In this document: positions 1 to 64,000 of the stretch, one piece after another | Numbering within the stretch: position 1 is the stretch's first letter | Layout of the letters: each line of letters begins with the position of its first letter | DNA from: Trichosphaerium sp. ATCC 40318 | Taxonomy: Eukaryota > Protista > Tubulinea | DNA length: 64,000 bases | Direction: 5' to 3' | Assembly: GCA_038496445.1 (NCBI GenBank) | Contig: JALMLS010000005.1 | Location: 1-64,000 of the forward strand | Notes under the pieces: model-generated | The model's input: the letters and a program-made list of their open reading frames with translations, nothing else | The model's database searches: none | Told to the model about the DNA's origin: nothing | Position numbers and translations under genes: made by a program

Positions 1-755
1 AATTTTTTAGGTGGTGAACCAGGCGAGAACTCTGAGTTGAACAACAAATCATGCAACAAGGACTGGCAGCTATATGGAAGATGGGAAAGATGGAGACTGA
101 GATGGTAAGCAATAATCTTATTGAAGTTGTTGCCTTTTTTTTTTTGTAATTATTTTGTTTTTTTTTTGAAACAAAATGTCGATGTTGTTGGTGAAAGAGT
201 TTAACTGGCGTATATAGACCATCCGTGCAGTGGTCGAGGAAGTTCTAAAAGACCCAACCGTTTCAAAAGCAATACGCAAGAAGCGATCTAATGCTATTCG
301 CCTCATTGGTGACACGTACTTTGATGTTGGTAGAAAGGAAAAGAAGAATTCATCAACTAATGATCCACTCGAACAGTTTGTAGAACAAGCTGAGAAAAAT
401 CCGGAAAAGTTTGCGGAAGAAATTGCCAAGCAAGAAGAGAAGCGCCAGGCACAAGAAAAAGCGAGGGAGCAGGAACGAGCTGCTGCAAATAAAACATCTC
501 CAACTCCAAGTACAGCTCAAACGCCAGTGGTGCCACAGCCAAGTACGTTAGGCTTACAATATCGTCTACCTAGGATTTTTTTTTTTGACATTCAACCAAA
601 AAAAAAAAAACCAAAAACTCGAGTTCCTTTTCCACAGTGAAGGTAATAACAATTTTTTTAAAGCGGAATCCTCCCAACCTGTGGTCCCTGATCCAGAGCC
701 AGAGCCTGTTCAGGAGGAGGTCGATGTGGCTCCTTCTGCTGATGACATAGACTAA
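1..755 (+). CDS. DnaJ/DnaJ-X protein, 3' part of the duplicate copy (truncated by window edge; apparent 1-nt frameshifts)
   Basis: Mirror of 9081-9832; [26 protein letters not shown]...ADDID* with TAA at 753-755. Confidence 0.8.
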
Positions 756-1079
756 ACACCATGCCGTGTACAAAATAACAAATAATACTATTGCTAGCGA
801 TTTTCGAATTTAACGAAATATGTGTAACCAGGTGGAAAAACCTTATTAATGTAATCAATTTGGGCGCCAAAGCACTGTTTTTATAATTTTTATTTGCACA
901 ATTCTTCTTTGGTGTGGTCTTCAGTCTTACAACCGTTTTAACTAATAAAAAAAAAAAGAAGGGTTACCAGAATACCAATTTCACGTTTTCTTGAGTGGTG
1001 GCATTCCTCAGGTTTCTGTGCACCTTTGCAGGCTTTGGTGTTTGTGAGATTTTTTGTGTTACTTTTTTTTCTTCTTCTT

Positions 1080-3540
1080 TTATTGTACATCCATGGCATC
1101 GTCATCCTCATCATCTTCGCTTTCATATTCTCTAAGAGAGCTAGCAGCAGTTCTTGTGGATGGATTCGCACTCGACAGTGCCGTAAACTCTTTTCTGTAT
1201 TCGGACTAGGTGTATCTTAAGTACCAGCAACACAAAAAAAATCAAAAAAAAAAAACCAAAAGCAAGTACCTGTTGTAATAGCAAGTTAACACGTCCAGAC
1301 AATTTTAAAAAATCACCAAAGAGTCTTGTACGCGCGTCAATAGTGGTGTACAGACCTCCAAGTGTTTCTAGAATGTCAGGCACTGCTGTTAAGTACGATG
1401 CATGCGTTTGCAAGATTGCTTCAATCCAAACAACCATCATTAACCCAGCGCTAGGTCTTGATCGAAAACGTGATGATACATTACGGAGTAATGAAGGAAC
1501 AAGAGAAGGAGGAAGCACTTCAGCTGAGGTCCGCGCATAACCTTGATGAAATTTGTTATTGCAATTCGTTTTTTTATGAGGCTATAAATGGTGCGTACCT
1601 GTCTCACGGACACCTTCTGCCAGAACGTTGTCTAGGAGATCTTGATCGTTCGATTCTAAAGCTTGCTTTAACAGTATGGCATCAAGCTCATTTTCTTTTT
1701 TATTTCCGTCGCCCATACTAGCCAGTTCACCGAGAGTCCTTGGCAGCTTTCCAGAGTCGTCTTTAAACAAAAAAAACTTTAGCAACAAAGTTGGTTGTAT
1801 TCCAAAAAAAAAAAAAAAACAATTACCGGATGCCATTTCTTCATCATTGCCATCTATTTCCATAGGCATAGAAGAAACAAGTTCCGGCTGTGCAAGCACT
1901 GTAAGTGGCGCCTTAGCTTTTTTGGGTCGGTTGACGTTGTCTTTGAACACTGACTTTTGAGTCGAACCACCTACTTTCAGAGTGTCTCTAAACTTGCCGT
2001 TCTTTGTAAAGAGATCCTGTTCAAATAATTAGATATGCAAGATCCAGCGGACTGTGAGCAACTCACCACTTGCTGCAAATTGAGTAGCCTTGAAGAACTG
2101 TATGCGACCATAACTTTAGTTGCATCGTTTGAAAATCTAACATCGCGAACGGTACACTCCAAATCAGCGTCACCTGCAACTAGCACTTTGGACACTGGAG
2201 CAATATCTCCTTGGCCTAATTCTTCGATGTTTATGTTGAAGATCTCTGCACCTTGGTCTTTGAGGAGTACGAGAACTAGTATGTGTGTATCCTGCAACGC
2301 AAAAAAAGTTAGCAAAAAATATTGCGAACAAAAGAATCTTGTACATCTCGTTTAAATAGCGTAATAGCGATGGGGCTAGGTCCACATTTTAGTTCTAAAT
2401 TAAAAAATTAGATGGTTTGAAATGGAGGTTGTATGTTAATGAATGACGTACTTGCTCTACTCTTGTCTTCCTTGCAATACAAGAATGTACCTTTTGTGTT
2501 GTGATGCCAATGTAATCCTCGCACACTGATATAAAGTTTTACAGAGCTTTTGAATGTGCCCAGCTTGTTGTATTGGCCGCCTAAAAACCGGGACCATTAA
2601 AAAAAAAAATTGTGCAAAATCTCTCTAAAATAAAATTAGTGACAGTACCTGACATGCTGTGTTCAGTGATTCTGCCTTGCTGTCGCCACCAATAAAGTTT
2701 GTAGAGTCACGGAAGCAAAGAGCAGTGATTTTCTTGCAGCGGAAGGTTTGTGCAGACGGATTCTTCATGGCGTACGATACTGTAAACAAATCACCAGCTC
2801 TCGTGACAGCCAAGAGAGCTTTTGAAGGTGGTTAGGTTTATGACACGTTATTAAAAAGGAAAAAAAACCTTGCGCGTACTTTTCTGGCCGCTGAATACAA
2901 TGTGTTGAACTGGTTTATTTATCGCAGAAGGTACAACTTGCTTATCATCGCCACGCACGATAATGACGCTTCCTATGGTACATATTAGGAGCCACGTTTG
3001 GCTTTGTTTTTTTTTTGTTTTTTTTTGTTGGTACAAAATGTATTTACGCGCTATTGAATATTTTGGCAATTACAAGTAATTACACGAGCGTAAAACAACA
3101 TTTGACAAATAGTTTGCGAAAAAAATGTTTTGCGAGCGCTTACCGTCTTCACAGCCCATGGCAACAGTGCCATCGTCGCTTCTTGATACGCATGTCAGTG
3201 TTTTATTATCCTGGTCAAGGCCATCTTGTGGATATAGCAAATTAGGGTCAGAATTGCCTATGCGCCACTCGTGGACGGTTTTAGAACCGGATACGCGCAA
3301 ACAGCTCCAATCTCCTTCGCTATGCCTGAGGCAACATACTGCATCGCTGGCGTCCACTAATAGCGCGTCAGGTACGTGTTTTGGTAATTTTTGCCAGTTT
3401 TTCTCAACAATTGTATTTCGTGGCACTGTACGCGTACTTATGTGTATGTAAACGGAGGTTATGTATTAAAAGCGGAAACGCTGCAGAACAAGTGTAGTTA
3501 AGTTGCGCCAGTTTGTTTCCCTACTTACGTGCGTGTCCAT
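1080..3540 (-). CDS. WDR43: WDR43/Utp5-like SSU processome protein, left copy (several 1-nt indels relative to the right copy)
   Basis: Mirror of 6300-8756; Utp12/Dip2-type domain LLKQALESNDQDLLDNVL...VWIEAILQTHASYL...LSGRVNLLLQQ. Confidence 0.75.
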
Positions 3541-3829
3541 TTTCTGTTTTACTGGTGTGAGGTTATACTATAGACGCCGGCTAATTACCAAACAAGCGTA
3601 GAAAGTTGGAAGTACAAAACACGTGTTTCAAAGCAAAGCAAGGAAAAAACAGTGTACAACTCCCGTTACTAAGTTCGCACTAACAATAGTAGCAAAAAAC
3701 GCCCAACCCATAAACCTAACCCTAATAAGACAGCATATTTAGGCTTAAAAAAGAATGTTACTTTTATGTCTGTGTCAATGGTAGAAACCATGACTGTGAC
3801 TATTTTTGCTATCACACAACTTGTGTAAA

Positions 3830-4857
3830 CAGTGGTAAAATGAAAACGGGATTTTGGATATAAATCCCACTAAATTCCTTTGTTTTAGGATTTTTAAGGT
3901 AATTTGTGAAGAATTCTTATTTTTATTTTTTTTTATGGCAGGATTTTTGATAGAATTACCATAATATTCCCTTAAATACGGAATTTTCAGAATTATTGTA
4001 CAAAATCCACCAAATAATGTACTAATTTAGTTAGGGTTAGGGTTAGGGCTAGGGTTGAGGTTTATGAAAGTACAAATTTAGTTAGGGTTAGGGTTTAGTT
4101 TTATATTTGCAAAAAACCATCGACACCTAGATACATAGGTTTTTCTAGCGAACAATATCCACATGCTATTATTAAAGGTGAAAAAACCAATGGTACAGGT
4201 TAAAGTGCGTTAATCCAAAAAGTAACGGAGAACGCGTTTTAGGTGGTTTGGAAAATCACTTAAACATAAATATCTCTTACTTATCTGTTTTAGGATGATT
4301 AAAGCATTGCAACAGCCTTATTACACCATTAAAGAATGTATTTAAAGCATTAACTCCAAGTATGTTGTTTTTAAGCTTATTTCCACTTAATTATCAAAAA
4401 ACCCTACGTGTTCTTAATTTAGCGTTTACAAACGCATTAATTATTGTTCAGGCTCTCAAAAACCAAATGCGATCAAATTACTTCTTTCGTTTATGAAAAC
4501 ATGATGTATTTTACTTGTACGTATTATTTAAGATGTTTGTATTTTGTAATGATCAATAAATAAAATGACTTTGCATTAAATCTGAACCAAAGTATCAAAT
4601 AATATTTTGTGTAATTTATAAAGTATTTTTTATTGAAATCTACAAAAAATACATTAAGAAATGTTATAAAGAATACATAGAGAATTCTATATAAAATACA
4701 TACGCAATTCCAAAAGTAATACTCTAAGAATTCTATGAGTAATACTTACGGAAATTTCATATAATTCAATGGGAATTAAGGAAGAGTTTTTCCGTCTACT
4801 TTTCCCATAGGAAAACAGGGTGGATTACTTAAAAATTCCATTTTTATTTTACTACTG
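3830..4857. mobile_element. Probable non-autonomous DNA transposon (MITE-like) with degenerate ~26-bp TIRs
   Basis: CAGTGGTAAAATGAAAACGGGATTTT (3830-3855) vs reverse complement of 4832-4857, CAGTAGTAAAATAAAAATGGAATTTT: 22/26 identical, all four mismatches transitions. AA flanks both ends, ACGGAA(A/T)TTT-like motifs lie near both ends, and there is no ORF. Confidence 0.55.
4031..4096 (+). repeat. Short degenerate interstitial telomere-like (TTAGGG)n array
   Basis: ttagggttagggttagggctagggttgagg...ttagggttagggtttag. Confidence 0.85.
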
Positions 4858-5890
4858 AAGGCAAATGTCTTAAAGTCTATCAAAAAAAACATGTGATAAA
4901 GTTTTAATCCAAGCTAAAGCACTTTGTGTACAAGTTCAAAGGTTAAAAACTTCTTTTTGTAACACAATGTCAATAAATATTTATTTTCTTTCATTTTGAT
5001 TTGCCATGTGACATTTAGTTGTATTCTTGAATTTGTATTTTTGAGAAGCTGTGTAACATGAAATTTCTTCCAATTTTCAATGTGTTTTAAACTGTTTTGT
5101 TGTGGGTTTTAATGTGAAATTTCACAGTTTTTAAAGAGCAAACAATCTAAAAAAGTGTACACAATGGTTATTTGTTATTCAAAAAAAGTTTAATTTGAAG
5201 GGTATGCACAATATCTCATAAACATGAATAGATATGAAAATAAATAATATCTCATTATATAGTCATGTATTTATAAATATGAATTTAGTTTACAGTTTAA
5301 CTATACATGATATATTAAAAACTTTGTGTATATGAAAAATGTACATACATATTTTTTTGCAAAAAAAAAAGCCAATTACAAACTCAAAATTGCTTACATT
5401 TATATAACTCATCACTATGAATATTTACAAATTAATTATTGCTTGTACCATGTTTATATGACCTAATAACATATATATATACACATAAAGTACTTAAAAA
5501 TACATTTGTAAATGCAGTCTCCAAACACAACTGCATGGCAAAAATATCTCAAAATTTACAAAAAAAACATTTACATATCATTTACAGGCCATGCAATGCC
5601 CCAATATCATTTTTGATGATGTAAATCATAACAATACATGCTTTTTTCTAATAACACAAAAATAGCAAAATCTAATAAAATCAAAAAAATAATGAGTTAA
5701 GTAAGTTTAACTGTAAACACTATCTTGTTATGAAAGATACTTATGATAATTTTAACATTGAGATTAACTTGCAACAATCATTTAAGGCTTAAAAACATAT
5801 TTTGCATTTTCATAAAAGAACTTTGAGGACATATTTCTACTTTACTAAAGACATCATTTTTATTACACATTTAATTTATAATAGTGATAA

Positions 5891-5973
5891 CTAGGGTTAG
5901 GGCCTAATCTTGCCCTTCTTCGTAGGGCTAGGGTTAGGGTTACAACCCTAAGGTATATTAGGGTTAGGGTTAG
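5891..5973 (+). repeat. Short degenerate interstitial telomere-like (TTAGGG)n array
   Basis: ctagggttaggg...tagggctagggttagggttac...ttagggttagggttag; a further unit at ~6115-6135 is mirrored at ~3705-3726. Confidence 0.8.
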
Positions 5974-6072
5974 CACTAATATTTGTTTTATGCTTACATT
6001 GCAACCTCTGTACTCTTACGCTAACACTTGTTATTTTATTGTATGGTGTATGTTGTGTTGACCCTTTTTAGT

Positions 6073-9000
6073 ACATAAAAGACATTCTTTTTTAAGCCTA
6101 AATATGCTGTCTTATTAGGGTTAGGTTTATGGGTTGGGCGTTTTTTGCTACTATTGTTAGTGCGAACTTAGTAACGGGAGTTGTACACTGTTTTTTCCTT
6201 GCTTTGCTTTGAAACACGTGTTTTGTACTTCAAACTTTCTACGCTTGTTTGGTAATTAGCCGGCGTCTATAGTATAACCTCACACCAGTAAAACAGAAAA
6301 TGGACACGCACGTAAGTAGGGAAACAAACTGGCGCAACTTAACTACACTTGTTCTGCAGCGTTTCCGCTTTTAATACATAACCTCCGTTTACATACACAT
6401 AAGTACGCGTACAGTGCCACGAAATACAATTGTTGAGAAAAACTGGCAAAAATTACCAAAACACGTACCTGACGCGCTATTAGTGGACGCCAGCGATGCA
6501 GTATGTTGCCTCAGGCATAGCGAAGGAGATTGGAGCTGTTTGCGCGTATCCGGTTCTAAAACCGTCCACGAGTGGCGCATAGGCAATTCTGACCCTAATT
6601 TGCTATATCCACAAGATGGCCTTGACCAGGATAATAAAACACTGACATGCGTATCAAGAAGCGACGATGGCACTGTTGCCATGGGCTGTGAAGACGGTAA
6701 GCGCTCGCAAAACATTTTTTTCGCAAACTATTTGTCAAATGTTGTTTTACGCTTGTGTATTTACTTGTAATTGCCAAAATATTCAATAGCGCGTAAATAC
6801 ATTTTGTACCAACAAAAAAAACAAAAAAAAAACAAAGCCAAACGTGGCTCCTAATATGTACCATAGGAAGCGTCATTATCGTGCGTGGCGATGATAAGCA
6901 AGTTGTACCTTCTGCGATAAATAAACCAGTTCAACACATTGTATTCAGCGGCCAGAAAAGTACGCGCAAGGTTTTTTTTCCTTTTTAATAACGTGTCATA
7001 AACCTAACCACCTTCAAAAGCTCTCTTGGCTGTCACGAGAGCTGGTGATTTGTTTACAGTATCGTACGCCATGAAGAATCCGTCTGCACAAACCTTCCGC
7101 TGCAAGAAAATCACTGCTCTTTGCTTCCGTGACTCTACAAACTTTATTGGTGGCGACAGCAAGGGCAGAATCACTGAACACAGCATGTCAGGTACTGTCA
7201 TTAATTTTATTTTAGAGAGATTTTGCACAATTTTTTTTTTTAATGGTCCCGGTTTTTAGGCGGCCAATACAACAAGCTGGGCACATTCAAAAGCTCTGTA
7301 AAACTTTTATCAGTGTGCGAGGATTACATTGGCATCACAACACAAAAGGGTACATTCTTGTATTGCAAGGAAGACAAGAGTAGAGCAAGTACGTCATTCA
7401 TTAACATACAACCTCCATTTCAAACCATCTAATTTTTTAATTTAGAACTAAAATGTGGACCTAGCCCCATCGCTATTACGCTATTTAAACGAGATGTACA
7501 AGATTCTTTTGTTCGCAATATTTTTTGCTAACTTTTTTTGCGTTGCAGGATACACACATACTAGTTCTCGTACTCCTCAAAGACCAAGGTGCAGAGATCT
7601 TCAACATAAACATCGAAGAATTAGGCCAAGGAGATATTGCTCCAGTGTCCAAAGTGCTAGTTGCAGGTGACGCTGATTTGGAGTGTACCGTTCGCGATGT
7701 TAGATTTTCAAACGATGCAACTAAAGTTATGGTCGCATACAGTTCTTCAAGGCTACTCAATTTGCAGCAAGTGGTGAGTTGCTCACAGTCCGCTGGATCT
7801 TGCATATCTAATTATTTGAACAGGATCTCTTTACAAAGAACGGCAAGTTTAGAGACACTCTGAAAGTAGGTGGTTCGACTCAAAAGTCAGTGTTCAAAGA
7901 CAACGTCAACCGACCCAAAAAAGCTAAGGCGCCACTTACAGTGCTTGCACAGCCGGAACTTGTTTCTTCTATGCCTATGGAAATAGATGGCAATGATGAA
8001 GAAATGGCATCCGGTAATTGTTTTTTTTTTTTTGGAATACAACCAACTTTGTTGCTAATGTTTTTTTTGTTTAAAGACGACTCTGGAAAGCTGCCAAGGA
8101 CTCTCGGTGAACTGGCTAGTATGGGCGACGGAAATAAAAAAGAAAATGAGCTTGATGCCATACTGTTAAAGCAAGCTTTAGAATCGAACGATCAAGATCT
8201 CCTAGACAACGTTCTGGCAGAAGGTGTCCGTGAGACAGGTACGCACCATTTATAGCCTCATAAAAAAACGAATTGCAATAACAAATTTCATCAAGGTTAT
8301 GCGCGGACCTCAGCTGAAGTGCTTCCTCCTTCTCTTGTTCCTTCATTACTCCGTAATGTATCATCACGTTTTCGATCAAGACCTAGCGCTGGGTTAATGA
8401 TGGTTGTTTGGATTGAAGCAATCTTGCAAACGCATGCATCGTACTTAACAGCAGTGCCTGACATTCTAGAAACACTTGGAGGTCTGTACACCACTATTGA
8501 CGCGCGTACAAGACTCTTTGGTGATTTTTTAAAATTGTCTGGACGTGTTAACTTGCTATTACAACAGGTACTTCCTTTTGGTTTTTTTTTTGATTTTTTT
8601 TTGTGTTGCTGGTACTTAAGATACACCTAGTCCGAATACAGAAAAGAGTTTACGACACTGTCGAGTGCGAATCCATCCACAAGAACTGCTGCTAGCTCTC
8701 TTAGAGAATATGAAAGCGAAGATGATGAGGATGACGATGCCATGGATGTACAATAAAAGAAGAAGAAAAAAAAGTAACACAAAAAATCTCACAAACACCA
8801 AAGCCTGCAAAGGTGCACAGAAACCTGAGGAATGCCACCACTCAAGAAAACGTGAAATTGGTATTCTGGTAACCCTTCTTTTTTTTTTTATTAGTTAAAA
8901 CGGTTGTAAGACTGAAGACCACACCAAAGAAGAATTGTGCAAATAAAAATTATAAAAACAGTGCTTTGGCGCCCAAATTGATTACATTAATAAGGTTTTT

Positions 9001-9832
9001 CCACCTGGTTACACATATTTCGTTAAATTCGAAAATCGCTAGCAATAGTATTATTTGTTATTTTGTACACGGCATGGTGTTTAGTCTATGTCATCAGCAG
9101 AAGGAGCCACATCGACCTCCTCCTGAACAGGCTCTGGCTCTGGATCAGGGACCACAGGTTGGGAGGATTCCGCTTTAAAAAAATTGTTATTACCTTCACT
9201 GTGGAAAAGGAACTCGAGTTTTTGGTTTTTTTTTTTTGGTTGAATGTCAAAAAAAAAAATCCTAGGTAGACGATATTGTAAGCCTAACGTACTTGGCTGT
9301 GGCACCACTGGCGTTTGAGCTGTACTTGGAGTTGGAGATGTTTTATTTGCAGCAGCTCGTTCTTGCTCCCTCGCTTTTTCTTGTGCCTGGCGCTTCTCTT
9401 CTTGCTTGGCAATTTCTTCCGCAAACTTTTCCGGATTTTTCTCAGCTTGTTCTACAAACTGTTCGAGTGGATCATTAGTTGATGAATTCTTCTTTTCCTT
9501 TCTACCAACATCAAAGTACGTGTCACCAATGAGGCGAATAGCATTAGATCGCTTCTTGCGTATTGCTTTTGAAACGGTTGGGTCTTTTAGAACTTCCTCG
9601 ACCACTGCACGGATGGTCTATATACGCCAGTTAAACTCTTTCACCAACAACATCGACACTTTTGTTTCAAAAAAAACAAAATAATTACAAAAAAAAAGGC
9701 AACAACTTCAATAAGATTATTGCTTACCATCTCAGTCTCCATCTTTCCCATCTTCCATATAGCTGCCAGTCCTTGCTGCATGATTTGTTGTTCTAACTCA
9801 GAGTTCTCGCCTGGTTCACCACCTAAAAAATT
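6073..9832. repeat. Right arm of large inverted repeat
   Basis: Reverse complement of 1-3769, differing by a few substitutions and 1-nt or homopolymer indels. Confidence 0.97.
6300..8756 (+). CDS. WDR43: WDR43/Utp5-like WD40 + Utp12-domain rRNA biogenesis protein (multi-exon; 5' end uncertain)
   Basis: WD40-like N-terminal exons, C-terminal Utp12/Dip2 domain, acidic tail ESEDDEDDDAMDVQ* (TAA 8754-8756). Confidence 0.8.
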
Positions 9833-11223
9833 ATTAAATGCGATGGTAATTTATAAAACCAAAATTCAACAGCAACAATTGGTTTTTTTTTTTACCACCA
9901 ATACTCACCTTGCTTTTCTAACTCCTTAGCTGCAATGTCTAGTTTTACTGCAGTACTTAAAAACAATAATATTAGCAACAAAAAAAAAAAACAAAGATAG
10001 GAATGAGAAATTAAAAAACGCGGATTACTCACTTTACAAGGGAAATGATTTGTGAAAATTGGTGTCCCTTTTGTCGAACCGATGCAACCCATCCCTCTAA
10101 CCCAAGAAATCGTCCAGCATGCTTTTTTGATTCTTCTCTGTACACATATCCCACACGTGAAAGCAATGACGGTCCACCAGGAACCTGTCCATATGTGTTA
10201 GTATACCAAATTAAAATTAAAACCAACAGTACCTCTGCCTTGTCTTTAGCGTCTGCCTTTAAGCCAGCGATGTATTCTTTCTTTTTGTCGTCCATGTATG
10301 GCTTAATTTTCTCTTTGAGTGCTGCTACAAGCTCTTTCTGCCTTGATTCTTGAAACTCTTGTGCAATCTTTGCTGCTTCTTCTTCATCTTGCTAGAATAA
10401 GAGTCAACGCTACGACCGTACAAGAGACGACAATGAAAGCAAAAGAGAAAAAAAAAACTCTTCAAATAAAATAAAAAAATGGGCTAACAGGAACTGGGCT
10501 TTACCACGGTTCTTCACTGGGTTGGCACGTGTTGGCTCTTTTTTTGTTTGTTTTGGGTAAAAATGTGTTTTACAAGCGCGTCAAATCAATATAACAAAAG
10601 CTCTACGTACAATGGCCATCCATTCCTCCATGTACCCAAAGCTCAACTCTCCGAAGGTGTCATCAAATCGACCAAATCCGAACAACATTGAAAACATAGC
10701 TTTAGCGTTTACTGCAGAACCACCTTGTGCATGTTGGCTAACGCCATCCTAGCCAAAAACGAATGTTAAAAACTACAGCAACAGAACAAAAAGCCAAATT
10801 ACAAATAAAAAAAAAAAATAATTCAACTAAAACACGAGGACCCACAGACATTTCGGGTGCCTAGTACATAAGATTCAGACGCCAATTCTCACCTTCCCGT
10901 ATTTGTCGTATACTTCTTTCATCTTTTCGTCTGATAAAACGGCGTAGGCTTCACTGACGAGTTTGAACTGCGTAAATAGTAAAAAACAAACGTAGAGAGA
11001 AGGTTACATAAAACCAAAAAAGTCACCACACACAAATATTCTCAAAAACGTAGTAGCGGCATTAAAATAAGTGTGGTACCATAGCCTCGGCTTCTGCTGA
11101 ATCATTTTTATCCGGGTGATAGAGTCTGGCTTGCTTGTAGTAAGCTTTTTTGATTTGCGCGGGCGAAGCGTCTTTTTCGATGCCTAGTACTTCATAGTAG
11201 CTCTTTTCTGTTGGTTCTGCCAT
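9081..11223 (-). CDS. J-domain co-chaperone with DnaJ-X domain (Djp1/Caj1-like)
   Basis: Spliced [40 protein letters not shown] (HPD)...[13 protein letters not shown]...[15 protein letters not shown]; X-domain LLSRVGYVY...[10 protein letters not shown]...RSNAIRLIG. Confidence 0.9.
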
Positions 11224-11426
11224 TGGGAACCTGCCGTTATCAGTTTTCTATTACACTTAGCGTTATGTACTACTCAACTGGGGTGCTTTTATCACTGTCA
11301 AATTTGCCAGAATCAAAAGTGGCGGCTAAAACCGTTTCTGTGACTTTTTTAGGCAAGAGTCACATCAATTCACGCAAATTTTCAAAATTACCTCCTCCAA
11401 CAATTTCACAAGACGCCTAAGCAGCT

Positions 11427-12098
11427 ATGAGCTCTGACGAAGACAATAATAATAACGATGACAAACCCAGCACCTTGTTTATGAACGTTAGGTGGGTTGT
11501 GGTGCTTTTTTAAGGATTTTTGTTGTTTATAAATTGTTTCATTAACAACAAGCCAGTTTTCCCATTGCTTGTTTTTCGCTAAGCAGAAGCCACTTACAGC
11601 ATATTAGGCCTAAATGGATCGACGACTCTGAAAGGACATGCTGTAAGCTTTGTTCGAGCCCTTTCTCGCTTCTCAAAAGAAAGGTACGCTCGTGTTTTTT
11701 TTTATTTTTACTTTCCGCATCTACACCCCACTCACAATTATTTAGCATCACTGTAGGAACTGCGGTTCGTGTTAAGCGTCTGTACTATCGAAAAGTAATA
11801 CGAATAATATAGGTGAAGTCTTTTGTGGCACCTGCGCTAACAAATTCATACGCATACCCAAGCTAAATTACAAGTGCGTAACAGTACAAGAAAAATGACT
11901 TATTGTACTAGTTATTTTGCTCCAACTGACTTGTTTTTTTTTTTTTGTATTTATTTATTTTAGTCACAAAAAAAATCTACTCTACACGAATTCAATATTC
12001 TTTTTTTTACTCACTACCCCTTGCTAACGAACTCCCCCAGATATGAAGTGCGTGTTTGCAAATCATGTCATGGTTTGTTGGTGCGCCAAGCATTTTAA
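11427..12098 (+). CDS. Small FYVE zinc-finger protein
   Basis: Spliced WIDDSERTCCKLCSSPFSLLKRK|HHCRNCG|EVFCGTC...VRVCKSCH carries the WxxD, RKHHCR and RVC FYVE motifs; not in the ORF track. Confidence 0.88.
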
Positions 12099-12187
12099 TG
12101 CCACCCGATTTACAGGCTTCTTCACTTGCTTCTATTCCACTCCCCAACATTTTTTTCCGTTGTGAAACGCGCAGTGACTTGCGTATT

Positions 12188-12957
12188 CTACTTCCTTGAT
12201 GTATTATAATGTGACAATCCTTGTTTGTGGTGGTATTGTCGATGGCTAGATCGTGCCATGAAGGCTGGTACCTACAAACAAATTAAAAAAATGATTTTTT
12301 TCAGAAAGTGTCAGGTGTCAATAATTTTTTCGCCAATTAACCAACACAACATTACTTGGTTTAAGTGACTCGTTTTTGTATTTGGACGCACAAGTTGGTC
12401 TGTATTCGCTGGATCTGGCACCCAGTCTACCTTGCTCATGTTTGGCATCTCTGAAAACAACATTTGAAACCTACAACGCAATTATAAAAAGCACAATGGA
12501 ATCTTTTTTTTAGTGGTGATGTCTTTATTGCTTTAAAGCAAATGCAAAAAGCCAAGGACGCACGATCCTATCTTTTTGAGACTGCCAAATCGACCCATAT
12601 ATAACACTAATGCGTTTTTGAAGAGCGCACAAAACCTTGCAAATTGTGTTAGTTGGAAAAAAAGTTAAACTAATCCCCAAATGAAACGTTTGGATATTTT
12701 TTTTATTTTGTTCAACAAACTACGTACCCTCCGCGCAACTCGACAATGTCAGAAGGGATTAAAGGAGCTCCTGTGTCGTCCCAAATCGATAAATAAATTG
12801 CGCCAGTCATATCGGCGATTAGGTATTGTTTTAGCGTGTTATTATCCTTCGTTGTTGTTACATGACCTTTCTCCAGGACAATAAATTGTACGTTTACGCC
12901 CTTCATACCAGGCCGTAAATCTCGAATAGAACTCCACGTAGAACTCATTTGTTGCAT
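12188..12957 (-). CDS. NABP: SOSS complex subunit B / hSSB1-like OB-fold ssDNA-binding protein
   Basis: IRDLRPGMKGVNVQFIVLEKG...LIADMTGAIYLSIWD...PSDIVELRGG...LVLYMGRFGSLKKIG...FSEMPNMS. Confidence 0.88.
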
Positions 12958-13292
12958 ATCTATCTATGTGAGGCAATTTAGCGATAAAAACAACCGCCAC
13001 GATCATGGTACCGTCAGCTTAATAAGCCTAGTTCACTTCTGGCGTTGCTTGCTTGCTTTGTATGTAAAATGATCAAGATTGTAGTATGACTTAAAGTGTT
13101 GAAAAGCGTAAGTGTCAAAACGAGATACAACCAAGAGCCTAAGTTGACACTGTACAAAGTACGGTGTCCATACCAGTGGCGGCTTTTTCTTTGTCATGTT
13201 ATTGTTTTTTTAGCCTTTGAAATGACATTTTCACGGATTTATTGTTACATGGGATTTACTTTTTTGTAGCCTAGCTTGTTTTTTTTCAAGCA

Positions 13293-16200
13293 CTAAAGTG
13301 CAACTTGTTTTGCTTTTTTAGAGGTCTTGGATGTTCCATTGGCACTCGAACGGTACCGCTTCTTTTTGGCACTTTCGTCACTAAAAATTAAAACAACTTA
13401 GATAAATGGCTTTTTAGATTGCTGTACGCACGCTTCTTCAATTGCTTGTATCTCTGCGCTTCTAGTGACTGCCATTGTCTGCAATGTGTAGTCCAAAATA
13501 AATGATTGTTGGTATAACTTGTCCATGCGCCTAGCGTGCCTTTCTGTATATGGAATCAAAGCGCGGAGAGCCTACGAAAAAGTGAACAATTTAGATTTTG
13601 ATTATTGTAATTGTCTGTTATGAACTGACCCGCTTTACATTTGCAACCTTAACTATACTTTCCACTTTGAATGTTGTCAAGATCTCTTTGAGCACCAACT
13701 GCGCAATAAATGATCGCTTTGCATTTGTATTCCAATCGCGAACATAGGTGAGGAGTCTTCCAACTTCTTCCAACGTCAAAGCACATACAATGAGATGCAG
13801 CTGGTCCTTAAACTTCTTTTCTTTTCTCTATAGAGAGGTTACTTGTAAGTAAAATTATCTATTGAGGCTATTTTAGGTACCAGCAACACTTCAAGGACTG
13901 TGTAACATCTAATGGGTTGCTCTAAGCCCAAAGCCAACATGAACGCTGCCTTCCACTGCTTATTTTTTAAGGCGTTGTCCAAGTCCTGTTTTTTTAATAC
14001 TAATCTATTCCGTTCCTGACGCGTTTGTCTTGTCAAAAAGTGTTAATGAAGGAAAAGAAAATACACAAAATGCAAATCGCACTTAGTTGTCTCCTCGGTG
14101 GCATCGTGTGAAATGACTAGTCCACCATCAGCGCCACCAGTGATGAATACGGACTCTTCTTCGTTCATCCAAAGTGCCCATATCTAAGTATCCACGTTTT
14201 AGTACATTAGTGGCCCAGTTTTAAATAATTGTACCCTATCATCATGTGGTTGTGTGGTACAAACACATTCGCGAGTTTTGAGTACCCACAGTTTGAGCAG
14301 GCCGTCGGAGCCACCAGATAACAATTGAGTACCCTTGTTCATAAAATCTAAGGTTAAGACAGATCCTGTGTGCCCCTGCAGGGTCTAAAAAGTTTGTGTA
14401 AGCAATCTGAAAATAATAATTGGATTGTTTACCGAAAGGCAATGTCCATCAGTATAACTCCATAAGCGTATTGTACCATCACCACTGGACAAAATGCATT
14501 AATACAGTAACTCGTGTAGTGCAATAGCAGTGCTTTGCATTTTGTGGGCACACTGGCGTACCTTCCCGAAGCAATGACTTTATCTGTCGGGGAGAATTTC
14601 AGTGCGTTCACCGCTCTGTTGTGACCTTCAAGTGAAAACTTCAATTTCTGTGTCTTAACGTCCCATAGTTTCAACGTTTTATCTTGTGATCCAGTGGCGA
14701 GAATTTTGTCATCTTTTGAAATGGCCATGGAGTGAATGACTTTGCGGTGAGGATGAATAGTTGCCAAACTGGATGTGTTGACATCAAGTTCGTCACTACA
14801 ATCCCAAAGCTTAACAGCAAGATCACGTGAAGCTGAGAACAATTTTGGAGAGTTGTTACAAAACACAATGTGAGTTACTGCTTCAGCGTGGCCTTGGAGT
14901 ACGCCTACTAATGACATGTTTTCAGTGCTGTACACCCTTATTGTCTTATCTTTACTAGCGGTTGCGAAGAACCCTTGAGGGTGTGTCGCAACAGCCAAGA
15001 TTACATCGCTGTGACCACGTATGAACTTGCATTTTCTTTCCACTTTTGCTTGTTCACCTTCAGTTTTGAGAGAGCATATACGAAGCTACAACAGCGTGAG
15101 AAGGCGTCAGAAATATAATTTAGTACCGATGCTGAGTTCGAGGCGAGCAGTAAACTCGATTGATATGGTGGAGGCATTGCTTTAATGTCCAATATCTGTT
15201 CGTTGTTTGCAGCAAAAGACCAAAGAAGCTCATTTGACTCCATAGACTGTGCGTAAAAGTTTTGTTCTTCAGATACACTCAAAACGGTATCGTTTGATGC
15301 GTACACGTGAAACAGAGGTTCATGTACGAGCTCATCATCAAAAGGCACTTCGGTTCGTTTACCAATATTCCACCGTCGCAATTTGCCTTGTTCGCCAACT
15401 GTACAGAATAAGCTATTACCCAATGCGTCTCTGACCCAACAACAACTTTCAATGACTTCGTAAGTAGGTATCATGAACATGCGTGTCATCTTTTTAAGAT
15501 CCCATGCAATAATAGTCTTATCTCTACCAACTGAAAGTATACGATCTTGGCGCGTTGTGAGAAAGCAAATATCAGTGACTTGATCAATGTGACCCTTCAA
15601 CTCCCCTATTTTCTTTCCTTGGCGAAGGTCGAAGAGTTCAATGATTTGACCACTGCAACAAAATAGATTGTATTGCAAAGATTTTTCACCAAACCTACGA
15701 GTGTAAAATTACTTGACTTGTGCTTTTTGTTTTTTGTAGCGTTTATGTTGAAAGCAAAAGAAAAAAAAAAAAAAAAAAAAAACAATGTTTAGTACGTACT
15801 TCATTAATCGTACTATATCGGACACACTAAAGGCGTGCGTTTGATAGTATTTTTTACCGTCAAATATCTTGAGTTGACTATTAACAAAAGCAGTCGCAAT
15901 GAGAGGACCAGCTGCAGGACCACCCAGACACACAGCAGACATCATAGAATTTCCAGTTTTGAAGTTGTGAAGTTCGTGCCATTCGTCGTCTGTAATATTG
16001 TCGTATATAGTGAGCTAGGAGTTTTTGTGAGCGTGGGAGAAAAATATGACATGTTTTTGTTTTTTCTTTTACAGTTTGAAAAAAAAAAAAACAGTTGTAA
16101 AAAACGTACTGTACTTGGTTGCGTTGCAACAGCGGCCAATCCATTCTCGTGCATGCCCACCGCTGTAACTGCGGCACTCTAAACGAATCTTAGATTTCAA

Positions 16201-16494
16201 TATTGCTTATTTCTTGTTTCTTCTGAAATTCTTCGTGAATTTGATAATTTGTTTGAGGGGTATCAAAATTTCTCGGTTTTGCGTTGTTACAGGCAAAGAA
16301 ACGGTCAGAGTTTTTTTCACAGCCTAACATACCATTTTATTGCTTGACACCTTATCACCTGTGCTTGAAAACACATTTAAGGTGTGTTCTGCACCCAAAG
16401 CTAAGAAATGGCCAGTTTCTGAAGCAAAAGGCGCTATTATGCCTCCAACGAATAAAGGAAGGTCTGTTGATGTTATTCCAAGCGTAGATTTCAT
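13293..16494 (-). CDS. TBL3: TBL3/Utp13 WD40 U3 snoRNP protein
   Basis: Many GH...WD repeats; Utp13 C-terminal domain VRDWNTNAKRSFIAQLVL...LIPYTERHARRMDKLYQQSFILDYTL. Confidence 0.92.
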
Positions 16495-17027
16495 CTTGAA
16501 TAATTATTCGCTACATACTCATTATTAATCTAATAAAACCGGTTCACTACATACCAACACAACTGGCGCTTTCACTGCGTTGATGCTCGTTAAAAAATAA
16601 TTTTATTGAAAGAAAAAAATGTCAAAGCTTTTTTGAAGTTTGGCTACCGTTAAACAACATGCAACTGAAACGTGTAAACTTGCGCTCAAGTACATTTCAA
16701 CTCAAAAAACAAATTAAAGCTGTCAGAAACAACGCATTGCGCAACTGCGTTGGTGAAAATATGTAAGAGTTTGGTAATGGTGGTTAGATTACTATTCCTT
16801 TTTTTGGCAAATAAAGCGTATGTCGCGTAAAGTACAGGCAGCAATATTTCCGAAAGTAGCCAACGTAATTGCAAAGTTTATGTCCAATTATCACTGAAAT
16901 ACAAAAAAAAAGTAGCTAGATTAAGACGAAATGCGACAGTAATGGTTTTTATAATAATAACCACGCGTCAGAACACGCAATAGTTTGTTTTACTAACGCC
17001 GTGTGGGGTACAAGTATTATACACAGT

Positions 17028-17954
<927 letters not shown>

Positions 17955-18502
17955 GTTGTGTTGTTTGAGTTGTGTATTTTCTAAACTTTAATGAAACCAA
18001 AAAATTTTCTTGGTTTTCACTAAATTCAAAAAAAATCAACAAAATTTTGTTTTTAACGACTTTGCCAACGAAATACACTCACTGAACCAGCGTTGCCAGG
18101 AAATACTGTTTTGTGTTGCACGCTCAGAGCATCAACAAAAGGTGCTGCCACCTGCACCAAACGGGTTAAGCAAAGTTACCAAGAAAAAACCGCAGCGTCA
18201 ATGCAACCTAAAAATACAAGGACGGAAAACGATAAAGCACAAAATTGGCTTTGTACACGTGTAAAGACTCTCACCCCTGCGCAGTGAGAGTAGATCAAGT
18301 CCCGAACCTCAGTTGCATACTTTAAAACAAACACTCATTCTGTGAAGTCTATTCGAAGCTTGGTCTGCCGTTCGCATTTACCATTTCTTTAACGCCGTTG
18401 CCAAGATGACACTGTTTTATTTTTGTTTCAGCTAACGTGGCCTGTTGAGCGAACACTACACGTTCAGAGATAATTCTTTATCTCCTAATCATTGAGCATA
18501 GG

Positions 18503-18964
18503 CTAAATCGCTGTGGATGGCGGCGCTGCCTTTGATGGCAGCTTAAAGCCTACTTTATTGGCCTAAAACAATTACTTTGGGGCCAAGGCACACGTTTTCA
18601 CTTATAGTTAGTACGTACTTGAGCTTCATAATTTTCTTTGTTGTATTTTTTGCCAACCCTGTGTTTTACCACCATCTCCTACGCCAAAGTGTAAGTGTCA
18701 TCAAGTTTTTGGCTCCATAACCGGCTGTAGGCGTGGAGTTGCAAAATAAACGTGTACTTTGTGGTGCTGGAGGCTTGTTCGGTGGTAGAAGTACAATTCT
18801 GCTGTCTTGTATTCCTTTTGTGCCTCTGTTTCGCCCAGACCCATATTCAGTTTCCATTTTTTTGTTATATACTGTTTAAATGTCCCCTGATTACCTTCTA
18901 CGCTAAATTGACGATCGGCTAAGCGTAGCATTTGCCTGTACAAACCCAATCGTGCGTATGCCAT
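18503..18964 (-). CDS. FMC1: FMC1-like LYR-family mitochondrial ATP synthase assembly factor
   Basis: N-terminal LYRQMLR; spliced C-terminus ...YEAQ|ANKVGFKLP matches the FMC1 AxxVGLxLP motif. Confidence 0.65.
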
Positions 18965-19223
18965 GTTAGTGCTTGAAAATCCCGTGTGGCACTGCTCACG
19001 CTTGTACTACTGAGACTTGTATTGAAACCACTCAAACAGAAAAAAAAAAAAAAAATAAGCCTTCAATCGCAGCAACACTTCCCCCACACAAGTACACGCG
19101 GATTCGTACTATTTGTGCCTGTGCTTTGGAGTTATACTCCGTTGTGAGGTTCTAACTCTGAGAGAGCTAAGGAGGTCTTGTTGCAACAAATTCAACAAAC
19201 GTCAATTTGACGCTAAACGAGCT

Positions 19224-22200
19224 ATGCACTGTGAGATAACTACGCCACTAGAAGTGGTTATCAAATTACAAAAAGGTGATGAGCGTACACTAGGATTAGC
19301 TGATCTACCAGCTGATACACAGGCCACTGAATGTGCAGAAAAGCAGTTGCGTGTCCGTTTTAACGGTAGCTTGCTAGAAATTACTTGTGTAAGTCGATTT
19401 ATTGGGCGTTTTTGCTCGTGTAAACGCTAATTTACGCCTTACAAGTGCGGTGACAAACCCTCAGGACTATTGCGCGCTGCAGAAGCTTTACAATACTACA
19501 AGTGTAACGTAGGAGAAAAACAGCTTGTGAAACACGGTGATATCATTTGGTGCGCGTCCACGCGTGATGTAAAACCAGTTGGCATGCTACTACTAGTGTT
19601 TTTACTAATCACAACTTAGTATGGTTGGTGAATCGTATTACTGTCTAGTGAGATGCGTACACCCGCCTGAAGTTGATAATATGACAAAACCAGAAGAAAA
19701 ATTTACCAATGCCATCTCACGGCCCAACAAGCGCAAACGCGATGATATGGGCTTTAATTATAATGTGCGAGTATGCGAACTTGCTTGTGTTTGTAACATT
19801 TTACATCTCCAGGATGATCCAGAACTGTTGACTCCCAAGCGAGCCAAGCGGATCTTGGAGGAAGATAATGATGATTCACGTGATGACGTTCGGGGCTATG
19901 GAGGCTACGACGATTACAAATTTTCCCTCCATTCTTCGACACAAGAAAAAACAGATTCAGCGCTTACTGACAGCCCACCTGACTACCTTCGCGACTTGCA
20001 AGTTGATATTGAGGAAGAAAAAGAACCACTAAGCCCTGAACAACAAAAAATATTTGATGCTGTTGTATTGCGTAAAAAATCCGTGTTTATAACTGGCAGT
20101 GGCGGAACAGGGAAATCATTTTTACTTCACCGCATTATTGATGCATTAAGGGATGAGTATGAAAAGAAATTTGATGAATTTGTGGCAATCACTGCTTCGA
20201 CAGGTTAGTTGCAATATTGTATGTTTGGATTTCTTGTTATTTAATGATTACAAGGTATTGCTGCATTGCCGTTGGGAGGCGCCACTATCCACTCATTCTC
20301 AGGATTGGGGGTTGTAAAAAGGAAAGAAGGTGCTGTAACTATGATTGTTATTTCTCTGATTGTTAACTAGATTTTGAGCGCATGTGGGGAAATAAATCCG
20401 TGTATGAAACTGTTTTCGTTTGGTTTTTTTAATGTTAATAGGTGGCGTCATTTGCGCGTTTTGATCATTGACGAGATATCAATGATATCTGGTGAGATGT
20501 AAGTACCTATGCTTAGGTAGTTTGGTGGGACTTACAAACCTCCAAAGGTTTGATGGTATTATGGACATGGCGAATCAAATACGTGACAGCGTTCAAATAT
20601 ACGAACCAATTCAAGTCATTGCGACAGGGGTTAGCTAACTTGTTACACGACTGAATTCACATTAGTGCTTTTTAGGACTTCTTTCAACTACCTCCCATCC
20701 ATGATAGACCGTCATGGTCTCAAAAAAAAGAGCTTGAAGCATTTGAGTCTGAACCTCTTTGGGAAACTAAAAAGTATTGCTTTGAGGTACTTTCATTTAA
20801 ATGATAGTTAAAGTATCAACTATGCGGTAGGCCGATTGCTGGGATAGCATGTTTGGTAATACAATGTTTGAGCTTACAAAGGCACAATCCTGCTAGAACT
20901 ATAGCAGATACTAACCTGTATTTTTGAAGGCGTTCCGACAGAGTAACTTGGATTTCATCACAACTCTGAACTCATTGAGGGTTGGAAAGGTTGAACAGCA
21001 ATCGTTGAAGCTTCTCTCTCAATGTAACCGACCGTTGTCTATGGTTGATGGTATCACTCCAACGTGTTTATATTCTACCAACAAGGTAACCAAAATCATG
21101 TAGTTGCAGTACTCCAAACAAACACTAATTCTTACAGCGGGTGAACCATGAGAATAATTCAAAGTTGAACATGCTTCCCGACAAACTTGTGCGTCCCTTC
21201 AATTTACTAGACGGTTGAGTTACCCTCATTAGCAAATATTTTCGGCTATGGATTTTGTTGAAGCCAAAGCAGAACGATCTATGGAGCTATTGGATTATCC
21301 TGTTCAATCGGATGGCTATGGGCAAGCACCCACCTCAGATTCAAGCTATGACAAAGTATGTAAAACAAAGTTAGTGTTAGTTACTAACTGCACCGTCAGG
21401 CGTTGAAGGAAGTAGCAAGGCTTTTCAATCACATAAACAGAAAGAACAACAATGAATATGAATGTGTATCTTATCTTAACAAAGATAAATTCTTTACTCA
21501 GTACGTTAGTGTGCCTTGTTTTAAATAACACAAATACAAGGTGTTTGGCTGGTCAGGAGATTTGTTTGAAAAAGGATGCCCAAGTCATGCTTGTAAAGAA
21601 TTTACGCCAAAAGGTATCTACGAATCACCAATTTTCTTAATATTAATCTCATTTACCTGTAGGGTACAGATATGCTTGTCAATGGATCCCGTGGTGTAAT
21701 AGTTCGTTGGTACAAAGAGATTGATGCTAAAATCATTGAGGCACTTTCGAATCTTCAGGGCTTGCGTGACAAGTTGGTAAGCTTATTTTTTTTGCTTTGA
21801 TGATCTCTATTTTTACCAAAGTATTGTTAAGAGGGATGAACGTGGTACCAATCGTACTAGTAAACGCCGTATGGAATTTATTCGAACCCTTATAAAAGCG
21901 GCGGTTCTGCAATTAAAAGGCTTGGTCTACTTTAAAGAGCGAGGATGGCTTTTGCCAGTTGTTAAGTTTATTAGCACAGATGGAGTTCCTTTTGAAGAGA
22001 TTATATTGCCTGGTAATGCTGCTCGCTTCTACATATTTCGGCTATGTTCTAATATTTACCAGAGGTCCTGAGCAGCTCTACAGCAAATGTTGGCCAATGT
22101 TTTCGTATACAGCTCCCATTAAAACTTGCATGGGCAATTACAATCCATAAGTGTCAAGGCATGTCTCTTGATAAAGTAGAAATAGATTTTGGCAAGATAT

Positions 22201-22607
22201 TTGCTGAAGGTCAGGCATATGTGGCTCTTAGTCGTGCAAGGAGCTTGGATGGTCTCCACACAAAAGGATTCAGCGCAAGGTACCCATTAGCCGAGAGAAA
22301 CTTATTTTTTAATTGCCTTTCTTGTTTATTAACAATGCGTAGTAAGATAAAAGTTCACGAGACTGTTTGGTTGTGGCATAAGAAGATGTTTCCTGATAAT
22401 CCAAATTATAAAACAAGACCGAGATTTTTAACAACTACATCAACTGGCGATGGAAGGTGTAAGACTTGTGCACGTACTGGGCATCGCTCAAGTGAGTGTC
22501 CCTCAACTAAATGTTACAGATGTGGTCGGTATGTAAATATCAACAAAAGATTACTTCTAATGTTGTGTAGGTATGGGCATTGGAGTTCAGCTTGTACTTC
22601 TTTTTAA
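19224..22607 (+). CDS. PIF1: Pif1-family 5'-3' DNA helicase with N-terminal FHA-like domain and C-terminal CCHC zinc knuckles
   Basis: [85 protein letters not shown]; [14 protein letters not shown] and [14 protein letters not shown]. Confidence 0.95.
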
Positions 22608-22950
22608 TGTAAAAAAATACGAAAATAATAATAAAATGTACATTATAACAATGTGTTAGTTAACAAATTAAGGATGCGTACCCACCTATAACGCCATACA
22701 ATCAATACTTAAAATCCAAGTCTCGGCATTACGCTTACTTTAATAAAAAAATACTACAAACGTACATCAGATACAAACACTGCGTAGCTTTGGTACAACT
22801 GCGTTTGCACCCTAAGCCACACGTGTCGGAAAAATAATTTAAGAGGTGGCGTTTTATGATGTAAACATATAGAACTTACTGGCAGTATAATTTAAGTTCT
22901 TTAAAAGTTAAAATTACACCGTACCCTTTTGGCTCTTCGTATATTAAACG

Positions 22951-25713
22951 ATGAATCCTGTAACGCTTTCTTAACGAATCACTGCAGTGTGCACTAGTGT
23001 AACATAACTCCGCACAATCTTTTAGATCAACTCCTTGTGGTGTGCAATGTTTAAAAACAAGAAAATAGACCCTGGAGAATCGAAAATATGGAATAATGCT
23101 AACACTGAAGAGCTTGCATCGTTCTGGGAAGGATGGATTACTAAAAGGTGGTACGTTAGCAAATATAAAGGCAAAGACGGGCTGTATCTGTACACGAAAA
23201 CAGAAAAAAAGGGGTACGATCTATTATAGTGGTAATTATGTTCTTATCACGTGATAAAACAGATACCAACCTCTCTGCCCGGTTCTACACGCGGAAGCAT
23301 GGGATACTATGGACGGGGAAGTAAAAATCAGAGCCGTTTTGTTCAGAGCTTCGCACACTATTCTCGGGTTCAACTATGTTCATATGAGAGTAAAAAAGTG
23401 CCTCCCAGAATTGCTACAAGCCGGTAAAAAAACTGACCGATTGGTTTTCGTTAGTACGTGTAGAAACTACCCAAATACAACTAACCATACAAAAGATACG
23501 ATAGAAAAGTTCATTAAAGGTTATCGTAAAGCTCACCACGGTAAGTATCGAATATCTCTAAGTATTCCTAATACACGATAGAGCACCTCGCAAGTATTAA
23601 CGTTCACGGATCAAGCGCTATGATCGCCGTACGTCAATCTTTTAAAATAGTTAGAATATTTGGTCTAAGTTATTGACAGCATCGGTTGGAGCTGGAGGGA
23701 GATCGCAAGGTACTTGGGAGCTGTTTCTTTTTCGACTGATCCGTAATAAATAGTTACTTCTTCCCTGGCATTCATACGTTCAGTGGGACGAAATTACACA
23801 ACATTTAGAACATGGCATGACCGAGTTGATAGAAGACAAGACGCGCAATTATGAGCAACGAATAGAGTATTTCGTCGTAAGCGTTCACTTACCTTTCAAA
23901 TAAATTATTCTCGCAACTAACCATGGTTCACAAGAGCTATTTCTTTGCGCCTATATCTGATAAGCTTGGCGCTTCGAAACATGTGTCAGAAGTTTCTCAG
24001 TGGAAACAATTTCTCAATCCAGAATTCTTCGTAAAGGTAAAGGTATTCGTATTCTTTTCTGTTTGCTTACGTTAGTTGCAAGGGCGGACCATTTAATTTC
24101 ATGATTTCAGCTATCAGTGGACTACGTCGTGCTATGTTCTACGATCGTGAGAAGCCCACAATCATGATACCAGGGGAAGTCAGACAATTGTAAGTACATT
24201 TTACATTTTTCGTACGTTAAATTACACCGATAGGGAGCATTTCAAGATATACCGAGCGTTTGCTGTTGCCTTCTACGGATATTGCGTTCACCAAAGTGAA
24301 CCTGCGTTGAGCCGGTTTGAGCATTGGAAGGTTCAAAGCTACTTTGAGAGTGAAAACAAGCAACAGTTCCTAAAAGCATTCATCAATTATTTTATCAAGT
24401 GTCATTCGCTAAAGGACAGTGTAAAATACAAATGGATGACTCTGGATCCTAAACCTCCTGAAGGTAAGATCGGTAATAGAAACCGTGCATTAGGCTAAAC
24501 AACATAGAGCGGCAAACCCTTCATTTAATAGGCGAGGAGGAATCTGTTCCTCCAGGTAAGTTTCATATATCCTGGCTGCTTTATTAATTTCGTGATGGCA
24601 GAGACGTGCTTCGTAGACCCTCCAGAATGGGAAAAATCCGACATAACTTTTGCTAGAGTTTCTCTTGAGGGTATAGAGAATTGTCCTTGTTATAATAGGC
24701 TTACACTTCTTAGTTAAATTGAAAGGAGGCGTAGAAACAGTTTCAGGTGCTGCCAAGGTAGCTTTTGGAGATGAAATTCCGGGTGGAACTATATTGTCAG
24801 GATACCCTGTACTTATCATTTTCGTGTAATTTGCCAATCTTAGTATTGTTTAGAAATGGCATCAAGAGGTTTACCACAAACACCATCATTTAATTTTTTG
24901 ATTATTTTTTAAGGAAAGAATATTTGCGTGTTACCCTGAGCTTCTGTATTTAACTATGGTCTTACCTAGCCTATACAAAAGGTTGTTATGTTTTTCTAAT
25001 ATTATCTGACATGAATATAGAGAAGCCTGGGTGGTTCAAGGTCTTAGGAGAGTAAATGATTGCAAAGGAAAAAAGACTAAATTTCGTGTAACTGGAGTAT
25101 GCGAAGATGAAGACTTGCATGAAGTAATTGGCATTGATGGTACGCCTTCTCAATAACCTATGTACTTACAATGCCTAGCACTTGTCCATGGTGTAAAGAA
25201 ACCTGTATGATGTTTATTATTCACTAGTCAGTGTTGACTTTCTTTTACAGGCCGACTTGGAGCGAGAATGTAATAAGGCGTATGTCGGATTTGCTGGTGC
25301 TGATTCCAAAGTTTTAGCAACTGGTTTCTGGTACACATAAGATCATATTAGGCCATAGTCTAAATAACACATACAGGGGTTTATCTGAATCCAAAGGCGA
25401 TAAGCAATTACATTCAGTCATTCAACTTATAGCAGGAGCACAAGGTATGGTATTTTAAAAGAAATTGTTGTAAAGGTGTGCATAGCCAATAAGAATATCG
25501 TCTTTATGGTTGAAGGAGATGAAGAATTTAAGGCTGAGTTGGAAGACATATATACATTCTTGGTCAAGGAAAACGTGACGGTACGTTTATATGGCTTCAA
25601 CATTTTCAATAATTGTGACCCAGGTTTCAACTCTCTTCGATGTACTTTCATTTGCAGGCAAAAAGGACAAAGGGGAAGTCTTTGCTACAATCAAAGCAGC
25701 GTTATCTTCCTAA
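22951..25713 (+). CDS. PARG: Divergent poly(ADP-ribose) glycohydrolase-like macrodomain protein (start uncertain)
   Basis: Spliced AKVAFGDEIPGGTILSGYP|KWHQE|ERIFACYPELL; EAWVVQGLRR...VIGIDA; LERECNKAYVGF...LATGFWG...GD...IQLIAGAQA follow PARG catalytic-domain motif order. Confidence 0.8.
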
Positions 25714-25860
25714 ACTCTAATCAATCGTTGCTGTTCTTTGTAAGTCTCTTGATTTAATAAAACCAACATGGACTAAAAAAGGGTGATTGAGCTCTAACAG
25801 TACTTTTGGTGCGGACGAGAAATTTATGAGATTTTAGCCCTACACCACCCAAAGCATTTT

Positions 25861-25938
25861 CGTTGCTCTACCAACTGAGCTACAAGAGAAAGTTTCCTCT
25901 CGACGGGACTCGAACCCGCGACCTCCGGCTCTGCAGGC
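25861..25938 (-). tRNA. Circularly permuted tRNA-like gene, anticodon GCA (3' half 25938-25895, linker AACTT, 5' half 25889-25861)
   Basis: Minus strand reads GC CTGCAGA GCCGG AGGTC GCGGG TTCGAGT CCCGT CGAGAGG A | AACTT | TCTCTTG TA GCTC AGTTGGTA GAGC A ACG. The halves (44 + 29 nt) rebuild a 73-nt cloverleaf. Confidence 0.8.
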
Positions 25939-26152
25939 TGTGCTTCAGAATATACTGTCCACGAACATTGGAGCACCCATTATAAAATGGCCAGAGCCAG
26001 AAGTTGTGGAAAAGTGTTGAGAAATGTGACAGCAGTTTGTAAAACTTGTCTCAATTTCTCGAAAAGAAGTTAGTTTTCTGTAGTACCAAACAACATTGTT
26101 ACAGCGTACAAATTGGTGTGGGAGGTAAAGATTGTTCTTAATCTACGGAACA

Positions 26153-28246
26153 ATGGAAGAAAAGGTGATAGATGTGGTTGCTGTTGGCGCAGGACCAAGG
26201 TATCTTGGTCATTTCGCTAGGGTAGTAAATGATACATAATCTAGCGCTTTGACAGCTGGGTTGCTGCTCAAGACAGACATAAGTTATCATTACCACAACG
26301 ACGAGGATCTAACATACCAAAGAAAGCACTACAGCAGCGATTTGGCAGAGCGAAAAAGAATTAGGAGTGAAATCAGTTTTAAAGCTATCGACCCATCTGG
26401 AGAGTGGATGCATGACTGGCGAAAGAGTTTCAAGACACTTGGCATCTCTTGGCTAAGATCTCCCGTTGTAGTTCACCCAGGTACACTTCTACGCGTAATA
26501 TAGCATTAAACAACGCATGAGTATCAAATACGCCATTAACAACGTTTGTAGATCCCTTTGACGAAAACGCATTATTTTGTTACGCAACCAATACCAACCG
26601 GGCCACGGACCTTAAAACTCTTAATTTACATCAAAAATTGTCAATACGAGGAGGAAAAAAGAAAAAGAAATTAAAATCACAAAGGCCATTTGGATCTTTC
26701 GAGGATGAGCACAAGTTCATGGTGCCTACAAGCGGATTATTTTCTGATTTTTGCAGCAACCTTGTTAAAGAGTACGGTCTAACAGACTCTGTTCAAAAAG
26801 GTTATGGTACGGTCACGTGACAAATGAGTTTTCTATCAAATAAGTCATTGCAATTTTTTAACTGTGCAACTAGTACAAGGTGTCGAAGTGATTGATGAAC
26901 CTGGCACAAAAAAGAAGATCTATAAGATATTAATGGCAGACGAGTAGGCATCTTTTTTCAAATCCGATAAAAAAATTAATAGCACAATTAGAAAGCATGT
27001 ATTGGCTCGCCATGTGATATTCGCTGGTGGTGTATCTCGTAACCGTTATCCTGATTGGTATCAATCGCTCCCTGCAGAGGCGAAGGAAAACTGTGTGTAA
27101 GGACTCTATACCGTGCTTTGTACATAACATTTTGATTGAATAGGCACTCGTATGATATTGATAATTACAACAAATTAACATTTAATCTCGGCACAGGCAG
27201 TGTACTTATTATTGGTTCGTATTAGTACTTGTACTATGACATTATATCTTATTCTTTTGTTACAGGTGGTGGTATTACTAGTGGTTATGTTGCAATAGAT
27301 CTATGCAGAAGAGCTAAACGTTGCACATTGATTATGAGAAAAAAGAAAATGAGTGTCAAGCACTTTGATATCCCTCTCAAGTGGTTCAGTAAGTTTAAAA
27401 ACGCAGAAATGGCAAATTTCTATCAACATGATCTGGAAGGACGTTTTAAGCTTGTGCGAGAAGCCCAAGATGGCGGAAGGTAGCTGATATTTTGTGATAC
27501 AGTTTATTTGTACTTATTTAAACCCTAGCTTTACACCTGAGATTGCTTCACGTCTTATGTGCCTGCAAAAAGAAGTGGATAATTTTAGTATACTTCAAGA
27601 CACTACAATAGAAAGTATAAAATGGGAAGACGAAACAAGTAATTTCGTAGTAAAGTATAGTGGGGAAGAAGCAGAACATAGGTTTGAAAAAGTAGTATTG
27701 GCACTTGGAAAGTACGATTTTTTGGTCATTTCAAATTTAATGAAGAACTTAACTTATATTTTGTAGAGTTGTAGATATCACAAAAGAACCTTTCTTTGAT
27801 AATTTACTTAAAAACCATCCTGTTAACATAGTGTGTGGGCTACCAGATCTTAAGAATAATCTACGGTGGGGTGATTTAGACATATTTGTTACAGGTACCT
27901 ATATTTTCAGTGAAGCCTTTCTGATTGTCACTGTGTAGGAGCATACAGTAGTTTACAAATAGGCCCCAATGGACATAATTTACGAGGAGCCATAAGTAGC
28001 TCACAGCGCATAAGTGACGCTATCCTTGAGGGTTTCTATGCTCAAAAACCTAAACCAAAGAAGGACAGTACTCCTACACCTAACAAACAACCGCCAAAAC
28101 CTAAACCACAAGAGAATGGGTCGCCACCAAATAACACAACAACAACAAAAAAGAAGAGACGAAGAAGGAGAGGCAAAGGCAAAGGGCGTAATAACAATGC
28201 AAACGACAGAGGCTTGCTATATTTTGGTGCTCTTAGTAATTCATAG
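26153..28246 (+). CDS. FAD/NAD(P)-binding oxidoreductase (lysine N6-monooxygenase-like fold)
   Basis: DVVAVGAGPSAL (FAD), IDPSGEWMHDW...LRSPVVVHPDP, PTSGLFSDFC, VLIIGGGITSG (NAD(P)H), GGSFTP. Confidence 0.8.
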
Positions 28247-28387
28247 AAAATACAGCAGTAAAAACCAACCATTGCAAGAGAGTTTAACAATACTATTGCT
28301 ATTAGTTGTTTATTTTTTTTTTGTAGCTACAATTTACATTCTTGCGGGTAATGTACACGTGTGCACAAACGTACACTTTTATAAAAA

Positions 28388-31300
28388 TTAATGACTCATT
28401 GAACTTGTTCTTCTCACCAAAGAAGGAGGTTGCCTCCTCTTATGGCTCTTTGATCGCTTGTGTCTTCTACTTTTAGGAGGCTTTGACTCTTCCTTTGCTG
28501 TATTTCCCTTTGAGCTTGATTTGTTTGATGTATCGCTCTTTTCAGACACTACAGACTTTGGAGACCTCAAGGAGCTCTTACGCTTACGCTTCTTCTTCTT
28601 GCGGTCACGTTTCTTAACTACAGCAAGCTTATCCTGCTTGTTTGGATCTTCCTGTTCAAAATCGGAAGGAGCACCACCCTGAGACACTGATTTTCTATGG
28701 GTTCTTTCACTGCTAAAATTGCTACGTCTTGCTAGCGATGTAGAAAGTTCTAGGTTGCTTTGTGATATACCTTTACCTCTTAATACGCTATCAAGTGAAG
28801 TAGGCGTAAAGGTAGTAGGTAGGGATCGAGTGTGGTAGTTAAAAGGCTTTGAAGTGTTACCAAGGCTACTGTTATTAAGTAGCGTTGAGAGTAAGTCTCC
28901 TCTACTGTCCTGAAGATCCATATTGGACACAGACAACCTCATTGGTGGGCTGTTTTTTGATGCTAGCCTTGAAGGTAAACTAGCAGGAGCATTGATAGGA
29001 CTGGTAGACTTTCGGCTAGAAAACAAGGTTAATACAAAGTAGTAGATGGAGTGTATAAGTGTACTTTTTATTCGTCCACTTGACGCTTGATGGTTTGTAT
29101 GGATCAGACATAGAGGATACACGCGCTCTATCAGGGTTCACTTCTTGCCTATCAAATGATACTACACGTGGTGCATAACGCGTGTGCATTTCACGCAGTA
29201 ATCCAAAGTCAGTTTCTCCACCGCTAGTGTCAGCGCTGTGAAAGGTTTAGAACAAGATGATAATAGGGTAAAAGATTAGGTGTACCTGGATCCTGTACTG
29301 GAATTACTAAATGAACATGATTGCGAAGGTAATGACACATATTTTTCAGACTTTTTGAACTTATTGTTTGAGAGTGTGTCTAATCCTGACAATGAAACAG
29401 CTTTTGTTGAATTAGTTAAAGATACGGAAAGAGAAACAACCAACAAAAAAAAAAAGAGCGTACTTAATGGTTCCTCAAGGAGCGAGGCTCTATCAGGGAT
29501 AGCTGTCTTATGCTCAGAGCATACACGATGAAGAATTGTAAGCCATGCGTGAATCTTATCGAGATCCTTAAATCCAATATCCCACGTTTTATCTAAGCAA
29601 CCATTTAGTTTTTGTTCAAACTTTGGTAAAAAACCAAAAGCATTTTCTCTTACTTTGGCTTTCTATTGATAACACGAATGGTTGTCCTTTGACTTTCCGA
29701 ACGTATATTGTTGCACCAATTAATGGTACAATTTTAGATTGAGTTATCTTTCCTGGCTTCCAATACCGAAGATTGCCCCTACAATAATCACGTGAGTAAC
29801 AAAATCCTCTTCGAATGAAGCCAAGAAATACAACGTACTGTTTGGTAAATTCAAATCTCATACGCTTCCACGTGTATCTGCGAAAAGTTTTCTTCTTTCC
29901 AAACAGTAATACACCCTCTAGTACTTTACGTGTACGCGGGGTGATAACATCAATTGGCTGAGATAACCTACGGTCCTCTTTCGCTCTAGGCCGTACTGGA
30001 GATGAACCAGCACTACGTAACTTCTTTCTAGAAATCACACGCTTTAGTTGCTTCACTTCAGCATGTCGTCGTTGTTGAAACGAGCCCATACCAGTCACTG
30101 TTAACAAAAGAGATGTAAGTTTCATGTCGTGCAAGTATTAACAATAAGAGTCATGACGTGCCTACACCTGACGGTAACGTAATTGGTGTCAAACCAGTCT
30201 CACTAATTGTAAAAGAGTACGAGTACTCCCTTGATGGTGTCTCGCGAAATCCACGAATCTCATCAAATTGGTTGCTTACTCTTTTGAATGCTTTTCGAAA
30301 TTCTGTAGGTGCATTCCGTCCTTCTTTCATTCTAGTAAACGGATATGGCTCTACAAAAGTAAACAACAGTAAGTATACTATATTTTCTTGTATTCTAACC
30401 TTTGCAAGAAGCAAGCAAGTGCCACAAGCTTTTATCGTTAATACGCTTTCTTCTAGCTTGAAGGCTTTGAACACGTCTATTAGCACGTTGTAAATAAGGA
30501 TTTATACAAGATCGTAGAGATCCGACAAGCATGGCTGAGTTTTCATCTATTTTGTATAAGTATACATACACGGTGTGGTAACGTTTTCGTACCAATCTCT
30601 AATTTGAATGGACAACCCTCTAGTTGGAAACCACCTACAGCTACAGTGCAGGAGTGATCTCCAGCAACAAGTGGCATAAAATTTACTACTACCATATTTC
30701 GTCCATCTTTTTTAACAGTCTGTAATGCGTCAGTTGGTTTTGGTTCATTCTCACGTACAAAGTTAATGAGGCGTCTAGTCGGTGGTGGTTCTGTTATCGA
30801 TACAGTCACATCCTTTGTTCTTGTATCTCCACCAACAACAATCTTAAAGTGTTCTCGTTTGCCAGCGGTCAAAACACGTGAAGGCATCACAACCCTCGGT
30901 ACGCGTAATTTAGTCTCCGTGTCAGAGTCTGAGTACCCTCTGTGCAACGTGCTTGCCATATCATCTGTACTTAGACTAGAACCGTCATCAAAGTCCTGTA
31001 TAATTATCAGTACACAACACTTATGTTGGGGAAAAAAGATGACCGTACCTCTAAACCTGAGAAATCTAATGGCTTTGAAGATACATCTACAATTTGAACA
31101 CGTTTGAACTGTTCGAGCTCAAGTGAACGACGAAGTTGTTTGTTCTTATTCATAGATTTTCTAATGTGTGAACGAGGTATCATAGAGCTATTGAGCCGCT
31201 TTAACTTTTTCTTTTTGCTTGGACTGGAAGACTTTGTTACTGTGTAGCGTCTATTACCATCTGCTGGAATTGATTCTGCACGTGACAGTACGTTTGGATC

Positions 31301-34300
31301 TATATTTGCCCTCTTTGATAGACTAATGGCTGACTTTGCAAAACTTGAAGTTCCAGTACCAACTGGGCTTGGAGGTTTATGGCTTGATTTACGACGTGAA
31401 GTTGTGGCCATCTTGACGCTTTTCTGAGGACGACTTGATTTCCTCTTTTTCTTACCAGCACGTGAAGTCCTGCTTCGTGCTGGAGAACCTGTTCTTATCT
31501 TTTCGCTATGAAGGAGTGGTACAGGTCGCGATTTCTTTCTGCTTTTCGAACGTGGGCCACCTGTTTTTCTCAATTTCTTGCCTTCCTTCACTTTCTTCAT
31601 CGCAACATTTTTTGCAGACTTTGGAGATAATGGAGATGTATCTCTAGCGTCAATATTTGTAGCATCACCAATGACAACCTTCTTGAAAACGGGAAGATTC
31701 GAGTTGGAATCGCGTGGTGAAGTGGCTTTTGATTTTTTTGATTTGGCGATAGTTGGTGCTTGGATTGAGTCAATTGATACAGAAGACTCATTTGATTCCG
31801 TAGACTCACCACTACGATTTGCATTGCTGGTTATGCGCATACGGGCGGCGCGCCTACGTGGTGATTTTCGAGGAGAAAGCTTCATCTTGCTCCGTGCAGA
31901 CTTCCTGGGCGACTTGCGAGGTTTTTTCTTTCTAGAGCGTACTTTTGGACTCTTTAATGCTTTGGCCTTGTCTGCTGATGCCTCAACAATTGGGGTTGCT
32001 TCAGTGCCGATAACCTCAGCAGCATACGTGTCAATGTTAGTGTCGACTAATACCTCCGTGCTTGGATTGGCTTCTGAGCTAGTATCCGCAGCATCATCTG
32101 CATTAACCGATACCTCGGCACCTGGGTTTGATTTGCTTACAATGTCCTCAGTTGCATCTGTATCAACACAGCCATCAACGGACGCTGCTGTAGTTGGCTT
32201 TGCTTTGTCAATAACCTCAGCGGGGTATGTATCAGCATCTGTGTCAACTAATACCTCCGTTACTGGCTTATCTTTAGAGCTAATATCCTCAGTAGCATCT
32301 GTGTCGACACCTCCATCGATTGATTTCATTGTGCTTGGTGCAGCTTTGCCGTCTGTCTCCACGCTATCTTTTGTTTCCGATTCTTCAGAATTGGATGACA
32401 AATCTTCATCTTCAGACGTATCTGCATCTGTACTGCTATTTTGCTGTTCCAAACTGTTTGTGTCATTGTCTGCTGTATTTTCGACGAATGCCAAACACTT
32501 ACCAGTTATCTCGCCTTCCTAAACGCTATGTAAGAGAATTGATCATACACGGGATCATACAGTGAGCCTACGAAGGTATTCTTCCAATATTACTAGTGTT
32601 TCATTACCGACAAACAATTTTGTATTTCCGAATGCCACCCTATCTTCTGGAATACCAATATCCTCACATAGACTCTTCACAGCTTCTTTAATATCGCTGG
32701 AGTGCAATGATAAACTCCTTGGTGATATAGCAACAGAAAATCTATACAAAGTGTGAAAACGTGTTACAAAAAAAATGATGAACTATACCGTTGATAGAAC
32801 AATTTGTAGTCTTGATAAGCAGACCATGCTCGCTTGGCAAACTTGGCTGTTGCAACCAATCTCCAGGACCTTGAACAACTTGTAAATCTTGTACAATATT
32901 AAGTAGTCACGTACTTTATCTGCTTGGCAACAGATACAGCATCCACAATTCTTGGCACTTTGAAATTGTTTGGTTTTATGCATCGTACATAATGGCAGGA
33001 GGTATCACCAATTGTTCTCAGAAGCGAATTAAGAGATTCTTGAAACTGTGCTGTGACACTTGAAAACTTAAATGTGCCTTGACCTACTGCTTGAGCACGT
33101 CTAGGGCTAGCCTCTAATCACATATAAATAAAAGTTGTTTCTTTTTGTACTATTCAAACCTATGGGTGTTGCCGAAAATGAAGCAATAAAAGTATTGGTA
33201 CTCTTAATCATCAACCTACAATAATAAGTATTACACAGTACAGATTTAAAAAAACCACCTACCTGGTTTGTTCAACAATAACAAAATCTTTGTTTTTTTC
33301 CATGAATCTGTCGCCGTCATATGATACTATTCATCAAAGTTAAACAGAAAATAAGTTAATAAACCGTACTTTTCCCAGCAAAGTGTTCAATTGTGAAGGT
33401 TGTTCTACCGAAGCGCGATTTGGAGTATATTTTGTTTTCTGCAAAAGTACCATTCAACTTTGTCATAAAAGACTCTGTTGTCCCAGTACGAAACCTAAAA
33501 AAACATAAAAAGTGATGAACGTCACTTGATGACAATACCTGCATTCATCATCGAGTACGCCTAGTATGCCAGGTAAAGCGTCTGCGCCTTCTATGGTATC
33601 AATGCATTCCTAAATACACTGTTATTAAAAGTAATTGGCGTGCAAACATTACTTGGTTGTCAGGTAATTGTTGTGCTTCCCAGCCAATCTCCTCGCTTTC
33701 GAACATGCGTTGTGTTCTGGACACATAGTCATAGTACTAATCAAAAATAAGAATAAATCGCTCGATAAAATATCACGTGCCTGGTGCTGAAGTTTTTCAT
33801 TGGCGTAATTTACACAAAATTGTTCCAAGCTATTTACTTTGCGAGTCTCAAAACCATTAATGTTAAGAATACCAATGACTTGTTTGTGATCTTCTGCAGG
33901 TGCTATTGCATCATTGACAGCTTTTACAATCCTGGTACAGTAGATTAGATGAATTTAAAGACAAAGCGCTACTGTACCAATCAAAGGTCCTTTGGTAGAC
34001 CCACATCGCCAAGGAATCACGGGCATTATATGCTTCATCCTTACTTAGAAATATATCAAAACTCTCGCCATTCATGACTACTTGACGTTGTGTCATAGAG
34101 GCCAGTAAATCATTTGCAGGTACGCCCTTTATAAAAAAGTTAGGGTAGTGCTTATAAAGAATGATATAACGCACAAGTAATTCTGCAGCAAACTGTAGTG
34201 GTTCATCATCAACAAGGGAAACAGATTCTTTGGATTTCTTGGTAAATTTAATATTTCCAACATGAAGTATGCCAGCCAAAGCTCTTACACCAAACATTAG

Positions 34301-36586
34301 TTGCTAATACACTATTCTGCATACCTATACAACCCAAGGATATCATCTTCACTAAAACCCAAGGCAACAAAGCCATCAGTTATTGCTTTGAAGTCTTGCG
34401 CATCCTTAGCCTACGAGTATTAGTTTACTACAAAAACTGGCTGGCCTGTACCTCTGTGTGACCTGAGCGAAGGTACTGATAGTTCCCTGCAGAAGATATA
34501 TTCCATTGATTCCTCTGTTCTTGGCTTGCACCAGCACACAACTAGGTTATGTGATAAGTACAAAATTACATGACCATTGTAGTCATACTTGATAAAATAT
34601 ATGGAAGCAGCGCTCATTTTGTTCTCGTCGTACTACCCTAAACTTTTCCAACATGTACGTCTTAATTTCTCCCCCAATAATATTATTCTTCTTGTCGAAC
34701 AGGAGCCTTGTGAATCGTCCAAAACGAGAAGAGTTATTGTTATGTAATGTCTTAGCATTACCAAATGCTATAAAATTTTAACAAAACATTGTTACAATAG
34801 TACTACGCACCTTCTATTACAGCGAGACCACTCAATAATTTCTTTGTTATTGATGCATCCTGACTTGCAAAGCCAGTCAAGAAGTGTATTATATGCTTTC
34901 CTACAATTGCTAGACCTGGTTGAGGTGTAAGAAATCATAAAAATATACTCATAAACCCTACCAGAGCCAGCTTCACCACTCACTAAAATTGATTGATCCC
35001 GATCTATTGAACAATCAGCACTATAGAGACAGAACGAATAGACGTACTAGATACCCTCATTTTCCAATATGCGAATGAGGCTATATCATACACGTGTGGA
35101 GGTAAGCCGGGTTTATAAGGAACATATTTACGCTGCTCTTCTTCGTTATGTTGTTCAGAATCAGAAAAAGGATTAAGAGCTTAATGCAGGATGTCAATTA
35201 TCAATTATTCTTGAATTAACTTGTAGCTTACCAACAAGGACAGGTCCAATATACGTATAATTATTTGATTGGTTGTATCGGCTCCTCAATTGATGAAGAA
35301 TTCCTGGTTCATGCTAGAATTCCAAATGTTAGAGAATTCACAAAATCAGGCTGCCTTTTTCGGGTACGTACCAAAATTGGTAGATTGATCAGATTATTGG
35401 CGTTTACAGTAGACATACGGTTGAATTTATATGCACGCGCTTTATCAACATTAAACGTTGTCCTAAGGAGCTTCCTTGAAGCTTCCGATACCTTCAAAAA
35501 AGCCGTAAAAACGTGAACTATGACCATGTAAACAAATAGCAATACCTTTCCAAATATTGTATCAGAATCCACTATCAACGTAGCCAACACTGTCAATAAT
35601 TCATCTGACTGAGAAGAATTATTTGTACAAAGCAAACAAGGCGCAAATAATTTTGTCATTATCTCCAACGCAGGCCCAGAGCTTTGTTCTTTACAATAAC
35701 GCCTTAACAATAGCGTTAGAAAACTATTTTGATCAAAGAAAAAAAGTACCGGCAAAATTCCAGTACACAATTTGAACAATGCAATTCATGCTTTGGTAGC
35801 GTTGAAATAATCACTTGTAACGCAGTGATAAGCTCTTCTCTATCGAGTTTGCCTAATAGGAAATTTGAGTTTGAAGAAAGTCCGTTCGGGTAATATCATG
35901 CGTACGGCTGCCAAGCGTTGTTAATTGTACAACGCAATCTGCTAGAAGCAATCGTGGCAAGCTTGCCAGAAAGTAAAAAACCAAAGCAATTACAACATTT
36001 GAGCTTGTTGACGGAGGAATCTCAAGTAAACCTTGGGTGTTGTATTTAGCGGCTTGATTATTTATTGAAATAGCAAATAGGGCCAAAGCATAAAATTAGT
36101 GACGTTACCTTCTTTGATGCCATCAACCAGCGCAACCACATCTTGTAGCGGTGCTGGTGGCGCGAAAAACAATTGCGAGTCTTGTAATGCTACTTATAGA
36201 TGAGTAAACATAGAATTGCTTGAGATGAGTTACCGTTGTTTGTTAGAAATGAAATTGCTCGTTGCAAAATGACTGGAACAACCACGTTATCACTCCGAGC
36301 CAATAAAGAGAGCGGTACTCCAAAAATCCCTTGTTTTGCAGGCTATACAAGTGTGAGGGTGTAATAATACGTATAAAACAAACAAGTCATTGTTTTATGT
36401 GTCTGCACAATATTCGCCTCTGAGGCCATGTGTGAACTCTAGTATCGTAGTTTGTACCTGTTTTGTCCGTAGTGTAACAGTTATCTCGCCGTTGTCTGAA
36501 AAAGATTCAATGTCTGCTAGAGCGTAACCATAGTTGGCCTGGACCCAAACGGGCTCGTTTTCAGTATTTATTTCCAGTTTGCTCAT
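28388..36586 (-). CDS. Large unconventional myosin: SH3-like N-terminus, RhoGAP-like domain, myosin head, acidic repeats, basic region, filamin Ig repeat, PH domain
   Basis: FGVPL...VPVILQRAISFL (RhoGAP); LHEPGILHQLRSRY...YTYIGPVLVALNPF, PPHVY, AFGNAKTLHNNNSSRFG, SLEQFCVNYANEKLQ, FTIEHFAG, FGNTKLF (myosin); AGDHSCTVAVGGFQLEGCPF (filamin); EGVLLFGKK...WKRMRF...W (PH). The head splices in frame to the 495-aa ORF. Confidence 0.85.
31975..32330 (-). repeat. Coding tandem repeats (~23/46 aa, acidic) in the myosin tail
   Basis: SIDGGVDTDATEDISSKDKPVTEVLVDTDADTYPAEVI / SVDGCVDTDATEDIVSKSNP / PSTEVLVDTNIDTYAAEVI. Confidence 0.8.
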
Positions 36587-36745
36587 TTTGCAGCAAAGTT
36601 GTCAAATCCCTGCTGTTATACATGTATATCATGTAAATCTTTTGCTGTCAGCCGTTGCTGTATTTTCTTTTATTGTAAAAGTCAAGCGCGATGAATTATG
36701 CTTCTTGCGGTAAATATTTTCTGCTTTTACAACGTACTACTTACA

Positions 36746-39012
36746 ATGGCGTTTCGCCTTGCTAGGCGCTTGCAATGTGCGTCCAATACGTTACGCACTA
36801 TGCACGTAAACAAAATAAGAAAGACGAAGAGTAAGATTCCTTTGTTCATTTTGAGTTACTAATAAAACGCTAGGGGCGATATCGCAATGGACAGTTCCTG
36901 ACGGCGCTAAAACTGATTTAAAACTGTACAATTCGCTCTGTCCTGGAGAAAAAGCGCGTATATAACGTACAGAATCATAATAACGCCTAAAAGGTGCCGC
37001 TTGTACTTATTGACGCCAAACGTCTTAAATGGTACTCATGCGGTCCAACAGTTTACGATCATTCACACGTTGGACACGCTCGGTACAGTGTTGCTAAAAA
37101 AAACCGTGAAATCATCCATTCTAATTCAAAAGTAGAACATACGTAACCATAGACATCATACAGCGTATACTACATAGTTTCTTCAATATTTCGGTTGAGC
37201 ACGTGATGGGCATTACTGACAGTGCGTCTTACTAAACTCACACTAAGACCCACTATATTTAGTTGATGACAAGATTATAACAAGGGCCAAGGAGGCCAAA
37301 CAACCTGTTAGGGATATTGCACGTAAATTTGAGAGCGAGTACTGGAATGATCTCAAAGACTTGAATGTATGCAACAACTTATGCCACAATACCGAAAAAA
37401 AGCTTATTATTTTTACTGTCCTTTAGGTTTCAGCTCCTAATGTATCGTGCCGTGTTACCGACCACTTAGATGAGATAGTCGACTTTATAGAACGTATAAA
37501 GGAGAAGGGCTTAGCCTACGAAAGCAACGGATCAGTCTACTTTGACAATGGAAAGTTTGGAACCCGTGCTAGTCCATTGGAGCACTTTGGTGGTACAGGA
37601 GATGATCCTTTGCCAGGTAAAATATATCATTTGCAACTAGAATCACCCTTACGCTCTTTCAGTCACTGGAAGCGAAAAAAAAGACCCAAAGGACTTTGTA
37701 CTTTGGAAAGCTGATAAGAAGGATGGTTCTATTGTATTTCCTTCACGGTATGGCCCTGGTAGACCTGGATGGCATATTGAATGCTCAGCAATGTCTTCTT
37801 TGTATTTTGGAGACCAATTTGATATTCACGCAGGCACGTGAAGTATAATGAGCAACGCAAGTGATCAAAAAACAAAAGCAGTTGTAGAGTTGTTTGATTG
37901 TTTTCATAACACATGCCATAGGTGGGTTAGATCTTGCATTTCCTCATCACCACAATGAAATAGCTCAATCTGATGCTTGTTTTGGTCATGGTCACGGAAA
38001 TGATAGGAACTGGGTTAATTACTTTGTTCATGTTGGTCCTTTAACAATAAAGGGACACAAAATGTCAAAATCACTAAAAAACTTTATAACAATACAGGCA
38101 CGAGTAGTATTAATCCAATACGTACTTATATTTATGGGTTATTAGGAACTACTTAAAACATATACAGCAGATGATTTTAGAATGTTCTGTTTGGCAACGA
38201 GTTACAACATGCCTGTAGAATACACAAATGACAACTTGGATTACGCACAAAATCTTAATAGAAAGTTTGCAGATTTCTTTGATCTTGTGGCACATCACAC
38301 AAAGAATCAAGATCATCTCGACACCAAGTGGACAGAGGTAGAATTCTCGCTGTCGAGACTGTAAGTAGTGTAGCACCCTCGGAACAACAGTTTTCTAAGT
38401 GTTTATGTATAGGTTAAGCGAGACTCAGTCGAAGACTCATGACTTCTTGTTGGATTGTTTTAATACATCCGAAGCGTTAAAACAATTACAAGAGCTTGTA
38501 AGCCAGACAAACAAATACTTACTTAGTGAAATGCCAAAATCAGTAATGCTACTAAACAACATTACTTCTTATATTATAAAAATACTTAAGTGCTTTGGAC
38601 TGTCAATTACACAGTACGCAGGCTTTTCTAGCTTTTTTTCGAAGGTGGTAATGTTGTACTAACATAGTCTCAAAGGCAAACAAAGTCCGGCCAAGGATCC
38701 ACATCTGCTTCTGACGCTGATGTCGTGGATTGTGTCGTAAAAGTACTACAGTTCATTTTATTATTGATTTATTAACCAGCGCATTAGTTCCGTGCCAAAG
38801 TGCGTAAGACTGCTATCACAACCCCAAAAGGAAGTATTGAAAAGGATGTCAAAAAAACAATTTTAGTAGAATGCGACACAATTAGAGATCAATTAGCTCA
38901 ACACGGCTACTTCTTGAAGGTAAACACCGCTAACATGTTTCTTCTAACTATTAAATAGGACACAAAGGAGCACGACACAATAGTGTCGAGAGAACCGCTT
39001 AATAAAAAATAA
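36746..39012 (+). CDS. CARS2: Cysteinyl-tRNA synthetase, probably mitochondrial (CARS2-like)
   Basis: Basic presequence [11 protein letters not shown]; [18 protein letters not shown]; [44 protein letters not shown]. Confidence 0.92.
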
Positions 39013-39078
39013 TACATAAAAAAAAAAGTGCTGGAATAAATAACAGTTTTATTCAAAAGAGTATTGATTTCTGCCTTC

Positions 39079-40576
39079 CTAGCTATCGCTGCTGCTACTA
39101 CTACTCTCTACTTTTTGGCGTGTCTTCCTACCCTTTTTTCTTGGAGACTTTTGAACACCCTGTCGTATACAAGTAAGCATTCAGAAAATATAACAAGAAA
39201 ACATTCGGCTTTTTTTGGTTTGTACCTTTTCAATGTCGAACACGTCATCGTCTTCGTCCTCTTCCTCATCATCACCCATTAGTGAAGGTAAAACTGCACT
39301 TGCCATTTCTTAAGTATAGGTAAGCATTAAGTCGAACAATCAAGCAATGTACGTACTCTTAAAGGTAGGCATAAGTTCAATTGGTAGCGGGAATATTATT
39401 GTCGAATTTTTCTCAGCTGAAATAGTATTCAATGTCTGTAGGTATCTCAACTGTAATGCTCCTGGAGATGTAGCCATCATCCTAGATGCTTGAGCAAGAG
39501 ATTTAGCAGCGCGAAATTCTCCCTTAGAAGCAATGACCTACGAAGACATAAATTCACTGAAGCAGTCAAAAATAAAGAAAGGTTACCTTTGCGTTTGCTT
39601 CTCTTGCTGCTTCTGCTTCTGCTGCCATTGCCCTTTGAAGAGATACAGGCAAGGTAATATCCTTTATCTCTACACGGTTAACCTTAACACCCCAAGGGTC
39701 TATAACTTGTTAGATGTGAAACAAGTTTACAAGGACTTGCCAGTTGCAGAATCTAGTTGGTTTTGTAGTTCATGACTGATTTTATCTCTGTTAGAAAGAA
39801 CTTGTTGTAGATCCTTTCCACCGATGACACTTCGTAAGGTTGTCTACAGATAAAGATTAGAACTGTAAGTAGAGTGCGTAGCCTAACCTGAGATAACAAT
39901 CGCGTGGCCGAACTGTAATCCTCTACGTTCATAGTTGCCTAGTTGAGGTTAGTTCCTCTTTATGCCTCTGGTCTTACCTTTATTGGGTCAAAAACTTGGA
40001 AATAAACGACTGCATTTACTTTTACAGTAACAGAGTCCTTCGTTAACACTTCTTGAGAAGGTACATCGAATGTCTATCAAAAATCAGTCAAAATCACAAT
40101 ATTTTCTGTACGTACTGTGACACGTAAATCTACAATAGTGATGTCGTCTGTGCATGGCAACACGCAAAAAAGGCCTGGTATAAAATAAATAAATTTAAAA
40201 CACTAAGAATATGTACCAGGGCCTTTAGGTCCACCTGATATCATCCCTAGTCGTAGTATCACCGCCCTAATCAAGTTTAGCGCCGATACGCAAAAAGCGG
40301 TTATTCTTGTTTTACTCACCTCGCGTAATGAGCCACAATCTTTAAACTGCAGCACAAGGCGCATGGGAAAAACAAAGCCCACAATATGTACGAAAATATG
40401 ATCAAAACGATTCCACAACCACCTAAACGCGTATATTAGTGCGTAACAAGCGTTATTCTTCCTGTACCTGGTTTACCGCCACGAGCAGGCAAGTCCATAA
40501 CATTATTTTGATCATTGTCACCGTCACGGTCACGGTTTGTAGAGTTTATACCAACTAGTTCTTCCTCGTTAGACAT
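39079..40576 (-). CDS. STOM: Stomatin / band-7 (SPFH) protein
   Basis: [10 protein letters not shown]...GPG; [23 protein letters not shown]; QTTLR; [12 protein letters not shown]; [14 protein letters not shown]; [10 protein letters not shown]...[11 protein letters not shown]. Confidence 0.95.
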
Positions 40577-41200
40577 GCTTTCTTGACAAGTAACCTTTTC
40601 GGGTTTTAAAAGTAGACAACGACTTGGGTTCTTTCAAAGTCTGCCCGATATGTTGGCCCGAATAAAATAACACGCTCTAAACTTATAGATAGCTGTTGTA
40701 GAAATTAATTAAGTTGCCCCTTTTACGTTTGGGCTTTCAAAGAAACTAGTTTGATACAACTTTACTTTGGCTATGCGTGGTTATAACACTATACGTTTGT
40801 TTGTATTTCATGAGACCCACGGGGGAAAGATTCTACGGCAGCGTCCTGGTCACATGTGTTTTTCATGTATTTATCACGTGTAGTTAACACGTTTTGAATG
40901 ACGGTGATACAAACAACATGGGTTTACTAAGTTAGCGGTATATAGCCGTAGCTCGTATCCTCTTGCTACGTACTACGATCCGAACGCCAAAGGATCCGAG
41001 ACGATCTTATTTTACGAGAAATTGCAAGTATTCTTGGACTTGGTACCAAGTCAGTGCACTGAAGATTGAATGGTTAATCCAAACCCAATTTGTTACTGTT
41101 TAATTGTTTGTAGTACTAAATAAACGTCTTACTTACAGCACAATCTCCTACATAACAAGCAAAGATAACTTGGAGAAATTCTATTTACAAAACAAAGCAC

Positions 41201-43253
41201 TTAAAGTACTGAAGGGAGAGATTCAACAGTATTAATTGCAGTATATGATCTGGACGCCAGTCGACTTGCTGAACCCCACCAAAGAGCAGGCCATACCTTT
41301 GGATTATTAGAAAGAATTATAGGATAGAGACCATACAAGGAATAACCCAGCGAAACCGAAAGTAAGGGCAGCGAACATCTGAACGCTTCCAAAAGCCAAA
41401 AATGTAACATAAATATCCCATTTCATTTGAGTTACAACCAATTGTACAATCATTTGAAAGCACACCGATACAAATGTATTGAGACAAAAAACAGTAGCAA
41501 AAATGTCAGTTGACATACTACAAACCTTTGTCAGAACGAACAACAAAAATAAAAAAAAAACAATACCTTTTCGCTATGTTGGCATAACACACAGCAATCA
41601 TAAACTCCATTATACCAATGAAAACTGCATAACTAGCGTATGAACATGCTAGGTCACGGTTGAAATAATTAAAACCAGCGGCAGCACCAGTGACTACAGT
41701 ACACAAAATAACAACAAGTACGCCATATGACTTGGTCTGTTAAAATAGAGCAATCAGTTCTTAACTCCGTCTCGTACAATCGTACCATAAAATTTTCTAC
41801 TAAGGGTATAGCTGGTAATATAGCACCAGCAGCTCCCATTAAACGAGCAGCACCAACGATAAAACCGTTATAGTTAACAGAAGGATCTAATTCTTTCCAA
41901 ACATTGCTGGAAATGATATCAGACAATGTTGTTTCGAACACAAGGTACCTCATATAGTTCGCTACCAAGTCATAGACTGAGTATCCAAAAATAAACCACA
42001 CAGTCCATCCTATAACTATCCTTGAAGAATATGCTTTCTTGATATCAATGAGGTAGTTCTTCAGTAATAAGCACGAAGTAACGAATGGACGATCTTATTA
42101 CCTTGCTTAAAATGAACCGTCCCTTATCAGTGGAGGGGAAAAAAATCGAAAATACAGCGGCCACGCACTCACTAGCCATTGAAATATAGAAAAGATACAC
42201 CAACGGCGTATTTTGAGATACGAGAATCTGACCTGAAAATACAATGAACTTACTTGAAAAGTTGCAAAGGAAAGTACTTACCCAAAAAAGAAGCAAATAC
42301 ATACCCCACGAGTGCTTTAAGAAAAATCAACTTTTACAAGTCAAACACTGTAATATATGCGTACACGCAGCTCTCAAATAACTCGTCTATAAATTTTTCA
42401 TAAGAAAGTAGCTTTTTACAAAAAAATCACGTGCCACTTTTTGATAGTTGGATTTTTGTGTGAGATTGAACATATAAGTATAAAATATAACTTCAGAGGC
42501 ACTTGCAACACCAAATATGACTTGCATGAGTTGCATAGCAAGTAATGAAGTACCCCATATTAACATTGCCCTAGTAGCTACTCTAGCAATAGAACCTAGT
42601 ATCTGTACTTCACGTTAGTAAAGCAGTAAGATGTAAAAAGTGTTTTGTGAAAATATGATCTTCAAAACTCCTAAATTTATGGTAACTAAAATCAAATCAT
42701 CTCCTGTTGTACGTGCCATTGATGGTTTGTATCTTGTTGCTTCGGCAAATAGCGCGATTAACAACAGGCTTAATTTACGTTAATACTGTAATTAGTGCAA
42801 ATACCATATTTGAAGGTATTAGAGCGTTTCCGCACCTCGGTAATAGCGAGTAGGTCCAATACGGAAAAATTCTATCGAAAACCTCCCAAGTGTCAGCATT
42901 TAATTTCATAGTTTGTTTTTCGTGCGTACAACAGTATTATTGAAATGTTTAACGTCCGTCAAGTATGGAACTATATTTGCCTGGCTTGAATAAGCTAATA
43001 GATAATAACTACGCCTCTAGTACCTCTGAGGGCTTAAATTGCGCCTATTGATGTTAGTCTGTAAAGAATTGAACAAACAACGCACGAAAAAGCCATAGGA
43101 GCAAAAGAGAAGTATGGGCCAACGTAATGAACTAAAAAAATTGCTTCTACGCCCATTTCGAACATTTCCAACAGACAGCGGATTCTCAAGCCGCTAATAA
43201 ATTATGAGGCTAGAACAATATCAACAAATTAGTACATGAGTGTCAGGTGTCAT
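41201..43253 (-). CDS. SLC19-family reduced folate/thiamine transporter
   Basis: Spliced LLFCSYGFFAQFKPSEANIVPYL...IFPYWTYSLL, RYKP, YNGFIVG; multiple hydrophobic helices. Confidence 0.85.
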
Positions 43254-43363
43254 TTCATTGCTTTACACAGTTAACGTCTATATAAATGGTTTTGACTTAG
43301 TGACATTTCAAAGTCAATTTCTTAAAGTGGCAGAATTTACAGGTTTATTTATTCTTTTGGTTC

Positions 43364-47900
<4,537 letters not shown>

Positions 47901-48198
47901 AGCCGTAGCTCAGCTCTTTTCTGAGACTTTGAACTAAGAGACGGCTGAGGATGCCAATAAAGTGTAAAGCAGTTAAGTTTTAGTCAACAACAGATACGAA
48001 ATTTTCAACAAATGTCACGTGTAGTTCCAATACTTGCATTTTAAGATTGTTGCATTTCTTTTTATGGTACACTTTAAAAAACATACTAGCGCTATACTAG
48101 TCAGTTGCTTCTTTCTATCGCTAGAGAGGAATACGTAAGCTCATCAGCGCAAAGAAGCAGGTGATATCGTTAGACTTGTTCGCCTTTCTGTAAGAAAA

Positions 48199-49236
48199 TC
48201 ATTCTTGCATGGCGTTTTCTGCTTGTTTAACGAGTTCCACCATATTCACTACGTTCTCTGTGGCCATCTTAAAACACTCATCCATGTCTTCATCACTTAC
48301 AATAGCGCCATGATTGCATACATTATTAATATGTCCCTTGGCGTTTACAATTATTGTTAAGCTTCCTGATCCCAAATTTTCTTCTTCAGCAGTTGGATCT
48401 CTGAGTAGAAATCTATGATTGTTAGTAAAAAAGAAACCGTGCCAAAACATACTCATCTAGTTTTATAAATGTTGATGCTAACCATGCCTGAGATACATCA
48501 AGCTTATTAGGCCGCTCCTCTGACGCGACGATTTGACCCAAGTCATTTGTTGACAAGTTTGGCAGTCGAACTAGTATAGAAATCAGTAAATGACATGTCT
48601 ATAGTAAGAAGTCTAGTACCATTTCTCAAGGCAGCGAACAACGCAATAGTTGCCGCATCGGTAATATTTCCGTCGTAATTTACGCAATAGACATCAACAT
48701 GGAGGTACCAACTAACGTTGTCTCCCTTTCTGTTAACCTGCAAATCAGATTTTGAAACAATACGATTTCTAAGTCACAGCGTATTAGGTTTAGTAGGCTG
48801 GAACTGATTTCAACGCACGCGATTGTAGTGAGCATATTGGCAAGGAGCGAGCCCTCATCTGGTGGCGCTCTGAATTGTCTCCACTTTTGTGAGCATAAAG
48901 ATGGCAAGACAACGTTTACAGCTTGATGACAATCAGAAAAAAGAATAACACTTATTTGTACCAATCACGCTGTCATCTTTTTCGCTTACAGGACCGACCT
49001 CGGCCTGAATACCGCACACAAAAGAAGTATTACCCATTTTGACAAACGCAGAGCCATGTGTTGAAGAAATTGATCCTAAAACCATTTAATAACCGTGTAC
49101 ACGCGTAATTTAACGTCATACCCACTGAAACTATGGTTTGGCGAGGTTTATTTAATAAACGACCATCTGGACGTACACTATGCACTAAAAACTTTTTGTA
49201 GAACTCTGATGGGTATATTTTTCTAAAAGCTTCCAT
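48199..49236 (-). CDS. EXOSC8: Exosome component Rrp43
   Basis: MEAFRKIYPSEFYKKFL...RPDGR...GSAFVKMGNTSFVCGIQAE; WYLHVDVYCVNYDGNITDAATIAL; DPTAEEE. Confidence 0.93.
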
Positions 49237-49477
49237 TGCTTTGGCAGTTTTTTGTTCCTCACCAATTCTTAATCGGCGGTTAAGGCACAATGTTGAACAG
49301 TTTGACACCTCAAATGTACTCTGACACTCAATGGCCTCTAAAAGAGGTGCAACTGCACCGCGCACAAAAACAGCAACGCATACAAAGAATAACTAGTGGA
49401 ATATCTCCTCATAGACGCAAGTATTTCGTATATAAACTTTGAGGACTGTATTGTACAAGAAAAATGGGGTATGTACT

Positions 49478-50196
49478 TTATTGAGTTTCCTCAACAGGTT
49501 GTGCTGTGTCATCGTCCATAGCGCCGGCAACATCTATATCTTGTTTACCACCACGGCGCATGATCTGTTTAACAAGTTTTTGTTCTTCCAAGAGGAAAGA
49601 GCGAAGGATCCTGCAACAAAATACGTAAGCATTTGTGTCAAACGCGGGAATTGCAATCAGAAAATCCATAACGAATGCAAAAAAAACGTACTTGTCTTTG
49701 ACGCAGTTTGCGCATACGCTTCCTCCGTATCTTCGGCTAACTGTACGGGCGTGTTTTGGAAGTTTTCGTAGTTTGGTGGCCCTCAGTCTAGGAACCTAAC
49801 GAAAACATCAATTAGGTGCTCGAGAGTGGCCAATATCATTAAAATTGTGCATAATAGAGTATAATTGTTAAATGCCACCACCAATTACGTACGCCATTGA
49901 TTTTACCATGGCATACACCGCAACTTGCTTGTTTAACGCGTTTTACGACACGATGATACTTTTTACGACCACCTAAAAAAGATGAGCAAAGATCCTGTTT
50001 TCTTCGTCAAATCGACATGCCTGGAGTTTTAACACTAATTTATCGGTTAGAGCGGTAAAAAACAGTGAGAAAAAAGGCAAATGAGCATTTGGGAAAAAAG
50101 TATTAACAAACGAGCTTATGAGACGTACAGTTTCCTCTTGTTTCCTCTGGTTTTGTAACTGTTACCGAGAATAGTTAAACGCTTGTCGAGACCCAT
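49478..50196 (-). CDS. RPL34: 60S ribosomal protein eL34
   Basis: Spliced MGLDKRLT...SYKTRGNKRKLVKTPGG...CGVC...[31 protein letters not shown]. Confidence 0.92.
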
Positions 50197-50410
50197 TGCG
50201 ATGCAAAAATACCTAAATAAGTTCGACTTAAGGATGTTTACTAAGCTTGACATTACTTGTTTTTCACCCTAACAATATTTAAACAAACAACGTTAGGACC
50301 CAAAAACTAAAAAAAACAACATAGCTATTCGACGCTTGTTTATTTTATAACCCGTATTTTCAAAAAAAAAGGCTCAAGTACAACAACGAAGTGAAGTTTG
50401 TTCGATCATT

Positions 50411-53400
50411 ATGTCTACAGCGCCAGAATCGGAAACGAACGTAGCCACAGCGAAAGAAAACCTTAACAAACAAGATGGGGATGCAGAAGATACTTTTACC
50501 TCACTGGCAGAGTGCAAATACTCAAACAAATTTCTCCTGCAGCTCTTTAAGAAGGATTTGGTGCCTCCCACAAAAGTTGGTGGTTATACTGGGGTAATTT
50601 CTCGTGAGGCTCAACTACCAGTGTGCCAATTGCCGGATTGGGTACGTTTTTGGACGTTTAAAGATTGATCCCATCGCTATTAGAAGGTTTTTTTTTTGTT
50701 ATTTCGTAATTTCACTTTGTTATTCATTTAAACGCGTCAGTTCTGCGACAATTGCTAAAATTCTTGCGCTTTTTCACTGACTGCCGTTGCCACGTAAAGT
50801 TTCTAGTCCCTATTTTTCTCCACAGCAACATGCCATCCTTATTTCTCTCTTTAGAACAAAAATGGACAAGGATTTAGATATCAAAGAGGCCGATACGGAA
50901 ATAGGGGAGGCCGTAGAGGAGGTGCGAAAGTTTTTTAAAAGCTGTGTTTAAAATAGCGCTAATAATACTTTAGGCAGAGGTCGTGGCGCTCCAAGCAAGT
51001 GGGACAGTAGATGGGGACCTTCTGAACGTGATGGTGTCAGCACAGATCGTGGCAATTCGCGTTGGGGAGACAGAGGAGATGCCAGTAAAAGACCACAAAG
51101 TGCCAGAGCGGACAGGCCGTCTCCTTGGGATGACCCAAGAACTTCAAAATGGAGTGAGGACGAAATGAGAAAAACAGATTTTGAAAACGCTCGGAAAGCA
51201 GCGCGTAAAGGTGATGCAAAACCAAGTGCTTCAGATGGCGCTACAAGTTGTAAGCATTCTTTTCAACCTTTTTTTTTGGTTAACAACGCCAAATAATTTT
51301 TAGTTAAATGTTTTATCGCAGGGAGATCTAAGCCAGACGGGAAACAGGCACAAAACGTGCCAAAGAATGATAATAAAGGCACACAAAACCAAAATACTGG
51401 ATTGCCTCAAATGCCAACAAAACAAAGCCCAGGCCCTCAAAGAACTCAAGCTCAACCAACACCAGGTACAGCGTTTTAATTATTATTGAAAATCACCTAA
51501 AAAATTAACGTATTTCTAGAATTACAACCGCAAGGACCTTCTCGTGTATTAAATGTAGCCCCTAATAGACAACCTAATGTAGTAGCAACACCAGCATCGC
51601 CACAACAGCCAAACAGACATTTTGATGACCAACTTGAAGCTGAAAATTCAACATGGTATTACAGAGATCCTCAAGGCCAAGTTCGTGGTCCGTATCCTTC
51701 GCGAGATATGAACAGCTGGTTACAATATTTTTATCCTATGGTTGTTGTAAGTCGCAACAAAGACCAAGGATTTTTGCCAATTGGCGAAATTGTTCAAGCC
51801 ACAGGCAAAAACCCATTCACAGGAAGACCTTGGTTGAGGCCTCTCGGTATGCCTCCTGGCATGCCTCAGGGAATGCAAAACAACGTTGCAGGTGGTAACC
51901 CTGCAATGAGCAACGTCTCTCCGCAAACTCAGCATCGTGTTGTACCAATGAACCAACCTCGACAAGCTGTAGATCCTATTGGTGCGTTATCATCGCAGTT
52001 CGGTTTAATGGGAAATACTTCGCCTGTTCAGACTCATAACGCACAACCAGCTCAGGTATGTCGTTTTTTTTTGATCATTTGTTTTTTCAACGTTTTGGTA
52101 TGAGATAATTGACCGTTTTGTAGCCGTACAACTGGAATAAGGCTTGGTCAAAAGAAAATGTTACTCAAGGAACTCTTCCACCTGCTGCTAGTCCTAAGAA
52201 AGGTCAAAGAACAGCGTTTATGCAAGAACCTGGTATGTGACTTATTACTCCTTTTATCCGCCATTCAACACCTTTCTCATTTTCTTTAGAGTCTCCAAGC
52301 GAGAATTTGAAGCGAAAACAGGGTGTATACCGACTTGATATGATTGAGCCTACAGGTGGTGCTGGCGCCCAAAATGAACCAGCAAAGGCCACTGGCGAAG
52401 ATCCAGATATTCTTAAATCTTTGTTTCCATCTCGTGAAGAACAACCAAAAGAAGAGCCTAAGAAAAAGGAAGACAAAAAGGCAGAGGAAAGCGATGATGA
52501 TTTGGCAGGTGACACTATACTGATGAAACCTCAAGCACCTGCAGCAGTAAAACCTGTGGCAAAGAAGCCTGAGAATAAGGGCACCAATGGTACTTGTTTT
52601 ACTGTGTACTTTAGTTCTTACTCAGTTTTTACAGCTCAAGAAAAGAAACGCGTTCAAAAGAATCAGAAGAACAATCAAAAGAAGCAAGGAAACCGCGGAA
52701 AAGCGAAAGGAAAGAAACAACCATCACCACGTGTCAATAAGCATTATACACAAACTATGCCGTCCCCTGGTGCTGCTAAGAGTGTACCTGTTAAGAAGCA
52801 AGCAAAGTCACCTCCTCCTAAGAAAGTGGCAGCTCCAGTTGTTGCTGAAGAACCTGTCAATCTGCCAGTTAAAGCTGTTCCAGCGCCTTGGGCTGGTTCC
52901 AACGCAAACAAGCAAAAGTCACTGAGCGATATACAAAAGGAACAGTCTCGCTATTTACAGAAACAGGCACTTACAAAAGAACAACAATGGCAGGCTGAAA
53001 GGTTAGCTTGTTATTTTATTTAGTACAACAAAAACTAATATTTTTATGCAGTGTAGTGAAGCATAAACAAGCTCAAAAAAGAGCCCAGCCATGGGGCAAG
53101 GGTAATGCTAGCTCAAAACCAAGCATTGCGTCCATCCTTTCTCAAGAAGAGGAAAAGAGGCGAAAATCTGGTAAGTGATTGTACGTAGTACTAAGAGATT
53201 AATGTTATCTTTAGCCAAGAAAAAGCCAAGCGGACCTCCTCCAAAGTCTGCTTTCCCATGGGCATTGCATGCTGGTCCACCAGCCAGCAGAGGTTTACTA
53301 CAAATCCAAAAGGAGCAAAACAGCGGTTTGGGCCAGAACACTTGGAAGCCTGAAAAAGAACAAAATGTTATACACATTGAAGCTGCTCAAGATATGAACA

Positions 53401-54397
53401 TTGTTGCTCAATTACAGGTACGCCATTACTAAACCGAAAAATATACTGATAGTTACCCAGGCAACACTACAAACTCATAGTCCAGGCCGCGCACCACAAC
53501 AACGTGCAGTGAGGCCAGCAAAGCAACAAATCTACCATCCAGGTGCTCCTAACGCTTGGAGTAAGAAGGGTAATTCAAGGGCTCCTACAGCATCTACAAA
53601 AGGGCGTTCATTACGTGATATCCAAGCCGAGGAAATGCGTAATAAAGTGCCTAAGACAAGATCTTCCTTGCCACCTGATCCAGCTATCGTGACAGCACAC
53701 AAGCGCATACCAAAATTGAATAACAACAACAAAAAGAAGACTCCAAGTCTCTACGAAGTAAAACTTTTGGAAATTACTTGATTGTTATTAACAGTTTGTT
53801 TAGATACAACAGCAACAAGCTAGGGGTAGACAACAACAAGTAACACGACAACAGCGCGGTGGTCAGGCAAAGGTTCGAATCAAAGATCATTCAAAAAAGT
53901 TATTCATTAATTGCTAGCATTCCTCTGGTTGGACTATGAACGCTAAACCAAGACCAGCGTCTTTGAAGTCTATTCAAAACCAACAACGCACTGGCTTGCG
54001 ATCTCCAGCTCCAGTTTCTTCCCACATTGATGATGAAGAAGATTTCTGGGACATGAAAACTGAAGAAAAACCTGCAGCAGCACCAAAACCAAAGTACGTC
54101 CACAGTTCCAGTGTTCATTGTTCCTTTGTTATTTTTTTTTGATTTCGTGAACATCATACTTTTGTTGGTAGAATCGTGTTGCTTACCTTATATATTAGTG
54201 AGGAGTTTCCTTCATTGGGTGCAGCAAACAGACAAACAAACTTACAAAATTATAGCGTAAAGCCTAAAGCGGGTGTTAATAAGGGACAACAAAAATCTAG
54301 ATCCCGAAAACGTGGTGGTAGGAATGTAGATAACTCCTTGCTTGGATTTTCCAATGACTACTCGCAGAGGAGTTTCGTATCCCCAAGCGATGACTAA
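50411..54397 (+). CDS. GIGYF/Smy2-like GYF-domain protein
   Basis: N-terminal YSNKFLL (YxxxxL-phi 4E-binding-type motif); GYF domain WYYRDPQGQVRGPY...MNSW..YF; repeated SLxxIQxEQ and W-G motifs; EEFPSLG. Confidence 0.8.
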
Positions 54398-54721
54398 AAA
54401 AAAAAAAGATAAAAATTTGGCTAAAACTTATTGAAAAACGCCATTGTTGACCATGTGCCACTTGTAGATGTAACTTTGTAATTAGTGTACTGGACTTAAA
54501 GAATCATACATACTTCTTCGAAAATATGACATATCAATGAGAAGTTAAGTTCTTCTGAATAGCCTTCTTTCATAGAATGAACGTACACCAAAAAAAACTG
54601 TTGTGAGAAATTTTGCCAGGAATAGTTTTTTTGACTCATACTGTAGCACCCCGCGCTTTTAATAGTTTCCAATTACAACTACACTCAATAACACCAACGC
54701 AGCTGTAATTTGGACAAAAAA

Positions 54722-57132
54722 ATGAAAAGAAAGCTAACCGAGCAACAAGCAGCTGTGGGATTCTCCAATTTTACTTATGGCGGCGAAGAAGAAGTATCTA
54801 CGGCTAAAACAGAATTGCCGCCAAATAAAAAACACAAACCAAACCCGAACACCAAGAAATCCAAGAAAAAACCGTGGTGCAAGTATGGTAGAAAGTGTTT
54901 CAGGTTCAACGTTACAAACAGAAGAAACCAAAAATTGACTTTGCCTAGAAAAAACTTGGATCACTTCGAACAGTTCTCACACCCTCCTGGCTTTAAGATA
55001 CCTACGGGTAAAAAACCTGCCACTAATAAGGTTTGTCTCCACGCGTTGATCACGTGATTTTTGATTTACTGTGGCTAACGATAAACAAGGAACTCGGTAA
55101 TAAGAAAAAAACTGTCAAACCAAAAAAGAAGGCGCCACCTCCAAAGCAACAAATCGAAGAAGAAGAGGAAGATATAATTATGACAGAACGAAAACAAGAC
55201 GATAGCGATGACAGTAGCGACGAAGATGAGATATTAGTAGGCGCTCAACCTCTGGAAGGTAAGCATTAGTAATGTTATTTCTTATCAACTTGTTTGCCAG
55301 GAAAAACAATCGCTATAACTGGAGCGCTTAGTATGGTTCGTGCTGATATTGTCAGGATTATAAATGAATTGGGCGGTAAGTGGTCCAAACAATGCACTGG
55401 CAAGTGTACACACCTCATAGCTGCAAATCCAAATTCAGGTTCGTTTTTGTTGTTTAGAGTAAATTTCTTAAGCTGGCTTAGGCTCGAATAAACTCGACAG
55501 TGCTGAAGGTAAAGGTGTTAAAATTGTTGGCGAAGATTGGCTATTTGACATACAAAAGAAAGCTAAAAAAGCAAGCGGTGGAGATGATGTTGCTCAAAGT
55601 ACTGGGCCGTTGAAACCTAAGAATATTATGAAAGGTACTTGGTTTATTTTACTTGTGTCTAACAAAGAATAACAGATGGCGAGGTATTCGAAGTAAAGGG
55701 TGGTTCGGGGAATTATGAGATTAGATTCAGAGGAGGCGTATATTATTGCACGTGTACAGCGTGGAAGGTACTTTTACAAGTCATTTTAAACCATTTAACT
55801 GTTTCGTAGTTCCAAAACCAAGCGCCTAACTTACGTACTTGCAAACATTTGAGAGCGCATCTAGGAGATGCTTTTGAAAAACAAAGGCTTGGAAGACAAG
55901 ATCTAGCACATGTAAAAGCTGTCAAGAGTACAGCGGTGAAGCCTTCTTTACTACTGGCGCACAAGGTTCGATTCTTTTCCAGTTTTATTTTTTTCCTAAT
56001 TTTGATTCATTAGTGGAATGGAGAGAAGGATATGACGGGTTGGTGGGTATCTGAAAAACTGGATGGTGTACGTGCATTGTGGAATGGAAAGTACGTCAGT
56101 TGTATTATGTTGTAGTTGTCGTTATTAATATTTTCTTAGAATATTCCTATCAAGACTTGGTAATCAGTTCTGGGCACCAAAGTTCTTTACAGAAGGTTTA
56201 CCAGATGAGAAATTGGACGGTGAACTATTTGGTGGGCGTGGCAAGTTTCAAACAACTATTAGTATTGTAAAAAGCCAGGACGATGGTTAGTCATACAACA
56301 ACAAAGAAAAAGATGAAGGCTAACAAAGGAGTAGGAAAACGTTGGAAAGATATTGTATTTAAAGTATTTGATTGTCCTAGTAAGGCACAATTACCTTTCG
56401 AAAAACGTATGGATCACATAAAGAAAGTTGTGGAAGACTCAGGGAATGATCTTATTGAGTTTGTTGAGCAGAAGAAAGTTAAAAATAATAAACAAATAAC
56501 AAAGATGTTGGCTAATATTGAAGCCAAAGGAGGCGAAGGATTAATGCTACGTGAGCCAAAATCAACGTACGTCCAAACGTTAAATCTCCCTTGCTTCTTG
56601 AGTATCAAACATAACTTTAGTTCATTATAGGTATGTTGGTGGGCGATCGAAGACTTTGTTAAAAGTAAAATCCTTTCATGATGCCGAAGCCAAAATTGTT
56701 GGTTATGTTGCTGGTAAAGGAAAATATAAAGGAATGACAGGTAAGATAGAAAAAACCCCAAAAAATACAGTAAAGACAATCGGTAAACTAAATTTGACAA
56801 AAAAATAGGTGCACTTATATGCAACTTACCTGATGGAACAAGATTTAACTGTGGTTCTGGTCTTGACGATGCTCAAAGGAGTAAGCCACCTAAGATAGGT
56901 ACGTATTATATCAATAAATACTTTATTATGTAGTAAGTTCTTAGAGCTTGTTGGTTCTCAATTTTAACTCCCACAAAAAAATTATTTGTATTTCTAGATT
57001 TTTGCGTTTGACACTCTTTTATTAGGTTCTATTATTACTTTCCGATACCAAGAGTTGACAAACGCAGGGATACCGCGATTTCCTACTTTTGTTGGCGTTC
57101 GTATTGATCAAACTTGGCCACCACAAAAGTAA
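54722..57132 (+). CDS. ATP-dependent DNA ligase (small bacterial/kinetoplast-like core) with PBZ, BRCT and SWIM domains
   Basis: CKYGRKCFRKNLDHFEQFSHP (PBZ); GKTIAITG..GGK..CTHLI..VGEDWL (BRCT); YYCTCTAW..CKH (SWIM); SEKLDGVRA, LDGEL, FKVFD, GEGLMLR, LLKVK, ITFRYQELT..PRFP. Confidence 0.93.
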
Positions 57133-57393
57133 AAAACTCCACCAAATAAATTTTTTTATTATTCAACGGCTTGTTTCACCAACGTAAACTTTATTCTTCG
57201 TCGTTGCTGTGTTCAGAATTGTCATTGGAGGCGAAGTTGCAACTGTATTTGGTCCGGAGACTGTTACTTTTCATGCACTACGGTCCCCACAAGTCTTTTT
57301 TTTCAGGAAGTCTTGATTTTCTTATTGTCAACTTGTAATATGTTCGGTTAAACAGATCTAACAATACGAAGTGTACAACATCTCTTGCAGTCT

Positions 57394-60300
57394 ATGTACA
57401 CTGGGTTTGGTGTTGCCTTTTTGCTTCTATGTAGCTGCTGGTGCGTTTTGGCTCAACTTCCGGTTGATCACGTCCAAAAGACATGTGATTGGGGCTGTAC
57501 GCATTTTAACTGTTATTAACTACCCAAGAAGGCTATAACTCAGTTACTGATCAAATTTAGCGTATCTGACGCTCTTTCGTGCTTCTTCTTTACGTTCCTC
57601 AGCCGTAGGAAGGTACTGGAGTATTGTAACGTCTAGTGGGCGCTCAATACGATTCGGCGATCACGAAAAGGACGTTGTTCCAATAGTTCAGATACACTGT
57701 ATCGAAATAACCTTTGACGACACAATAATCGCGTCTGCAATGAGCCAAGACTTTTTACACGTGTCACTTAAATCAGGTGGTGTTAGAGTATTTCGTTATA
57801 ACGGCACTGACCTCAGAGATTGGGCCGTTGTCAATACTGAAGAGCCTTACGAAAATATAGCAGCTGTAGGAGATACGATAGCAGGTGTTAAAGGTAATCC
57901 ACAGTATGTAGTAATACATGAAAGAATAGACAACTGGAGGGAAAAAAATCTGACACTTAAAAAAGATAATGCAACTATCTTTACCAAGATTACAAGTATT
58001 GATTTCAGCAATTTCAAGCTAGGAAATGATACGTTTTATACTAGTGTATTGGTTGTTGGCGGATTACCAACATGGGAAGCTGGTCTGTGTATGGTTTATT
58101 GGGATTTCAATGCTGAAAGCACTTTTAATACTGGTTTACAATGCACACCACTAAATCAACGCAAGCACGTACAATTTGGTACTACAAGTATACATATCAT
58201 TGCACAAACCGTTTTCTTTGTAGAACTGGAATATTGTCACTCGTGTTTAAAGTTGTTTTAAGAACACGTGTTATTTTATTAGAGCTTCATGTTGTAAGAA
58301 CTTATGTTTGAACTTTAGTGAATTCTCTAGAGTTGGACTTGACGGAATCAGTTGGTGTAATAATATCACGTATAAAAATCACTGAGCAAAAGGATGGTGT
58401 ATACTTTCATGCAACATACGGTGGTGTACCAACACGTGAACTAATTGGTAATATCTCATCAAATTCTGCTTTATCAGTATTTTTTGACAGCTGTTCAAGA
58501 TATGAGTATGTCAAGACACTTTTAGTATAAATTGATCTAAACCTATATAGATTTGATGGTAACATATGTTTATACGCTAGAGTGGAAGACTCACCGTATA
58601 ATAATTTTGGAACAGCTATTGTAGGAATACAATTTGCTGAAAGTCACAGTATTGAAAGGATGTACATACCAACTCCATTTGTTTCATTTGGAACAGGAAT
58701 ACAAAGTGTTACTACGGGATTTACAACTTACAATGAACTGCCAGTACGAAATTGTAAAAAGTTTTTAACTGATAAAGGTTGGTAGCTCGTGGCAAATCCG
58801 CTAGCAACATTCAATTTTATAGGATATCTTACTCCTGATATACTAAGGAAGCAAGTGACATGTCCAAGTGGTACATATAACAATCCAAATAATGAATCTG
58901 TCCTCCCATGTAAGATGTGCCCTAAAGGAACTTATCAACCAAATAGTTGTACGAACTGTATTTTGACAACATGTTGTATTTTTAACTCTTCTTCAAATGT
59001 TTAGTCTTACGCCTCTTTTGTAGCATCTAGTTCTTGTTTGGAATGTAAGAGCGGTGAGTATTGTCCTGGTGCAGGCGCTACCAACAATGGGACGTGGCAA
59101 TATAGATCGTATTCTTTTCTTTATCCTTTTGAGGAGTTAGAACCAGAGAGTGCTGATAACGTGTTTATCCAGCTGTTGATTTCGCCGGCATCTCGCCTTC
59201 CGTATTTTGCAGTGTCTATTATACTAGCAACACTTACAGTAATTCTAATAATAGTATTCATGTGTTGTGAACACTATTGTGGAAGAGATCATCTCGTCTT
59301 TATAGCGATAAGATATATTGACCTTGGTAAGAGGATAGAGTACAGTAAAAGACGAGACAAGATGGTCAGCAAAGGAACCATTTATGGTGGAATTATAACA
59401 ATAGCCACAGCGGCGTTCTTGATACTAGCTATGATAATTGTACTTCATATATACCTGGGATACAACCGCTTGCCGTATGACTTGAATGCTACCATTCCAG
59501 ATAGGGAATTCAATACTAAGCGTACCACTGGTTTGCGTGCCATTGACCAATATAAGCGAACAGCAATGTTCGGCTTCTATGCAAACAATCAAAAGTACGT
59601 CCATGTAAGCATTTTACACGTGATTTTGCTCTACTGTTGCGGTTTGGTTCTTTCCTTTGTATCTAACAAAAAACCTAGGACAACTAATATTACACTAACA
59701 GTCGAATGGCTTGGCCTTATCTCAACATATACTAATGGTATTGAAGGCTTTATAGCACAAGATAATAAAATCTTGGAAGCATCAACGAGAATTCTCAATA
59801 CAACCAATGTAATTGACTTTGCGTATGATACTATTCTTCTTACACATAACTGTTAACCTTATTTTTACAAAAGGTTGAGCACAACTTTCTCAGCAGACTT
59901 TGCACCAAGGACCCATTATGAGTTTTCCTTCGACATTTCTGATCAAACTATCTCCAAGCAATACATAACTTTTAGTGCTATACGCTTAACACTGAAAGCA
60001 GGAGGACCTCATCGTAAGCGACTTACATATAACCTTTACTTAAGCAGGTTTTATAGCAATAACACATGTGCGTACACTCTTATCTGAAGATGGGTTATAC
60101 CTACCTTCTGAAGCTACAGAATATGTAGTAACTACAACATCACATATTCGAAAATCACAACAGTATAAAGGCGAGGATATCACAGATGGTACAAAACAAA
60201 TGTATTGTTATCTGTTTTCACTCAATCATCAGCTTTCCTTTTTGTATTTAAAGGTCAACACATGCATAAGGCTAACAATTCACTGTAGGATACATCAGCT

Positions 60301-60629
60301 TTAATGTTGGTAATAATAGAAGATTGACAGACAAGAAACAAATCAATGTTGGTGATGATCTAGCATACTCTACTTTTTTAATTCCAAAAGTAGTTGTTAT
60401 TATGGAGCATGCAAATGTTTTTGTGACTGAAACAGAAGAAATACAAATAACACAAAGATCTATACTGTTTGCAGTCATCCTTATTCAAGCACTTGTTATT
60501 AATATAGCATATATATTAAACTCAACAATTGGATTTACAATAACTGGTGTAAAAGAGATTTATAAACTTTTTTCAAAGAAAAAAAGACATATTGCACCTG
60601 GTTCATATACATTGCACAATGGACAGTAA
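57394..60629 (+). CDS. Signal-peptide membrane protein with Cys-rich GCC2/GCC3 (ephrin-receptor-like) repeats and about three TM helices
   Basis: MYTGFGVAFLLLC signal; CPSGTY...CKMCPKGTYQP...CLECKSGEYCPGAG; hydrophobic runs YFAVSIILATLTVILIIVF, YGGIITIATAAFLILAMIIVL, ILFAVILIQALVINIAY. Confidence 0.65.
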
Positions 60630-61077
60630 CCCCAAAAACATACTCTATAAACAATAAACAATAATATTGCAACCAAAAACAACAGTTCTAGTAGGGATGG
60701 TAAGAGCAATGGAGATGTTAAAATTTGAACTTTCTTCGTTCTTGTTTGGACTAAATTATGTCATATCATGTTGTAAAGAGTTTGGGTTATTTGTTGGTAA
60801 ACATATTCTATATGCCAAGGCTTGTACCTTTAGATGTAAAAAACAGCAACTGCGTCATGCGCTGGCCTACTTGGTTTTATCACAAAGTACGAGAAACGTG
60901 ATTGCTAACTGTATCTACACTATTTCACCTGTCACTACTTCACGCATTGATATTTGCCTGTATTCAATACTAACCAACCTAACGTCCATACAACAAACTA
61001 AATTTAAAAGTCATCTTATTTATTTTGGATTACAAGATAGCTGTTAGTGCATTTGGCTTATATAAAAGCTTCCAATA

Positions 61078-63256
61078 TTAATGGAGGCCTAACAATGCTA
61101 AACAACCAACGAAAAACAGGAGACTGATAGAATTCAACTTATTGGATAAAGAAGTTGGTGCTTCAGGTGGAGCTAATGTTGTGGGTGACTGTGTGGGTGG
61201 TAGTGTCGGAGGCACCGTTGTAGGAGGCAATGTTGTAGGGGATACAGTCGTAGGAGGTACAGTTGTAGGAGGCAATGTTGTAGGGGATACAGTTGTAGGA
61301 GGTGCAGTTGTAGGAGGTGCAGTTGTAGGAGATATCGTGCTTGGTGGTGGTGGTGGAATCAAGCTGAATACTACCGAAGACGCGCCCATTGGATGAGATA
61401 CCACACCCATTGAGAAACTATAAAAAGGTTACCAACAACTGCGCAAAATGAGTTTGTTATGTACCCGAATGATGTCGAATTGAAAATAATATTGGTGGGA
61501 GAAACGGTGAAATTGTTGCTATCTAAAGAAAAGGCTTGCAATTCATGTTAGGGAATGACAAGTACAATGATGAATGCAAATCGGCTTAGCCAAATATGAC
61601 GAAAATAACAAACAGGCCAGTTCTGGTTGGCTGAAAAAAATGGACAAGGGTGTTTTTGTGATAAAAAAATAATACATATTTCAAACTGTTTAGCGAGTTT
61701 TCTGTTGTACATAAGCTATGAAGCGAATTGTAACATCCACAATAATATGTACCTTCAATAACTGGTTGTTCCATCACACACATTAATGTCAGTGGGCTAG
61801 TAGTAGATGTTGGCTCCCGTGACACATAGCGATATTCAAAAGAATCAGAGGTAAAATCAAGAATAAAGTCAGACGTCGCAATTCGGCTTGAATACTCTGC
61901 AATTGTATCATTAACGATAAAATTAGGGTTTTGGGGCTGCATAGAGTTTTGTAAAAAATTAAAGGATCCCCCTTTCATTGTGCAAGCTCCTCTATCACCT
62001 ACACCTGGCACACAGTTAATTTCTAACCCAAACAATGCAAAAAATGTGTTTAAACAACTTAGGACAGGTACTATTTTTTTTATTTTCGCTCCGGATATTT
62101 TCGGATTTTGACGGATATCGCCTACTTTACACGTTTTTTTCCAGATACTCTGTTCACTGTTGTCATGTGACCAAGATCCTACAGGTGGGTACCTAATGTG
62201 ACGTACAATACAAATTGCTTATGCATTCAGTGACATACAAACAGCTTTGAGAAACTTGCACTCTTCCATGAAACAGCACCTTGAAGATGGTACGAATGAG
62301 TACCAATTGAGGTGCTCAACACAACTTCTTTATTGTTATGGCATGAACATTAGCTCATCTTAGTTTGGGTACACTCCCTTTCAGAAACAGAGGGGCATTA
62401 TGTACTGTTCACAGCCTGTACATGCTCCATCTAAAAAAGGTATCCTTCCGCAATTGTAAATTGCTACCTTTGTATTCAGAATCATTGAAACAACACAATC
62501 AGCACAGACTGCCACAAAGAGAATATACAGATACCAGAGGTGTAATAATCCCCTCAACAAGATTAATTCAAACGACAAACCATTGGAGGAATGCAACGAA
62601 TCTGTAAGTACAAAGCAATTGCCAATTGTCAAATTTTTTTATCTGTTTTGTAATTTCAGTATGCAATTTTCACGGCATGGACATGTTTACTTTTTACATA
62701 TTAATTCCTATGATTGCTTTTGGCGTACAATTAGCAATTGTTCCGTAAACTGACACATTGCAAGTGTCACTTGACACTTGGTGTCAACAATTGTCAATTG
62801 CATAAACAGGGAGATAAGTACACTTCCTCCTGTTCCTACGAGCCATAAAACAAGTGTGCTCAAAGAATGTGGAAACAAATGAGCATTAAAAACATTGTAC
62901 AGCTCCTTCAATCTACACCACCAAAGGTACATGCTTCAATTTTCAAGTACCAAGTTTCTCTAAGAAGGCAATTTCCAGTTGCCCAACCTCATTGACATCA
63001 ATGCCATTAGGTACAGCTTTGACACTAAGCAAGGTGAGTGCACCATATTGCCAGCAGCTTTCACCAAACAAGGAAAAAACACCAATTGCCCTTAGTATAA
63101 TTCATCTCGTTATCCGGAAAAACAAGGAAAATTCCGACACACAACCGTCAAAAGCCGAAAATATCCGGAGCAAAAATAAAAAAAATAGTGCATGTCCATA
63201 CTTAGTGATAGCGTCAAGACAAATAGAGTACACAAACAGACAAGAGCTTTAATCAT
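61078..63256 (-). CDS. Secreted, probably GPI-anchored Cys-rich surface protein with a Pro/Thr mucin stalk
   Basis: Signal MIKALVCLCTLFVLTLSLS; Cys-rich exons; (PTTxP)n; terminal hydrophobic SISLLFFVGCLALLGLH*. Exon linkage was only partly checked. Confidence 0.6.
61165..61356 (-). repeat. 15-bp coding tandem repeat (PPTTV/SPTTL)
   Basis: Plus strand has about nine units of the AGTTGTAGGAGG(T/C) type. Confidence 0.85.
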
Positions 63257-63467
63257 TGCGAAACTGCAGTTTTCTGGAACAAATATCGAAAATGTTGCAA
63301 CAACTCTGTAGTAGTTTTGTAGTTTGTAATAACTCATAAGTCACGTCTGCGGTTTTAACGTTAAAGCATACCAAACTTGCATTTTTTGTCAACTACCAAA
63401 AAACTCATGTTATTTATTGCTTCCTAAGTCAATTAGAGTTGATGTGTTACCTATTCGGACTAGTAAT

Positions 63468-64000
63468 TCATTGTCGGGCAAAAGATGGAACTTTGTACGA
63501 AATGCGATTTAAAGGGGTAGAACTCCACGAACTGCCTTGTAAATACGCTACATCTCCTTTACTACGCGCAAATACGTATCTGAGGCCGTTTCTTTTGGCT
63601 TTTTGATTAATTTTTATTTGTTCTCTTTTTCTTTAAATTACACCTTACGCAGTAGCTCTCGTGTTCTTGATAAGATTGCTACGTGTGCGTCTTCATTATT
63701 TTCCCACAAAGTCACAGCGAAATATACAAATGCTGTGATCCAACATATAAGCCCAATGACAATATACGACAAAAGGTAACCAGCACAAGCTTTCCCAATG
63801 GGCCTTTTGAAAAAAAATCAAAACAAAAAAAAAAACTATTATCTTGACGTTTCTCTACAATAGGCCTCTGGTATCCTTAAACGTACCTTGGAGCGTTATA
63901 CCGTTGGAGTATTGTACCGCTTCTTGCTTGTGTTGTCCCTAATAATTATATTAGACATGAGGGATGGCTTTTTGAGTAAAATATGTCAAGTGCTTACCAG
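63468..64000 (-). CDS. 3' end of an unknown membrane protein (continues past the window)
   Basis: Spliced PIGKACAGYLLSYIVIGLICWITAFVYFAVTLWE...LLRK|AKRNG...FARQ*. Confidence 0.5.

Follow-up and report, generated by a model that had tools for sequence, protein, structure and literature searches.

A candidate pseudo-motor myosin gene in Trichosphaerium with an altered nucleotide-binding pocket, a remote RhoGAP-like domain and a bipolar charged tail

A 64,000-nucleotide stretch of Trichosphaerium sp. ATCC 40318 (contig JALMLS010000005.1; the window, in whose coordinates all positions are given) carries on its minus strand an intact gene, without visible decay, for a myosin-fold protein whose motor is predicted not to hydrolyse ATP, because the P-loop Lys and Thr and the switch-2 Asp have gone and the established chemistry of P-loop NTPases depends on them. 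Our preferred reading, to which we give a probability of about 0.55, is that this nuclear gene encodes a protein that would no longer be ATP-driven and would act as a GTPase-addressed actin anchor or cross-linker.

In all P-loop NTPases, the P-loop Lys and Thr hold the beta- and gamma-phosphates and Mg2+, and loss of the Walker A Lys generally abolishes nucleotide binding or hydrolysis. To our knowledge, measured cases of myosins without ATP hydrolysis are very few—mainly myosin-18—and large surveys only touch on them. ATP-insensitive myosins are already known, in Drosophila myosin-18 and fungal class 17B. The Drosophila myosin-18 head has no ATPase activity and does not bind ATP; its binding and tethering of actin do not depend on ATP, and a role as a dynamic tether or scaffold for actin has been proposed for it. 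Mammalian myosin-18A illustrates that actin binding through the motor does not follow from the head being dead (PMC3122231). Class XVIII is a holozoan class (PMC3942036). The first-pass annotation of the window described inactive myosins as rare and named classes 18 and 20, a list that is incomplete and understates the known cases: fungal Chs5-type motor-like domains possess no P-loop and neither switch I nor switch II (PMC3276572), and Limulus myosin-3 is reported not to bind ATP (PMC3122231). Fungal class 17B/Chs5-CsmB-type domains have been set aside as ‘divergent’ (PMC5583752).

Methods

The gene model was rebuilt from the raw sequence by enumerating GT/GC-AG introns with frame and stop checks. 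The motor was aligned using MAFFT with a reference set of 26 full-length myosins, which included no class XVIII sequence. Regional conservation was expressed as the match to the ≥70% consensus, and the value for this gene was compared with the median of the 26 other myosins.

Results

Gene model

The rebuilt gene has 26 exons and 25 introns and runs from a predicted start ATG at 36586–36584 to a stop codon at 31009–31007; a frame check across all exons found no frameshift or stop within the 1448-codon spliced frame. Its main parts are as follows.

31007–36586, minus strand: whole gene, 1448 codons plus stop
36458–36586, minus strand: exon 1, residues 1–43
35546–36342, minus strand: remote RhoGAP-like domain upstream of the motor, exons 2–6, residues 44–243
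32561–35491, minus strand: motor domain through the converter end (...LVILEEYLRRLT), exons 7–25, residues 244–945
33737–33780, minus strand: sole GC-AG intron of the model (GCACGT...TAG, 44 nt)
31970–32518, minus strand: acidic tail half, residues 946–1128
31007–31969, minus strand: basic tail half, residues 1129–1448 plus stop

Apart from intron 1 (115 nt), the introns (24 of 25) measure 41–58 nt; donors follow the consensus GTA(C/T)G, the acceptors are TAG (15), AAG (8) and CAG (2), and GC content is 0.32 in introns versus 0.40 in exons. The exon 1/2 junction is ambiguous, as a donor at 36408 with an acceptor at 36330 would serve in place of the 115-nt intron. At the GC-AG junction (LQHQ / YYDYVSRTQ), the modelled intron is the only in-frame, stop-free option of normal length; the ten remaining in-frame options have introns of 68–191 nt, all of which remove conserved motor sequence. 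A cysteinyl-tRNA synthetase gene lies only ~160 bp away, so a start at 36586 is compatible with a shared promoter region. A reading of exon 1 as a myosin N-terminal SH3-like domain, suggested by its strand pattern when inspected by eye, was rejected: it is unsupported by Pfam, even in an extended version, and phmmer reaches no better than E = 0.03 against 35 myosin N-termini.

Nucleotide-binding pocket

Three pocket elements can be located in the spliced motor.

34908–34977, minus strand: P-loop GEAGSG-LA (codons 34977–34962 and 34915–34908), split by a 46-nt intron
34715–34741, minus strand: switch 1 NNNSSRFGR, kept, with the Lys following SSRFG changed to Arg
33847–33864, minus strand: switch 2 NINGFE, Asp replaced by Asn (AAC), with Gly, Phe and Glu kept

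Exon 10 (35003–34962) finishes with ...RDQSILVSGEAGS and the first base of a Gly codon, and exon 11 (34915–34811) resumes at that G, followed by LAIVGKHIIHFL. The intervening intron (34961–34916; 46 nt, GTAGGG...CAG) falls where the first-pass annotation had proposed one, at about 34916–34962. In the MAFFT register against the 26 reference myosins, the P-loop Lys has become Leu (CTA) and the Thr has become Ala (GCA), both at invariant columns (26/26), which bears out the losses noted in the first-pass annotation. Sequencing error was rejected as their source, since the Leu codon CTA stands at least two base changes away from Lys.

Nor does any splice variant rescue the motif: no alternative splicing of the P-loop yields GKT, as other in-frame donors cut into the P-loop itself and the sole other in-frame acceptor (34910) gives GEAGS-AIVGKH, still without GKT; the patterns GK[ST], G[AS]GK and K[ST]E are absent from every minus-strand frame in 34600–35250. 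The only GxxxxGK string in the 1448 residues, GLAIVGKH, begins at the last P-loop Gly and lies five residues downstream of the canonical Walker A register. We rejected it as a shifted Walker A: the alignment contains no indel, and the Lys in question is the ordinary helix Lys (GKTExTK).

The switch-2 exon (33930–33781) aligns without gaps to the solved structures of myosin Va (IGILNINGFET against IGVLDIYGFET), the replaced column is Asp in 26/26 reference myosins and the Asn codon AAC is a single base from Asp. Switch 1 is retained together with the relay LEQFCVNYANEKLQ. The converter end, LEEYLRRLT, passes directly into an acidic segment, and a scan of all 1448 residues with strict and loose patterns found no IQ motif. 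On switch 2, switch 1, the relay and the missing IQ motif after the converter, the rebuilt protein thus agrees with what had been read from the letters.

Conservation across the motor

Pfam Myosin_head (PF00063) recognises three single exons at 92.8, 57.6 and 42.7 bits (cut-off 33.3), and five further exons give weaker, colinear pieces. The eight pieces adjoin along the profile (11–37, 40–80, 138–196, 261–296, 298–345, 347–396, 452–492 and 552–604), spanning positions 11–604 overall. The motor retains 74 of 88 columns that are ≥90% conserved, and changes outside the pocket are mostly conservative. Columns conserved in 24–26 of the 26 reference myosins are altered at S366A, A368S, K370L, T371A, K421R (the Lys after SSRFG in switch 1), D631N (switch 2) and F638R. 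Consensus match by region was as follows.

N-terminal subdomain: this gene 0.84, median 0.83 (normal)
Upper 50K: this gene 0.83, median 0.85 (normal)
P-loop to switch 1: this gene 0.69, median 0.94 (lowest of 27; minimum of the others 0.81)
Switch 2 to relay: this gene 0.73, median 0.90 (near the bottom)
Converter: this gene 0.60, median 0.90 (near the bottom)

Divergence therefore clusters between P-loop and switch 1, in the switch-2/relay segment and in the converter. The lower-50K/SH region (0.73) and the converter (0.60) are also fairly divergent, which could reflect general relaxation instead of a specific loss.

RhoGAP-like region and tail

Upstream of the motor, residues 47–243 resemble, remotely, a very divergent RhoGAP-like domain without the arginine finger and the catalytic Asn. 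A local HMM of myosin-IX GAPs scores 12.8 bits, with residues 127–221 on HMM positions 59–155, and none of 2000 shuffles reached this score (top 6.1); a broader HMM of 91 RhoGAP sequences gives 11.6 bits, again reached by 0/2000 shuffles (top 8.2). These local scores of 11.6–12.8 bits compare with a gathering score of 24.5 bits for Pfam RhoGAP (PF00620), and Pfam found no match when the GAP-like exons were taken singly. With hhalign, residues 49–79 fall, with weak support, on the start of the RhoGAP domain. The best matches to exon 6 in an Atlas feature search were RhoGAPs (score 0.88, a lead only), and the ten best family-bearing matches all belong to one family or clan. PDB searches with GAP-like exon 2, and with P-loop exon 11, returned nothing. 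A colinear alignment, with weak support in its first half, shows QLFFAPP at the arginine-finger position, versus GIYRKSG of RhoGAPs; Arg is absent between residues 71 and 141, and in the NLA motif the catalytic Asn has given way to Ile in one alignment or Glu in another.

The last exon encodes a 503-residue disordered tail in two halves. The first, rich in Asp, Thr, Ala and Ser (net charge −38), carries loose VDTDA(T/D)... repeats and adjoins the converter; the second is strongly basic (net charge +70), rich in Ser, Lys, Arg and Pro, with five [ST]Px[KR] sites. Neither half matches a Pfam family, the composition gives no hint of a coiled coil and no homologue of the tail exon was found among 8000 scored candidates. 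The RhoGAP-like domain and the bipolar disordered tail, both missing from the first-pass annotation, alter the functional reading of the protein.

Relatives

The motor is an orphan and scores best against the amoebozoan, DIL-tailed (class V/XI-like) Balamuthia myosin KAL6041784.1 (phmmer 460 bits, 36% identity over 685 columns; P0084 in our set). In a small tree with 26 reference motors, the Trichosphaerium motor joins no class, and no supported clade unites it with the Balamuthia protein. On this sampling of 26 motors, the possibly new class proposed in the first-pass annotation is a conjecture. Membership of class IX was rejected, since the architecture differs and the tree did not put the motor beside P0136, which represents that class.

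Searches with exon 12, the tail and metagenomes revealed no orthologue or paralogue sharing the pocket substitutions. Among 1.84 billion representatives, the best 150 matches to exon 12 were generic myosins with ≤68% identity over the 59-residue exon; wherever the sequence of one of these matches spans the P-loop region, the P-loop is intact. Metagenome scans with exon 23 and with exons 6–7 found no relative. As these searches gave no orthologue with the same substitutions, purifying selection has to be argued from the pattern within one sequence only.

Discussion

If the head holds no nucleotide, it would adopt a rigor-like state and so would hold on to F-actin with or without ATP, tethering it statically or dynamically. 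We infer ATP-independent actin binding by analogy with Drosophila myosin-18, for which it has been measured; the protein is probably a passive actin anchor instead of a motor. More tentatively, the RhoGAP-like domain might dock onto an active GTPase of the Rho/Rac type, since with both the arginine finger and the Asn lost it would bind without acting as a GAP; the tail, acidic then basic and Ser-Pro-rich, might offer a second, phosphorylation-tunable contact with membranes, actin or itself. The whole protein would then anchor or cross-link actin wherever a Rho-family GTPase marks the site. A bolder version, which we regard as possible but doubtful, would make this protein the ‘doubly dead’ founder of an undescribed amoebozoan class, in which a pseudo-RhoGAP ahead of the motor core reads an active Rho/Rac GTPase and an ATP-blind, leverless head locks onto F-actin, the two amounting to an actin anchor built wholly from former enzymes.

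A competing explanation is that the gene was recently disabled—a pseudogene in the making—or was never expressed, so that the catalytic losses would be first lesions and not adaptation. The lack of relatives for the tail, for the two metagenome exon queries and among the best 150 exon-12 matches is in keeping with this, as are relay, converter and lower-50K conservation under the median of working myosins. However, all 25 introns have usable splice sites, the 1448-codon frame is unbroken and 74 of the 88 near-invariant columns survive, with the other changes mostly conservative. The pocket has also changed independently at several positions, Lys to Leu by at least two base changes, which implies that the ATPase constraint has long been absent, and over such a time a neutral gene would have gained stops or frameshifts; we therefore judge decay unlikely.

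It is similarly improbable, in our estimation, that the model is over-fused, with the RhoGAP-like exons, head and/or tail belonging to separate or alternative transcripts; a head-only myosin starting from the Met in ...NRMSTVNANN... is an example of this kind. The in-frame Met does stand in exon 7 just ahead of the motor, intron 1 is atypically long with an alternative junction, and neither the tail nor the GAP-like part has Pfam support of its own. Yet the spliced frame is stop-free from the GAP-like exons into the motor and from the converter into the tail, introns 6 and 25 match the others in size and signals, and, at 40% GC, chance would not be expected to keep 503 codons open in exact register with the last splice. 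The start at 36586, ~160 bp from the cysteinyl-tRNA synthetase gene and consistent with a shared promoter region, also argues for the full-length model.

We give little credence to a head that binds, and perhaps slowly turns over, nucleotide in a non-canonical pocket as a regulated switch or strain sensor, given that loss of the Walker A Lys generally abolishes binding or hydrolysis. Its attractions are the retention of NNNSSRFG in switch 1, Arg included, and of Gly and Glu in the GFE of switch 2, the GxxxxGK string GLAIVGKH five residues past the canonical register and the reverse mismatch of Drosophila myosin-18, whose near-canonical P-loop does not bind ATP (PMC3122231), so that motif state and nucleotide binding are not tightly coupled; but the Lys of GLAIVGKH aligns with the conserved Lys of the post-P-loop helix, and so lies inside that helix, away from the phosphate-binding turn, and is followed by His, not by Ser or Thr.

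On the preferred reading of an ATP-independent actin anchor, this would be a natural head without the Walker A Lys and Thr in which switch 1, the relay and the overall fold are preserved, and hence a clean test of a myosin head locked outside the nucleotide cycle. The pairing of motor and arginine-finger-less RhoGAP-like domain suggests a coupling of Rho-family signalling to static actin attachment. Should there be no orthologues, the gene would be a single-species oddity of modest weight; should they exist, it would add a new class and a new architecture to the catalogue of Amoebozoa myosins.

Several known myosins resemble this one in part. The Balamuthia protein differs from it in having its P-loop and switch 2 in canonical form, together with IQ motifs and a DIL cargo domain. 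Class IX (RA–motor–IQ–C1–RhoGAP) is the only established myosin class that pairs a motor with a RhoGAP (PMC3942036); its GAP is C-terminal and catalytically competent (GIYRKSG) and its motor is active and followed by IQ motifs, whereas here the GAP-like part lies upstream without an Arg finger, the motor appears dead, and IQ, RA and C1 are absent. Drosophila myosin-18 likewise has an additional domain for protein interaction ahead of its motor, but combines a near-canonical P-loop (GRSGAGKS) with altered switches I and II, the converse of a P-loop without Lys and Thr beside an intact switch 1; its PDZ domain, in class XVIII part of a PDZ/KE N-terminal extension, and its long coiled-coil tail have as counterparts here a RhoGAP-like region and a charged, disordered tail without a Pfam family. 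The fungal class 17B/Chs5-CsmB-type domains also keep a myosin fold minus its ATPase motifs within a functional protein, whereas the Trichosphaerium motor has its full length and keeps switch 1 and the relay intact.

Gene model and splicing

The DNA of the window is eukaryotic (~39% GC, with many short introns) and three-frame translation revealed a minus-strand chain of open segments reading as myosin. A model was built by listing every GT/GC-AG intron between adjacent segments that kept the frame and was stop-free:

36586-31007, minus strand: myosin gene, ATG at 36586 to stop at 31009-31007; 26 exons, 25 introns, 1448 residues

Twenty-four introns span 41-58 nt and one 115 nt; donors follow a GTA(C/T)G consensus (with a single GC donor at 33780), acceptors are TAG, AAG or CAG, and GC content is 0.32 in introns versus 0.40 in exons. 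Splice choices are independently supported, because the profile ranges of the eight separate exons matching Pfam Myosin_head abut (11-37, 40-80, 138-196, 261-296, 298-345, 347-396, 452-492, 552-604). The frame is unbroken across all 26 predicted exons. Intron 1 (36330-36457, minus strand) is ambiguous: it can be read as 115 nt (donor 36457, acceptor 36343) or as 79 nt (donor 36408, acceptor 36330), the latter giving a longer exon 1 that gains 17 residues (VQTTILEFTHGLRGEYW) and loses PAKQG; neither choice affects the motor.

Nucleotide-binding motifs

The first-pass annotation had described a myosin with an intron inside its P-loop and with the P-loop Lys and Thr and the switch-2 Asp replaced. 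The rebuilt splice model places a 46-nt intron at 34961-34916, and the spliced P-loop reads SILVSGEAGSG-LA-IVGKHIIHFL. Alignment with 26 full-length motors from the exon-12 search bore out both losses, with Ser366Ala, Ala368Ser, Lys370Leu and Thr371Ala in the P-loop, Lys421Arg after SSRFG, Asp631Asn in switch 2 and Phe638Arg; all seven columns are conserved in 24-26 of the 26 references. Against solved myosin Va chains the switch-2 exon gives a gap-free alignment (IGILNINGFET here, IGVLDIYGFET there). Switch 1 and the relay are retained, as claimed, and the reported lack of IQ motifs extends to the whole 1448-aa protein, in which no IQ-like pattern occurs.

Splicing that rescues GKT, a possibility raised at the first pass, was checked on the genomic sequence. 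The sole other in-frame acceptor (34910) costs two residues and yields GEAGS-AIVGKH, the remaining in-frame donors remove P-loop residues, and GK[ST] cannot be encoded in any minus-strand frame of 34600-35250, so that the Walker A Lys/Thr cannot be recovered by splicing. A sequencing slip as the cause of Lys to Leu is ruled out, because turning the Leu codon at position 370, CTA, into any Lys codon takes two or more substitutions.

Conservation of the motor

The protein retains 74 of the 88 columns conserved at ≥90%. Of the 14 that changed, seven map to the nucleotide pocket; five of the remaining seven are conservative substitutions (e.g. Leu/Ile, Leu/Met, Ile/Val, Phe/Tyr) and two, Pro400Ala and Gly861Arg, are not. 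Regional scores are summarised below.

Regional match to the ≥70% consensus: gene; median of the other motors (27 motors in all); standing
N-terminal subdomain: 0.84; 0.83; ordinary
Upper 50K: 0.83; 0.85; ordinary
P-loop to switch 1: 0.69; 0.94; lowest among 27 (others' minimum 0.81)
Switch 2 to relay: 0.73; 0.90; near bottom
Lower 50K / SH region: 0.73; 0.87; near bottom
Converter: 0.60; 0.90; near bottom

Uniform decay of a myosin gene does not look like the explanation, since this regional pattern and the frame unbroken over 26 exons speak otherwise, albeit in one sequence only. Together with the retained columns, they make the motor look like a constrained fold released in its chemistry and force-transmission path, a reading argued from a single sequence.

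RhoGAP-like domain and tail

Upstream of the motor, residues 47-243 resemble a RhoGAP domain. A local HMM of myosin-IX GAP domains scored 12.8 bits on residues 127-221 (best of 2000 shuffles, 6.1), a broader HMM of 91 RhoGAP domains scored 11.6 bits (top shuffle 8.2), and hhalign weakly placed residues 49-79 on the RhoGAP domain start. The best hits of an Atlas feature search with exon 6 were RhoGAP clusters, all ten top family-bearing hits falling in one family or clan; this match, with a score of 0.88, is a lead only. Pfam gave no match on the individual RhoGAP-like exons. The domain is thus very divergent and is termed RhoGAP-like rather than a family member. Colinear alignment puts QLFFAPP opposite the arginine-finger motif GIYRKSG and a different residue opposite the NLA-motif Asn; if residues 47-243 do adopt a RhoGAP fold, that fold is non-catalytic. 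A by-eye likeness of exon 1 to the SH3-like N-terminal strands of myosins was unsupported by Pfam or phmmer.

The converter end (...LVILEEYLRRLT) is followed by a 42-nt intron and a single 1512-nt exon encoding the tail, which begins with an acidic stretch (net charge -38) and continues with a Ser/Lys/Arg/Pro-rich stretch (net charge +70) carrying five [ST]Px[KR] sites. The tail matched no Pfam family, and a homology search with it found no homologue. Antisense to this low-complexity exon lies a 314-aa open frame (31578-32522, plus strand), which most likely reflects skewed composition and not a real gene.

Relatives and novelty

The motor's best-scoring relatives are a DIL-tail myosin of Balamuthia mandrillaris (KAL6041784.1; 460 bits, 36% identity) and a myosin from Cavostelium. 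A motor-domain phylogeny, as advised at the first pass, took the form of a quickly built maximum-likelihood tree with 27 motors, in which the gene joined no supported clade and the class IX representative was not near it; because references are so few, the tree shows only that the gene does not obviously belong to class II, V/XI-like or IX or to the MyTH4-FERM group. The best 150 of 8010 exon-12 matches are generic myosins, with the P-loop intact in every one long enough to cover it. Searches with exon-sized or tail queries, among them two metagenome scans with exon-sized queries that gave no relative, found no orthologue and no protein with the same substitutions; with queries of this kind, these negative results are weak evidence.

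ATPase-dead myosin-fold heads are not a new idea. All three motifs (the P-loop and switches I and II) are missing from fungal Chs5-type motor-like domains (PMC3276572), whereas this gene encodes a full-length head from which only the Walker A Lys/Thr and switch-2 Asp have been removed. A paneukaryotic classification names RhoGAP in connection with the tail of class IX alone (PMC3942036); no other known class carries a RhoGAP domain, yet the motor described here does not group near class IX. What appears new is the combination of such a head with a finger-less upstream RhoGAP-like domain, no IQ motif and an orphan charged tail.

Proposed mechanism

The predicted protein lacks the Walker A Lys/Thr, the switch-2 Asp and a lever. 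P-loop NTPase chemistry in general gives reason to expect that such a head neither hydrolyses ATP nor binds it tightly. The Drosophila myosin-18 head shows neither ATPase activity nor ATP binding; its attachment to actin is insensitive to ATP, and it tethers filaments with no power stroke (PMC3122231). By analogy, the head described here may act as an ATP-independent actin tether; its upper 50K is normally conserved, which fits this reading without proving it. More speculatively, and guided by architecture, the dead GAP-like domain could dock an active Rho/Rac GTPase and the bipolar tail could provide a second contact, possibly regulated by phosphorylation.

Other features of the window

A second gene diverges from the myosin gene:

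36747-38700, plus strand: short-intron cysteinyl-tRNA synthetase gene (Pfam tRNA-synt_1e; DALR_2 weakly)

Pfam tRNA-synt_1e matched open reading frame pieces at 36994-37143 and 37894-38142, and DALR_2 matched weakly at 38399-38659. The two genes probably have a common promoter region, since their divergent start codons are only ~160 bp apart. Elsewhere, an AT-rich island (4001-6000; GC 0.27 versus ~0.39 in the rest of the window) contains a 23-bp tandem repeat of 4.4 copies at 4635-4736, and an open reading frame piece at 15001-15675 (minus strand) with WD40 beta-propeller matches forms part of another intron-containing gene.
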